A stretch of DNA of 64,000 nucleotides, from contig CP060758.1 in NCBI GenBank assembly GCA_023205875.1, forward strand, positions 1 through 64,000, written 5' to 3'. The position numbers and the translations under genes are program-made. Of this stretch, positions 1 to 64,000 are shown one piece after another (the first letter of the stretch is position 1; every line of letters begins with the position of its first letter). Below the pieces are notes generated by a model. It saw only the letters and a list, made by a program, of their open reading frames with translations. It ran no database searches and was not told the DNA's origin. Source of the stretch: Chloropicon primus (lineage: Eukaryota).

Positions 1-595
1 AAACCTAAAACCTAAAAAACCTAAAACCTAAAACCTAAAACCTAAAACCTAAAACCTAAAACCTAAAAACCTAAAACCTAAAACCTAAACCTAAAACCTA
101 AAACCTAAAACCTAAAAACCTAAAACCTAAAACCTAAAACCTAAAACCTAAAACCTAAAAACCTAAAACCTAAAACCTAAAAACCTAAAACCTAAAACCT
201 AAAACCTAAAACCTAAAACCTAAAACCTAAAACCTAAAACCTAAAACCTAAAACCTAAAACCTAAAACCTAAAACCTAAAACCTAAAACCTAAAACCTAA
301 AACCTAAAACCTAAAACCTAAAACCTAAAACCTAAAACCTAAAACCTAAAACCTAAAACCTAAAACCTAAAACCTAAAACCTAAAACCTAAAACCTAAAA
401 CCTAAAACCTAAAACCTAAAACCTAAAACCTAAAACCTAAAACCTAAAACCTAAAACCTAAAACCTAAAACCTAAAACCTAAAACCTAAAACCTAAAACC
501 TAAAACCTAAAACCTAAAACCTAAAACCTAAAACCTAAAACCTAAAACCTAAAACCTAAAACCTAAAACCTAAAACCTAAAACCTAAAACCTAAA
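1..595. repeat. Telomere, (CCTAAAA)n = TTTTAGG on the opposite strand
   Basis: Continuous 7-bp tandem array from base 1, with a few CCTAAAAA/CCTAAA variants in the first ~190 nt. Confidence 0.98.
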
Positions 596-650
596 CCAAC
601 CTAACAACCTAACAACCTAACAACCTACAAACCTACAAGCCTAAACCTAA
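596..650. repeat. Degenerate proximal telomere repeats
   Basis: CCTAACAA x3, CCTACAAA, CCTACAAG, CCTAAA between the pure array and the subtelomere. Confidence 0.85.
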
Positions 651-1150
651 GGAAGGACGACCTGGCCAAGGAAAGGAGCCGGAGAACAAAAGAAGCCTAA
701 GAGAAAGACACCGTTTCATCATCCAATATTTCCGTGGTGCCTCCGAGTCACCTCGTTTCCTAAAGCCTTGGGAGTCCGAAAACCTAACGCCTAAAAGGCC
801 CTCTCGTGGGTCCGAAGTGCCTTGAGTAGGGTTTGCCCGAGGAAGGAAGGAAGGACGACCTGGCCAAGGAAAGGAGCCGGAGAACAAAAGAAGCCTAAGA
901 GAAAGACACCGTTGCATCATCCAAGCTTGCCGTGGTGCCTCCGAGTCACCGCGTTTCCTAAAGCCTTGGGAGTCCCAAAACCTAACACCTAAAAGGCCCT
1001 CTCGTGGGTCCGAAGTGTCTTGAGTAGGGTTTGCCCGAGGAAGAAAGGAAGGACGACTTGGCCAAGGAAAGGAGCCGGGGAACAAAAGAAGCCTAAGAGA
1101 AAGACACCGTTGCATCATCCAAGCTTTCCGTGGTGCATCCAAGCCACCGC
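651..1150. repeat. Subtelomeric tandem repeat, 198-bp unit, about 2.5 copies
   Basis: GGAAGGACGAC(C/T)TGGCCAAGGAAAGGAGCCGG starts at 651, 849 and 1047; copies differ by scattered substitutions. Confidence 0.93.
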
Positions 1151-1810
1151 ATGTTTTCCTTCTGGTTTAGGTCTTAAGTGTGATCTGGGTTTTAGTCGGC
1201 CCTAAACCAGGTCGCATAAGACGACGGATTCCAGCAGAAGAGTGGATCAGGGTAAGGTTTACGATTGGACCTCGTTATTCTCTGGTGCCCTAGATTGCAC
1301 TCCAGCCGGAACAAGTCTCTCCATCACGGACTCCATTCACATAACATCATCATCATCCATGGAGGTCTGTGGTTTGGGTTTTTGTGGTCCGACAGATCGA
1401 CCTCTACAGGTTCAAGGACGACGGGAAGATACACGATATTAAAGGAGTATCCAAATATAAAATACAAACCCCTTCTGACAAAGTTTCACAACCATCGGAC
1501 ACGAACTGGATCCGTCACTCCACTATTCGTACCGAAAAGTAGGCCCAAAATGGACAATAATAGCAACATCTCCACGGAGGCGGACGGCGGGGGGCAAGTG
1601 CCAGAAGAAGAAGAAGGAAGGGAAGCGACGGCGCGGCGAGCAAAGAGACCAGAGAGAGAGACAGAGCGGGTATCTTTGTAAGGAAACGCTTTCTTTCTTT
1701 CTTTCGTCTGGTCTGGGTGCGGGACGCTCAAGGTTTGAAAACAAGAGCTCAAGGGGGGAAGAGAGAGAATCCAGCCAGCCTACCAACACGCCCACGAGCG
1801 AACCGGAACC

Positions 1811-2587
1811 ATGGACAACGTGGGTTCTGTCATGACAAAGTGGGTGGCCCCACTGTTTGGGGTCATCATGGCGAATATCATGTTCGCGACGCCGATGAGT
1901 GCGGTGCTGAAGGCGAGGAAGGACGAGAGCCTTGGGACGTTGAACCCCATCCCTTGGCCGGCCATCACGGGGAACTGCATCGCTTGGATCGGGTACAGCT
2001 ACTTCAAGGGGGACTGGTTCGTGTTCTGCGCCAACCAGCCGGGTTTCCTCATGGGGATGTTCTACTCCCTCACCGCGGTGGGGCTGGCGCCGAGGAAGAC
2101 GAGGGACCAGCTGATCACGATATTTTTGCTGCTGTCCTTGGTGCTGCCCAGCTCCGGGGTCGTGCTCTCCGTGGCGCTCGGGGACTCCGTGTCGCACAAG
2201 AAGAAGACTTTCATTTGGGGGCTCCTGTGCAACTTGATCCTGGTGATCTACTACTCGGCTCCGCTGAGCACGCTTGTCCACGTGGTGAGAACGAAGTCGG
2301 CCTCCTCCCTGCACTGGCCATCGTGCTTGATGAACTTCTGCAACAGCACCTGCTGGATCGCTTACGGCGCGGCCATCCAGGACTACTTCATCTTGAGTCC
2401 AAACGCCGCGGGTATGGTCCTTTCTCTCATCCAGTTGGCTTTGATCTTGGTCTACAAGGGCGGGGACGAGGGTGGCAAGACGTTCTTTATGTCAAACGAC
2501 GCAGACCAGGGGGCCCAGGACAACGAGGCGGTCGCCCGGACCAACTCCAAGGAGAGGTTGTTCGACTCCAGCAAGCCCTCGGTGTGA
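1811..2587 (+). CDS. SWEET: SWEET (MtN3/saliva) sugar transporter
   Basis: 258 aa, about 7 TM; two MtN3 repeats (MFATPM..LNPIPW..NCIAWIGY; YYSAPLSTL..VRTKSASSL..WIAYG..PN). Confidence 0.92.
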   Translation: MDNVGSVMTKWVAPLFGVIMANIMFATPMSAVLKARKDESLGTLNPIPWPAITGNCIAWIGYSYFKGDWFVFCANQPGFLMGMFYSLTAVGLAPRKTRDQLITIFLLLSLVLPSSGVVLSVALGDSVSHKKKTFIWGLLCNLILVIYYSAPLSTLVHVVRTKSASSLHWPSCLMNFCNSTCWIAYGAAIQDYFILSPNAAGMVLSLIQLALILVYKGGDEGGKTFFMSNDADQGAQDNEAVARTNSKERLFDSSKPSV

Positions 2588-3011
2588 TTCTGTCGAGCGA
2601 GGGAGGCAAGGACGGGCCACCCGCGGTTCCAACTCTCGTTCGAAGCGAAAATATTGTACTTTGGTTGACCTAAACCCCACCCCCACCCCCCGAGCGAGCG
2701 CATACTGGTGTGGACCTCCGCTCGGCGTCACGTCACGCACGTATCTACCTCTGTCTCTGTCTCTGTCTCTGTCTCGGTGGTTGGTTTGTATTACTAGTTT
2801 TCTTCTATTCTTTATTTTTTGTCTTGGTCTTGGTCTTGGTCTTGGTCTTTGTGTTGTGTTATGTCTCCTCCTCCTGGTGTGGTTGTGTCCTCCTCCTGTC
2901 CTCCTCATTCAGCTCAGCGAGGCCAGGAGGAGGACACACCAGCCACCAGCACCAGGAGGAGGAGGACGACCACGAGGACGACCACGAGGAGGAGGAGGAG
3001 GACGGTTGTGG

Positions 3012-3959
3012 ATGGGGAAGGACGCGACCGAGGCCACCGGGGGCGAGATGACTGCTCGTGGTGCGGCGACCTCGGGCCCCGGGGACCCACCGAACACAAC
3101 CACGAGCAGGGGAGGTGGAGGGGGAGGGGTGGGATTGGACAAGGACAGGGACTCTGGAAAGGGTGCGGAGGCTCTTCTGAGGGAGTTCATGCTGGACGTG
3201 AGCGATGCCCGTCGGACGGCGGAGTGCGACCGGGTCCTCGGGTGCTTCAAGCTCAACCCTTACGAGATTTTGAGTCTGTGGAAGCAGGACCTTGCGACCA
3301 GCAGCGAGATCAGGAGACAGTTCCGCCAGGTCAGTCTTCTCGTCCACCCGGACAAGTGCAAGCACAAGGACGCCAAGGCGGCGTTCGAGCTGGTCCAGAA
3401 GGCTTACAAGGACCTGTGCGACGAGGAGGCGAAAAGGGAGGCAGACGCCACCATAAGGCACGCCAGGTTGGAGCTCAGGAAGGAGAGGAGGAAACTCACC
3501 TCCAAGGATAATGCTTACCTCGCTGCTGCGGCCTTGCGGACGGCGACGACGGCGGCAGCAGCAGGAAAGGCCAAGGAGGGTGAGGGCGCCGCGCCCGGCG
3601 GGGACAACGAGGCCAAGGAAGGAGCCGAGAAGCCTGGAGCCGAGGCCGGGGAGGGGGAGGGGAGGACCGTTCCGGTGGGTGTCGCCCAGCTGGAGGCGGA
3701 GTACGAGGCCAGCGAGGGGTTCCAGAAGCAGCTTCGATTGAAGGCCCAGGAGCTGATGACCCAGCTGGAGTGGAGGAGGAGGCAGCTCGGCAAGAGGCTC
3801 AAGGGGGAGAAGGAGCGGGTGGACAAAGAGGCGGAGAACTTCAAGGCAGAGATGAAGAAGAAGGCAAAGGAAAAGAACACTTGGGAGAAGGGGAGGGAGA
3901 AGAGAGCCTCGAACTGGAGGGACTTCATGCAGAAGAAGAAGAAGAAGCGGAAGGTCTGA
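3012..3959 (+). CDS. DNAJC8/SPF31-like J-domain protein
   Basis: VLGCFKLNPYEIL, SLLVHPDK J-domain, C-terminal WEKGREKRASNWRDF; ATG at 3012. Confidence 0.85.
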   Translation: MGKDATEATGGEMTARGAATSGPGDPPNTTTSRGGGGGGVGLDKDRDSGKGAEALLREFMLDVSDARRTAECDRVLGCFKLNPYEILSLWKQDLATSSEIRRQFRQVSLLVHPDKCKHKDAKAAFELVQKAYKDLCDEEAKREADATIRHARLELRKERRKLTSKDNAYLAAAALRTATTAAAAGKAKEGEGAAPGGDNEAKEGAEKPGAEAGEGEGRTVPVGVAQLEAEYEASEGFQKQLRLKAQELMTQLEWRRRQLGKRLKGEKERVDKEAENFKAEMKKKAKEKNTWEKGREKRASNWRDFMQKKKKKRKV

Positions 3960-4119
3960 CGAGGATCCATTCTTTCGAGGCGCGGACAGGGAGAGGAAGG
4001 AAACGATCATCTGGGACGAAGAATCAGCACTGTACTACAATCTGGCCCCCGGGCCTTGACCCATGCCACGCTCCCAGAATCCACCAAAGGTAAAGCAACG
4101 ATTTATGCGATCCATTACG

Positions 4120-4350
4120 CATTTTACACAAACCAAAGCCCATGCCGTGTAAGCAGCTCCGTTGTGCTTGGACTGGTCCATGCGTTCCTCCTGAAACCTA
4201 ACCACACCCCCGATGAGTCCGAGGACGACGGCGGCCCACGGCTCAGTCACGTTGCAGCCCGCGGTGATGCTGTTGAACAGTTGTCGGTGTTGTTGGTGTT
4301 GTTGTGTCGCCCTCGTCCCGGTGGCGGTCCTGATCCTTGTGTTTTGTCTT
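4120..4350 (-). pseudogene. Collapsed inverted fragment of an ammonium transporter gene
   Basis: 4201-4272 is the reverse complement of AMT 5895-5966 (71/72 identical); the adjacent minus-strand sequence encodes EERMDQSKHNGAAY, resembling the AMT C-terminus EEKGMDESKHGGKAY. Confidence 0.75.
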
Positions 4351-5043
4351 ATCTTGTCCAGGGAATGGCGTGGTGTTCCGTTTCCCTCTGTTTTCCTTTG
4401 TAATCCCATCATACGGAGTTTTCGTTTTAAGGCCCTAAAAAGATGACGCATCCAAAGCACGCTCAACAAGCTACACAAAAACAAGAAAGGACTGGACCTT
4501 GGCCTTGACCTTGGCCTTGGGACTCTCAAAAAGCAACCATCCATCCATCCATCCATCCACCGAAAACACGCAACGAGAACTATACGGTCGGTTCGGAGCC
4601 GGGTACCTCAGGTTGTCCGTTTGTAGGTTCCTCGTTGTCCCTTGTGTGTGTGTTCGGCGCCTCCGTTCCCTCCCGTGTGTCTGTCCCTTGTGTGTTGATC
4701 TTTCCTTCCTGTGTGTCCTGTGCTCCACTCCCTTCGTTCCTCGTGTCATGTGTCCAGTCCTGTAGGAATGGTCTTGCTGCCCCCCCCCCTCCCCTCCCCT
4801 CTCCTGGTGGGCGCTTGAGAGCCACAGATTCACGACATCACGTGATGTGACGACGCGGCGCGGCGACAAACACAGCAGCAACAAACAACACCAACGATAC
4901 TGCAAGATACGTCAGGAACAACAAACACAAGACGGGATCTTGGAGGCGTAATACACACCGGCCATATCTTAAACCCCACTCCACTTCATCTTCATCAACA
5001 AAAAACAAAAACAAACCACGCCACACACGCCATCCACGCCACC

Positions 5044-6306
5044 ATGAGACACTTGCTGCAGGAGGACACCACTGCGGCCGACTGCTTCTGGCTCTTTTTC
5101 GGGGGCTGCCTCGTGTTCTTCATGCAGGCGGGCTTCGCGCTTCTGGAGGCCGGGAGCATCAGGGCCAAGAACGTCAAGAACATACTCATCAAGAATTGCT
5201 TGGATGCTTGTATTGGAGCGATGTTGTGGTGGTTCTGCGGGTACAGCTTCGCCTTCGGGGTCGAGGGAGACTCGCCCAACAAGTTCATCGGGGGGAAGGA
5301 CTTCTTCTCCGCACTCGACAAGCCGGACAACACCACCTACTACGCCTTCTGGTTCTTCCAGTGGGCTTTCGCGGCCACGGCTGCCACAATCGTCAGCGGA
5401 GCTGTCGCGGAGCGCTGCGCTTTGACCGGGTACGCGGCCTACACCTGCTTCATCACCGCCTTTGTGTACCCAGTCGTCGTGCACTGGACCTGGAGCAGCG
5501 AGGGGTGGCTGACTGACGGAGACATCGGACCAGGATTCTTGGACTTTGCCGGGAGCGGCGTCGTTCACATGACAGGAGGCGGGGCCGCCCTCGTGGGAGC
5601 CTACTTCCTCGGACCCCGCATCGGAAAGTTTGGCGCGGACGGAAAGCCCGTGGATATCCCGGGCCACTCCTCCACCCTCCAGTGCCTCGGCACCTTCATC
5701 CTCTGGTTCGGCTGGTACGGTTTCAACTGCTGCTCCACCGGCGCTTGGGGCGACATGGCCCTGGCCACAAAGTGCGCCGTGACCACCACCATGGCCGCCG
5801 CTTCTGGCGGAATCTCCGCCTTGATGATGGAGGTCATCATGGGAAACTCCGCCGACTTGCCTCCTATCCTGAACGGGATCTTGGCCGGACTCGTCAGCAT
5901 CACCGCGGGCTGCAACGTGACTGAGCCGTGGGCCGCCGTCGTCCTCGGACTCATCGGCGGTGTGGTGTACACCTTCGCTTGCAAGCTTCTCCTCAAGCTC
6001 CAGATTGACGATCCTCTGAGCGCTGCCCCTGTCCACTTCTTCTGCGGTGCCTGGGGCTGCATCGGAACTGGACTCTTCGCTTCCAAGAGGTACAACGGCC
6101 TTCTCACGGGCGGCTCGACGGGAGGAAAGCAGCTTGGCATGCAGTGCCTCGGCGTGCTGGCCATTGCGGCTTGGACCTGCATCGTTTCCGGAATTCTCTT
6201 CTACGTGCTCAAGCTTGTCGGAAAGTTTCGCGTCAGCATCGAAGTGGAGGAGAAGGGAATGGATGAATCCAAGCACGGTGGAAAGGCTTACGAGCTGAGT
6301 GACTAA
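5044..6306 (+). CDS. AMT: Ammonium transporter (Amt family, AMT1-like)
   Basis: FFMQAGFALLEAG, FQWAFAATAATIVSGAVAER, DFAGSGVVH, LWFGWYGFN, DDPLSAAPVH motifs. Confidence 0.96.
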   Translation: MRHLLQEDTTAADCFWLFFGGCLVFFMQAGFALLEAGSIRAKNVKNILIKNCLDACIGAMLWWFCGYSFAFGVEGDSPNKFIGGKDFFSALDKPDNTTYYAFWFFQWAFAATAATIVSGAVAERCALTGYAAYTCFITAFVYPVVVHWTWSSEGWLTDGDIGPGFLDFAGSGVVHMTGGGAALVGAYFLGPRIGKFGADGKPVDIPGHSSTLQCLGTFILWFGWYGFNCCSTGAWGDMALATKCAVTTTMAAASGGISALMMEVIMGNSADLPPILNGILAGLVSITAGCNVTEPWAAVVLGLIGGVVYTFACKLLLKLQIDDPLSAAPVHFFCGAWGCIGTGLFASKRYNGLLTGGSTGGKQLGMQCLGVLAIAAWTCIVSGILFYVLKLVGKFRVSIEVEEKGMDESKHGGKAYELSD

Positions 6307-6395
6307 GGCGTCAGGTGTACAGCAATAAGCCACCAATTTGCGATTCGGTCAACACCTCAAGAAATTAATTTAACTGTGACATTAGCTACTACTAC

Positions 6396-7883
6396 CTATA
6401 GCATGGCGGAGTAGTCCCTGATGGCGTGGCCGTCGCCATTCACTCCCAATACGAAGTTTCTCAGAACCTGTTCTTCCTTGCTCCTCTGCTTTGGTTGCTC
6501 GAGTCCGTGCTTACTCCACATGGCGCAGGCCTCCTCGTATGAGATTGGGTTGAGACTGACGTGGGAGACGTCCCCAGTCTCAGGTATTTTCACGGTCTTT
6601 CTCACGGGCACGGTCGCCGAAGAAGCAGCCACGACCACGCCCCTCTTGACCTCGGGCCTCTCCAGCCATCGGAAAGCGCAGACCAACTTCAGGTCGTGTG
6701 GCGACAGGGGCCGGTCGGAGTAATCAGTGTACCCCGTCTCGCCGAAGAGGGCGTTGTAGTCGTCCGCGCAGACCATGAAGGGGTACTTGTCCTGGGACGC
6801 CAGCCCCGTGAGGAGGTCAACCAATTTTTGCGTGCTATCCTCCTCGGCCTGCTGGTCCCCCCCGTCGCCTTGGGCGGCCTCCGAGTCCGCTCCCTCTGCC
6901 AACAGGAGGTGCTTCAGGCCCAGCTCTTCCAGCTGGGCCCCGTGGGCCGTGCCAATGTTTTGCAGGATCTCCACCGCTACGTCGGGGTTCTCCCACAGGC
7001 CCGTCTGTTCGTCTAGCCTGAACCTGCCGCCCTGCACGACCCTGGTGGCGGAGGGCAAGTACGCGACAACCCAGCCGTTCAGCCTGGCCACCGCGACGAG
7101 GAGCGCCAGGAGGATGGATTTCCCCGTGCCCTTCCCCCCGTCCACCAAGTACTTCCTGTGCCCCTCCTCTGACAAGACGTCCCTCAGAAAGGAGATCATC
7201 TCGGGCCGACACGTGACCTGAGGCCCCCCAAGAAGCTCCATCCCGAGCCCTTTGGGCAGGCCTTCCGGAAGCAGGCTGCCCTGCTGTCCTCCCTTGCTCC
7301 GCTTCGCCCCTTGGGCAATGTCCTCCAGGTTCAAGGGAGGGTAAGGATTCTTGGCCTTGAAGATCTTGGACTTTGCCCCGGTGGCTCCTTCCACGACCTC
7401 TCCCAGCACATCCTGGAGGGACACGGCGTGGGCCTTCTTCTCCGCCTTCCCTTTCCCCTCCGTGTTCCCCCCCTTGGCCTTCTTCCCGACCGGTGGCTCC
7501 GGCGCCCCCGAGGCCGCGAACCCTCTCGTCAGCCCCAGTCCCTGTCCCTGTCGACGGTGCAGGCTCCTCCCGTCGCTTCTTCGTTTCCCATCCCAAGGCG
7601 AAGGCGAAAGCGAAAGCGAATGAGTCCCCTCCTTGTTCCTCCTGGCCGCCGTGTACCCGAACCTGTTCCTCGCCGCCGCGTCCGGTGTGGGTGTGGGTGT
7701 GGAGCCAAACTCCCTCTGTCCTCCTAGTCCTAGTCCTCCTCCTCCTAGTCCTAGTCCTCGTCGCAGTCCTGTTGGTTGTGCCCGTATCGCCAAGCTCGTC
7801 GTCATTGTGGTTTGTATCGTGTGTATCTCCTGGCGGAGCAAGAGTCTCCTCGTGGTTGTCCAGGATGGTTTGCTCCTCCTCAT
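6396..7883 (-). CDS. DAP3: Mitochondrial ribosomal protein mS29/DAP3
   Basis: P-loop YLVDGGKGTGKS, GWVVAYLPSA, ADDYNALF motif; long Arg/Gly-rich presequence; start uncertain. Confidence 0.75.
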   Translation of the reverse strand: MRRSKPSWTTTRRLLLRQEIHTIQTTMTTSLAIRAQPTGLRRGLGLGGGGLGLGGQREFGSTPTPTPDAAARNRFGYTAARRNKEGTHSLSLSPSPWDGKRRSDGRSLHRRQGQGLGLTRGFAASGAPEPPVGKKAKGGNTEGKGKAEKKAHAVSLQDVLGEVVEGATGAKSKIFKAKNPYPPLNLEDIAQGAKRSKGGQQGSLLPEGLPKGLGMELLGGPQVTCRPEMISFLRDVLSEEGHRKYLVDGGKGTGKSILLALLVAVARLNGWVVAYLPSATRVVQGGRFRLDEQTGLWENPDVAVEILQNIGTAHGAQLEELGLKHLLLAEGADSEAAQGDGGDQQAEEDSTQKLVDLLTGLASQDKYPFMVCADDYNALFGETGYTDYSDRPLSPHDLKLVCAFRWLERPEVKRGVVVAASSATVPVRKTVKIPETGDVSHVSLNPISYEEACAMWSKHGLEQPKQRSKEEQVLRNFVLGVNGDGHAIRDYSAML

Positions 7884-8290
7884 GGCTTTGTTGTGTTCTT
7901 ATTCTATTCTATTCTATTCTAATGTATTGTGTAGTGTAGTGTAGTGTAGTGTTGGTCTCGTCCTCGTCCTCGTCCTCGTCCTCGTGCTTGTTATGGATAT
8001 GGTGGCGGGGTTCCTCCTCTGTTCTCCTGTTCTCCTGTTTCTGTTTTGTCTTCTCTCCCTCAAATCCCCGGAAGCGGAAGCCTTCAGTTCAAACCCACAG
8101 ACACACGACACACACGACAGGAGGACCAGACAAGACAAGACACACGAGGAGACACACGAGGAGACGGACGGACGGACTGGGGCTAGAGGGAACCACGACA
8201 GGGACAACACACAACACACAAAGCTTCTCTTCTCTCCTCTCCTCTCTTTGGGAGTACGATTACAAAACACAGACAGAGGGCAGGGGTGGT

Positions 8291-8364
8291 GAGATGAGAT
8301 GAGATGAGATGAGATGAGATGAGATGAGATGAGATGAGATGAGATGAGATGAGATGAGATGAGA
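8291..8364. repeat. (GAGAT)n microsatellite
   Basis: About 14 perfect pentamer copies ending at the topoisomerase ATG. Confidence 0.9.
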
Positions 8365-11118
8365 ACAACACCAGCACCAGCACCAGCACCAACACCAGGA
8401 ACGAGGGGGAGGACTTGGGGAGGAGCAGGAGGGGCAAGGGCGAAGGGGGCGCTGCGCTGCACCACCAACAACCAGGCCACGCAGAACAGGGTTGTGCAGA
8501 GGGGGAGGATGGCGACCACCTCGAGGCCTGCCTGGTCCCGCCTCGTCAAAAGAATAGGGGGCTACTGGGGGAGGAACCAACACCAACACCGACACCTGAA
8601 CCTGAGCCTCATCCCGAACAGGCTCCTCGTGGCCTGTCCCTCCACGAGTGGAGGAGGAGACTCTGGGTTTTCGACGCTGGTTGTCGTGGAGTCCCCGACC
8701 AAAGCGAAGAAGGTGGCGAGGTTCCTGAACGGCAAGGGGGAGGAGCACGAGGAGGAGATCCTCCGTTCGCTGGGAAGGGTGGAGGTCCTGGCCTCCTACG
8801 GCCACGTGAGGGACCTCGAGGGGAAGCCGGGGGCGGTGGACCCCGCGAAGGAGTTTGAGCTCAGGTGGTCGGTGAGCCCGAGGGCGAAGCCGAGGCTCGA
8901 GGCGATCAAGCAGGCGGCAAGCAGGTGCGACAGGATTCTCCTGGCGACTGATCCCGACAGGGAAGGCGAGGGGATCGCCTGGCACCTCCAGGAGGAGCTC
9001 GAAAAGTGGGTCAAGGCGAGCAAGAGAGGGAGCAAGCTTGACGCTCGTGATCTTCAGATCGAGCGCATAACCTTCAACGAGGTGACCAAGCAAGCCGTTC
9101 TGGGATCTTTGTCGGAGAGCAGGGACGTTTCCACGGCGCTGGTGGATGCGTACAGAGCGAGGCGAGCCCTGGACCACCTAGTGGGGTTCAACCTGAGCCC
9201 CGTGCTGTGGAGGAAGCTCCCTGGAAGCAAGAGCGCGGGAAGGGTGCAGTCCGCGGCGCTCAGGATGATCTGCGAGAGGGACGAGGAGATCGCCAAGTTC
9301 GTGCCGCAGGAGTACTGGAGCGTGAAGTGCGACCTGAGGGTGGACGACCCAGCGGCCCCGGACGCGAGGCACACTTTCGAGGGCGCCAATCTGGTGAGGG
9401 CCCACGGGGAGAAGCTCGGAAAGTTTTCCCTGAGCAGAGAGGACGAGGCGCTCGCTGCAGCTCGGTCGGTCGAGGAGTCGGAGATCTTCCTGACGCGGGT
9501 AAAGGAGAGCGTGTCCAGGAAGTCCCCGAGGAGGCCCCTGACCACATCCACCCTGCAGCAGCTGGCGTCCTCGAGATTGGGCATGTCTGCCGTCGAAACG
9601 ATGATGGTGGCCCAAAAACTGTACGAGGGCGACCACAGCAGCTCCGGGGAGGGCCTCATCACGTACATGAGGACGGACGGCACGTACCTGTCTCCCTCGT
9701 TCATCAGCAGTGCGCGGGCGTTTGTGGGAGAGAAGTATGGCGAGGAATACTTGCCGGAGAAGCCCAGGATGTTCGCCAGCAAGTCCAAAAACGCTCAGGA
9801 GGCCCACGAGGCGATCCGGCCGACCAGCGTGAAGGCCGAGCCGGCGCTGCTCGTGAACAAGCTCGAACCAAAGGCCTGGAAGCTGTACAACCTCATCTGG
9901 ACCACCAGTGTGGCCTGCCAGATGTCGGACACCAGGATCAAGACGCTGTCCTTTGAATTCGGGGATGAGGACGCCAGCATTCTTCTCAGGAGCAGCGCGA
10001 GCGCGGTGGTCTTTCCTGGACACCAGGTTCTGAACAAAGAGAAGGAGGAGGAGAACAAAGCCAACTTGAGGGTCTTGGAGTCGCTGAGCAAGCTCGAACC
10101 GAAATTGAGGTGCTTGGCCTCCAACCACGAGCCCTCGCAGCACTTCACATCCCCGCCCCCCAAATTCAGCGACGGGTCGCTCGTGAAGGCGCTGGAGGAA
10201 GAGGGTATAGGCCGACCCTCAACGTATGCGCCCATCATCAAGGTGCTGACGAGCCGGAACTACATTGTGCGCAGGAGCGGAAGGCTCATCCCTACCGCAA
10301 GGGGCCACCTGGTGACCACCTTCCTGAGGCACTACTTCGAAAAGTACGTTGATTACAGTTACACGAGCGACATGGAGGAGAAGCTGGACAAGGTGTCGAA
10401 CAACGAGCTGGACTGGACCTTCTTGCTCACGAATTTTTGGTCGAGTTTCGAGCCAAATGTGTCTGACGTGCTTCAGATACGAAACAGGGTGATCATCGAT
10501 GAGCTAGACAGCATCCTGGGCGACGCCCTGGTCTCTGGCTTGGAGTTGGACAACGAAGAGGAAAACAAGAGACGGTGTCCTTCCTGTGGGAGCGGCACGC
10601 TGGGCCTCAAGCTCAGCAGGTTTGGCGGGTTCGTGGGGTGCAGCAACTACGGCAGCAAGACCAACGAGTGCAATTTCGGTGTCCCCCTGGACATGTGCTT
10701 CGGGTCCTCGAAGAACATCGCGACTCACAGCTTCGACCCGAGCGCGGTAGGCGTGGTGGGCCAGGACGGGGACGGGCGCGAGATCCACATGAAGCTGGGG
10801 CCGTACGGCTACTATATCCAGCGGGAGGACGGGAGGGTCGCGTCCTTGCCGAGGGAATACCAGCCTACCACCTTGACGGTTGAGGAGGCCACTGTGGTTT
10901 TGAGCGAGAAGGGAAAGTTCAGGAAAACGAAGGAGAAGAAGAAGGCCAGCGATGCGGGCAGCAGGGGCGCTGGCGAGAAGAAGAAGGCTAATCCTTTCAT
11001 TGCCTTCATGCAAGCGGAAAAGGACAGAGTTGTCAAAGCTAACCCTGACAAAACGTGGCAGGAATGCTTGAAGATCATAGCAAGCGAGTACAAGGCGTCG
11101 GCCAGCGAGGCCCAGTAA
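8359..11118 (+). CDS. topA: Bacterial-type DNA topoisomerase IA, organelle-targeted, with C-terminal HMG-like box
   Basis: TOPRIM VVVESPTKAK, ASYGHVRDL, LATDPDREGE, SAGRVQS, catalytic LITYMRTD, GIGRPSTY, C4 Zn ribbon, GPYGYY C-terminal repeat; N-terminal transit-like extension (alternative ATG 8509). Confidence 0.93.
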   Translation: MRTTPAPAPAPTPGTRGRTWGGAGGARAKGALRCTTNNQATQNRVVQRGRMATTSRPAWSRLVKRIGGYWGRNQHQHRHLNLSLIPNRLLVACPSTSGGGDSGFSTLVVVESPTKAKKVARFLNGKGEEHEEEILRSLGRVEVLASYGHVRDLEGKPGAVDPAKEFELRWSVSPRAKPRLEAIKQAASRCDRILLATDPDREGEGIAWHLQEELEKWVKASKRGSKLDARDLQIERITFNEVTKQAVLGSLSESRDVSTALVDAYRARRALDHLVGFNLSPVLWRKLPGSKSAGRVQSAALRMICERDEEIAKFVPQEYWSVKCDLRVDDPAAPDARHTFEGANLVRAHGEKLGKFSLSREDEALAAARSVEESEIFLTRVKESVSRKSPRRPLTTSTLQQLASSRLGMSAVETMMVAQKLYEGDHSSSGEGLITYMRTDGTYLSPSFISSARAFVGEKYGEEYLPEKPRMFASKSKNAQEAHEAIRPTSVKAEPALLVNKLEPKAWKLYNLIWTTSVACQMSDTRIKTLSFEFGDEDASILLRSSASAVVFPGHQVLNKEKEEENKANLRVLESLSKLEPKLRCLASNHEPSQHFTSPPPKFSDGSLVKALEEEGIGRPSTYAPIIKVLTSRNYIVRRSGRLIPTARGHLVTTFLRHYFEKYVDYSYTSDMEEKLDKVSNNELDWTFLLTNFWSSFEPNVSDVLQIRNRVIIDELDSILGDALVSGLELDNEEENKRRCPSCGSGTLGLKLSRFGGFVGCSNYGSKTNECNFGVPLDMCFGSSKNIATHSFDPSAVGVVGQDGDGREIHMKLGPYGYYIQREDGRVASLPREYQPTTLTVEEATVVLSEKGKFRKTKEKKKASDAGSRGAGEKKKANPFIAFMQAEKDRVVKANPDKTWQECLKIIASEYKASASEAQ

Positions 11119-11213
11119 GCTGCAGGATGATGATCACCAGAGAATCTATCTATCTTCTCCGGTGGTTGGTTGTATACAATTAAAATTACAACAGAAAGGC
11201 GAAGCACTTCGCG

Positions 11214-12014
11214 TCACTCGAGTCCCATTTGCTTCTTCAGCTCCCGCAGCTCCTGATCGGCGTCAAAGGAGGCCTTGGAGGAGGGTTTGGCCGATGAACC
11301 CGGTGCCCGGGCCGCTCCCGTGCTTGCCTTTTCCCCCGAACCCGGGTCTGTGTGAGCCCCCCCCGAGCTGGCTCCCCTGCTGCCACTTCCCTTGGCCGAG
11401 GACGAAGGAGAGGGGGACGTCTTTCCTTCCAAGAAGTCGAGGAGGTCCTCTCCAAGCTTCCTTAAGATTGCGTCGTCGCCCTTCTGCCCCTCGCTGCCCT
11501 TGGAATAAGCTGAGAATTCCTCCTCGATGTCCCGGAAGAGGTCTGCGAATCCGTAGAACTCGGGCTCCTCCCTCCCCCTCCTCCCCCCCCCGCCCGTGGC
11601 GAAGAAGTCGAAGGCGTCGTCCACCGACCCCCCGGCGAAGATCTTCTCCGCCCTCCTCTTCCTGTCGTACTCCTTCCTCGCCTCGTCGTTCGACAGCACC
11701 GCGTAGGCCTTGGCGATCCGCTTGAACTTGTTCGCATCCCCGCCCTCCACGTCGGGGTGCGTCGTCTTCGCCAGCTTCCTGTACGCCCTCTTGATTTCCC
11801 TCGCACTGGCTCCCTCCGCCACACCCAACAAGTCGTAGAGCGTCTCGTTCCCCCCCGTTCCCGTTCCCGTTCCCGTCGCTGCTGCTTCCCCCCTCGCCCT
11901 CCCCCCCACAAGCCTCCCACCCAACCCCAACCCCAACCCCCGATCCACCTTCCTCGTCCCTCCCCCCATCCCCCTCAACCTCATCCTCATCCTCATCCTC
12001 ATCCTCATCCTCAT
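11214..12014 (-). CDS. J-domain (DnaJ type C) protein, probably plastid-targeted
   Basis: TLYDLLGV..IKRAYRKLAKTTHPD..AYAVLSN; C-terminal DQELRELKKQMGL; start uncertain. Confidence 0.8.
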   Translation of the reverse strand: MRMRMRMRMRMRLRGMGGGTRKVDRGLGLGLGGRLVGGRARGEAAATGTGTGTGGNETLYDLLGVAEGASAREIKRAYRKLAKTTHPDVEGGDANKFKRIAKAYAVLSNDEARKEYDRKRRAEKIFAGGSVDDAFDFFATGGGGRRGREEPEFYGFADLFRDIEEEFSAYSKGSEGQKGDDAILRKLGEDLLDFLEGKTSPSPSSSAKGSGSRGASSGGAHTDPGSGEKASTGAARAPGSSAKPSSKASFDADQELRELKKQMGLE

Positions 12015-12289
12015 CCTCGTCCTGGTTGCGTCCCTTCCCGCTCCTGCGTCCTGCGTCCTGTGTGTTGTGTCTCGTGTTCGTGTTCGTGTTCGTGTTCGTG
12101 CTCGTGTTCGTGGCGGTGTCGTTGGTGGTGACGTTGATGTTGCCCTTCCCGCCTCGCCTCCTCCGTCTCCTCCTGCGCTGCGTCCTCCGCGCCCCGCCCC
12201 GCTCCAGCTTCCTCCATCCATTGACCCAAGGCGGAGTCTTGGACTTCACCTTTGGCTTGGCTTGGGAGGAGTGCCTTTGCGTGATGCAT

Positions 12290-14040
12290 ATGGTGACCAA
12301 GAGGAGGGAGGGGGGGAGGCCGCCATCAAGGCTGGCCAAACTACAAGGAACACACTTGGGTTCACACGACAAGGACAAGGACCTACTTCCCTTGACAATA
12401 CACCACCTGGACTCCAACAAAAACAAAAACACCACAAGGGACAAGCAGAAGAGGGCCAGGAACAACAGGAAGGGGAAAGCCAGGGAGCTCATGCTCAAGC
12501 ACAAGGAGAAGTTTCACAAAATCATCAGGTCTACCGCTTTGGGAATAAGCGTCTGCATGCTCGGGCTTATCCTCGCGAGCATCATACTCATAGTGCAAGT
12601 GGAGTACTGCAGGTGAGGAGGAGGAGGAGTGTGTGTAGGAGGAGGAGTGCACGAGGACCAAGCCGCGCGAGGCGAGGGCCACGAGCGTCATCCACAACCA
12701 GATCCTTGCCCTGTGTCTTGTGTTGTGCAACCCCATTGTCTGACTCGGCCTTCTTTCTCTCTTTGTTGGTATGGCGGTGTTGCCCATCATCAACATCAAC
12801 CATCAACATCATCAACAACATCATGAACAGGTACCCGAGGCACAGCAAGGAGGAGGAGTTTCGTTATGAGATAAGTTTCGAGGCCACGAACCTGACGAAG
12901 ATCGCAAGGGATGGGAAGATAAAAAAGGTGATTGGGCCCAAGATAGACGAGCTGCGGATCGAACAGAACTTTGGGACGGTGAAGTTCGTGGAGAACTCTG
13001 ACTTGACTGCGAACGAGGTTGTGTTTCGGGTGAAGAACAGGGCTGCAGACAAGTATTTTCTGAGCAGGATCTCCCGCCTTCACGTGGACATTGGGCAGAA
13101 GGTCCTTCTTGTCGGGAATAAGCCGTCGGAGCTCAGGGCAAACGTGACTCTGGAAGCTCGAACGAGCAACTCCCTGTCCGGTGCTTTCAAGTGCAGGCGG
13201 GCGGACGTGGAGGTGGAGGTCCCGACTGCGTGCCTCCTGGACGAGACCAAGCTGATCACGAACGTAACGAAAGGTCACATCACTTCGAGGAGCCTCTCCG
13301 CGGCGAACTTCGAGACGGTGTCGATTGTGAACGAGGTGGGGGATATCCAGGCCAACGACTTGCATGCTTTTAAGATTGAGCTGAACACTTCGACGGGTAC
13401 GATCAGCACGAACAACACGGCGTGTCACACGATGAGGGTGAACACGGACGAGGACCGGGACGGAGCCATTTTGAATATCCACAACGTGACCTTGTTTGAG
13501 GGGGACAACAAGAACGCGTGCGTGGAGGCCACCGAGTACGCTCCAGGGTTCCCGCAGACCAAGGAGTACGAGGTCAGGACCTTGCACTGCGAGACGGAGC
13601 CGGGAGTTCTGGTCATCGACTCCAAGGGCGCGGAGAACGGGGGGAAGCCGGCGGTGTACTTGGGGAGAATCAAGGGGGGGAACGTGAAGCAGAAAATCAA
13701 GGTGGGACACACCCGCTTGCAGGTCATGGGTTGCCTGGACTTCATCGGTCAGTACGTTCTCAGAACGGCGGCAGGGTCCATCAAGATCAACGAGAAGACG
13801 GACCATTTCCGGGACACTGGGTTCTTCCAGGTCGCCTTGAGCAACGAGGCGGGATCCCTCGTGGTTCTCAACACCAGAACCAGCACCACTGGCACCAAGT
13901 ATGGCACAATCTGCCAGAACCAGACGTTTGCGCAGGTGGGGGACCGCGACGGAACCAACCTCACCAACCAGACCCTCGAGATTGAAGCCGAGGTGACAGG
14001 GGACATCTACTTGGACGTGTACCCCCCTTACATCACTTGA
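12290..14040 (+). CDS. Type II membrane protein with DUF4097/adhesin-like beta-repeat ectodomain; exons 12290-12612 and 12831-14040
   Basis: Single TM (LGISVCMLGLILASIILIV); GT..AG intron 12613-12830 restores frame (YCR|YPRH); repeats such as VTKGHI, NEVGDI, TSTGTI, TAAGSI. Confidence 0.6.
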
Positions 14041-14497
14041 TGAAGAGCCCTCGCGTGATTGTTGTTGTATATTCCTTACTTTTTTGTACCAAGGCCACAA
14101 GCCAAGCAGCAGCAGCAGTTGTTCTGATCCATCCATCGGATCTCCACCTTGCTCTTGCTCTCCCTTGACTCTGCAGCACTTTCGTGGCTTCAAGTCAAGA
14201 TCAGATCAGGACAAGACTTTCACTCCACTCCCTCTCTTGTTCCTCCAAGACCAAAGGCCGGAGAATATTCGCCCCTCTCCTCTCCTCTCCCTCCTGCAGG
14301 CCAGGCCAGGCACTCTCGGCTTGGCGTACCTCCTGGGAACGCAACGCAAGGTAAGGTACGTGGAACAAGAACCCGTCGGAGGAGAGGATCACGCGGACTA
14401 CTGGACCGAAGCTTGCCTTGACTTGCCTTGACTTGCCTGACGAAGTGTAGACGCGTTTGATGGAACGAACACAAAACGAACCGAACCGGTCGTGGTG

Positions 14498-15085
14498 ATG
14501 GTGATGATGATGATGATGGCCACAGCAGGTGGATTGAGACTCGCAAGGAGCCTAGCAACGAGGTCGACCTCGTCCGTAGGCCTCTGCAGCGAGAGGCGCG
14601 GACACAAGACAGGAACGGCGATGGGGTGTGCAGCCTCGTCGTATTCGACCAGCGATCAAAATGATCACGCCGTTTATTACGTCACTGTCAACTCCAAGAC
14701 GCTTGGGGTGAAAATCGCAGAGTCTCTGTTGACGGACAAGCTCGCGGCCTGCGTGAACATCATACCTGGTGTGGAGTCCATGTACTGGGTGAGTCTGGCG
14801 TTTGGTTTGCTTCTCTTTCATCGCCGAGCGCGCGCTCAAAGGCCTGACACACCTTTTCGTTTGCCATTCTGTTGTTGTTTGTGTCTGCAGTGGGAGGGGA
14901 AAGTTGAGACGGACCAGGAGCTCCTGTTGATGATCAAGAGCAGCCGCGCCCTTTTGAACCAGATCACGAAGAGGGTGAAAGAACAGCATGAGTACGACAC
15001 GCCTGAGGTGATTGCTGTCCCTATTGTCGGAGGGAGCACGCAATACCTCAACTGGATAAAGGAAAACACGAGAAGGCCTCGGTAG
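14498..15085 (+). CDS. CUTA: CutA divalent-cation tolerance protein; intron 14789-14890
   Basis: KLAACVNIIPGVESMYW|WEGKVETDQELLLMIKS..HEYDTPEVIAVPI..YLNWI; 102-nt GT..AG intron. Confidence 0.92.
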   Translation: MVMMMMMATAGGLRLARSLATRSTSSVGLCSERRGHKTGTAMGCAASSYSTSDQNDHAVYYVTVNSKTLGVKIAESLLTDKLAACVNIIPGVESMYWVSLAFGLLLFHRRARAQRPDTPFRLPFCCCLCLQWEGKVETDQELLLMIKSSRALLNQITKRVKEQHEYDTPEVIAVPIVGGSTQYLNWIKENTRRPR

Positions 15086-15273
15086 CGACACAGACACGGG
15101 CACAGAGAGATAGAGATAGGGTGAGAATCATCCTCACCATCCATCATCATCATGATGTATAGATAATTGTTAGCATCCACTTTATTTTGCAACGCTTGTT
15201 GTTGCGTTCGTCCAACCACTTGCCCCAGGGCCAGTCCTGTGGTCGAAGTCCAATAATATCTTCCGTGCCGTGC

Positions 15274-15912
15274 CTAAGCCTTTGACTTTTTGGAGGAGGA
15301 TTTCCTGGAGTCTTTGTCCCTGCCCTTCTTCTTCTTCTTGTCCTTCTTCTCTTTCTTCAGCTTCTTCTTCTTCACTTTCAACTTCTTGTCCGGGCCGCTC
15401 GACTTGTGCTTCTCGCTCTTCCGTTCCCGCTTCACGCTCGCGACGAGCTCGTCCAGCGTCTTCGCGCCCGTGTCCAGCTCGAACGCCGGCCCGTCCACCA
15501 TCCCCTCGTCCTCCTCCTCGTCCGTCCCGCCACCGCCTCGGCAACCGTTCTCCTCCGCCTTGACGTGGTTGCCATTGGCGAGTCCCGCGAGAGCCCGCTT
15601 GCAGACCTCTGAGTCCTCCCCTCCGAGGTGGTCCGCGAGGGCAGAAACGACGAGCCTCAATTGATCGACGCTGCCGCAGCCTCCCTTGCTCTCGCTCTTG
15701 TTCTTGTTCTTGCTCTTGCTCTTGCTCTTGTCGTCGTCGTCATTCTCAGCAGCGCTGGTATTGATGGTGTTGATGGTGGTGCTGGTGGCGCCAGCCTCTT
15801 GCTCGTGTTTCTTTCTCCGGATGAAGTCGGCTATGGTGTGCAGGGCTTCCTCCATGCAGCAAGGTTCCCACGTCGATGACACGACATCACACGTCGTGGA
15901 CACATCCGCCAT
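15274..15912 (-). CDS. Hypothetical protein with Lys-rich C-terminus (possibly nucleolar)
   Basis: 212-aa ATG-initiated ORF; no family recognised. Confidence 0.55.
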   Translation of the reverse strand: MADVSTTCDVVSSTWEPCCMEEALHTIADFIRRKKHEQEAGATSTTINTINTSAAENDDDDKSKSKSKNKNKSESKGGCGSVDQLRLVVSALADHLGGEDSEVCKRALAGLANGNHVKAEENGCRGGGGTDEEEDEGMVDGPAFELDTGAKTLDELVASVKRERKSEKHKSSGPDKKLKVKKKKLKKEKKDKKKKKGRDKDSRKSSSKKSKA

Positions 15913-16238
15913 GGTCCCAAGTCCCTCCCCTCGTTCACCTCCTCTCGCCTCCTCCTTCGCCTCGCGCTCTCGTCGTCTTGGTGTGCGGCTCGAGGGCGGA
16001 GCGGATCCCCAAACCTGCAGGAGTTACGAACCAAGGGGAGGAGAGGGGGAGGGGGAGGGGGAGGGTCTCTTGGTGCCACCGATGGATTCAATGACGCAAG
16101 GGAGAGGGGGAAGAACACCTGTCTATCCTGGATAAGGTTAAGGTACAAACGATTTTTAATCATGGGAGTGGTGTCGTTGGTGGTGGTGATGGTAGGTGAT
16201 GGTATATAGAGTACTTGTTTGGCATTGTTCCCGCTGCT

Positions 16239-19200
16239 CTAGAACATGCTCTGCCTCCGCGCCACTTGCATGGGCTGCTGACCGGTCTTCCTCCTCGCGC
16301 TGTTGATCCTGGCCTCCTTCTTGCTCTTCAGCATCCAGCTGAGGATGGCGTCCTGCCCAGAGGTCTGCTTTGTGGGGGCGGAACCGCCGTTGGCGAAGTT
16401 CTTGTTGTAAGACTCCTCCCTGTTCAGCAGCTCCACCTTGAGCTCCCTCATCTTCTGCATGGTGTCCTCCAGAACCTCGTCCTTCCTCACCATCTCGGTC
16501 CTCAGCTCAGAAATCAGCGCCAGGTCCTCTTCCCTCGATTCCCTGGCCTGGAAGCGAGCGTCGAGCTCGTCGTACCTGTTCGTCAAGTCCGCGAACACTG
16601 CCTCGTGTTCCAAGATTCTCTTCTCCTGCTCCATCTTGATCGCAATGATCTCCTCCCCGTGGTTGGTCGTGAGGTCCTGCAGCGTTGTCCTGTGGGCCGC
16701 GTCGGCCCGCTTCAAAGCGTCCTCGTGGCTGTGCTTCAAGTCGGACATCGCCATGGCCGCGTGCTGGGACTCCTCGACCCGCCTTCTCTCGAGATCCGAG
16801 TTCTCTCTCTGAGACTTCTCGAACTCGTCCTTGAGGCTCGACAACGACGTCGTCAGCTTCTGGATCTCCTTGCCCTGGCTGGAAATCTGATCGGAGCTCT
16901 CCTGGGCTTCCTTCTCCAGCTTCTTCACAGTCAGCTGGTGCTTCTTGTCCGAGGCCTGGATCTGTGAAAAGAAGTCGTCCGACAACGACTTTTGCAGGTC
17001 GCTCATCTCGTTGGCGTGCTTTTCATTCAGGCTCGCAGTGTGGTCGCTCAGCTTCTGCTCCCACCCGTTCACGGTCTCTTCCAAGGTGGCCCGGTGCTCC
17101 CTCGCGGCCTGTGCAGCAGACTCCTTGAGTTTCTCGACCTCGCCTTGGTGCACATTGCTCAAGTCAATCTCTGATCGCATCCTCGCCTCCATGGCATCGT
17201 CCAGCGCGGACTTGAGCTTGGCATCGAACTCGGTGTTCATGTTCTCCTTCTCGAATCCGAACTTTGCGTGCAAGTTCTCCACCTCGTCCTTGTGGGCCAT
17301 CTCCATCTCCCTCCTCATGGACTCTCCGCCCTCCCTCTCTTCCTTGACATTCTTCTGGTGCAGGGCCTTCTCGTCAAGGAGATCGTTCTCCAGCCTGGCG
17401 ATCTCCGTGCTGAGATCCCCCTCGAGGCTGGACATCCTCTTTTGAGCCTCCTCCCGCGCGGCGCTGAGCTCCTCCTCCTTTTCGGCCAGGTGCTTCTCCT
17501 CCAGGTGCTTCACCTCCTTGGCGTGAAGCGCAATCGTCTCCTCCATGGCTTCCTTGCACTTGGTCTCCGCCTTCTTGCTCCACTCCTTGTCCAAGTTCGA
17601 CAACTCCTTGGCCAGCCTCTGCTTTGCCTTCTCGGAATTCGCGCTCATCTCCTCCTTGAGGCCATCGATGCTCTTTTGCAGATCTTTTTGGGTCTTCAAG
17701 GACTTGGAATACAAAGTTTGCGCCTCCTTCTCGGACGTTTCCAGGTCTTTCAGCTTCTGGTTGAGGCGCGATTCGGATCCATGGGCGCCCTTGAGCTTCT
17801 CCTGGAGCTGGGCGTTCTTCTGCTTGCTGTCGGCCAATTCCTGCTGCAAGGATTTCTGGGCCTGAGCAAACGTGCCCAATTCTTCCTGCTTCAGCTTGTC
17901 CTGCTCTCCGAGCCTTTCCATCAAGTCGGAAATCTCCTGCTTCAACTCGTTCTCGACCTTCTGGCGGGACTCTGAGATCTGGGAGCACTCGATCTCAAAA
18001 CCCTTCTTTGCGTTGCCGAGGTCTATCTCGAGCTTCTTCCTCAACTCGGCCATCTGCGCCCGCATCGAGTCTTCGCTCTTCGACAGCTTGGCCGCCGCGT
18101 CCTTCCTGGCCTGCTCAAGCTGCTGCTTGAAACTCCTCTCCTTTTCCTCGAGCTTCTTCCTGTAGTCCTCGTGGGTGGCCTCCAGCCTCTTGGCCATCTC
18201 CTTCCTCGCGGTCTCTTTGGCCGCGGAGGTCTTGTCGCCGGCGGCCTTGTCCGCCGAAGAGATCCTCTCCTTGAGCCTCGCGATCTCGCTCGACTTTGCA
18301 TCTGACTCCTTCTTGAACTTGTCCCTCCCGGCCTTGACGGTCTCCACATCCTTCTCGGACTGCTTCACCCTCGCCTCCAGGCTGCTGACCTCCTTGGCCT
18401 TCGCCGCAAGATCCGAGTCCAGCTTGTCCATGTTCTCCTGAAGGCTTTGTTGGCACTCCCTAGTGACCTTCAGATCGTCTTGCGTTTGCTTCAGCTGGGC
18501 CTTGGCCTCCTCAAGGTCCTTCATGAGCTGGTCCCTAGCGAGAAGCGAGGCGTCCAGCCTTTTGGTGACTTGACCCACGTCGGAATTCATGCTCTCTTGC
18601 AGCATCGCTTTCTCCGACTCGGCCTTCTGCCTCAGTTCTTCCATCTCCTTGGTCAAGCCCCCTATCTTTTGCTCGAGGTTCCCGATGGTCTCGCTCGTGC
18701 TGGCTTGCGTGTCCTGCAGCTCCTGGCGGCTCGTTTCCAACCTGGAGAGGGCATCGTCGGTCCTCTCGACCTCCTTCCTCAGCTTTCCCTTCTCCACCTC
18801 GAGCTGGTCGATCAGAGACTCCACTTTACCCTTCCACTCCGCTTCGAGCTCCTTCTTCTCGGTGGTAAACTGGATGGTCGCGTCAGCGAGCTTGCATCTC
18901 TCGCTCTCCACGGCCTCGTCCTTGTCGGCCTGTGCACTCTCCAACCTTCTCCTCAAGTCGGCCTCGGAGTTTTGTATCTGCTCCCCCATGGCCTTTATCT
19001 TTGCCATGAGCTCCTCTTCCTTGGTGGTCCGCTCCGCGAGCATCTCGCTGTACTTGTTGTTTCCGGCTTGCCTCGCGCTCTCCAGCTCCTCCTGGGCCTT
19101 CTTCAGCGCGTGCTCGAGCGTGAGGACCTTCTCCTTGGCGTCAGAGACGGAGTTCTCCTCCACTTTGGCCACGATGGCTTTGAACTCCAAGAGCCTCGCC

Positions 19201-19604
19201 GTGAACTCGCCCTTGACGTGCTGCAGCTCGTTCATCAGGCCAGAAACCTGGTGCTCGAACTGCTTCTTGACCGTCATGGACTTCTCACGCAACCTCTGTA
19301 TCTCGTTCTCGTACGCCTTGACTTGCCTGCCGTGATCCTCCTCCAACTTGCGCGTGGCCTGCGCCACCCTCTGGTTGTCGTTCTTCGTCCGGAGCTCGGC
19401 CTGGAAGCGGTTGAGCTTCGAGGCGGTGTCCTGCAAGATGGTCTGAATCTCGTTCTCGTACTGGTTCTCCACATCTTGCAAGTCGTACTCGTGGTCCTCG
19501 TTCTTGTTGTTCAGGTGGTATATCACTTTGGTCAGCTGGGCAATCTTTTTCCCCATACGGTGCTGTATCCCTTCCATCCTATCCAAGTCCGTACTCGTCG
19601 TCAT
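16239..19604 (-). CDS. FAM184-like long coiled-coil protein
   Basis: N-terminal MGKKIAQLTKVIYHLNNKNEDHE and C-terminal RESREEDL..LELLNREESYNKNF-type motifs typical of FAM184; about 1120 aa of heptads. Confidence 0.8.
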   Translation of the reverse strand: MTTSTDLDRMEGIQHRMGKKIAQLTKVIYHLNNKNEDHEYDLQDVENQYENEIQTILQDTASKLNRFQAELRTKNDNQRVAQATRKLEEDHGRQVKAYENEIQRLREKSMTVKKQFEHQVSGLMNELQHVKGEFTARLLEFKAIVAKVEENSVSDAKEKVLTLEHALKKAQEELESARQAGNNKYSEMLAERTTKEEELMAKIKAMGEQIQNSEADLRRRLESAQADKDEAVESERCKLADATIQFTTEKKELEAEWKGKVESLIDQLEVEKGKLRKEVERTDDALSRLETSRQELQDTQASTSETIGNLEQKIGGLTKEMEELRQKAESEKAMLQESMNSDVGQVTKRLDASLLARDQLMKDLEEAKAQLKQTQDDLKVTRECQQSLQENMDKLDSDLAAKAKEVSSLEARVKQSEKDVETVKAGRDKFKKESDAKSSEIARLKERISSADKAAGDKTSAAKETARKEMAKRLEATHEDYRKKLEEKERSFKQQLEQARKDAAAKLSKSEDSMRAQMAELRKKLEIDLGNAKKGFEIECSQISESRQKVENELKQEISDLMERLGEQDKLKQEELGTFAQAQKSLQQELADSKQKNAQLQEKLKGAHGSESRLNQKLKDLETSEKEAQTLYSKSLKTQKDLQKSIDGLKEEMSANSEKAKQRLAKELSNLDKEWSKKAETKCKEAMEETIALHAKEVKHLEEKHLAEKEEELSAAREEAQKRMSSLEGDLSTEIARLENDLLDEKALHQKNVKEEREGGESMRREMEMAHKDEVENLHAKFGFEKENMNTEFDAKLKSALDDAMEARMRSEIDLSNVHQGEVEKLKESAAQAAREHRATLEETVNGWEQKLSDHTASLNEKHANEMSDLQKSLSDDFFSQIQASDKKHQLTVKKLEKEAQESSDQISSQGKEIQKLTTSLSSLKDEFEKSQRENSDLERRRVEESQHAAMAMSDLKHSHEDALKRADAAHRTTLQDLTTNHGEEIIAIKMEQEKRILEHEAVFADLTNRYDELDARFQARESREEDLALISELRTEMVRKDEVLEDTMQKMRELKVELLNREESYNKNFANGGSAPTKQTSGQDAILSWMLKSKKEARINSARRKTGQQPMQVARRQSMF

Positions 19605-20261
19605 AGCGCAGCACAAGAAACAAACAAGAAAAACGAGAAAAAGGAGAGAACCGACTCCTTTCCCTTTCCCTTTTCCTTTTCCTTTTCCTTTTCCTTTCCC
19701 TTGTCCTCTTGCTGGTCTCCCTCGTCCTTGTCCTTGTCCTTGTCTGCGTTGCCTTGCCCTGGCCTGGCCTGGCCTGTCTGTCACTCCTGGAGTTCCCCTT
19801 TGAGGAAAAGGCAAGTCGTACAGTGAAAAGAAGTGTACCGAAAACCAAATCCACTCCCTGTACAAAACCCTTCTGGAGGAAGAACACCTGGAGACGTTTA
19901 CACTCAGGAAGAACCCAGATCTCGGGACCAACGGACTTCGCAACGGTTACCATCGCCATCGCGGAGGAGGAGGAGGACACGACGCTAACGCTAACGCTTC
20001 CTGGGGATGGAAGTTTGAGCGGAAAGGCAATGCCGGTGTGCGATGGGTCCGCATTCGCATCGCACGGCCGAGAATGCATGGCATCCGCGTCGCGACGAAC
20101 GCTCTTGTCTTCGACAGCGGTGACCGCGGAAGGAGGGGAGTTTGGGGACAAGAGCAGCGACAGGAACACGGTACGGAGGATTGGGCGCCATGCAAGAGAG
20201 AGCGTACAGATGTATACATATATCACAACACACACACACACAATGGGAACCACCGGGACCA

Positions 20262-21167
20262 CTAGGAGGACTTCAAGTGGTGGCCAGGAGAGCGGGAAAG
20301 GAGCTTAGACTCCAAGGCGAGGGCGGTCGTGGAAGCCAGGCTCACGGTAAATGCCCCAGTAAAGGTGCCGCACACGCAGTCGCTGCACCAGTGCTTGAGC
20401 GACGCGACCCTCCCGAGCCCAGTGACAGCAGTGAGGACTATCCAGGACGCCAACAGCAAGGCCTTGGTCCCTCTGGCCCCTCTCCAGATCTTCGCAACAA
20501 GGGGGGAGCTGGCCACCACGTTGGGAACCACGAGGGTTGCCAGTGCCCCGCAGAAGAAGCTGGCCCCGTTCGTGTGCCCTGACGGGAAGGAGAGCGACCT
20601 CTCCCCGTGCTCGATCCCCGTCGGCCTCTGCCGGCCAAAGGAGTTCTTGAGGAACTCCATCGCGACCGTATCGCTGCCAAAGCCTTTCCCTCCGCAAAAG
20701 TACCCGAACAACACGATGATCCCGAACCTCAGCACCCCCTTGGCGTGGATCCACCTCGCCCCGATGTTGCAGGCGAGGCACAGCCCGTGGTACGCCCCGG
20801 CAAGGCAGATGCAACCCGCTGCGGCGACGACTGGGAGGTTGCTGAGCACGCGACCCAAAGTGACTTTGGAAAGGAGTTTTCCTAGCGCTGGGGTCTCCCT
20901 CACAAAGTCTTTGACGACATCGCTGGTGGTATCTCTGCCGACGATCTCCCCCAAGTCCCCCAGGTACGCCCCCCTCCTTCCATAAAAGTACTCGTAGGCA
21001 GGAACGTCCACGTAGGCCTCCAGAAGTTTGCTCCTCTCGAGTCCCTGGTCGATGGCCAAGACGACGATGGCAACCGCGCACATTCCAGCAAAAGCTCTCG
21101 ATGCCACAATCCTCGCGACCCCGTCCCCGTCCTCCCCCCCTCCCCCCGTCCTCGCCCTCCTCCCCAT
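20262..21167 (-). CDS. PAP2-superfamily membrane phosphatase
   Basis: Motifs KNSFGRQRP, SFPSGH, GRVASLKHWCSD; several TM segments. Confidence 0.85.
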   Translation of the reverse strand: MGRRARTGGGGEDGDGVARIVASRAFAGMCAVAIVVLAIDQGLERSKLLEAYVDVPAYEYFYGRRGAYLGDLGEIVGRDTTSDVVKDFVRETPALGKLLSKVTLGRVLSNLPVVAAAGCICLAGAYHGLCLACNIGARWIHAKGVLRFGIIVLFGYFCGGKGFGSDTVAMEFLKNSFGRQRPTGIEHGERSLSFPSGHTNGASFFCGALATLVVPNVVASSPLVAKIWRGARGTKALLLASWIVLTAVTGLGRVASLKHWCSDCVCGTFTGAFTVSLASTTALALESKLLSRSPGHHLKSS

Positions 21168-21581
21168 CCCCCCTCCTCTCCCTCCCTCCTCCAGCCAAGC
21201 AGCTTCCGTACGTTTCAATCGATGCTCCAATCCTCACCCCTGGTCCGTTTCTTTCGAGCGAGGGCTCTTTCGAAAGACAACGCCGATGCCGATGTCGATG
21301 TCGATGCCGATGCCGATGCCGATGCCGGCGTCGCTCCCTGTCCTCTCTCCTCTGTCCTCCGTCCGTTCCGCTCGTCCCCGGTTCTGGCGGGAAACGCCAG
21401 TGAAAGGGACGCAGCGGAGCGCGCGCGAGAGAGAGCGAAGGAGTGAACGTCAGGAGGGAGGCCACGGGAGGACGGTGAGGGGGAGGAGCACGCACTACGG
21501 TACCACGCGGGCACGCTCCTCCGCACACAGCCGCGCGCGCAAGGAAGAGGAGCGAGGAGAGGAGTGGAGAGGAGAGGAGTG

Positions 21582-22178
21582 ATGAGGAGAGGAGTGATGA
21601 GAGGGAGTGGGTTGGGAAGGGGGGAGTGCCGACGGAGGGGACACGGTGTTGTGACGAGGGCGAGGGCTGAGAGGGGGAAGGCTAGGACGCAGACGAAGAC
21701 CCTGACCCAGACGCAGACGAGTGGCTTGGGGTCCGGGACCAAGGTGGACCCCAGAATCGTGGGGGTCCTTGGGGTGTGCGTTGCGGCATTCCTCGTGTCC
21801 AAGGTCGCGGGCAGGAAGAAGGGAAGCGTGGACAGGCTCGTATCCCGGGGGATGCTCGACGAGGACAGGGACAGGGAGAAGGATCCCTACTTTCAGAACA
21901 TGATGAAGAACATAAACACGGTCCAGGTGGAGACCCTGTCCCGGCAGCAGATAGAGCAAGCCAGGAGGAGGCGTGCCGGCGACCTGGCGAAGAAGAAGAA
22001 GAGCACAGGTGGGAGAGAGGGGGACAAGCTCGAGGACTTCAGCATCCCGGACAACCACCCGTGGGCCGAAAAGAAGGAGGTCGACGCCTCGGACGAGGAG
22101 CTGATCAAGGCCAGACTCGCAGTCAAGAGGGGACTGCCTCTGGAGAACTTGGATGACGGCGACCAGGGCGCCTTCTGA
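21582..22178 (+). CDS. Hypothetical single-TM protein, probably plastid-targeted
   Basis: Arg/Gly-rich transit-like N-terminus, one TM (IVGVLGVCVAAFLV), coding-like codon usage. Confidence 0.6.
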   Translation: MRRGVMRGSGLGRGECRRRGHGVVTRARAERGKARTQTKTLTQTQTSGLGSGTKVDPRIVGVLGVCVAAFLVSKVAGRKKGSVDRLVSRGMLDEDRDREKDPYFQNMMKNINTVQVETLSRQQIEQARRRRAGDLAKKKKSTGGREGDKLEDFSIPDNHPWAEKKEVDASDEELIKARLAVKRGLPLENLDDGDQGAF

Positions 22179-22324
22179 GGGGAACGACGACGACGCGCCT
22201 TTGCAGCAATTTTTTGTCATTCGTGTGTAGCTTTTCTATTCCTTAAACTATACCAAAAAAACGTTTGTTCGTTTGTTCGTTTGTTCGTCTGTCCAGCACC
22301 TCACAGGGCGCGCGTGCTTGTCTC

Positions 22325-23590
22325 TCATTGCTCGAGGAGGAGCTCCGCGATCTGCACCGCGTTGAGTGCCGCCCCTTTCCTGATCTGGTCCCCGCAAACG
22401 AAGAGGTCAAGCCCCCTCTCGTCCTCCCTGGAGATGTCCTTCCTGATTCTGCCGACAAAGACGTCGTCCTTGAAGCTAGCCTCCAGGGGGGTTGGGAAGG
22501 TGTTCTCCTCCCTGTTGTCGATGAGAGAGACGCCGGGGGCGCCGCCCAGCAGCTCGGTGGCCTTCGCCTCGCTGAGAGGCTCCTCGAACTCCAAGTTAAT
22601 GCTCTCGGCGTGCGCCCTGATGATGGGGACCCTGATGCAGGTCGCCGTGATGCTGACGTCGTCGAAAGACCAGATCTTCTTCGTCTCCTTGACCATCTTC
22701 AGCTCCTCCTCGTTGTACCCGTTGCTCTGCATGGGGGAGTTGTGGGAGAAGAGGTTGAACGCGTACTGGATGGGAAAGATGTCCTTGGTGACCTCCTTCC
22801 CTTCGAGGGCCTCCTTCGTCTGCAACACGAGCTCGTCCATGGCTGCCTGGCCCGCTCCGGAGGCCGCCTGGTAGGTGCTCACGACCATCCGCTTCACGGT
22901 CGCCGCCCTGTGGAGGGGCGTGACCGCCATGAGGGCGATGATCGTGGAGCAGTTCGGGTTCGCGATGATTCCCCCCTTCCTTTCCCGCCACTTGATGTCC
23001 TTCATCGCCTCGGCGTTGATCTCCGGGATCACCAAGGGGACGTCGGGCGCCATGCGGAAGGCGGAGGAGTTGTCCACCACGACGGCCCCCGAGTCGCTGG
23101 CTATCGGTCCAAACTTCTTGCTGATCCCCCCTCCCGCCGAGAAGAGGGCGATGTCCACGTCCTCGAAGGACTTGTCCGTCAGCTCCTCCACTGTGATCTC
23201 CTGCCCCTTGAAGGTCATCGCCTTCCCCGCGGAGCGCGCCGACGCGAGGAGCTTGAGCGATCCCATCGGGAAGTCCCTCTGGTCGAGCAGCTCGAGGAAC
23301 TCCTGTCCCACCGCCCCCGTCGCCCCCACGATGGCCACCCTCGGCTCCTCAGCCCCCGCCATCGCCACGCAACTCGCCCTCCTCCTTTCCGCACCTCCCC
23401 CTCTCCTCGCGGCACGACACTGGTTCTGGCGTGGTTTGTTGGAGCAGGAGGAGGAGTCCCCTGCGGCGTCCCTCCTTCCCCTGTGCATGACGTGCCTGTT
23501 CCTGTTGACGTTGGTGTTGGTGTTGGTTTTGATTCTGCTGGTCCTGGCCCCCCCGACCGACCCTCTGGTCCTCACAACCTTGGCCCTCAT
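22325..23590 (-). CDS. ASD: Aspartate-semialdehyde dehydrogenase, plastid
   Basis: VAIVGATGAVGQE, VVDNSSAFRM, IANPNCST, STYQAASGAG, GDQIRKGAALNAVQIAE. Confidence 0.96.
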   Translation of the reverse strand: MRAKVVRTRGSVGGARTSRIKTNTNTNVNRNRHVMHRGRRDAAGDSSSCSNKPRQNQCRAARRGGGAERRRASCVAMAGAEEPRVAIVGATGAVGQEFLELLDQRDFPMGSLKLLASARSAGKAMTFKGQEITVEELTDKSFEDVDIALFSAGGGISKKFGPIASDSGAVVVDNSSAFRMAPDVPLVIPEINAEAMKDIKWRERKGGIIANPNCSTIIALMAVTPLHRAATVKRMVVSTYQAASGAGQAAMDELVLQTKEALEGKEVTKDIFPIQYAFNLFSHNSPMQSNGYNEEELKMVKETKKIWSFDDVSITATCIRVPIIRAHAESINLEFEEPLSEAKATELLGGAPGVSLIDNREENTFPTPLEASFKDDVFVGRIRKDISREDERGLDLFVCGDQIRKGAALNAVQIAELLLEQ

Positions 23591-24105
23591 CCTCCTCCCT
23601 CTCTCCCTCTCCCTCTCTCCCTCTCTCCCTTTGGTCCAAGCCAAGCCCCCGAGTCAATGCCCGGCTCCCCAGCACGGCACACACCGCGTGTTGCGATGAA
23701 AGCGAAGCGAGTCCAGTGCAGTACCGCTGGTGGTTGGCCTCAGTACCCGCGTCCTCGTCCTCGTCCTCGTCGTCGTCGTCGTCGTCGTCGCTCCCGTGTG
23801 ATGGTAGTGTTAGTTGGTTGAGGATAACGTTGTAAGTTGGTTGTAAGTGATATTTCCGTATGGGAATGTCTCAACCAGCCGCCAGAAAAAACAGAAAAAC
23901 ACGAGAACACGAGAGAGAGAGACGGCGAGGGACGACCGGAGCAACACACGAGCATAGAACACGAACACGGCGGTGAAGGAAGACCCCTCGAACCAACTAC
24001 TACAATAACAACACACACACACGCACACACACACACACACGCGACTACGAAACACAGTGCGAGGACAAGGAACAGGAACAGGAACAGGAACAGGAAGAGA
24101 AGAGG

Positions 24106-24492
24106 ATGGTGGACGAGAAAGTGAACCCAAAGGCGTACCCGTTGGCGGATGCCAAGCTGACCCAAACGATCTTGGACATTGTACAACAGGCGTGTAACTA
24201 TAAGCAGCTCAAGAAGGGAGCCAACGAGGCGACCAAGACGCTCAACCGTGGCATTGCAGAGTTCGTCGTCATGGCTGCGGACACGGAGCCTCTGGAGATC
24301 CTCCTCCACTTGCCACTCCTCGCGGAGGACAAGAACGTCCCGTACGTGTTCGTTCCATCCAAGCAGGCGCTGGGAAGGGCCTGCGGGGTGTCGAGGTCCG
24401 TCATCTCCTGCTCCATTACCACCCACGAGGGTTCCCAGCTCAAGTCCCAGATTGAGTCCACCAAGCTCGCGATCGAGAAGCTCTTGATCTAA
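24106..24492 (+). CDS. SNU13: SNU13/15.5K (NHP2L1), box C/D and U4 snRNP protein
   Basis: [50 protein letters not shown]. Confidence 0.97.
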
Positions 24493-25669
24493 GCAGACGT
24501 GTGGACCCAACACAATAATAATTCCAGGCCGGGACACGAGGCCGAGGGCAGCCCAGGGAGAGGGAACGAGGAAACGAGGTGTCGGAAGACGCGTTCGGGC
24601 GCGGTGTGTGGTTCGTGAGAGCCCCTTTGCTTGGTGCTGGCCTTGGTGTAATTGGCGGTGTATTATAATCTAAAAGAACAACCACAGAGAAGAAGGAGGA
24701 GGAGGAGGGCGAGGAGGAGGAGGAGGAGGAGAGTCAAGTGATGTTGGTGCATTGCTCTCGAGCTTCATCCCCTGCCTGTTGCTAATATTTCCCTGGACAT
24801 TTCCATTCGATTTTTTTTTTTTTCGTTTTTCCCTCTTCGTGTCGTGTAGAAATCCCTTGTAAAAACCTAAAACCCTAAAAAAAAAATAAAAAAAAAGAGA
24901 CGAAGAAGAAGAAAGAAGAAGAGCGAGGCAGAGTGCGCGCCATTCCATTCCATTCCTCAATCCCCGAGGTAAGACACGACACTCCGCTTCCTCTTCCTCT
25001 TCCTCTTCCTCTTCCTCTTCCTCTTTCTCTTCCTCTTTCCCGCAGAGAGACGAGACAGAGATGCACGACATGCCAGAGCAAGAGCAAGAGCAAGAGCAAG
25101 AGCAAGAGCAAGAGCAAGAGCAAGAGCAAGGGATGGTGAGATGATAGGATGTGATCCTGTAGTATTCCCATGGTCTGAACCCCGCGGGGCAACACCCCCA
25201 CAACTCCCGCGCTTACGCTCCTCCTCTTCCTCTGTGGTGTTGGGTATTCGTTGTCATTCCGTTCGTTCGTTCGTTCGTTCGTTCGTTCGTTTTTGGGTTC
25301 TCTTCTGTTCTCTTTTCTTTTTGTTTGTTTTCTTTTTCTTTGTGTGTTGTGTGTTGTGTGTTGTGTTTGTTGCCGTCGCCGTCTTTGTTCCTCGCCCTCT
25401 CTGTCAGGCAGTAAGGAGGTCGTGCTAGTGAATTGACCGAAAACCTCTCTCTCTCTTTCTCTTTCTCTTTTCTTTTCTTGTTTTGTTTGTTTTTACTACT
25501 GGACTGGACTGGACTTAGACCCAGCAGAACGGCTCCGTGTTGCTGAACCACGCCACACCACCGAGAGCACCAAGACCTAGAACAGAGGAGAGAACACACC
25601 ACCGCCAGCGACGACTGACTGCCGCTTAGAACACAACACACACTCACTCAAGCACTCAAGCACAAAACA

Positions 25670-26750
25670 ATGACCGAGTCCGCCACTGCCACCCAGCTTA
25701 GCGACGAGCAGATTGCCGAATTCAAGGAGGCGTTCTTGCTCTTCGACAAGGACGGTGATGGTAAGTCAAGACAACACACACGAACGCACACACAAGCCGA
25801 ACACGAACGCCATTCCCTTTCAATGAGAGGAAGACGGGAAGGGAATGGGAAGACAACGCCACGAGAACAAGAGAGAAGCACGAGCTCCTGAAAGAGAAGT
25901 GGACGAAAGACGGCGACGACAAACCACCACCCCCAAGTTCTTTCGCCTCCATGACAAGAAAAAGTCAGAAGAGGAAGAAGAAACGTGACGTGTTTGGAGA
26001 TCCACAGGGCTTGGTTGGAGCGGAGGCAATGCAATGCGATCCTTCGACCCCGCGTGACAATTGGGAGAGACGGACGGTGGAAGGAAGCGACCCGAGACGT
26101 CTGCTGCGGAACTCTCTCGCCATTCAAAGATCACACGGGGGTGTTGGTCGAATTCGGGTCGCCGTCGTCGTCGTCGTCTCTCTCCCCTCGTGGAATTCCC
26201 TCTTGGAGCTTGGCCGGAATGGGAGCGTGCGAGCGAGCGTGGTTGCCTCTTCCCCCCACTCGAGGTTGGCGTGCGGTTCCATTGGTGGAAACCCTATTTT
26301 CTTTTTCTGACTCTCTTTGTCTCTCTCTCTGTGTTCGTTGCGTTGCGCTGTTCTTCCTTGTGTGTGCTGCAACCAGGAACCATCACCACCAAGGAGTTGG
26401 GAACTGTTATGCGCTCCCTTGGCCAGACCCCAACTGAGGCTGAGTTGCACGACATGATCAACGAGGTTGACGCTGACGGCAGCGGCACCATCGACTTCGC
26501 CGAGTTCCTTTCTTTGATGTCCAAGAAGATGAAGGATGCTGACTCCGAGGAGGAGTTGATGGAGGCCTTCAAGGTTTTCGACAAGGACGGAAACGGATTC
26601 ATCTCTGCCGCCGAGTTGAGGCACGTGATGACCAACTTGGGCGAGAAGCTCACCGAGGAGGAGGTCGATGAGATGATCAAGGAGGCTGACTTCGATGGTG
26701 ATGGACAGGTTAACTACGATGAGTTCGTCAAGATGATGATCCAGAAGTAG
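25670..26750 (+). CDS. CAM: Calmodulin; exons 25670-25760 and 26377-26750
   Basis: [35 protein letters not shown]; four EF hands; GTAAG..CCAG intron 25761-26376. Confidence 0.95.
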
Positions 26751-26898
26751 AGCAGCGGAGCTGATATAAAGGCATACATAACTAACTTGTGAAAAAGAAA
26801 CCATAACAAATCTTTGGATTGAACAAGCCAAAAACACCGACGGACGGCGGTGCCCGTCGCGACCCACTTCACACTGTTGCGCCTATTGTCACGCCACT

Positions 26899-27600
26899 TT
26901 ACTTGTTCTCCGGAAACATTTCATTGAGTTCCCCGTTCTTGTGCATCTCCATGAGGATGTCGCACCCTCCAACGAACTCCCCGTCGATGAATACCTGAGG
27001 TATGGTGGGCCACTGCGTGTAGTCCTTGATGCCCTGCCTCAACTCCATGTCCTCCAACACGTTCCTCGAGCCATACTCCACGTCATACGCATCAAGGATC
27101 CTGCAAACCATGTTGCTGAACCCGCACTGTGGCGCCTCCGGGATCCCCTTCATGAAAACAAACACCTTGTGCTTGCTCACCTCCGTCTCTATCAACTTGG
27201 AGACGCTCTCCGTTTGGTCCTGGGCCTTGTACTGAGGCGCAAAGTCACTGTGTGACCCTTCACCCTCCTCCCCGGTCTTGTCCGAAGCAAACCGGACGCT
27301 CCCACAACTCCAATACGGCAAGGACGAAGGGGCATTGAACGGGTTCCTTGCCAGGGTGGCCCTGGCGGACGAGGCACCCACCCATGAGTCTGCGCTCGTG
27401 GCCAGAAACAGGTTTCGTGCCTCTTGGTATTGTCCCGCCTTGGTCCAACAGTGTTTCATTCCTCCAGCAGCAGAAGAAGCATCCCACACTTGCGATTCCC
27501 CAGTCCCCCACCCCCCCTCCCTCCTCGTCCCCACCCCTAACCTCCTCGCCGCCTCCCTCAAGCTCCTCCTCATCGTCGCCATCGTCGCCATTGCCGCCAT
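26899..27600 (-). CDS. Monothiol glutaredoxin (CGFS), mitochondrial GRXS15/Grx5-like
   Basis: [33 protein letters not shown]; Arg-rich presequence. Confidence 0.92.
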
Positions 27601-27685
27601 TGTCTGCGCTCCTCTGCAGACCCGCGCGCACCGCACCAGAGAGCGCGCGAGGTACGAGGGAGGGAGAGGGAGAGAGGGAGGGGCC

Positions 27686-27946
27686 TCGACACCGATACGA
27701 TCGTGATCCTTGTCGCGCGCTCTTTCGTTTGACACCTCGCTTGAAGGGATTGAAGCCAAGGGGGACGACCCAAGGCATTGGGGGGGAGGCAGGCGAAGAC
27801 AGGTGAGGGAGGGAGTCGTAGGGTCGCGTGGACGGCGTGGAGGTCGCGAGGGCAAGGGAAGGGCATCGACATCGATCGGATCGTGCTCCTTGTCTCGGTC
27901 TCTTTCGTTTGACGCCTCGCTTGAAGGGAATGAAGCCAAGGGGAAC
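27686..27946. repeat. Two ~80-bp imperfect direct repeats 180 bp apart
   Basis: GATCGTG(A/C)TCCTTGTC..CTCTTTCGTTTGAC(A/G)CCTCGCTTGAAGGGA(T/A)TGAAGCCAAGGGG at 27699 and 27879. Confidence 0.85.
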
Positions 27947-28119
27947 TGAAACAGAGGCTGCTTTCGTTGGGTGCAGGGAGGGAGCAACAGGTCGAGGAGG
28001 ACGCGGAGAGGGGGGGCAGGGACGGGGGAGGCTTCTGGATCGCGGTGCTCGTGCAAAGGTCTCTGCCTGTCACGTTTTGATTCGTACAGGCATCGGAGCT
28101 TGATCCTTTGACGCGGAAG

Positions 28120-30150
28120 ATGGTGAGAACGAGAAGGGAGGGGGGGAGGAAGGGGGCGGAGGAGACAGCAGCAGAGGGGGAGGGGAGGAAGCGGCGGAGG
28201 GGGAAGCCAAACGCCGACAAGCACAAGGACGCGACAAATGCTCTCAGAACGAATGGGAAGGGCGGCGGAGAGGCGGAGAGGCTGGACACCTTTGAGTTGC
28301 ATATGCAGGAGAGGGACTTTGGCAAAGGAGCGGACGAGGAGAAGAGTGGCGGCAGACTCGTCAGCGTCAAGCTGACGTGCGTGGGCGCTTCGGGTAAGGC
28401 GCAGGTCCGGGTTCTTTCGGACAAGCCGGGCACTGTCGGCGCAAGCTCCAGCGAGGGATCGAGGGTCGTGTACAGCGAGTTGGGGGAGCACTCCATCAAA
28501 GAGCGGCTGATCAGGCACTGGGGCACCCTGCAGTCCAAAGGCGGCGCGGACCAGGGGGATAATGGGGGGGAGAGGCCGCCCTCCTTCTGCAGCGCGGACC
28601 AGGCTGCCCTCTTCACCGCTTTGCACCAATACAAGGACGTCCTGCACCTGCGGAGGGAGGCGCCTGACGTGAGCCAGAAGAGCCCCAAGGACGAGGTCCT
28701 GGACGCGGTGCTGCTGCACTGCATAAACCACGTGATGAAGACGTCTGACTTGGTCAAGAAGGGGAACAGCGTGAGAGACAAGGCCGCAAAAAGAGCGAAG
28801 ACGTCGGCGGGGCAGGATAAGGACGGCAAAGGAACGCCAGCTGGTGCTAAGGAGGATGCCGAGGAGGGGGAGCCCCAGAGGGACCAGGGCTTCACCAGGC
28901 CAAAGGTTTTGATCCTCCTGCCCTTTCGGAAGTTTGCCTTCAACTTCATACACCGCATGATGAAGCTGGTCATGCTCCCCAATTTCAGCAGGAAGCACTT
29001 TCGCAGCATTTCTGGTGGGGTCCAGTTCCTGGACGAGTACAGCGGCGGGGACCAGGACGACGACGAGAGCAGTCTGCCCGAGAAGGTGAGGAAGGGGTTG
29101 AACAAGCCGATGCAAAACAAGCCAAAGGATTTCAGGAACTTGTTCCAGGGGAACAGTGACGATCACTTCAGAATGGGGGTGAAGCTCACGAAGTCTTCTG
29201 TGAAGCTTTACTCGGACTTTTACAAGTCGGACATCATCGTTGCGTCGCCCCTTGGCCTCGTAACGCTGATGAACGACGCCGAGAGGTCTAGCGAGCAGAG
29301 CTTTGAGTTCCTCTCCTCCATTGAGGTCCTTGTTGTGGATTACGCGGACGTCCTCATGATGCAAAACTGGGAGCACGTGCTTTCTATCGTCTCCAACATG
29401 AACAAGATCCCCTCGAGCAACCACAACACGGATATCATGCGAATAAGGGAGTGGTGCCTGGCTGGGAACGCGAAGCGGTACCTGCAGACAGTCGCGCTTT
29501 CTTCCTATGCCACTGCCGAGCTCAACTCTTTCATGAACGCCTGCTCCAACTTCGAAGGCATGGTGAAGTTTCCTTCGAAGACGGATCCCCAAGGTGTCGT
29601 CAGCACGATCATCAATCCGATGAAGCAGCTCTTCATCAAGAACAGCGACCCCGGCAACATCGAGGACGAGAGCGAAACCAAGATGGACCACTTCGAGAGG
29701 GAGGTCCTCAACAAGGTCCTGGAGTCGTTCTCCCCAGGGGTCATGATTTTTGTGCGATCTTACTTTGATTTCGTGCGGATGAGACGAAAGCTTGATGAGC
29801 AGAACGCGAACTTCGTCGCCTTGTCAGAGTACACGGAGAGGGCAGAGGCCGACAGGTACAGGACCTTCTTTGCCAATGGGAGCAAGAGGATCTTGCTTTA
29901 CTCGGAGCGAGCGCACTTTTACTTTCGGTACAGGTTCAAAGGAATTCGAGACATTGTTTTCTATTCCTTGCCGGACCACTCTCACTTTTACTCCGAGCTG
30001 CTCAACATGATTGACAGCTCTTCCGTCCAGCAGCCCACGGCCACGGTCGCCTTCAGCAAATACGACAGTCTGCAATTAAGCAGGACGGTTGGTTTGTCCC
30101 AAGCGAAGAGCATGCTGTCAAGCGACACGGAGACGTTCCTCATGGCCTGA
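28120..30150 (+). CDS. UTP25: U3 snoRNA-associated protein 25 (UTP25/DEF)
   Basis: [60 protein letters not shown]. Confidence 0.95.
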
Positions 30151-30399
30151 TGACGATACCCGCCGAGAGCCTCGAGACAGAGAAGGGGGAAGAAGGGGTC
30201 TTGACATGATCAAAAGTAAATTAATTGAAGCAACAACCACTTGATTTAATTCTTTCAAGTTCTGTCCTGTCTCGCGGTTTGGTATTTATGTTCCAGGCTT
30301 ATTGGCAGGCAGAATTGGTTTCGTATTTCTCCTTCCTTCTTCTTCTTCGCTTGTTGGACAAAGAACAACAAGGTCTCTCTTCGTTGCCTCCTCTCCTCC

Positions 30400-31497
30400 T
30401 TAGGTGGCCCCAGGAATATGGCGGCTCAACAAGCCCTCGAAGGTCTTGTACAGGTCAGCGTTCTGGGACTTGAATATCTCCTGAGCTTTCCTTAAAGTTT
30501 CCTCTCTCGTTTGTCTTCCCGCATTGAGCTCCTTGATGTTCTGCAAAAACTGAGAAAAGTCGTCGTAGCCAAGGCGGCTCCTTGCATTGCGGAAGAACTC
30601 TTTGCCGTCTACCTTGGGGGTTCCAGCACCAACAGGTGACCCTCCAGCGGCCTTGGCCTCGGGGGAGGCAGCTCCGTTGGCTCCCATGGGTGTCGCACCC
30701 ATGGGAACCTGGGAGCCCATCATTGGAGAGCTCGCGGAGGAGAGGACGCTCGATATCATTCGATCGGATGCCAAGTCAATTCCAAGGTTCATCGAGTCCT
30801 TCGAGTCCTCCTCGTCCTGCAGGGTCTGAAGGAGGTGGCGCTTGAAAGACTCCAGCTTGGCGACGTCCCTATTGAGCTTCTTGACCGTCTGGATCAGAGC
30901 GTTCTTCTCTGCAACGAGCTTGCTCTGGTCGTCTAACACCTGCTTGGTCTTCTCGTTGGCGTCGTTCACCTCCATGACGAGGTTCTCTATCCTGCGCTCC
31001 AGAGTCTTCACATGGTTCTTATGCTGACTCGCCTGGGTGCGAAGCTGGCCCGCTTCCGCCTCGAGAACCGCCACCTTTGTGGACCATCAAGCACCAAAGA
31101 AAGTCGTCGTACAAGGACAAGAAAGTGTTTCGTTGTCAGCAAAAGCCACAAGTCTTCCGGAGTCACTCTGTGTTCCCATGCACCATTGCACAGAGACTCC
31201 CATTCCCATTCCCATTCCCATTCCCAATCCCATTCCTTCCTCCCTCGTCCTTGTCCCCTGAGTCCACAGCCACGGAGTGCTTCCCTTCCTCCTCCTCCCC
31301 CAGGCACGGCACGTTTCCCTGTCCTCCTCCTGGTGGTCATGCCCTGGGCCATGCCCTGGGCAAGTCTGTGTGTGTCTTACCTTCTGCGTGTATGCGTATG
31401 CATTAATGCGGTGTGCGAGGTCGAGTTGGTCGTAAGGCTCTGGTGGCAACACCGCGAGTATCTCCCTCGGTAGTGCCTCGGTCGGTATCCTGCTCAT
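30400..31497 (-). CDS. At4g15545/NAIP-like coiled-coil protein; exons 31381-31497 and 30400-31074
   Basis: ILAVLPPEPYDQLDLA, KLNRDVAKLESFKR, VDGKEFFRNARSRL..FLQNIKELNA..QTREETL; intron 31075-31380. Confidence 0.85.
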
Positions 31498-32176
31498 GGT
31501 ACGTAAGAGGGTTCGGTCAAGTGCGTCGTCGTCCTCGTCGTCGTCGTGTTGGTGTTGGTGTTGGTGTTGGTGTGGAAGTCCTCCGTTGAGGCGGAGACGT
31601 CTGGGCTGGTGGTTCGTCTTGGGGTTTGGTTAAGACAATACGACGACAAGGGACAACGGTCACTCCACCAGGGGGAGGAAGGACAAGGAGCAAGGACAAG
31701 GAGCGAGGACAAGGAGCGAGGACAAGGAGCGAGGACAAGGAGGACCCAACCTTGCCAACCGCCAACCGCCAACCGCCAGCCGCCAAGGCAAGACACGAGG
31801 CACGACACGAGGCAAGACACGAGGGGAGGGGAGAGGAGAGGAGAGGAGAGGGAGGAGGGAAGGTGGGGGGGACGAGAAGGAGAGGAGGGAGGAAGGGGTA
31901 AGCTTTTGTCAGGGGCACTGGACCGGGATACACGGGAGGGAGAGGAAGGGATGGACACCTTGGGTAGGGAGGGGGACGAGTGAGCACAATTGAGTAGGAA
32001 ACCAAAGATAGTCGAAGCGGGGGAGACACAAAACAAGACGAGACGCGCTTACGAAAGGAAAACGGATACGGAAACACAGACACAGGACGAGGAGTGAAGG
32101 GAATTGAACGGAATTGGGTGGACCAGGAGAAAGAGACCAGGAGAAAGAGAGAGAGGACGAGGACTAGATTGTCAAA

Positions 32177-34522
32177 ATGTCGGAGAGGGGTTCGTCACCT
32201 GTGAATGGTGTGATGCAGCAGAACGGTAGATTCGTGTTTACCCCTGCTCCAACCTTGTCTGGCGCTTCCCCCATGAGCAGCCTCAAGTCCCCTGGGCAGC
32301 TGAAGACGCAAGTGCAAACGTGGAGCAAGATCATTGACGTGGCCGAGAGGGAGATCGAGAGGAAGGGCAAGGAGATGCAGGGTCTTAAGGCGAGGCTGCG
32401 GTCCGTGGAGTGGGAGGCCCTGTCACGAGCGAGGGAAGTCTCCACGCTCAGCGACAAACTCAAGGAGGTCGAGTACAAGCTCGCGGAGAAGGAGACCCAG
32501 GTCAAGACCATCCTGAGCGGCCTCGACGTTCGGGACAACCAGGAGAAGAATCTCGATCAGCTCATATCCCTCGCGATCGAGGACAAGGTGACGTGGGAGA
32601 AGCGGTACAGATCGGCCGTGAACGAGCTCGAGCTCAAGACCCAGTACCTTGACGACAAAGAGAACTTTTGGTTCAGTGAGATCCAAGACCTGGAGAACAG
32701 GATCCAGGAGAAGGACGATGTCATTACGGGCTTGAAGGGCCAGCTCTTGGGGCTGCGGAAGATGCAGGAGAGTGGGAGCCTGGCGGCCTTCGGAAGGCAG
32801 AGCGCTGCGCTGAAAGAGAGAAGCAGCCTGATCCACGGCCAGAGCGATCTCTCCAAGAAGCTCGGAGAGGCGGTGAAGAAGACGCAGTACCAGAAGCAAC
32901 AGATCGAATCCCTTGAGGTGCAGCTGCAAGCTGCAAGGAGTGAGAACAGCGTCTACACCAGCGCCCTCCTTCCCCTCCTGGAAGATTCGGGTTTGTTCCT
33001 GCAGTCGGCGAATGCCCAAGAGATCGCCGAGAGCGTCAAGGCCTTGATTGACGCCCTCATGGCTGAGCTTCGCATTGCCGGCAAGGACAAGAAGGTCGAC
33101 TTGAACACGCGGGCGGCCAAGGAGCTTCTCAGCATCAAAGAGAAGACCTTGGAGTCCCAGCAGAAGCAGACCAAGCTTCTCAAGGAGCTCGAGTTTACCA
33201 CCAGAGAGGCGGAGAAGCTGACCAGGGCGATCATGGACGACGACGAGCCCAAGGCCGAGGACCGCCACGATTCAGCGGACCAGGAAACGGAGTCTGAGTC
33301 TGGCGCGGAGTTGGAGCTGGAGTTGGATTTGGACAACGAGGAGGAAGCGAAGACGGAAACGGAGGCGGAGGAAGAGTCCCTCAGGAGGGACCGTTCTGCG
33401 ACTTTGATCCAGAGCAAATTCAGAGGCTTTCAGGCGAAGAAGAAGTACAAGGAAATGCACGACGTTCAAACTGCGGCTTCTCGGGTGATCCAAAAGCACT
33501 ACAGGAGTCACCAAAAGAGGGAGGACCACAGGCAGAAGGACAAGGCCATCACCACGATACAAGCGGGCGCAAGAAGGTGGAAAGTTCAAAAGGAAGTGAA
33601 GGCCAAGAGGAATGAGGAAGCCTCGATATTGAAGGACGAGGTCCTTGAGCGGGCGGCCAAAACTCTGCAGGCCCACGAGAGAGCGAGGCAGAGCAGGAAA
33701 AAGTACAATGCCCTGAGGACCGAGAGGGAGGAGAAGGCCGTGACGATCCAAAAACATTTTAGGAGCAAGAAGGCCAAGAAGATTCTCAAGCAACGCAAGG
33801 AGAACGCCCCCGCCGTCGAGGACTTTGGAATCTTTTGCAACGACAGGGTCCTCTCCAACGGCAGTGTCATCAGGGCGTGTGGACGGCCTTGCAACGGCAC
33901 GACCTTGTGCATGTTCCAGTGGACCAGGAGGGACGACAACGGAGAGTTTCAGGACATCAGGGGAGCCACTACCCCCGAGTACACCCTGAGCCCCGATGAC
34001 ATCGGGAAGGTCGTGGGAGTGCGGTGCACGCCAACGAACGACAGGGACGAGGTGGGATTGCCTGCCAAGGACATTGTGAACGAAGGCAACCCGATTGGAA
34101 TGACCGAGGAGATGACAAAAGAAATCACAAACATTTCCATGAAGGGAACCGCCACTTTCCATGCCCAGCTCGTCAAGTTCGGCAAGAGCACCATTCCGAC
34201 GACTGTAACAATCACGGTGGACAAGAAACAAGTCACGATAAGCAAGAAGGAGAAGGTTCTGCTGAAGATCAAGTACGAGAGCCTGCCTGTGATCAGGCTC
34301 CTGCCCGAAAACCCGACGCTCTGCCCAGTGGTGATGACGGAGGGGAACGACAAGGGCAAGGAAGTCAGCTTCCTCTTTTCTGATGTGACGGAGAGGGACA
34401 ACACCGTGATTCTCATGAGGCATCTCACCAACCAGGTGGCGAATAAGCCCAAGAAGTCCTTCCTGTCCTTCCTGTCCAGGTCCAAATCTAAATCGACTAA
34501 ATCGACTGCCTCGTCGAATTGA
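32177..34522 (+). CDS. Coiled-coil + IQ repeats + AIR9/SCAB-type Ig-like domain + PH-like C-terminus
   Basis: About 5 IQ motifs (IQSKFRG, IQKHYRS, IQAGARR, LQAHERA, IQKHFRS); GTTLCMFQW..IRGATTPEYTLSPDDIGK..VRCTP. Confidence 0.75.
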   Translation: MSERGSSPVNGVMQQNGRFVFTPAPTLSGASPMSSLKSPGQLKTQVQTWSKIIDVAEREIERKGKEMQGLKARLRSVEWEALSRAREVSTLSDKLKEVEYKLAEKETQVKTILSGLDVRDNQEKNLDQLISLAIEDKVTWEKRYRSAVNELELKTQYLDDKENFWFSEIQDLENRIQEKDDVITGLKGQLLGLRKMQESGSLAAFGRQSAALKERSSLIHGQSDLSKKLGEAVKKTQYQKQQIESLEVQLQAARSENSVYTSALLPLLEDSGLFLQSANAQEIAESVKALIDALMAELRIAGKDKKVDLNTRAAKELLSIKEKTLESQQKQTKLLKELEFTTREAEKLTRAIMDDDEPKAEDRHDSADQETESESGAELELELDLDNEEEAKTETEAEEESLRRDRSATLIQSKFRGFQAKKKYKEMHDVQTAASRVIQKHYRSHQKREDHRQKDKAITTIQAGARRWKVQKEVKAKRNEEASILKDEVLERAAKTLQAHERARQSRKKYNALRTEREEKAVTIQKHFRSKKAKKILKQRKENAPAVEDFGIFCNDRVLSNGSVIRACGRPCNGTTLCMFQWTRRDDNGEFQDIRGATTPEYTLSPDDIGKVVGVRCTPTNDRDEVGLPAKDIVNEGNPIGMTEEMTKEITNISMKGTATFHAQLVKFGKSTIPTTVTITVDKKQVTISKKEKVLLKIKYESLPVIRLLPENPTLCPVVMTEGNDKGKEVSFLFSDVTERDNTVILMRHLTNQVANKPKKSFLSFLSRSKSKSTKSTASSN

Positions 34523-34667
34523 AGGAGGAGGGAGTTGTTCTTCGACCCAGTAAGAGTAGACGCAATTGTAATTTCACCGAAAAAAAGTCGATTTTTAGCT
34601 CGATGGAGGGAGACTAACAAGCTCTCGAGTTCGACTCGGTCCTTTGGCCTGTGCTCTTGACCCCTGC

Positions 34668-35765
34668 TCAAGCCGAGTAGACGTAGTTCAGGTAGTCGAC
34701 AATGGCAGAGCTCTCGAACAACTCCGCTCCGGTGTTTGGATCCTCCAGATAGGGCACTTGAAACTGGCCTTTCTTCTCAAAGACGGGCTGTCTCTTCGGG
34801 GAGCCCCTAGGGCACGTACGCTGCACGTACGGAATCTCCAGCTCGCACAAGGCCTCCTTCACCAAGATCACGAAGGGAGACGCCTCGTAGCCCCACAGAT
34901 CCAGAGGCTTCTCGGGGAGATTCGAGGGCTTCGCCCTGCTTCCCGCTCCCATTCTGCCGATCAGACCGAGGCCGTTCGCCAGGGTCGAGTTTCTGTACCT
35001 GAGGCCGCGAGGCACGTCCCCTGGGCCGTACGTCTTGAACAGGTACTCGATGATATCCGCGCTCTCGTACATGGCCAAGTCGCCCGCGTTCGGATCGATC
35101 ATGTAAGGAAACTGGCTCTTTCCGCCCTTCTCGATGGCCTCCGGGCGCCAGGCCTTGCCGCCGGACGGGCAGGGCTTGAAGAGGACGTCGATGCCGAGGA
35201 CCGAGACCGCAACGCGGACCTTCCTGCAGAACGGGCACCCCTGAAACTCGTAAATTTCGATCGGTTTCTCGGGCTCTTTCGCGTTCACGGCCGGCTGCTC
35301 TTCCCACCTGTACCCGCCCACGCTCAAGGGCAGGGCGTACTTGCCGTCGCTGGCCTCGGGCTTCTTCGCCGGCCTTCCCTTGTACCCGGAGATGAAAGCT
35401 CCCGCCCCGGCTGTCAGCAGGAGGGGCAGGGAAGCCCCGGCCAGCTTGGCGGTCTGCCCCTCCGCCACCGCGAATGGCTTGGCGTCGTTCATCGCCAAGG
35501 CAGCCGCGGGACTCGACTTCCAGGACTCGTACTTGGCCACAAACGACTCGTTCCTGCTGCTGCTGCTGCTGGGCGCCTCCCCTTGACCCCCTTTCCCCTC
35601 GCTCTCCGCTCTCACTCTCCACGCTGACGTCGACGACAACGAAGATGTTGTTGTTGAAGATGATCTGGTCCTTCTGGAGTTGTATTCTCTCCTCCGTGGT
35701 CTCTTGACATTCGTCGCGGTCCTCCCCGGTACCAAGGACGTCGCCACACACCCCTGGACCCTCAT
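34668..35765 (-). CDS. Plastid protein with tandem GST-N/thioredoxin domains
   Basis: IYEFQGCPFCRKVR..QFPYMIDPN..MYESADI; second domain YEASPF..QVPYLEDPNTG..LFESSAI. Confidence 0.85.
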   Translation of the reverse strand: MRVQGCVATSLVPGRTATNVKRPRRREYNSRRTRSSSTTTSSLSSTSAWRVRAESEGKGGQGEAPSSSSSRNESFVAKYESWKSSPAAALAMNDAKPFAVAEGQTAKLAGASLPLLLTAGAGAFISGYKGRPAKKPEASDGKYALPLSVGGYRWEEQPAVNAKEPEKPIEIYEFQGCPFCRKVRVAVSVLGIDVLFKPCPSGGKAWRPEAIEKGGKSQFPYMIDPNAGDLAMYESADIIEYLFKTYGPGDVPRGLRYRNSTLANGLGLIGRMGAGSRAKPSNLPEKPLDLWGYEASPFVILVKEALCELEIPYVQRTCPRGSPKRQPVFEKKGQFQVPYLEDPNTGAELFESSAIVDYLNYVYSA

Positions 35766-35767
35766 CC

Positions 35768-35802
<35 letters not shown>

Positions 35803-36081
35803 TTCGGCCAACGTTCTGTCGCTCTGATCGATCGCGATCGATCGAAGGGAAGGGGAAGGGAAGGGGGGAAGGGATCGCGATCGCGATCGATCGAAGGGAA
35901 GGGGAAGGGATCGCGATCGCGATCGGAGGGGCGGAGGGACGTGGCTGGGGGCGGGGGGATTGGCTTGGGCGGACAAGCCTTCGGCCGTGCGGAGGAGGAG
36001 AACGAGGAGAAGCGAGGGAGAGGCGAGGGTGGGTGGGTGGGTTCGTTTGTTTGATTGTTTGTTTGATTGATTGATCGTGTC

Positions 36082-39000
36082 ATGGAGAGCGGGGAGCGGA
36101 GGAGGTTGTACGAGGTGTACGATCGTGCGGTGAGGACGCACGAGTGGAGCGCGGAGGAGGACTCGGCAGCAGGGGCGTCGGCGTCGTCGACGACGCAACA
36201 ACACAAGAGGAACCGGGGGGGTGCAGAGAGGAAGGAGACGCACAGGGAGGCCACCACCAGGGGGGAAGTCCTTGCGGTGGAGGGGGGGGAGGGTTCGAGC
36301 GCGGTGACTGTGGCGGTGTTCGACGCCTTGGCGGGGGAGGTTCTCTTCTTCTCCGTCCTGGACGACTACGCGAAGCCGACCAAAGTCATCGCTTCGGCCT
36401 CGGAGGGGGACCCCTTCGCCTCGGCTTTTCCTGGGCGGAACTCCCTAGTGGCCGTGACGGCGAGCGGGGCGTGCTCGCTGATCGACACGGAGGGGAATGT
36501 GGATCCTCTGCCCTCCGTTCAGGGCGGGCACGACGTCGTCTTCCTCTACCCGAACTGCGCGACCTCGCCCTCGGACGCGGAGGTCCTGGCCGTTCGGGCC
36601 AACGCCGTCGTGGAAGTGCACAGCAAGTCTGGATCGTCCCCGAGAGGCGGCGCCAGGAAGGCGGTGAACGCGAGCAAGTTCCACAATTCGGTCACCCAGG
36701 CGTGCCTGAGCCGGTCGAGCGGCGGCTTGCTCTGCCTGGCGGGCGGAGACGGGAGCCTGGAGAGCATCTCCCTGTGGAACTTCGCGAACGGCGATGACGA
36801 GCTGAGGAGTCTGAGCTCGCGGCCCTTCGCCCACTTTGGCTTGGGCCAAACCAGAGTCCAGAGGTACGTGCTGAACACCCTCGACAAGGTCCAGAGCTCT
36901 TGGAAGGGCCTGCTGCAGATGAAAGCGAGGGGCACGGGCAACGCCACGCTGGTCGCCTCCAAAGCAAAGTGGAAGATCAACTTGTCCCCGCTAGGAGAGA
37001 GGATCGCGGTCAAGTCGCCCGAGAGGGTGCACCTCTTTCAGGTCGAGGGTGGGAGCGCGATCAAGCCCATGGATACCGCGGGACTCCTCGGATCCTTGGG
37101 CAGCAAAACGACGGAGCAGGACTGCAGGGAGTGCCTGTGGTGGTCAGAAAGTAGGCTCCTTTGCAACGTCTCGGATACCAAACTGCTTGTGCTGCAGACC
37201 AAGGATCGCAACGTTTTGTTTGAGCACAGCTTCGAGTGCGAGTCTCCATTCGGCATGTACCCCCTGAGCTCCGCCAAGGCCATGGTCTTGCGTGCCCTGG
37301 AAAGTGAGTCTGAGTCCGGATGGCAGCTCGCTTGCGTGGCCCAACGCACCCCCGAAGAGATGCTCCACTCGTATCTTGCGAAGAGCAAGTTCGAAGAGGC
37401 GAAGCAGGTCGCCAAGGTGTTCCAACTGGATGCGGGGATGGTCTACAAGAGGCAGTGGCTGCAGAGCCAAGCCACCGTGAGCGCCATAGAGAAGATGCTT
37501 TTGAGGGTGGAGGACAAGATGTGGGTGATAGAGCAGTGCATTGCGACCATTGGCGAGGACTTTGACACCCAAAAGTATCTTTTGGACTACGGTCTGGAGC
37601 AGATTTCTTTGATCCTCGCGAGCGACAAGTACAGCAAAGAACAGAAGGAGGACTTGAAGAGAATGAAGATCAGGTTCTTGAGACACGAAGATTGCCTGCA
37701 GACGAGTTTGGCGCTCTTTGACCAGACGTACTTTGCGGAGGTCTACAGTGAGCTGAGGAACCACGACATTGTGGGGGCCGCTTGCTTGTTTGCGCAGACG
37801 GCCAACGTGGACTCGCTTCAAATCCTTCTGCAGCGACACCCCTGCTTTCTGCTACCAAACATCTTGAGCATTCTCTCCTGCTTTCCAGAGTCAATGGATG
37901 TGAACCTGTACAGGTCCATCTTCAACTCTGTGACGCCGGGCAGCATAGCAAGTCCAAGGCAGGACGACGATTGCGAGACGCGGGAGGAGGTGTCAAGGAT
38001 GGGCATGCTGGAGGCGCTGGAGGAGGGCGGTGCAGGCATCTTGTGCAAAGTCACAGACAACGTTTACTCGCACGCAAATGCTTGCAAGAGTCCGCCTGTT
38101 GAGGTAGTGAGAACTTGGGTCACTGAAAGGTTGCTAGACCTCGTGAATTCCGGCTATTTCCAGAACGCAAGGAACTTGGTTGATGCAGTTTCGTCTCTCA
38201 CCCTTCCTGTGGTGTCAAAAGAGGTCAGCGCCGTGTTTGGGTCCACTATGGGGTTCATGGACGCCGTGGAGATCGGCTTGATTCGATTTGATATGGACGC
38301 GAGGAACTTCTTGCACGCGGACAATTTGGCCAAGTTGAGAATCCTTTTGGAGCTTAGCACGAATGAAACCATCGCAAGGGACATGCGGAAGGCCCTGCTT
38401 CCCTTCCTTGACAGCTTGGTTTGTGACCAGAAGAGCAAGGAGGACCTTCTGTTGCAGTTTACTCAAGAGGAATTCGGTGCCCGCCCCGTGTGGGTGATCA
38501 ACTTTTTGTCAAACCTGTGTGTCTATGTGACGCAGGATCTGAAGCTTGAGAGGGCGCCTTTCGTAAAAAGGGCCGTGGAGATGTTGGCGGCCAAGCCGAA
38601 CATGGGTGACTGGGACGTTGTGTCCGGGTCTTTGTCCAGCCTGTTGGGCTCCCTTGGGCAGGAGGAGGAGGAGAGCATCGTGGTGAGCATCAAGAATCTT
38701 TGCAACAGAGTGCAGTCCGCAAGGCTGCTGGAGAAGCACGGCCTGAAGTTGGACCTCGCCACTTTGGAGGAGTACTCCAAAGACAAGAGGAACGAGAGAA
38801 CGCTATTGAGAAAGCTTCTGTCGAAGGCTGCTCAGCAGAGGAGGCAGAGCGATAAGATGTGGGATCACCTTTGGAACGACGCTTGCATAGTCTGCGAGCT
38901 TGTCTTCAGATCTTCTGATTGTGAGCAGATTCTTGCGGAGTTCTGCAGGGTGCTTCTGCAGACCGGCCAATTTCTGATCGCGGACAGATTCTTGGACGGC

Positions 39001-42000
39001 AAAGATGGGGTGCAGCTGACTCAGCCCGTCGCAGAAAAAGTCGTACTTGCGACCGGGAAGGACTTGTTCTACAGCGCGAAGAGTTTCTCTTCTCCAGAAG
39101 TGAGCAAGGCCAAGCAATGCTTCCTCATCATTCCAGAGAGCAAAGTCATTCGAGAGGAATTGGATTACATTTCTTCTCTAGAGAACGTTCACAGGTTTGG
39201 CTTGGGACTGAGGCCTTGCGACGTCAAATCCATTTCTGAGAAGACGGACATCTTTGACATGATTTTGAAGCATGATCAGAACTCGTACTCGAACGTGTCC
39301 GCTCTGATCAAATTTGCTGATTCCCTTCACCTTGACTCAAAGGAAGACCATCTGCAGATCAAGTTGAAATTAGCGAAGACTGGATTCGAGCTGGGAGACG
39401 CTGGCTTTGCACTTGACCTTGTGGGCCTCTTCATCGACGAGAACTTCGTCCCTGCAGCTGATTTGGTCATAAGCATTATCAGGGGGCTGGATGCGAGCCA
39501 AGTCGAAAACGAGTTTATGGCCGAGATGACAACGTTTGCCATGTGCTATTCCCAAGAGAAAGACCTGGATTTCTTGGTCAAGAATTTGAAAGGTTGTGTC
39601 ACATCACGAAACCGTGCTATCAACGCGGGGTCCATACTCAGGGAGAATGAGTTTTGGGTCAACAAAACGTGCTCGGCCCTGTCATCTCTTGTGGAGTTTG
39701 ACCAGATGGACTCGCTCCTCGATTACGTCAAAGACGTGGTTGTTGGGATTGACAACTACGTGCAAGTGGATCGAATTCTGTCCACTCTGCTCGCTGCGCT
39801 CTCCGTGAAAGCGGGTGTTGTCGCAACGAACTCCCTGACCAATGCCTTTGCGTTCCATAGCCCGAAAGAGACCAAGGCTTTGCTGCTGGAAAGTCTGGCA
39901 TCGGCGGAGCCTCAGATGGCCGAATCCATCCAGAACGTGACGAGGTGGTTGGACCTCCTCGAGAGAGCTGGCAAAGTTTTGGAGCACGTGAACAAATTCA
40001 AAGTTGGCCTGTTTGTTGCGGGGGCAGAAGCGGATAAGGAGGGCGCTTTGCTTCAAGCCGTTTGCAATATAACGGAACAAGGCAGCGAGAACGTGATAGA
40101 ACGAGCCCTGCAGACCATTTTTGATGTAGCCGAGGACGCTGAGTTGCATCTCGGGAAGATCATGAAGGAATTTGTTTCCAAAATCTTTGCGAGCGGCAAG
40201 TGCAATGCCTGCATCTCACTGTCCATTTGCACTTTGTTGGAGGGGTTCAACCTCGCAGAGGATGCGCTTGGAGAATTGAGCATGAGCTTCACTACCGAAG
40301 TTTATGCAGGCTTGCGGGGAACGGACACCTTCAACATTCTGTACATCTTCAACGTCTTGGAGTGCTGTCTTTCTCTGAGCAGCGTGAAATTGGTTGGGGA
40401 CCTGGAAGGAATCGGGTTGGATGACTTGAAGAAACTGAAGGACGTTTTAGCCCTCATCCTTTGGGTCGAGGAGGACGTCGACTTCAAGAGCATCATCACA
40501 GGCGAGGAAAAGCTTTTCGCTGAAATGAAAATGTACATCTCTCGCACCAATGTCAACGGTTTTGCGTGCCTTTGCGAGTGCCTCTCCGCAGCAGCATTCT
40601 GGCAAGGTCGCTCGAAAGCTGTCACAACGAGTGATGTTTACTTTTGTCAGCTGGGGTGTGACATGGTTCGCCCAGAATACCAGCAAGAGGAACTGCTGGC
40701 CATTGCGTCCAAGTCCTTGCCAAAGCTTTGCAGTCCAGACCTCGAGCGTTTTGTCAGCCAGCTGACCTCCAAAGAGAATCACTTTGGGGGAGAGTTGCAG
40801 CTGTCGAATCTCTCGAGGTTGGGTGTTTTGGAAGCCGCTCTCGAGGTCGCAAAGGCGAGGGACGGCGAGGACAGCCAGCTTGCGAGCTCTTTCCACATGA
40901 CCCTTGTGAACGAGAAAGCTCTTCAGAGCATGGATGACGTCCTGAATTTGAGCCCTGCACACAGGGCTTTGCTGGATCGATCTGAGCGCAGGGAGGACCT
41001 TTACGACGCCTTGGGAGCCTTGGCATGTGACGGGGTCGACCTCTGCGTGCTGACCTTTGCGGCATCTGTGTACGGCATCCTCGATGCCGACTACGATTCC
41101 TTGAGGGAAGCTATTCTTGCGAAGGTCAAGGACGCCTTGGGCAACGCCGAGTGGAGCACCGAGGAGGGGGTGAGCCCCATTGTCTTGTTGGTCCGCTCCC
41201 TGGAAGCCAAAGAGGACGCGTGCTTGGATCACTTGGAGTTCGCCGCCTCATTCACGGAATTCGTGGACAGGCTCCGAAGCTCCGCGTGGAACGAGATCCA
41301 GTCCTACATCAAGGATCACAAGTACGGAGAGTCCGCTTCGGTTCAGCCGATCGTTCTCTTCCTCAGCGAGAAGTTTGTTGCCTGGAAGTACTGGTCCCAG
41401 CCCGATGACGAGGGATTCGATCACATCCTCTTGCTGTGCCAGAGCAACGAGATTCTGGAGCAGTACTGGGAAGAGGGCCCCCAGGCGTCCAAGGACGACT
41501 TCAGGGACATCCAGGCCTTGAGGGTCTCGTTTGGTCGCCTGCTTGCGGCTGCCGAGCACGAGCACCACCTCATCTCGCTCCACCGCCTGTTGGCCTGCTG
41601 GGAGGAGAACTGGAAGCCCAACGAGGACATCGTGGAGCTGAGAGAGTGCCACCTCAACCTCCTCGTGAAGTGCGTAGAGGCCGGAAAGGAATTCGCTCTC
41701 AAGGTTTTGGTCGGCATGCAGGAGCGAGACCACCCCGCCGTTTCTGATCAGGGTGAGTCCGAGACGTTCTTCAAGTCCTTGATCGGCCGCGCGGCTGGGG
41801 CTGACACCGAGTTGCTGGGCCCCGTGCTCTTCAAGTGCGCCCTCCTGGTTCCCCACAAGTCGGTGCACGACGAGGCCTTCCGCCTCATGGAGGCTTCCCC
41901 CGGGATCGCCCTCGATGTGGATATTGTGGGCCTTCTCGCCCACCGGGGTCTCGTCCCTCGACTCTGCGTCTCCTCGGTCTTGGTTGGGGAGGCGGTCCAG

Positions 42001-42330
42001 GTGCTGTCTTCGCTGTCGGCTGACCCTGGGTGCGAGGCCATCAAGCACCTCGTGGCCCCCCACGTGGTTGCCGAGCTCTGCGTGACGCAAAAGTACCAGG
42101 AGGCCAGCGACTTGGTCTGCAGGTTCCTGAGGACGCAGTCCTCCCTCATCACCAAGGACGTTGCCGTGCACTTTTTGGAGAGGTACCTCAGAGCCGTGGA
42201 GAGGGGGGGAGCCGGGAGAAGGGACTTTAGGATCTCTCACTTGGAGGAGGTCGCCTTTGAGATCAGCGGGGACTCCTTCCCCGCGGACCACTTTGCCAGG
42301 GCCATTGGTGAGCTCGCCAAGTGCTGGTGA
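36082..42330 (+). CDS. NBAS: NBAS/Sec39 (MIP2-like) ER tethering complex subunit
   Basis: About 2080 aa; beta-propeller-like N-terminus, FQLDAGMVYKRQW, DKMWVIEQC, ILSILSCFPES, helical solenoid; intronless. Confidence 0.75.
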   Translation: MESGERRRLYEVYDRAVRTHEWSAEEDSAAGASASSTTQQHKRNRGGAERKETHREATTRGEVLAVEGGEGSSAVTVAVFDALAGEVLFFSVLDDYAKPTKVIASASEGDPFASAFPGRNSLVAVTASGACSLIDTEGNVDPLPSVQGGHDVVFLYPNCATSPSDAEVLAVRANAVVEVHSKSGSSPRGGARKAVNASKFHNSVTQACLSRSSGGLLCLAGGDGSLESISLWNFANGDDELRSLSSRPFAHFGLGQTRVQRYVLNTLDKVQSSWKGLLQMKARGTGNATLVASKAKWKINLSPLGERIAVKSPERVHLFQVEGGSAIKPMDTAGLLGSLGSKTTEQDCRECLWWSESRLLCNVSDTKLLVLQTKDRNVLFEHSFECESPFGMYPLSSAKAMVLRALESESESGWQLACVAQRTPEEMLHSYLAKSKFEEAKQVAKVFQLDAGMVYKRQWLQSQATVSAIEKMLLRVEDKMWVIEQCIATIGEDFDTQKYLLDYGLEQISLILASDKYSKEQKEDLKRMKIRFLRHEDCLQTSLALFDQTYFAEVYSELRNHDIVGAACLFAQTANVDSLQILLQRHPCFLLPNILSILSCFPESMDVNLYRSIFNSVTPGSIASPRQDDDCETREEVSRMGMLEALEEGGAGILCKVTDNVYSHANACKSPPVEVVRTWVTERLLDLVNSGYFQNARNLVDAVSSLTLPVVSKEVSAVFGSTMGFMDAVEIGLIRFDMDARNFLHADNLAKLRILLELSTNETIARDMRKALLPFLDSLVCDQKSKEDLLLQFTQEEFGARPVWVINFLSNLCVYVTQDLKLERAPFVKRAVEMLAAKPNMGDWDVVSGSLSSLLGSLGQEEEESIVVSIKNLCNRVQSARLLEKHGLKLDLATLEEYSKDKRNERTLLRKLLSKAAQQRRQSDKMWDHLWNDACIVCELVFRSSDCEQILAEFCRVLLQTGQFLIADRFLDGKDGVQLTQPVAEKVVLATGKDLFYSAKSFSSPEVSKAKQCFLIIPESKVIREELDYISSLENVHRFGLGLRPCDVKSISEKTDIFDMILKHDQNSYSNVSALIKFADSLHLDSKEDHLQIKLKLAKTGFELGDAGFALDLVGLFIDENFVPAADLVISIIRGLDASQVENEFMAEMTTFAMCYSQEKDLDFLVKNLKGCVTSRNRAINAGSILRENEFWVNKTCSALSSLVEFDQMDSLLDYVKDVVVGIDNYVQVDRILSTLLAALSVKAGVVATNSLTNAFAFHSPKETKALLLESLASAEPQMAESIQNVTRWLDLLERAGKVLEHVNKFKVGLFVAGAEADKEGALLQAVCNITEQGSENVIERALQTIFDVAEDAELHLGKIMKEFVSKIFASGKCNACISLSICTLLEGFNLAEDALGELSMSFTTEVYAGLRGTDTFNILYIFNVLECCLSLSSVKLVGDLEGIGLDDLKKLKDVLALILWVEEDVDFKSIITGEEKLFAEMKMYISRTNVNGFACLCECLSAAAFWQGRSKAVTTSDVYFCQLGCDMVRPEYQQEELLAIASKSLPKLCSPDLERFVSQLTSKENHFGGELQLSNLSRLGVLEAALEVAKARDGEDSQLASSFHMTLVNEKALQSMDDVLNLSPAHRALLDRSERREDLYDALGALACDGVDLCVLTFAASVYGILDADYDSLREAILAKVKDALGNAEWSTEEGVSPIVLLVRSLEAKEDACLDHLEFAASFTEFVDRLRSSAWNEIQSYIKDHKYGESASVQPIVLFLSEKFVAWKYWSQPDDEGFDHILLLCQSNEILEQYWEEGPQASKDDFRDIQALRVSFGRLLAAAEHEHHLISLHRLLACWEENWKPNEDIVELRECHLNLLVKCVEAGKEFALKVLVGMQERDHPAVSDQGESETFFKSLIGRAAGADTELLGPVLFKCALLVPHKSVHDEAFRLMEASPGIALDVDIVGLLAHRGLVPRLCVSSVLVGEAVQVLSSLSADPGCEAIKHLVAPHVVAELCVTQKYQEASDLVCRFLRTQSSLITKDVAVHFLERYLRAVERGGAGRRDFRISHLEEVAFEISGDSFPADHFARAIGELAKCW

Positions 42331-42448
42331 GGGAAACTGTTGTGTGCGTGTTCGTCGTCCGCGGACGTAATAATTATTATTCACAACCACCACTACTTTA
42401 ATCACCTATTCGTGCCTACCATGACGCGATCCGTCGTGACTATTGGGC

Positions 42449-43087
42449 TCACTTGGCCGGGGCGGCTTCCTTCTTGCCGCCTCCGAAGGCCTTAGAAGCG
42501 CCCCAGATAACGACGGCCCAGCCGGTCAGCACGGCGATCACGATGTGCTCCTCCTTCCAGGCTGGGATGTTGGTGGGCGCCTCCCAAAAGTTCACCTTGG
42601 CCGGGGCACCGGGTTCTGCGCACACGCACACGCACGCACGCACAGAGAGAGAGAGAGAGAGAGAGACGACGACGACGACGACGTCACGAGGTGTCAGTAG
42701 TCCGAAGCGAAGTAAGTTGACGACCGAAGGACTGAAGAAAGAACAAGGACGCAGCCCGAAGCCGAAGCCGAGTTCGGTTCCTAGGAGCGAGCACGACGGA
42801 ATTCAATCCCGCCTGCTGCCGCAAAGCCGCTGAAGGCCAATTGGAAGCCCTCCTGAGTGGAGGAGTGGGCCTCATTCCTCCATACATTCCTTCCTTGGAC
42901 TCGTAGAGAAGAATGCCTCGTTGTCGCATTGTTCGTTTGTTCTTTGTTCTTTTTCTTTTTCTTGTTCGTTCGACTTACCCGTAGCCATGTTCCTCCTGGT
43001 GACGGTGTTGGTGAGCCTCTGGCCAAAGGCCTTGGCCGGCTCCTGGGCCACCTTCCTCAACAAAGCTCTCGATGCGAACGACGCCAT
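42449..43087 (-). CDS. Small single-TM mitochondrial protein of a conserved green-plant family; exons 42979-43087 and 42449-42615
   Basis: Presequence MASFASRALLRK..RRNMAT; intron 42616-42978 restores frame; KVNFWEAP..WKEEHIV + TM + GGGKK. Confidence 0.75.
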
Positions 43088-43426
43088 GGTGTTGATTCTA
43101 AACCCTAAACCACCACCAGCGAAATCAGGCGGAGCCCAGAGGAGAGGAGCAGAGAGACATGGCCATACTACATCAATGCCATCGAGGAGGACGAGGACGA
43201 GGACAATGCGATGGGAGGGGAGGGAAGGGGTCTGAGGATGCTTGTGTGCAAGCAGTCGCGAGACTCTTGCTTTGGGATGGAACATGAGAGGATGAATGAA
43301 AAGAGCTAGGTTCCCTTGCACGACAACGTATGGAAAGGGGTTACAGAAGTCGGAAGCAGCACCCCCGGGGTGCTGCTCCATGCGATCCATTCGATTCGGG
43401 CTGCAGCCTGGAGCACCGGGAGCCCC

Positions 43427-44300
43427 CTACCCCGATGCGGGGGACCTCCTGCCCACCGGCACGCAGAAGGCGAAGAGGGGGCGATGGCGACCGAACGAGA
43501 GCCCCGTGAGCACCGAGGACCAGAAAGGCTTGCCGCGACCGCAGTCCCCGTCCGCGTCCTTGCCGAGGTAATCCTGTCGAGACGGGTCGCAGAAACGCGT
43601 TGCGCGTGTCAAAATAAGAGCAAGCAAGCAACAGAAAGAGAGAGAGAGAGAGCGGACGGACTCGCGCGACTCACCTGGAACGTGGGCTCCTGCCCGCCCC
43701 CCTCGTCTAGCTCCGCGTCGGCGTCGCCTGCACCAAGGCGCGCCATGATTCGAGCGGAGTCCTCGCCGCCGCGTACGCCGTCGCCTGCCTCCCCCCCGTG
43801 CCCCATCGCTGCCCCGCCGCCGGAAGCGGAAGCTTCACTCGTCCCCCTCCCTCGTCCCCCTCGCTCTCCACAAAATACGTCTTGACCTCTCCCTCCCGCT
43901 CCACCAAGTGAACCTGCACTCGGTGAGACATATAAAGCGTGCGCGTGCGTGTGCGTGCGTGCGGCGGTTGCGATGGCCCTTGCTCCCCTTGCTCCCCCTC
44001 CGCCACCGCTTCAGACATCCACTGACGGGTCGTCCATGAGACCCACCTGCTTCTTCCTCACGACGTCCGAGAACCTTTTTTGGTAACGCCCCGTCAGCTC
44101 AGCAGAAAATATCTTTGCTTTTTTGGATAAGGACGAGCCAGCATCAGCATCAGCATCAGCATCAGCATTGAATGGTGAGGACAAGCATAGATTAGATGAC
44201 AGAACACGCACACGCACGCCCGGTGTCTCTGTCTCTGTCTCTGTCTCTGTCTCTTGTCCTTGATCTGGATCATCCTCCCTCCCTCCCTCCATAAGATGAA
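43427..44300 (-). CDS. Hypothetical multi-exon gene or genes; structure unresolved
   Basis: Plausible GT..AG introns near 43575-43674 and 43914-44046 link short coding-like segments; TGTAA at 43341-43345 on the minus strand; reading frame across the middle exon is ambiguous. Confidence 0.3.
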
Positions 44301-44417
44301 CCTTCCAAGGGCCTGAGGGCCTGGGGACACTGCGTGACGGGAGCATCACATGAATGAATGAGAAGGGCAGGTACAAGCGTAGATTAGATTACAATACACA
44401 CGCACACGCACACGCTG

Positions 44418-44462
<45 letters not shown>

Positions 44463-44477
44463 CCCCTTGATCGTCAG

Positions 44478-45878
44478 TCACCACATGAACCTCGCGACAC
44501 TCCCGTCGGGCCAGGTAAAGGGCCTGAAGAGGAACACGGCCTCGAGGGCGACGTTCGCGGCGAGGAACGCGGCACAGGTCCCGGCGGCCTTGGTCCTGCT
44601 CATGGGCTCCGAAAGGAGGCTGTGGATCGCGTAGAACGTGATGTAGTACCTGAACTCGAGCAGCTCGGCGAGGGCGGTCGTGGCCGCGGCGCAAGCGAAG
44701 GCCGCCAGGACCACCAGGGGGGGCTGGGTCCGGGCGAGCCGGTGCACGAGGGACCCCGCGGAGAAGAGGTGGAGGGGGGCCAGGGCCACCCTGTGCACCT
44801 CCGACCTTCCCAAGTAGTTCTTCCACACGTAGAACGTGTAGTGCCTGTTGTCCGCCAGCGTGTACGGGTGGACCAGCGTGTACCGGCGGATCACGAGGCA
44901 GAACGCCGCCAGGAGCGGCGCCGCGATCAAGAGGACCCTCGCCTTGCTCGCCCCCGACAGGGCTCGCACGAAGGGCGAGCGGGGGTCGAAGTGGACCAGG
45001 AAGTGAGCCCCCGCAACTGCAGTGCAGCAGTACAGGAACTGCGCGAGGTGGAGCTTCGGCTTGTGGGCGTCCCGGTCCCCCACGACGACCCCGCCGTTCT
45101 TCGCGACGAAGGCCGCGAAGGCCGCCATCAGCGCGACCGTGATCCAGTTGTTCCTCGCCAGCCTCGCCCTGTGCACCCAGGCCCCCCGAAGGACGCGCCC
45201 CAGGTCCCGAGGCAGCCCGAGCAGTCCGCCCGACCTCCCCTTCGGATTCACCTGGCTGTGGAGGTCGTACGCCAGGACGAATGCCGCCCACACCACGTTC
45301 GTCTGCCTGAAGAGGACCGCCCCCACCGCGGCGACCCCGCTCGCTCGGTGCCTGCGCCTGAGGGCCAGGAGGAGGGCCAGGAGCACCAAGGCGAGGGACC
45401 CCGCGTCCGTGTAATACAAGTCCGCGGAGAAGAAGTACACCGGGAACAAGTTGATCGCCAAGGCGTTCAGGAAGGCGTCCTCGGACGATATCCCGGGATG
45501 AACCTCTCCCAAGATCTCAAAGGACAGCAGTGCGCTTAGCCCGCCGAACACCAACCCATTGCACAGCCTCAAGCCCTTCACGGAGCACAGGAGGAAGCCC
45601 AGCGAGGCGTGCACGGGGGAGGAGGAGGGAAAGACCGTGCTCGCCCAGCGCACCACGAGTGACGGCACCGCCATGACCAAGTAGAGCCCCGGGAACGTCG
45701 TGATCTTGTCGTCCCACTGGTCGAACCTTCCTTGGCAATACTCTTGTGTCTGGGGGATGTGAAACGCCTCATCCATGTAGGGCTCGGTCACGACCCTTGA
45801 CCTCCAGAACCACACCACCGCGTGCATCACAACCACCACGCCGGTCAGCAACCCGCCGCTCCACCCCCCCCTCGCCAT
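44478..45878 (-). CDS. ALG10: Alpha-1,2-glucosyltransferase ALG10/DIE2
   Basis: EPYMDEAFHIPQTQEYC..WDDKITTFPGLY, LYYTD, FRQTNVVW, HPYTLADNRHYTFY, EFRYY, RFMW. Confidence 0.96.
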   Translation of the reverse strand: MARGGWSGGLLTGVVVVMHAVVWFWRSRVVTEPYMDEAFHIPQTQEYCQGRFDQWDDKITTFPGLYLVMAVPSLVVRWASTVFPSSSPVHASLGFLLCSVKGLRLCNGLVFGGLSALLSFEILGEVHPGISSEDAFLNALAINLFPVYFFSADLYYTDAGSLALVLLALLLALRRRHRASGVAAVGAVLFRQTNVVWAAFVLAYDLHSQVNPKGRSGGLLGLPRDLGRVLRGAWVHRARLARNNWITVALMAAFAAFVAKNGGVVVGDRDAHKPKLHLAQFLYCCTAVAGAHFLVHFDPRSPFVRALSGASKARVLLIAAPLLAAFCLVIRRYTLVHPYTLADNRHYTFYVWKNYLGRSEVHRVALAPLHLFSAGSLVHRLARTQPPLVVLAAFACAAATTALAELLEFRYYITFYAIHSLLSEPMSRTKAAGTCAAFLAANVALEAVFLFRPFTWPDGSVARFMW

Positions 45879-46208
45879 CCCTCCTCCCCCTCCACAACGC
45901 TAACGAATCAATGCTATTGATAAACGAATCAATGCTATTGATAACCGAGATGCTGAAGATGAAGATGCTGAAGATGAAGAAGAACCCCTTGCCTCTCCCT
46001 CCGTTGTTTGCGTGAAGTGATCCCGAGAAGTGTCGAGCGGAAGCCGTCGCGGACGCGTTGAACTCGAACCCGCCGACCCTTCCCTCCCCGTCCTCCTCCT
46101 CCTCTCCTCCTCTCCTCTCCTCTCGTCGTCCGCTTCCCGCCAGAAAAAAAAGCAAAAAAAAGAACCCTGTCGCGCCAAAAACTGAGAGACCCACGCCGGA
46201 CGGAGGAG

Positions 46209-47020
46209 ATGGCGAACTTCTCGCATCCGTGCGCGGCGGTGTCGCACGTATTCTTCAAGGTAACATAACATAACGCTACGCTACGCTGCGTGACGCAGCG
46301 CTGCGCCAACCCATGCTTCGCTTTCCTTGGGTTCATGATGGCTGGCTGGTGTCTCATGGTGGCCTCGGGAGGGCAGGGGCATGGAAGGGAAGCGGGTGGT
46401 GGTGTGGTTGGGGGTGGGGATCGGCGGTGCGGACACTGACTGGGTTTCCTCCACGGCTTCGTTCTTGTTCTCGTTTTTCATGGGGTTGGACTTGACTTGT
46501 TCATGTTCATTCGGACTCGGACTCTGTGGCGCGGGGGTTGGAACGATCTCGTTGGCAGACAGCTGCAGTGTTGACGTACATCTTGTGCGAGTGGTTCTCG
46601 GATAACTTCGTGGTGAACTTCGTGGTGCTGGCCACGTTGCTGGCTTGCGACTTTTGGACGGTGAAGAACGTGAGCGGGAGGTTCCTGGTGGGCCTCCGGT
46701 GGTGGCACGAGGTCAACGAGGACGGGAGCAGTCAGTGGAAGTTCGAGAGTTTGGACGAAGAGGGGCAGAAAACAATCGACACTTTCGAGAAGAGGATATT
46801 CTGGTGGTCTACGTATGCCGTCCCCGTCATCTGGGTCCTCCTGGGGCTCGTGACGTTGCTCCGACTGCACTGGACCTATTTGATCATCGTCCTTCTGGCA
46901 CTCGTTCTGGCGTGCTCCAACCTGGTGGGGTACGTCAAAGCGAGCAGGGACCAAACCAAGCAGATCTCCGACATGCTGGGCACGGCCAAGGCCTTCTCTG
47001 TGATCAAGAACCTTGTGTGA
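46209..47020 (+). CDS. TVP23: Golgi membrane protein TVP23/ECHIDNA; exons 46209-46259 and 46559-47020
   Basis: HPCAAVSHVFFK|TAAVLTY; DFWTVKNVSGRFLVGLRWW..WKFES; NLVGY. Confidence 0.93.
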
Positions 47021-47191
47021 GAGGTGGAGGTGGACACCAAACGAGAGGAGGACAGGAGGGTGGAAAGGAAATGAAAATTGTTTATAATAACCGAACGCGT
47101 TCGTTTGTAACAACAGTAGCAGAACCACACGAGGGTCTCGATCGATCTCGCATCGTGAGAAGCGATCCAACCCAATCCCCTGCCGCCCCGC

Positions 47192-47539
47192 TTACAAGCT
47201 TGCCTTGGGCTGTGCCGCCTTGAGCACCGGCGTGAGCTTCATGCTCAACGCAATGTTTCCAGAGATCTTGAGCTTGCCCTGGATGAAGGCCATCTGTGGC
47301 TGGAGCTTACCGGACGCGAGCTTGACGAAGACGTCGTCGCTCATCGTGAGCGTGACATCCGGCTTCGGGTCGTCCGTCCTGTCGAAGTGTATCTTCCCCT
47401 TGCCATTCTTGAGGTCCAACAAAAAGGTCTTTCCATCGATCTTAAAAAGCGCCACGCCTTTGAACATCTTCACCAACTTCTCCCCCTGGCTCTCCAAAGC
47501 CTTCTCCAACCCCTTCAACAACTCCGTAGACGCCGCCAT
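47192..47539 (-). CDS. SCP2: Sterol carrier protein 2 (SCP2 domain)
   Basis: LDLKNGKG..PDVTLTMSDDVFVKLASGKLQPQMAFIQGKLKISGN; ends in ASL (possible non-canonical PTS1). Confidence 0.9.
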   Translation of the reverse strand: MAASTELLKGLEKALESQGEKLVKMFKGVALFKIDGKTFLLDLKNGKGKIHFDRTDDPKPDVTLTMSDDVFVKLASGKLQPQMAFIQGKLKISGNIALSMKLTPVLKAAQPKASL

Positions 47540-47818
47540 CTCTCTCCTTCGTCCCTCCTCTCTCTCTCTCTCTCTCTCGCTCCTCGCTCTTGTGCGCCGG
47601 CCCCTGTGAAAAGTGAAAAGCGAAGCCACCACCTCACTCCTGGGCCCTGCCGCCCTGCAGACCACGACGACGACGACGACCACGAGGAGAGCGAGCGGAG
47701 GGGAGCAGGACGCGGGGAGGGGACACGGGCGTCGCTCCCTCTTTCGATCGAGCCGCCGCTGGGACGAAACGGAGGTGTGGTGACGACGGACTGAGGAGGA
47801 GGAGGAGCGAGGAAGGGG

Positions 47819-48537
47819 ATGAGTATTCGACACGGGAAGCCTGTGTCGGTCAAGGAGATTGTCTCCACGGACACTGGAGGGGCAGGACAGAGCGAGGTAA
47901 GAAACCGAGTCAAGCATCTATCTCTTCTCCTCCATCAACAAGAGGAACAACAAGAGGAACAACAGCAGCATACTGAACTGGTTGGTGATGATTCCATCTT
48001 GGTGGTTTGTGTGGTGGAGGTGGCGGGTGAGGGAAGGGAGGGGTGTGCGCTGGGGGACAGCGTGAGGACAGTGGGGAGACTGAAGACGGTGCTCAGCGTG
48101 GAGACTGTGGTGGTGGAAGATGAGGGTTGCGAGCTGGAAGTCGACGTGGCCCTGTCCAATCCGTGCCACTTCAAGCCGGGGAGACAGTATCAGTTCATAG
48201 GGGAGTTGGAGGATCGGAGAAACAGCCTTGGGAGCGAGGTGAGTACATAAAGTGCTCTCCGGATCAGAGCACGGAACGAGAATGGGTGCTTCAGAGACGA
48301 TGGGCTGCTTGGTTTCCCGTTTCGTCGCTTCGCTCGCCAAGAAGACGAAGACTCACAAACGACCTCTTGCTTTCCTCCCACTCTCGCCTTGTCGTGCTGC
48401 AGGCCAATACGCTGATACTCGTGGCGAGAATCGCGCGGGACGTCACAGGGCTCGACATGGACCTGTACAGAAGAGGCCTGGAGGCCCAGGAGCAGTGCCT
48501 GCGGGAGTTTGAGCGGAACAGCCCTGGCGCGTCGTGA
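47819..48537 (+). CDS. TEN1: CST complex subunit TEN1; introns about 47897-48019 (acceptor uncertain) and 48239-48402
   Basis: SVRTVGRL, YQFIGEL, LVARIARDVTGLDMDLYRRGLE match plant TEN1 OB-fold motifs. Confidence 0.8.
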
Positions 48538-48675
48538 GCCTTGGAGGGGCCGGGATGAAGGAACACACCAGGAGAGAGATGTAAGTGATTATTCATAGGT
48601 TGTAATTGTATTGACGCTGAATCTTAGAGCTGTGTGCCCTCCCCACGCACGCACGCACGCACTTCACCCGCCATC

Positions 48676-50001
48676 TCACTGCTCTCGCCGCTTGTTGTAC
48701 CTGAGGAGAGCCCACTGAATTTTCTCAAAGAAGGGGTGTGATTTGATCTCCGAGGCGCCATAGGTGCTGCCCAGCCTGCTGGAGGCGTCCTTGTCCAGGA
48801 GCTTCCTGATGATGTCCTTGCACGCCCCTGACACGATCGGATCCTGTGGAAACGAGACCTCCTCCTCCACAATCCTCTTGAAGCACTCGTTCCTGTTCTT
48901 GCTGGCGAACGGAGTGACTCCGTACACCAACTCGTAGATGAAGATTCCCACGGACCACCAGTCCACGGAGCTTGTGTACCCCCGGCAGGCGATGATCTCC
49001 GGCGCAATGTACTCGTCGGTCCCCACGAAGGAAGTCGACCGGAGTCTCGGGATTCCCACGAGCTTGAGCGAGGATTTGGCGCTCCGGAGCTTCTTTCTGG
49101 ACTCCCTCATGTCCTTCTCCCTCTTGAGCTCCTCCTGGAACTTGAGCTGGAGGTTCCCGGACGACATGCTTTTCGGCATCGGCGTCAGGGACTTTCCCAT
49201 CCTTCGCATCCCCGTCGGCCCCGCCCCCCCTCTCTCGGACCCCCCGATCACCCCCGCCCTTCCCGTGGAGACGTCCGTCCTGCGCATCGTCATGGAGGGG
49301 GGCTCCACCTGCCTCGACAGGTCGAAGTCCGTGAGCTTGACGTGGCCGTCCCCGCAGACCAGCACGTTCTCCGGCTTGAGGTCCCTGTACACGTAGCCCT
49401 GCACGTGCAGGTACTGGAGGGCGATGACCACCTGGGCCGCGTAGAGCCTGGCCTGGGCCTCTGGGAAGCCGCCGTAACCCCCCGAGGGGAGCCTCTGCAG
49501 AATCTGGTACATGTCCCCGTGCGCGCAGTGCTCCATGAGAAAGCCGATGGACCCGTTCTGGTTGAAGGTCCGGTAGAGAGTCACCACGAAGGGGTGGTCC
49601 GTGCCGCACAGGATGGAGTGCTCCGTCAGCACCCGCCTGACGCGGTTCTTGCGGTCGAACCCGTTCTTGTGGAAGATCTTGAGGGCGAAAGTCGGCGCGC
49701 CTGCGGCTGCGGCGGTCTTGAGCTTGACGAGGTACACCGAGGCGCTGGACCCCGTCCCCAGCTTGCGGATGATGTCAAAGTCCGTCATCTGCAGGGGCTC
49801 CCTCCCCTTGGCCCTCTCGTAACGCTCCAGGACCTTCCAGTTCGGGTCCCCCCTTTGGTGCGGCTTGGGCCTGACCGGCCCGGACTTGAGCTTGTCCAGG
49901 AGGCCCGACACCATCCTGTTGGCCGGGGTCGGTGCCATCATCCCCGAGGACGCCGCCAGGGACATGGACCTGGACCTCGGTTCCTCCCCTCCCCTGCCCA
50001 T
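48676..50001 (-). CDS. AGCVIII-type Ser/Thr kinase (phototropin/PINOID-related, no LOV domains)
   Basis: DHPFVVTLY, YRDLKPENVL, DFDLS instead of DFG, insertion before SFVGTDEYIAPE, VDWWSVG. Confidence 0.9.
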   Translation of the reverse strand: MGRGGEEPRSRSMSLAASSGMMAPTPANRMVSGLLDKLKSGPVRPKPHQRGDPNWKVLERYERAKGREPLQMTDFDIIRKLGTGSSASVYLVKLKTAAAAGAPTFALKIFHKNGFDRKNRVRRVLTEHSILCGTDHPFVVTLYRTFNQNGSIGFLMEHCAHGDMYQILQRLPSGGYGGFPEAQARLYAAQVVIALQYLHVQGYVYRDLKPENVLVCGDGHVKLTDFDLSRQVEPPSMTMRRTDVSTGRAGVIGGSERGGAGPTGMRRMGKSLTPMPKSMSSGNLQLKFQEELKREKDMRESRKKLRSAKSSLKLVGIPRLRSTSFVGTDEYIAPEIIACRGYTSSVDWWSVGIFIYELVYGVTPFASKNRNECFKRIVEEEVSFPQDPIVSGACKDIIRKLLDKDASSRLGSTYGASEIKSHPFFEKIQWALLRYNKRREQ

Positions 50002-50796
50002 CGTACCTTGCGCTTCTCGTTGTCGCCCTCCGGATCCGGAGGAGCACGAAGAGAAAGAGGATGAAACGACGACAACCCCTCCGCCCTTGCTTTTCTCCCG
50101 CGAGCCAGGAATCGCTCGAGCCCAACCGAACCGAACCGAACCGAACCGAGAGAGAGAGAGAGAGCAAGCCTCCCACTCAAAAACACAAACAACAAGAACA
50201 AGAACAACAACAAGAAAACGCAAAGCAAGGCAAACCAGGGCAAGGCAAGAGAGCGCGCGTCCTCGTGGTCCTCGTGGTCGTGGTCCTCGTCCTCGTGGTC
50301 GTGGTCGTGGTCGTGGTCGTCGTCGGTTGTGTCTTGTATGGTCCTCCTCTGGTTTTGTGTTTTGTGTTTTGATGAAAATGAAATTGTGTGGCTCTGAAGC
50401 GGTTTTCCCCTCTCGAGTACGAAACCCCACATTCACTCGGAGGTTCGGAGGGAAAAAAAAAAAAAAAAAAAAAAAGAAAACGAAGGAGCACGCCAGAGAA
50501 CGTAACCGACGTAACCGACAACAACAACAACAACAACAACACGACGACGACGACGACGACGACGACGAGGAGGACGAGGACGAGGACGAGGTTGGGAAGG
50601 GAGGGGGTGCTCCGTGGGGCGGCAGGTTGTGTGGACTTTGACGAGTCAACTTCAACTTCAACTTCCTCCTCGAAGTCGTCGTTGACTCGACCCAGGGGAG
50701 GTGGGGGAGGGGGCTTCCTCTTCCTCTGCGGTGCCGCTTGCTTGCTTTTTAGTTTTTTGTTTTGTTTTTTGTTTTGTGCGTGTCTGCACCGCTAGA

Positions 50797-51852
50797 ATGT
50801 GGAACGCGGAGGACCAGCAGACCGACCTGCAGAGGATTCTGAACCGAGCCGAGGGCGGGGAGGGAGGCCTGAACACCGAGAGGCTCGTGCACCTCCAGCA
50901 GCAGCAGCAGGCGCAGCAGTCGGACCTGAACGCCATTATGGCGCTGGAGATGGCCGAGCGGAGCAGGATGTCCCAGCACCTCATGGCGCAGCAGATGCAG
51001 CAGAAGGTGAAGGTGAAGTGCGAGAACTGCCACGTCCTCCTGGAGGTGTCGGTCCCGCCCAACCACCCGAGCGAGACCATGATCGTGAGATGCGGCAACT
51101 GCAGCAGCCTCCTGGAGGTGGTGCTGAGGCCGCAGGAGGCGGACCCGGGTAACTATGAGAGCCTGCTGAACCAGCACCTGCGGAGGTACAGGGAGCAGGG
51201 CGGCCAGATGATGCCGGTGTCCTTCGACAGCATGCGGAGGGAGGACGTCACGTACGAGGACCAGCTGGCCAGGGCGAGCCAGTTGGCCATGCTCAAGCAG
51301 TACGCGGAGCAGCAGAACAGCGAGGAGCAGGGCAGGTCCAGGAGAAAGAGGAAGAAGGACCCCAGCAAGCCGAAGAAGCTCTCCAAGTACAACGAGTTCG
51401 TGAGCGCCGAGGTGAAGAGGCTCAAGCAGTGCTCGGAGAACTACGACAACAAGGAGATGTTCAAGATTGCAGCGGCCAACTGGAAGCACGCCAAGGAGAA
51501 CCCCGCGAACGCGGGAAAATTCAGCTCGGACGCCGGGCCCTCGGACACCATGTCCACGCTCGGGCACGCTGACCTCGCCGCCCACCTCGCGGCGAGCCGC
51601 GGGGAGAAGCTCCTCGAGCTCACCCTGGACTGCTCGTCGCCGGAAGATGACGTCAAAGTGAGCTTCGAGTTCGACCTCTCGCGGGGGAACGGGGAGCACC
51701 GGAACCAGAACGACAAGGGCGCATCCAACATCACGAGCGAGGAACCGGGGGACAAGGACAACACCGACGCCGTCCTCCCCGACAAGGAGGATCTTTTGGC
51801 AGAGCGATACTACATGGACCCTTGTAACCTCGTCCCCCGCCCGCCCATGTAA
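50797..51852 (+). CDS. YABBY-like transcription factor (C2C2 zinc finger + YABBY/HMG-like domain)
   Basis: VKCENCHVLLEVSVP..VRCGNCSSLL and KPKKLSKYNEFVSAEVKRLK..KEMFKIAAANWKH. Confidence 0.85.
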   Translation: MWNAEDQQTDLQRILNRAEGGEGGLNTERLVHLQQQQQAQQSDLNAIMALEMAERSRMSQHLMAQQMQQKVKVKCENCHVLLEVSVPPNHPSETMIVRCGNCSSLLEVVLRPQEADPGNYESLLNQHLRRYREQGGQMMPVSFDSMRREDVTYEDQLARASQLAMLKQYAEQQNSEEQGRSRRKRKKDPSKPKKLSKYNEFVSAEVKRLKQCSENYDNKEMFKIAAANWKHAKENPANAGKFSSDAGPSDTMSTLGHADLAAHLAASRGEKLLELTLDCSSPEDDVKVSFEFDLSRGNGEHRNQNDKGASNITSEEPGDKDNTDAVLPDKEDLLAERYYMDPCNLVPRPPM

Positions 51853-52281
51853 ACCCACCTCTCCTCCTTTTTTGTTGTTGTAATCCTAAACACACGTTGC
51901 TAGCCTCCCTCCATTGGCCATTGGCCAAGCCTTTGCCCTCGCTCGCTTCGCTGCTAGGGTTCCTCCTTACTCACCATCTTGGCTGGCTGGCGGGCGGGCG
52001 TTACAGTTGTTGTCTGCGAGCGTTGCGTGGGTTGGAGTGGTGAAGGGCGAGGGAACGCGAGCGAGGAAGGACACGACACGACGCGACACGGACGCTGCGC
52101 GCCACCTCGGTTGTCGGTCGGTTTCGTTTGTTGGGAGGCCTCGGTACCGCACGGAACGGGCGAGGAAGAAGAGCCTGCCTGCTTGCCGGCTTGCCTTTGT
52201 TGACAGGGGAGGGAAGAAGGGGAGGAAGGGAAATACTTGCGTGACGGAGAGGCCAGGGGGACCATGCCGGTGGCTTTTGAC

Positions 52282-52997
52282 ATGCCCGAGTCCCAGGTAA
52301 GGGCGACAGACCACTCACCCGCGCTTCGAAGGGGAGAGAGCGACCCGGAAAACCCTCTCACGACCAACACCGTATGTCCTCGCCCTGGGAACTGACTTGA
52401 CTTGCGCGTTTGTGTACGCCCTTCCCGTTCGCTTTCGCTTCTCTCCAGAGGGGCGAGGAGATTCCGACCGACGCGAGTCCTGGATCGGTCGAAGGCGAGG
52501 ACGTGGACCCCGCGCTGGACCTCGTGAGAACCATGAGCATGTCCACCGACAAGGACATCTTGAAGCAGCTGAGGGACGCGATGAACCCCAAGCAGAGGCA
52601 GCAGACCTTCGTCATGATTCTGCAGGCAGGCCTGGGCCTGATTGCGGTTGCCATCCTTCTCGCCGTCGTCATCGTTGGCTACCTGAACCTCGTGAACGTG
52701 AGCAACGCCGTGGGCACGATGGCGGAGCAGACCACGCAGCTCAAGGACATCACCCTGAACACCTCGAAGAAGATGAATCTGCTCGTGGAGAACCTGGGCC
52801 CCGTCAAAGTTCTCCCCGACTTCGAGGAGAGCCTTTCGAACATGAACGAGCAGGTCGACATCTTGACGACGACTCTTTGCTCCTCCCCCTTGTTCGCGGC
52901 ACAGTGCCCAGCGGATTTGAGGGGGGGCGCATTCGCTCCCGCTCCCCCGGCACCAGAACCAGCCGGGGACGAGCTCAACAGCAGCACGAGTGGCTGA
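52282..52997 (+). CDS. Unknown type II membrane coiled-coil protein, paralog A; exons 52282-52296 and 52449-52997
   Basis: GTAAG..CCAG intron in phase 0; one TM, heptads, CSSPLFAAQCP. Confidence 0.7.
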
Positions 52998-53354
52998 CCA
53001 AACAGGGCAGACAAGGGCGCGGGATTTTGTATAACCTCCTCGTCCCCGGTCGCCAATCCAAACCAATCCAATCCAAGCGTGTTTGTCATTCCACCTCAAT
53101 GTTTTCCCTTCTTCTTTCTTCCAGAATTTTCTCCTCGCTCGCGGGGACTTCCGCTCCAAAGGCAGTCCCGAGAACCTCTCCTCCCTTCCCCTTCCCCAAT
53201 CCCCACTCTCCAAGCTCTGCTCTTCCTCTTCCTCTTGCTCCCTCCCTCCTCCATCCCATCCTCGACGAGGGCTTCGCTTGCTTTGCTCCTCTCGCGGAGG
53301 CTCTGGCTCAGGCGTTACGTGAGGGAGGGGTTGGTTTGCTGTTTGTTGGTCGCC

Positions 53355-54177
53355 ATGGCGAGGATGGGGAAGAAGGAGAAGGACAGCGTCGTGTCCTTCT
53401 CGGATTCGACGGTAAGGCCGACGGAACGCACGACGGCGCTTTGGTTTAGGCCGCTCTCTTTCTTTCTTTCTTTCTTTCTCTCTTTCTTTTCGTGTGCGGG
53501 GGTTGTTTGTTTCTTGCTCTCTGACATAGCGTACGTGTGTCCTCCTCGTTGCTCCCCGGAAGAAAAACATGGATGGCTCGGAGCGCTCGGTTCAACTGAC
53601 GCAGAGGTCCATGCGGAGCGAAGGAAGCAGCGGAGTGGAGGCCATCCTCGAGAGGGTCAACACCAGGTCGACGGAGAAAGAGATGCTGAGGCAGCTTCGA
53701 GACTCCCTCAACCCGGACGAGAGGATTCACACGAGGATCCTTCTCCTGCAGGCTTTGACTGCCCTCGTTGCGGTGGTCATCATGGTCGCCTTGGTCATTG
53801 GGGGGTACGTCAAGCTGCGGGAGATCAGGGTCTCTGTGCAGGCCATGGCGGTGTCCACCTCGGAGCTCAAGTTGGCCACGGACGAGATAGCGAAGAAGAA
53901 CGAGGAGCTTGTGAAAGAGATGGAGCCCTTGGCGGTGATGCCAGGTCTGGCAAAGAGCATGCAGGACATGTCAGAGGCGACTGATCAGATGAACGCGATC
54001 GTCTGCGGTTCGCCCTTGTTTGCGCCGCAGTGCCCGCCGGAGGAGAGGGGCCTCCTGGCGCCCGGCGCCAGCGCAAGTTCACCGATAATCACCGTGGAGG
54101 CCGAGGCGAACGAGAACAATAGAACGTACTTTGAGCAGCAGCAAGCGAACAGAGCCGAAGCGGAGGCCGGGGGCTGA
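53355..54177 (+). CDS. Unknown type II membrane coiled-coil protein, paralog B; exons 53355-53411 and 53563-54177
   Basis: GTAAG..AAG intron in phase 0; one TM, heptads, CGSPLFAPQCP; aligns to paralog A. Confidence 0.7.
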
Positions 54178-54356
54178 CGAGCCGGCGTCGTTCAAGCTTT
54201 TTTCCATTTTGTGATAAAAAAAAAACATTCGTCGTGTTTTGTCCCCTCGTCCTCCTCCTCAGCGAGCGAAAGCTGCCTTGGCAGGAGAGGAGAAAGACCT
54301 CGCCAAGCGGCTGGTGGGACTCAAGTTTACAAGTGTGTGCATGGTACAGAACTAGT

Positions 54357-55100
54357 TTAGAGGGTCTTCTTTGACACCTGTCCGTTGTTGTGGATCAGAC
54401 TGGCGTAGGTCCTTCTGAATACGTACAAGTAGTGCGACGGAAAGATGATGTTCGTGTGGAGGAAGTCCTTCCTAAAGCAAAGGAAGACAAACATCGGGAG
54501 GACCAGCGCCAGGGCACCGATGCCTGACAGCGGAAGGAGGATCAATGCAGGCGGGAAGGTCACCATCGCGTGCTGCACGCGGGGGAACACGAACAGAACG
54601 AACAAAAACGGACAGGAGAAAGAGGAAGCTGGTCAGCGAGCGGCGGCGTTGAGGGTGGCGTCGACGGTCCTCTCATCGACCACGGGGGAACGGATCTTCT
54701 TTCGCTCCTCGGCCTGCCTCACCTCCAGCGTCACGATCTCCCAGTAAAAGAATCCCAGCGTTGCGAGAAGCACCAGGAGCCCGCAGACAAAAGCGGCCAG
54801 GGGTTGGAGCAGGAAGCCGCCTCGTCCCCCCCCGCCCTTTCCCGTTGTCGTCGCCAGGAGCGGCGCCATATTCGGTCCGTCCACCATCCCTCCCTCTCTC
54901 CTCTGGTCATCCACAAAAAAAGCAAGGAGAAGCAAACATCACCTCAGCATCGAGCATCGGGTTCAGTTTCGTTGTTGTCACTGATCTCGTCCCTTCGCCG
55001 TTCCCCTCGAGTAAGGGCTCTTTCAAAAGCTCGCGAGACGAAGGACCCGATGCGGACCCTCTCCCCTCGCCGCCCTTAAAGCCGTCCCCCTCGTCCTCGT
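54357..55100 (-). CDS. Small 2-TM hypothetical protein with introns about 54574-54723 and 54903-54942; start unresolved
   Basis: Splicing joins ..YWEIVTLE|HAMVTFPPALIL.. in frame; TGTAA just downstream on the minus strand. Confidence 0.5.
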
Positions 55101-56016
55101 CCTCGTCCTCACCTCTCCGTCCTCGTCCCTCGTCCCTCCAGAGAGAGACAGAGATCCGCTCCTTGCGTTCCCAGCCACACAGCTCCCAGGGCAAGGCCCT
55201 GGACCTGGACAACCTCAGCCTCCACCGTCGAGGGCTGAAAGGAGGAGAACAGAAGGGAGGGGGGAGGACCAGGAGCCTCTCTCGGGGGTGTGCTCTACTG
55301 TCTGCTGTGCCAACCACCCAACCCCCTCCTCCTCACCCCCAGGATCGAGAGAGAGAAGGAGGTGGAGGCTTTCGGTTTTAGGTTTTTTTGGGTTTTAGGG
55401 TTTTCGTTCGGATCCTGTGTCAAACGTTTCCGGATCCACAGTGCTGTGGTCCTCCCCTGGTTTTATTTCGGACGATTGGCAAAGGTTGGGGTAAGAAGGG
55501 AATAGCACGAGAATCTTGCTAGCCCGAGACAAAGAGACACCAGGCTGGCCAGGGCCGAGGGACAGGAGCCTTGCCTTGCCTTTGCCTTGTGTCTACACCA
55601 TCACTATCACCATCAACATCAAGATCAACATCAACATCAACTTCAATAGCAACGCGCGCGTGCGGGGCGTTGTCCTCCCTCCTGTCCTCCAGCACCAGGA
55701 CCAGCGCACCACGAGGGCCGTGTGCATGGTTCTGCACAAGAGGAGGGAACTGCATTGAATGCCTAAGAGGGTGATTGTGGACCCGAACAAGACGAACTTG
55801 TGCAACGAGTTTGGCTGAGGATTTGGCCCAGACAAGGGGGGAAAGGTGGCGCCATTGAGACGCGAGGGAGGCGAGGTGCATTGACCCGTGGATGCGTGTT
55901 CCCTATGACGAACACAAGGACAAGAGGCCAGAGAGAAGCTGAATTCTATTACTACTGCTGCATTAGTTGAGCTTACGAGTTTTGGTACATACTACAGACT
56001 ACAGTTGAGGTGACCA

Positions 56017-57195
56017 ATGGGAGGGAGTGAAGAGGAGCACGAAGGCAAGATTCCAGATAACAAGACGCAAAGGAGCGAGGCCATGGAGAGCCTGTCTCAG
56101 AAGCTGTCTTTAGAGTCTGGAAGCGAAAGGCGAGACAGTGCCAGCTTGGACAAGCAAAAGTTCCTCAACCCCTTGGTGGAGGACACCGTGGGGACCGAGG
56201 ACGTCGCTGTCGTCGCTGTCGCGGGGGACGCGGAGCCGGACGCCGCCACCGTGAGGGACACGGGCTCGGAGGGCGCTTCAAGCTCCCAGGGAGCGGACGA
56301 GGGGGAGGGGGCTACCGGTAACACGGACTCCGTTGGCCCCCTGGAGGTCGAGGACGTTGGCATCATCACGGAGGAGGGAGAAGACCACCAGCCGCGGGCC
56401 AAGCCATCGAGTGCCGAGGGAAGGCGGGCCATCATAAACACGGACTCCATCGGCTCCGCTTGCACAGATGATGTAGACGTGGACTCCCTCGTGCGCCAGT
56501 CTCAGTCAGAGCGCTTGAGGCAGTTGGAAGAAGAGGCCGCGGCGAAGCGTGCATCGGATGCGGAGCATGGCGGCACTAGCGGAAGGAGGGCCATCATCAA
56601 CACGGATTCCATCGAAAGCAACTACAAGGTGGACAAGATAGAGCGCTTCAGGGCGACCATGGTCGAGCAGCAGACCGTGGAAATGCCTCAACTGGTCCAA
56701 GTCGAGTCCTTGCAGATGGCAGAGGACCCCATTCCTGAAGAGGAGGAGGAGGACTCCATGGCCATGGAGGGGGAGGGGGAGGGGGAGGAGCAAGCTAGTT
56801 ATTCAGGGAGGATCACTGAAGCGCGTCGCCAATCTTCGACTGAGAGCGTCAAGAGTGTAAAATATAGTTGGAATCCGCTGACGGCGGAGGCCTCTGAAGG
56901 AGAGGTGGAGATGACGAGTCTGGGAGGTTCGGACGGTTTCAGGAAGTCGACGGGGGGGAATGGGACGAACGACCTCAAGCCTCTTCCGGACGCCCTGCAC
57001 CAGGAGCAAAGGAGGAATGGGACGCTCACGAATCCTCTGTACGATTATCACGCTGACAAGAGGAACCAACAAAAGCATTGGGTGCTGAGGTACCTGCCCA
57101 AGCTTGAGATCCACGAGATTGGAGGGGGCGGCCTCATGCTGTTCTTCGTCATTTTTGTCATGGTCTGCGCGGAGAACATGTGGAAGAACGCCTGA
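56017..57195 (+). CDS. Acidic disordered protein with C-terminal TM anchor
   Basis: 392-aa ORF; internal repeat GRRAIINTDSI x2; hydrophobic tail GLMLFFVIFVMVC. Confidence 0.65.
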   Translation: MGGSEEEHEGKIPDNKTQRSEAMESLSQKLSLESGSERRDSASLDKQKFLNPLVEDTVGTEDVAVVAVAGDAEPDAATVRDTGSEGASSSQGADEGEGATGNTDSVGPLEVEDVGIITEEGEDHQPRAKPSSAEGRRAIINTDSIGSACTDDVDVDSLVRQSQSERLRQLEEEAAAKRASDAEHGGTSGRRAIINTDSIESNYKVDKIERFRATMVEQQTVEMPQLVQVESLQMAEDPIPEEEEEDSMAMEGEGEGEEQASYSGRITEARRQSSTESVKSVKYSWNPLTAEASEGEVEMTSLGGSDGFRKSTGGNGTNDLKPLPDALHQEQRRNGTLTNPLYDYHADKRNQQKHWVLRYLPKLEIHEIGGGGLMLFFVIFVMVCAENMWKNA

Positions 57196-57302
57196 TGGAT
57201 GGATCTTTCGCGCTGAGCTCGTCGCAAGAGTTATAAGCCTTGAGCTGATATAAATATTTATAAAACAACGCGCGCCCATATACTTTGCACTTGTACATTG
57301 TA

Positions 57303-58697
57303 TCAGATCTTGATGTCTTGGTTTTCGTATACTCCTGCCGCAAGCTCTTTGGGCTCGCCCCCCTCATTCGTCACCGAGCACGCGCCCTTGAAGGTCGTGC
57401 CCGGCTTGAACACCACGGGCCCACTCACCTGGAGCTTGGAGCACGATATGAGAGAAGGGATGCCATCCGGGCACAGCTTCTCCATCTTGTCCACGTGCTT
57501 GTAGTGCTTGTCATCCAGCTTCACAACAGGGACGGAGTCACGGTTGAGCTTGACGCAAAAATCATCGGTCAAGTGGTAGGCGTCACTCCGCAGGGCAAAC
57601 AAGTCGCTGCACGTCTTTACGGGCGAGAACCTTGATCTCGGGACCACGACAGCCGAGGCGTTGGGGAAGCACTCGATGGCGGAGCCCATGGCGGTCTCCA
57701 GCTGGTACACGCTCGTGGATGTGGCGTCCCTTGGATTGACCGTCTTCTTGTTCTTGATGAGGGGGAGGGGCAGGACGCCATCGCATTCCTCCATCTTCTT
57801 CTTGAGCTGCACAAAGTCGAGCCACAAGTTGTTGGTGTTGAAGTATTTGTGCAGGGAAACGTCTTGGAACTTGGCCTTGTCCTGATCCGGGCACATCGCA
57901 GACTCCCTCAGGATGAGCTGCCTGTCGGCCTTCCTCCTCGCAAGGTGACCCCCCTTCTTGTCTGCCTCTGTTCTCTCCGCCACCTCCATCATGAAAGCGG
58001 CCCCGCTTTTGGCAAAGTGGCTGAGCAAGTCCGTCGACATGACCGCGCCCAAGTTGTCCGAGTTACTGACGAACGCGTACCGGAACCCCCTCTCGATGAG
58101 GCGATCCAGCATGCCGCTCCCCAGGAGGGAAGGGTAGATGTCACCGTGGCCCGGGGGGCACCACTCCAGGTCCCTGTTCCCCTCGTGCACCACGGGTTTC
58201 ATCGTAGCCGCGTCAATCTTTGGGCTCTTGTTCTGCAGAAGGATCAGGTCCTCCTGCGACAGGATCTCCGGGCGACTCGCTCCGAGGGCCTCGAGGGTGT
58301 CCTCGTTGGTGCTGAAGCTGTTCATCAGCACGAACTGCACGCTGGCCTCGTTGTTCTCGGACAAGTGCTTGATCTGGTCCGCGATGAGGTCGAGGAAAGT
58401 CCTGCCGTCCTTGACAGCCAGCAGGCTCTTCGCCTTCTCCAGCCCCATGCTCGTCCCGAGCCCGCCATTGAGCTTGAGCACCACCGTCTTGGACAGCAAC
58501 TCCTTCAACTCCTCCAAGTTCTCCCCTCCCTCTGTTTGGATCTCCTCGAACCTCGGCAAAGTGTCGACCGCCTCGATCTCCTCCTCCGGTATGAGCCCGG
58601 TATCCCCTCCCTCCAACTTGGCGTAGTTGTGCAAGAACGCTTTCCTCGCTGCCTCGTTCAGCCCTCCCTCCTTAAGCTTCCCCTCCACTGCCTCCAT
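57303..58697 (-). CDS. UGP: UTP-glucose-1-phosphate uridylyltransferase (UGPase); possible upstream exon
   Basis: VLKLNGGLGTSMG, WCPPGHGD, FVSNSDNLGA, DKKGG, FNTNNLW, QLETAMG, RFSPVK. Confidence 0.96.
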   Translation of the reverse strand: MEAVEGKLKEGGLNEAARKAFLHNYAKLEGGDTGLIPEEEIEAVDTLPRFEEIQTEGGENLEELKELLSKTVVLKLNGGLGTSMGLEKAKSLLAVKDGRTFLDLIADQIKHLSENNEASVQFVLMNSFSTNEDTLEALGASRPEILSQEDLILLQNKSPKIDAATMKPVVHEGNRDLEWCPPGHGDIYPSLLGSGMLDRLIERGFRYAFVSNSDNLGAVMSTDLLSHFAKSGAAFMMEVAERTEADKKGGHLARRKADRQLILRESAMCPDQDKAKFQDVSLHKYFNTNNLWLDFVQLKKKMEECDGVLPLPLIKNKKTVNPRDATSTSVYQLETAMGSAIECFPNASAVVVPRSRFSPVKTCSDLFALRSDAYHLTDDFCVKLNRDSVPVVKLDDKHYKHVDKMEKLCPDGIPSLISCSKLQVSGPVVFKPGTTFKGACSVTNEGGEPKELAAGVYENQDIKI

Positions 58698-59328
58698 CCT
58701 GTTCCGATGAGATCAATCACGATGGACAATCAATCAATCAAACCCTTTTCTCTCCAGATCCCGCAAGGTCACACCTCCTCCTCGTCGCTGTCCTCGTCGC
58801 TGTCCTCTTCGCTGTCCTCTTCGCTGTCCTCGTCGCTGTCCTCTTCGCTGTCCTCTTCGCTGTCCTCGTCGTCGTCCTCGTCGCTGTCCTCGTCGTCGTC
58901 GTCGTCCTCTGGTTTTGTTGGTCGTGCCATAACGGACGGTCAGGATGGCGGGAGAGCGGAGAAAGCGATCGCGGCAAGGGGGAGGGAGAGGGAGAGGGAG
59001 AGGAGTCGACAGGAGGAAGTGGTGTCACTTTCTCTTTCGATAGAGGGGTCATTCGATACGTTTCGAACAACTCAATGTCTTCTTCTTCTTCTTCTTCTTC
59101 TTGGTTTGGAGGAGAAGAGAAGGTCAAGCAGGACCCAGTTTAGGACAGGGGAATGCATAGAAGTTGCGGAGGAGGAGGAACGTCGCCGATTGGGTCGAGG
59201 ATAACCCAGGATCAGACGAGGAGGAAGGCTTCAGCAGCAGCCACGATTGAAAAGTGATTTCCTGGAGTGATTCCAAGCAAATTTTTTTCGTATAGTTACA
59301 CAGAATTATTCCAGTCCCGCTCCATTCT

Positions 59329-61438
59329 TCACGCGCTGCCGTTGGCACCTTCCTTCTCCTCGGCCCTCGCCCGTTTGACTTCCGGCTGTTTTTCTCCATC
59401 CTCCTCGCCGCCCCGCTTCGATTCCAGCGCCGGGGGTCCCTCCCCCTCCTCTGTTCGTGGCCGCTTGGCCCCGCTCTCTCCGTTCTCCTTGCCGTCTTCT
59501 CCGTTCTCCTTGCCGTCTTCTCCGTTCTCGTTACCAACCTTCTTCTCTTCCTCCCCCTTCTTCTCTTCCTTTTTGGGTTCCGTGAGGAAGGAGGGGAGGT
59601 CCTTGTGCTTCATCGAGCTCACGAAGCAGTCCATGGTGGGCGTGTGCTCCTTGAAGTTGTACAAGATCCTTCTAAAAATGTCCACAGCCGCGTTCAGGTC
59701 GAAGGACTTGCCCGTGCTCTGAGGCGCGTACATTCTTGTCCGAATCAAATCCTTCGGAGCCTTCTTCAGGCCCATATAGTACAAGCAGTGCGTGCTGGCA
59801 TCCAAGCCAGGGTCCTGGAACTCCTCTGTACACGGGTGAATGTGCAAAGTCCCGGCCGTGCAGTCCTCGATCTGCTCGATCATTTTTCTCAGCCGCGAGA
59901 AGACGAAGCCGGACCACTTTTTGAGCTCCTCCGCCGAGGCCGCCGTGACCTTGATCTGCAAGAAGTTCTTGTGGAGCTTAAAAAAGTCCACCCTCTCGAA
60001 GAGCTTGTCCCACTTCTCCTCGCCCTTGGCCACCGAGGCGCAGACCCTCGAGGCATTGGACAACTCCTGCTTCATGATGTGGAGGGTGCTGACGGTGACG
60101 TTGTAGGTCGAGTTCTGGCACGGGTACGTCGGCGTGATGATGGGCATGAGGTCCCTCTTGTCTATGGGGTTCCTCCTCGGGTCCCAGATCTTCAGGCCGA
60201 GGCCCTCGTCGACGATGGGGGCGAGGAGCACCGGGCTCGGCCACTTCCACATGTCCCACACCGTGAAGAACTTTTGGAGCAGAGTGCTCGGGGCCGCGTT
60301 GGGGTAGAGCTGGCAGACCCTGGCCACCAGGATGGCCATGTTGATCCCTCCCAGGAACCCCAGCACGTTGCTGTAGACTCCCCTGACCTTGGACCACAGC
60401 TTTATGCACCGGAGGACTTGCCTGAAGGACTCCACGTTGGGCACGAGGTCGAATAGATAGGCGGCGACCCTCACGCCGTTGAGACTCTTGGTGCTTGCGT
60501 CGTCCAAGTTCCTGAATATCGTCGGCTTCATCACGTCCACCCCCCGAGGAATGACATCGAGCTCCAAGGAGACGAAGGCCAAGTCGATCTCGACGCCCAG
60601 GAAGACCATCTTGATCTCCGGCACGATGGCCTCCGGCACCCCAACGATCGTCTCCACGTCCTCCACCCCCTCCAGCAGGCAGTAGAGGCTCTCCTTGTTC
60701 TCCCCGCACAGGTTGAGAACGCCGCCCGCGGTGGCGGGGTCCCCGACCTCGCCGGTCGACCCCATCCTCCCGAAGAAGTCCCTGTCCCTCGACACGTGCC
60801 TCGGGCCTATGCACAGGGTATCCAGATCAGAGCCCGGGGTGTGGACGCCCAGCCGGTAGGACCCGAAGGTGAAGAGCTCGACGTGGGCCTCCTGGGCAAA
60901 GTCCGCGCCCATGTTCCTCTCCGTCGTCGCCTTGATCCACCTCTGCAGGATCTCGTACAGCCGCCCGAGCACCTCCTCCCTCCGCCGGGACTCCTCCTCC
61001 GGCTCGTACAGCCCGAACCCCCGAGCGACCTGTGCCATCCCAACCAACCAACCAACCAACCATCCATCACCATCCCAGTGTCAGATCACAAAAAGGCAAA
61101 CAAAGCAACAACAAGGACGAGAAGAAGAGGTCAGCAGCTTGCCTTCCCCAAAGGGGCGGCGGGGCGAGGGGGCGGCGGGAAGGTCACGCCAGGGCGCCGT
61201 GCGCGCCCGCGCTCGCGCCCCGCCTCGCCCTCGATTCTTCTTGCCCCTGTCCCAATGACCCCAAAGGCGGGTGAGGATGGGGCGTGCGTGCGTTTGGGAG
61301 AAGAGAGAAGGTTCGCAGGCGGCGCGCGCGCGAGAGAGAGAGAGGGGTGGAGGGAAAGCGTCGTACCTCCTGGAGTTCCTCCGACCGCTTCAGGTCCTCC
61401 TCCGTGGGTCCCGCCGTCGAGATGGGCTGCGCGGACAT
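59329..61438 (-). CDS. PAP: Canonical nuclear poly(A) polymerase; exons 61367-61438 and 59329-61029
   Basis: PISTAGPTEED; FTFGSYRLGVH..DLDTLC, SLNGVRV, GVYSNVLGFLGG, MPIITPTYP..NSTYNV. Confidence 0.95.
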
Positions 61439-61782
61439 CGTGCCTCCTCCTCCTCCTGGGGTGGGTGGGTTGCTTCTCCCGGCTTTAGAAGGCGATGGCG
61501 GGAAAGCGAAGCGCACGACGATAACGGAGGAGGAGGATGGAGGACGGGGCGGGTGGAGGGTGGATGGAGGAAGCCAAGGGTGGAACAGGGAGAGGAAGTG
61601 CGAGTTCCAAGTGCGAGTTCCAAGTGCGAGTTCCGCGTGCGTGCGCGCCTGCCTGGGTTTTAGGAGGAAGACGGTGGTGGTATACATGCGTTGTTGTTGT
61701 TGTTGTTGTTGTTGTTATCGCTATTGTTGTTGTTATTGAAGAATACACACATAATAATAAACCTTTTTGCTCGAGAGAGCGC

Positions 61783-62847
61783 TCAGGAGGAGGCGTCGAC
61801 GACGACGTCCGAGAAGTTGAGCTCGACGAGGAGGTTCCAGTTCAGGCCGGACTTGTGCCTGTACTTGTACCGGTCGAGCTCCCTGGCCTCGAGGACGACC
61901 TGGTTCCCCTTGATGTACCTCGTGTTCAGCCAAAGGTAGTACTCCCCCGCCTTGTCCTTCAGCTTGACCTTGAAGTCCTCCTCGACCTGGACGGGGAAGG
62001 GCAGGACGAACTCGGCCTCGACGGCGTCGATCTGCTTCCACTTGCTCCTCGAGTTCCCCGACAGCATCTCGGAGGAGAACACCAGCTTCTCGGCCGAGTG
62101 GTCGCTGACGTACACCGCGGGGTACAGGTGCGGCGCCGTGTGGTGGAGCTTGAGGCTCGCCAGCCTGAGCCGCCGCCCCGCCCCCCCCACCTCCCCCGGG
62201 GACTTGAGCAGGAGCTCGTAGTACCTGAGGTACCTCTGCTGGGACGCCAGGGTCAGGCCCTTGCCGTCGTGCGTCCTCCTGAGGTTGTAGTACGCCACGG
62301 CCTCCTCCGCGGTGTCCGCGTAGCTCAAGTAGATCAGCAGGCAGCAGATCATCAGCCCCGTCCGGCTCTTCCCCGCCTTGCAGTGCACCACGACCACGTG
62401 GCTCATGCTCTGCCTCAGCCACGACTTGGCGGACTCCACGAACGCCTGGATGAGCCGAAGGGGCGGGCAGTTGTGGTCGTCGAAGGGGAAGCTCGCCACC
62501 TTCCCGTCGAAGAGCGCCGCGTCGTACGTCCGCTCAGAGCAAAGGTTGTAGATCTTGTACTTCCCCCCGGGGTGCTTCTCGTCCAAGAAAGACGTGACGT
62601 GACCCATGTGGTTCCGGTACAAGCCCTCCACGTACCCGAGCACCCCGCTGCTCCGGTCCCCCGCCGGGAACCCCATCGCGATCACGTTCTCCGTGATGTA
62701 AGACAAGTCCAAGTCGTACTCGCTGTCCTTGTACCGCCGCTTCTTCTGAGACACCAAAGACCGCGCGAAACGCGTCAGGGCGTTCCCCTTCGAGCGCCCG
62801 GAACCACCTCGAGGGCGCGCCATCCGACTCCTCTCGCCATCCGCCAT
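61783..62847 (-). CDS. PTEN: PTEN-family phosphatase
   Basis: LVSQKKRRY..DLDLSYIT, YNLCSERTYD, FPFDDHNCP, HCKAGKSRTG, SQQRY; C2-like tail. Confidence 0.93.
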   Translation of the reverse strand: MADGERSRMARPRGGSGRSKGNALTRFARSLVSQKKRRYKDSEYDLDLSYITENVIAMGFPAGDRSSGVLGYVEGLYRNHMGHVTSFLDEKHPGGKYKIYNLCSERTYDAALFDGKVASFPFDDHNCPPLRLIQAFVESAKSWLRQSMSHVVVVHCKAGKSRTGLMICCLLIYLSYADTAEEAVAYYNLRRTHDGKGLTLASQQRYLRYYELLLKSPGEVGGAGRRLRLASLKLHHTAPHLYPAVYVSDHSAEKLVFSSEMLSGNSRSKWKQIDAVEAEFVLPFPVQVEEDFKVKLKDKAGEYYLWLNTRYIKGNQVVLEARELDRYKYRHKSGLNWNLLVELNFSDVVVDASS

Positions 62848-63022
62848 CTCTCCGACTTCTGGCGGCGGCGGGACGGCGGGACACCTCAACCTCGAGGTCG
62901 AGACACCTCCGCCACAGCCTCGGCGTCGCTCTCGTCCTCCACAGTCCGCTGCTGCTCTCGCGCTCCACAGTCCGCTGGTGCTCTCGCGCTCCTCGGCGCT
63001 CCGGCTCCATCACACAGCGCTG

Positions 63023-63028
63023 TATAAA
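63023..63028 (+). promoter_or_regulatory. TATA box of the permuted tRNA gene (putative Pol III)
   Basis: TATAAA about 25 nt upstream of the leader that pairs with the trailer. Confidence 0.55.
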
Positions 63029-63066
63029 GACGAAAATGTGATATGATTCATGTGTACCTAATGGAC

Positions 63067-63246
63067 ATCTAAAGGTCGTGTGTTCGATCCACACTCATCG
63101 CAGTAAAGTCAGCATTTACTCCGCGCGAAACCTACTCACCGCGTGGCACTTGAGATGAACCAAACCCTAATCCAGACTTCCCTCTTACTCTGCCTCGTCG
63201 TACCGTTCGGCGATGATAGCTCAGTTGGGAGAGCGTTAGACTGAAG
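63067..63246 (+). tRNA. trnF-GAA: Circularly permuted tRNA-Phe(GAA): 3' half (nt 38-73) 63067-63102; 5' half (nt 1-37) 63210-63246
   Basis: The joined halves give a full cloverleaf: acceptor GCGATGA/TCATCGC, D stem GCTC/GAGC, anticodon stem TTAGA/TCTAA with loop CT-GAA-GA, T stem GTGTG/CACAC with TTCGATC, discriminator A. Confidence 0.93.
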
Positions 63247-64000
63247 TTACGGTGCACACCCCAGGAGGAGGCGGCGAAACTACAGTCGCCTCTCCTCTTG
63301 CTCCGCGAGATAAGGGTTCGGTGAGAGACGTTAAATATACGAGCACAATAAGATCACAATAAGATCGTAACGGCGGAGGACGGCGAGGAGGACGAGAAGA
63401 CCGCGACCAGAGAGAGAGCGATGAGTTACCTCCTGGAATACTACAGCCGCGGGTTGCCGACGAAGAAGAGGAGACTGACGAATACTGGGACGTCATGTGA
63501 AGAAGGGGCTGGTGGCGCCACCCCGGCCGCGGTTCTCCAGGGGGATGGCGCCCAAGGATGGCGGGTGGCGCCCAAGGATTGTGGTGCCAATGTCTCTGTC
63601 TTCACCCACTTGCAGGGCAGCGGGCAGCCGTGCGGCAAGCCTGGACACCAACGCTTGCACAGTGGCCATGGCGACCTCCGCGGGACCTCATAGGGAGCGG
63701 GAGATGGCCGCCATCGAGGAGAACGCGGATCCGACGACGCTTCTCAATGCGGATGGACTTCTTGCCTCTCTTCGCTTCGCAGACGAATTAGCTGGCGCGC
63801 CGCCCACCCTTGCACGCGAGGGTACACGGGCGGAGCGAACTCGCGAGCCTGAGGAGCTGACCCTGGTCCGCGTGGTCCGAGGCCGTGGCGGAGTCCACCT
63901 GGAGCGCGTTGCGGGCTTGAAAGAACTGACCCACTGCATCGTCTTCCTCCGCGAGTCCCTTGCGCGGGAGGGGCTTGGGAACAAGCTCGCTGGTCAGGCG

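What the first reader, a model, noticed from the sequence alone, without database searches (positions are those of the whole stretch)
63020..63260. Circularly permuted tRNA-Phe(GAA) gene: 3' half encoded upstream of 5' half
Seen: ATCTAAAGGTCGTGTGTTCGATCCACACTCATCGCA (63067-63102, tRNA positions 38-73) precedes GCGATGATAGCTCAGTTGGGAGAGCGTTAGACTGAAG (63210-63246, positions 1-37), with a 107-nt spacer between them. All four stems pair perfectly, including the 7-bp acceptor and 5-bp anticodon stems formed between the halves. The break lies at the canonical intron site 37/38. The leader TGTGTACC-TAA-TGGAC (63051-63066) pairs with the trailer TTA-C-GGTGCACA (63247-63258). This forms a relaxed bulge-helix-bulge-like junction that keeps the C32:G anticodon-intron pair and a 3-nt 3'-site bulge. 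TATAAA lies at 63023. Known: permuted tRNA genes occur in Cyanidioschyzon merolae, some prasinophytes, a chlorarachniophyte nucleomorph and Thermofilum; the described maturation runs through a circular intermediate (endonuclease cut, ligation, then RNase P/tRNase Z). Inference: this is a functional permuted gene that standard tRNA scanners would miss. I cannot tell from here whether it has been reported for this lineage or this isotype.
Basis: partly seen in the sequence, partly recalled or inferred. Interest (0 to 1): 0.93.

Follow-up and report, generated by a model that had tools for sequence, protein, structure and literature searches.

The report
Back-to-front phenylalanine tRNA gene
A tiny green alga carries a phenylalanine tRNA gene with its two halves in swapped order, likely re-joined by the tRNA-splicing enzyme as in a few other algae; I found no report of this layout for this algal class or this tRNA type, and a multi-copy element encoding a resolvase-like protein sits where the transcription stop signal would be expected.

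Summary
Observation confirmed base for base. The rejoined halves give a 73-nt tRNA-Phe(GAA) with 21 of 21 stem pairs Watson-Crick. ARAGORN scores it 118.8; 0 of 1000 shuffled windows reach that. Its 16 differences from the contiguous Ostreococcus tauri tRNA-Phe all fall in 8 stem pairs changed on both sides (by eye). Contigs of two public DNA runs cross the locus unbroken and show no second copy. Neighbouring proteins cluster with Chloropicon primus proteins. This is a type II (37/38) permuted tRNA gene, a known kind. Class, isotype and the 107-nt spacer (listed range 1-74) are not in the papers I could read; two isotype lists were unreadable. No RNA evidence was obtainable. Its two other readable left flanks are also tRNA 3' ends. 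The scan noted permuted tRNAs before in other genomes, never this one.

The parts
63023..63028 (+). TATA box, predicted upstream RNA polymerase III promoter
   Evidence: Sequence. 8 TATAAA on both strands of the 64-kb window, so about 0.003 expected in a given 50-nt stretch; first T lies 44 nt before tRNA position 38. Function inferred from PMC3978253 section 5.
63049..63050 (+). CA dinucleotide, predicted transcription start at A63050, 27 nt from the first T of the TATA box and directly before the leader helix
   Evidence: Sequence, distance. The plant-type TATA-to-CA start spacing is recalled, not tested. The 4 differences seen in runs X1, X2, X14 lie at 63043-63048, just before it.
63051..63066 (+). 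Leader, equivalent to the 3' part of a 37/38 intron; supplies the G opposite C32, two nt of the 3-nt bulge before A38, and one strand of the outer helix
   Evidence: Pairing table and folds; outer helix pair probabilities 0.76-1.0 in the precursor ensemble.
63067..63102 (+). 3' half of tRNA-Phe (positions 38-73; discriminator A73, no encoded CCA)
63103..63209 (+). 107-nt intervening sequence (acceptor loop of the predicted circle); single copy; no T4 run, no TATAAA
   Evidence: flat single-copy depth in X1; one substitution and one 1-nt insertion in other runs.
63210..63246 (+). 5' half of tRNA-Phe (positions 1-37; G20, anticodon GAA, G37)
   Evidence: only match in the window at up to 3 mismatches.
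63247..63258 (+). Trailer, equivalent to the 5' part of a 37/38 intron; pairs with the leader (8-bp outer helix, 7 Watson-Crick + 1 G.U, plus 2-3 A-U pairs)
63262..63300 (+). Strong hairpin at the left end of the downstream repeat; candidate substitute 3' boundary of the precursor (untested)
   Evidence: Fold of 63259-63310, -24.3 kcal/mol; no shuffle control run on it.
63263..64000 (+). Left part of a multi-copy element that runs off the window; its other readable left flanks are tRNA 3' ends
   Evidence: Summed contig depth 952-5271 against 98 for single-copy DNA in run X1; loose ends at 63263 (X1) and 63265 (X2).
63421..64000 (+). 5' part of the element's gene: a protein of about 900-950 aa with two resolvase (serine recombinase) domains in other copies; this copy changes frame near 63636 against the longest database proteins
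   Evidence: other copies carry 17 more nt behind 63635.
61783..62847 (-). Context only: divergent PTEN2-like phosphatase gene
   Evidence: Pfam PTEN2_C2 E=3.9e-31.

Best explanation
The locus holds the 3' half of a phenylalanine tRNA ahead of its 5' half and is likely a working circularly permuted gene (type II, break at 37/38), probably the alga's only nuclear tRNA-Phe gene, predicted to mature through a spliced circle. Shown: the order of the halves, the perfect cloverleaf on rejoining, the TATA box, the leader/trailer pairing at the break, and the unbroken DNA. Inferred steps: (1) RNA polymerase III starts near A63050 from the upstream TATA box, because the internal B and A boxes are in reversed order. 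(2) One transcript, leader-3' half-spacer-5' half-trailer, folds so that leader and trailer mimic a 37/38 intron: A31:U39 closes the anticodon stem, a 3-nt bulge ends in A38, then C32:G, U33.G, G34.U, an A-A mismatch, a bulge ending after G37, and an outer helix. (3) The tRNA splicing endonuclease cuts before A38 and after G37, and the ligase joins G37 to A38 into a 180-nt circle. (4) RNase P and tRNase Z remove the 107-nt spacer and CCA is added. With no oligo-T behind the gene, the precursor likely runs into the neighbouring repeat, and the cut after G37 would remove that tail whatever its length. Origin, inferred: tandem duplication of an intron-containing gene with loss of the outer halves.
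For: 21 of 21 stem pairs Watson-Crick, and U8, A14, G15:C48, G18, G19, U33, U54-U55-C56, A58 and A73 are in place. 0 of 1000 shuffles reach the score. Against the contiguous O. tauri tRNA-Phe (supplementary table row of PMC3673656; compared by eye), positions 7-48 are identical. All 16 differences lie in 8 stem pairs changed on both sides that still pair, 5 of them bridging the two separated halves. Break, hBH-type junction and TATA within 50 nt match the green-algal type II genes. X1 record 1 (3804 nt) covers 62400-63302 and X2 record 2 covers 62500-63312 in one piece, with 5 other letters each, none in halves, leader or trailer. In these two whole-run layings (90% and 80% likeness) no other record lies on either half, although the tool laid a 38-nt, 4-mismatch piece on the 5' half from metagenome X8. 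Phe codons are used: 225 UUC + 86 UUU of 6852 codons in 10 window ORFs.
Against: No transcript evidence: none of the 4 guessed-RNA runs laid (X4, X5, X7; X6) covers the 3' half or shows the 63246-to-63067 joint. They are contig sets of unknown library type, so this is uninformative. No oligo-T terminator up to 64000, unlike most C. merolae genes. The unconstrained minimum-energy fold of the precursor is not the cloverleaf: -59.0 against -48.4 kcal/mol with cloverleaf and junction enforced, and acceptor-stem pair probability is about 0 because the spacer can pair with the 5' half. The rejoined tRNA alone also misfolds its D arm in this model, so the model is a weak judge. The central helix has only 1 Watson-Crick pair, 2 wobbles and a mismatch. 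'Only copy' is not proven: the laying tool drops human-like records without notice, tRNA-Phe is very conserved (recalled), and no whole genome was held. No other Chloropicon species could be examined, so there is no covariation test of leader and trailer.
Confidence: 0.82

Rival explanations
1. A formerly working permuted gene silenced or crippled by the element that inserted directly behind it and removed the terminator; another, diverged gene supplies tRNA-Phe.
For: No T4 run; element starts about 5 nt behind the trailer. Guessed-RNA contigs start in the spacer or 5' half (63147, 63213, 63236) and run into the element, which could be a separate transcript over the gene. The second-copy test has a filter caveat.
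Against: No decay: 21 of 21 pairs intact, TATA intact. No second copy laid in X1 or X2. The two other tRNA 3' ends seen next to the element also have no T run between gene and element (loose ends).
Confidence: 0.09
2. A split gene: the two halves are transcribed separately and joined in trans through the leader/trailer helix, with no circle.
For: The spacer is longer than any of the 34 listed. Guessed-RNA contigs cover the 5' half but never the 3' half. The leader/trailer duplex (-12.8 kcal/mol) could form in trans.
Against: No T4 terminator and no TATAAA in the spacer. The halves are adjacent on one strand. Algal permuted genes tested so far go through one transcript and a circle. Contigs cannot show RNA starts.
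Confidence: 0.05
3. Non-functional inner remnants of two tandem intron-containing genes, or an assembly artefact.
For: Tandem duplication is the proposed origin of permuted genes; a repeat adjoins the locus.
Against: Independent contigs cross the locus unbroken. X14 and X8 each hold a low-depth contig over the TATA box, leader and 3' half in the same order. My scan and ARAGORN find no outer halves in the window. Remnants would not keep perfect cross-half pairing.
Confidence: 0.04

Closest known systems
Type II (junction 37/38) circularly permuted tRNA genes of Mamiellophyceae, Cyanidioschyzon merolae and chlorarachniophyte nucleomorphs (PMC3978253, Table 1; sections 4, 5, 6, 8 and part of 10 read)
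   Same: 3' half ahead of 5' half, break at 37/38, relaxed BHB from leader and trailer, upstream TATA, no encoded CCA, invisible to standard scanners.
   Different: Isotype Phe is not among the 34 listed. Spacer is 107 nt against 1-74. Host class is Chloropicophyceae. No downstream T-stretch. O. tauri's own Phe gene is listed contiguous with no permuted mark.
Permuted tRNA genes of Auxenochlorella (PMC12636532 / PMC12633428, passages read) and of Bathycoccus prasinos and its viruses (PMC3673656, passages read)
   Same: Compact green-algal genomes whose tRNAscan-SE set is completed by permuted genes.
   Different: Other classes. Their isotypes were not visible to me (Auxenochlorella Fig. S1 unreadable; one supplement of PMC3673656 not searched), so Phe may already be among them.
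IS607-type serine-recombinase transposons and Chloropicon Fanzor2 elements (PMC10711439, passages read), for the neighbouring repeat
   Same: Resolvase (PF00239) domain in a multi-copy element of a eukaryote genome.
   Different: Two resolvase motif sets in one 900-950 aa protein with a Cys-rich tail. No TnpB/Fanzor family hit in 6 of 6 proteins scanned. Sits behind tRNA genes, which those passages do not mention (0 occurrences of 'tRNA'). The Chloropicon Fanzor2 elements are described there as cut-and-paste transposons with TIRs and TSDs.

Membership tests
Circularly permuted tRNA gene, type II | 3' half encoded upstream of the 5' half on one strand, separated by an intervening sequence at the acceptor ends | tested here: met
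   unbroken in contigs of X1 and X2.
Circularly permuted tRNA gene, type II | Rejoined halves form an ordinary eukaryotic cloverleaf with consensus residues; CCA not encoded | tested here: met
Circularly permuted tRNA gene, type II | Junction at 37/38 with a predicted BHB (hBH) motif formed by leader and trailer | tested here: met
   3-nt bulge before A38, C32:G, two wobbles, one mismatch, outer helix. Predicted, relaxed form. ARAGORN alone cannot fix the break (37/38 and 38/39 give the same tRNA); the bulge geometry does.
Circularly permuted tRNA gene, type II | TATA-like sequence within 50 bp upstream of the 3' half, and no promoter or terminator in the spacer | tested here: met
Circularly permuted tRNA gene, type II | Accompanying feature, not part of the definition: downstream T-stretch (described for most C. 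merolae genes) | tested here: not met
   No T4 from 62901 to 64000; a repeat occupies the site.
Circularly permuted tRNA gene, type II | One linear precursor, circular intermediate, mature aminoacylated tRNA | not testable with these tools
   Only contigs of guessed-RNA runs were available; no joint seen.
Split (trans-spliced) tRNA genes | Halves at separate loci, each with its own promoter and terminator | tested here: not met
   Halves 107 nt apart; no T4 or TATAAA between them.
IS607 / Fanzor2 element (neighbouring repeat) | Serine-recombinase TnpA | tested here: inconclusive
   PF00239 in 4 of 6 proteins scanned, E 1.1e-5 to 2.6e-10; R-x-S and (D/S)RL(S/T)R motifs twice in the longest copies. 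Size and tandem layout are unlike a small TnpA (recalled).
IS607 / Fanzor2 element (neighbouring repeat) | TnpB/Fanzor nuclease gene and defined ends | tested here: inconclusive
   No such family in the 6 proteins scanned or the 3 scanned against NCBIfam; the rest of the element lies outside the window.

The most novel reading that the evidence does not exclude
The alga's only tRNA-Phe gene is permuted and has lost its oligo-T terminator to an undescribed nuclear mobile element that encodes a tandem serine recombinase and inserts directly behind tRNA genes. Behind this gene the adjoining DNA is the 5' half plus trailer, not a T-arm and acceptor end, yet the element sits at the same few-nucleotide distance from the end of the folded precursor as it does behind two conventional tRNA 3' ends. 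It would therefore be aimed by the RNA polymerase III termination site or machinery, not by tRNA-end sequence homology as bacterial integrases are. The permuted gene is the natural control that shows this.
Probability: 0.3. Interest if true: 0.78.

Novelty: new member of a known kind. Interest (0 to 1): 0.5.

Why it matters
It extends permuted tRNA genes to Chloropicophyceae and, as far as I could read, to phenylalanine. It suggests that the published tRNAscan-SE sets of Chloropicon (46 genes in C. primus, 39-42 in C. roscoffensis) are incomplete. If it is the only copy, an essential tRNA depends on the permuted route with the longest spacer listed so far. A TATA box with a clean predicted start and no oligo-T end makes two open questions testable in a cultured alga with complete genomes: how permuted genes are transcribed, and how their precursors end. 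The neighbouring tandem-resolvase element may be a tRNA-gene-targeting mobile element of a kind I did not find described in eukaryote nuclei.

Tried and rejected
No whole genome is held, so a direct census of tRNA genes was impossible. The metagenome scan with a 5'-half motif gave 1 locus, L001, an unrelated conventional tRNA pair that ARAGORN calls Arg and Leu; dropped. Five viral-contig scans found nothing: 5' half, element end, 3' half, PTEN protein, element protein. Rfam at E<=10 gave 2 matches far below gathering score; chance. Guessed-RNA runs X4, X5, X6, X7 do not cover the 3' half and show no splice joint; a part without cover in contigs is no evidence either way. X14 (1 record, depth 2.3) and X8 look like the same species or conserved pieces, not a second species, so there is no cross-species comparison. 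The lack of differences in the halves between runs is weak: published C. primus strains are 99.91% identical, and the four upstream differences cluster in 6 nt. The B-box regex missed even the real T-arm (it demanded a wrong letter), so it was replaced by the scan. The sigma-70 promoter and terminator scan does not apply to a eukaryote. The PDB search with the element protein gave 2 chance matches. BLASTP did not detect similarity between its two resolvase regions (best E 0.25); the tandem claim rests on Pfam stretches and motifs. X4's loose end at 63265 is a 0.65-agreement consensus of 2 records and was not counted. Earlier scan notes: none for this genome, sequence or element.

Full report
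1. Observation. ARAGORN finds 0 tRNA genes in the 64 kb as it lies. Rfam finds 0 matches at gathering score and no tRNA at E<=10 around the locus. Joining 63210-63246 to 63067-63102 in a script gives a 73-nt tRNA-Phe(GAA), ARAGORN score 118.8, with 7 of 7, 4 of 4, 5 of 5 and 5 of 5 Watson-Crick pairs in the four stems and the consensus residues in place. A permissive permuted-gene scan of both strands finds this locus alone. Of 1000 dinucleotide-preserving shuffles, 54 give any hit, the best scores 110.0 and none reaches 118.8.

2. It is a real tRNA sequence of algal nuclear type. A supplementary table of PMC3673656 lists the O. tauri tRNA-Phe as a contiguous gene with no permuted mark (I saw that row and the head row only). 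By eye, positions 7-48 and the T loop are identical to the rejoined sequence. All 16 differences fall in 8 stem pairs changed on both sides that still pair, 5 of them in the acceptor stem, which here bridges halves 107 nt apart. That is what selection on a joined tRNA leaves.

3. Host. The window is gene-dense and mostly 55-62% GC. The lineage is therefore Chloropicophyceae, most likely C. primus.

4. Not an assembly artefact, and probably single copy. In DNA run X1 one 3804-nt contig covers 62400-63302, and in X2 one contig covers 62500-63312. Each has 5 other letters, at 63043-63048 and 63167, plus a 1-nt spacer insertion in X1; none lies in the halves, leader or trailer. X1 and X2 come from one sample and could be the window's source sample, though they differ from it at these places; X14 and X8 add low-depth contigs over the TATA box, leader and 3' half. 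No second record lies on either half in X1 (90% likeness) or X2 (80%), while a 38-nt piece with 4 mismatches was laid from X8, so the test has some power.

5. Junction and promoter. Leader and trailer imitate a 37/38 intron: A31:U39, a 3-nt bulge ending in A38, C32:G, U33.G, G34.U, an A-A mismatch, a bulge ending after G37, and an 8-bp outer helix with pair probabilities 0.76-1.0. PMC3978253 describes hBH junctions at 37/38 as typical of green-algal permuted genes. Against this, the unconstrained fold of the precursor prefers a spacer-paired form by about 10 kcal/mol, and the helix alone is matched by 56 of 5000 or 457 of 5000 random partners. TATAAA lies 44 nt before A38 and 27 nt before a CA at the leader's start; about 0.003 would be expected by chance in 50 nt.

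6. There is no T4 run from 62901 to 64000. At about 63263 the summed contig depth in X1 rises from 98 to 952-5271: a multi-copy element begins about 5 nt behind the trailer, opening with a -24 kcal/mol hairpin. Its reading frame matches 9 database proteins at 63-97% identity, 7 named C. primus. PF00239 resolvase is found in 4 of 6 scanned, the longest copies carry the catalytic-type motifs twice, and the atlas ranks resolvase clusters first at 0.92. The window's copy changes frame near 63636. The two other left flanks that I could read are, by eye, a T arm, acceptor strand and discriminator followed by 5 and 8 nt and then the element (loose ends in X1, and X2; one record each, the latter at a tenth of single-copy depth). 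Neither shows a T run. So conventional tRNA genes next to this element lack it too, which weakens the case that the missing terminator kills the permuted gene. Three flanks out of perhaps tens of copies is a lead, not a proof of targeting.

7. Mechanism. Most likely (0.82): TATA-driven polymerase III transcript, endonuclease cuts before A38 and after G37, ligation to a 180-nt circle, spacer removal by RNase P and tRNase Z, CCA addition, as shown for other algae. All processing steps are inferred here. None of the 4 guessed-RNA runs laid shows the junction or covers the 3' half, which contigs of unknown library type cannot be expected to do. Rivals: a gene crippled by the insertion (0.09), trans-spliced halves (0.05), remnant or artefact (0.04).

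8. Literature. PMC3978253 (abstract, sections 4 part 1, 5, 6, 8, 10 part 1): 34 genes, no Phe, spacer 1-74 bp. PMC13578239 (passages and supplement search): no mention of Chloropicon. PMC12633428 / PMC12636532 (passages): permuted genes in Auxenochlorella, isotypes only in Fig. S1, which I could not read. PMC3673656 (passages, one table row): 7 permuted genes in Bathycoccus, isotypes unseen. PMC4494063 (passages): nucleomorph Ser genes only. PMC6731263 and PMC12301720 (passages; section 6 of the latter): tRNAs annotated with tRNAscan-SE alone, 0 occurrences of 'permut' in either main text, and none of 'permuted' in the supplements searched, with files 13-20 of the former not searched. Also passages of 10.1101/2021.12.21.473619, 10.64898/2026.07.10.737489, PMC8287931, PMC12718437 and PMC10711439, and a term search without hits in PMC7678280. 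Searches behind 'not found in print': 'permuted tRNA' (74 papers, 40 listed), Chloropicon + permuted, Chloropicon + tRNA genes, permuted + tRNAPhe + green alga, permuted tRNA + Phe + intervening sequence. For the element: (listings only). Soma et al. 2007 and Maruyama et al. 2010 were not read; they are known to me through the review. The scan's earlier notes hold permuted tRNAs in other genomes, among them an Arg locus of a green picoalga (e1-564981, unchecked), and nothing on this genome or sequence.

9. Verdict. A real, well-formed type II permuted tRNA gene: new member of a known kind, with a new host class, a probably new isotype and the longest spacer among those I saw listed. Interest 0.5. 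The bolder reading, a tRNA-targeting tandem serine-recombinase element for which this permuted gene is the natural control, has probability about 0.3 and would deserve about 0.78.

Noticed in passing
window 63263-64000: Multi-copy element encoding a 900-950 aa protein with two resolvase motif sets and a Cys-rich tail. Named copies lie on several C. primus chromosomes. A length-matched search found 7 proteins, all C. primus (only the top 7996 candidates scored); one unnamed metagenome protein is 63% identical over the N-terminal part. 3 of 3 readable left flanks are tRNA gene ends: this locus, a Thr-like end in X1 and a Tyr-like end in X2 (isotypes judged by eye). One more flank was unreadable and both tables were cut (5 and 7 rows not shown).
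   Followed up: partly
run X2, record 3, on window 63265-63305: The junction of the element with the Tyr-like tRNA end has depth 19.4 against 199.1 for single-copy DNA: possibly an insertion present in only part of the cells, possibly an artefact.
   Followed up: no
window 63147-63391: Contigs of three guessed-RNA runs begin in the spacer or 5' half (63147, 63213, 63236) and run into the element; could be read-through precursor tails or an element transcript.
   Followed up: partly
window 63159-63172 and 63309-63322: A plant telo-box-like motif (AAACCCTAA, label recalled) in the spacer; 14 nt there are 86% complementary to a stretch of the element. May be chance.
   Followed up: no
window 63418-63426: 9 nt at the element's start codon are exactly complementary to the acceptor 3' strand 63093-63101, i.e. 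they repeat the tRNA's first 7 nt; probably chance.
   Followed up: no
window 62928-63009: Short 26-nt tandem repeat in the gap between the PTEN-like gene and the TATA box.
   Followed up: no
database proteins P0029, P0032: Two annotated C. primus proteins (FAD oxidoreductase, ferrochelatase) carry the element's N-terminus; likely gene models fused across an element copy.
   Followed up: no
window 50797-51852 +: YABBY-domain protein (Pfam YABBY_N E=4.8e-9) in a unicellular green alga.
   Followed up: no
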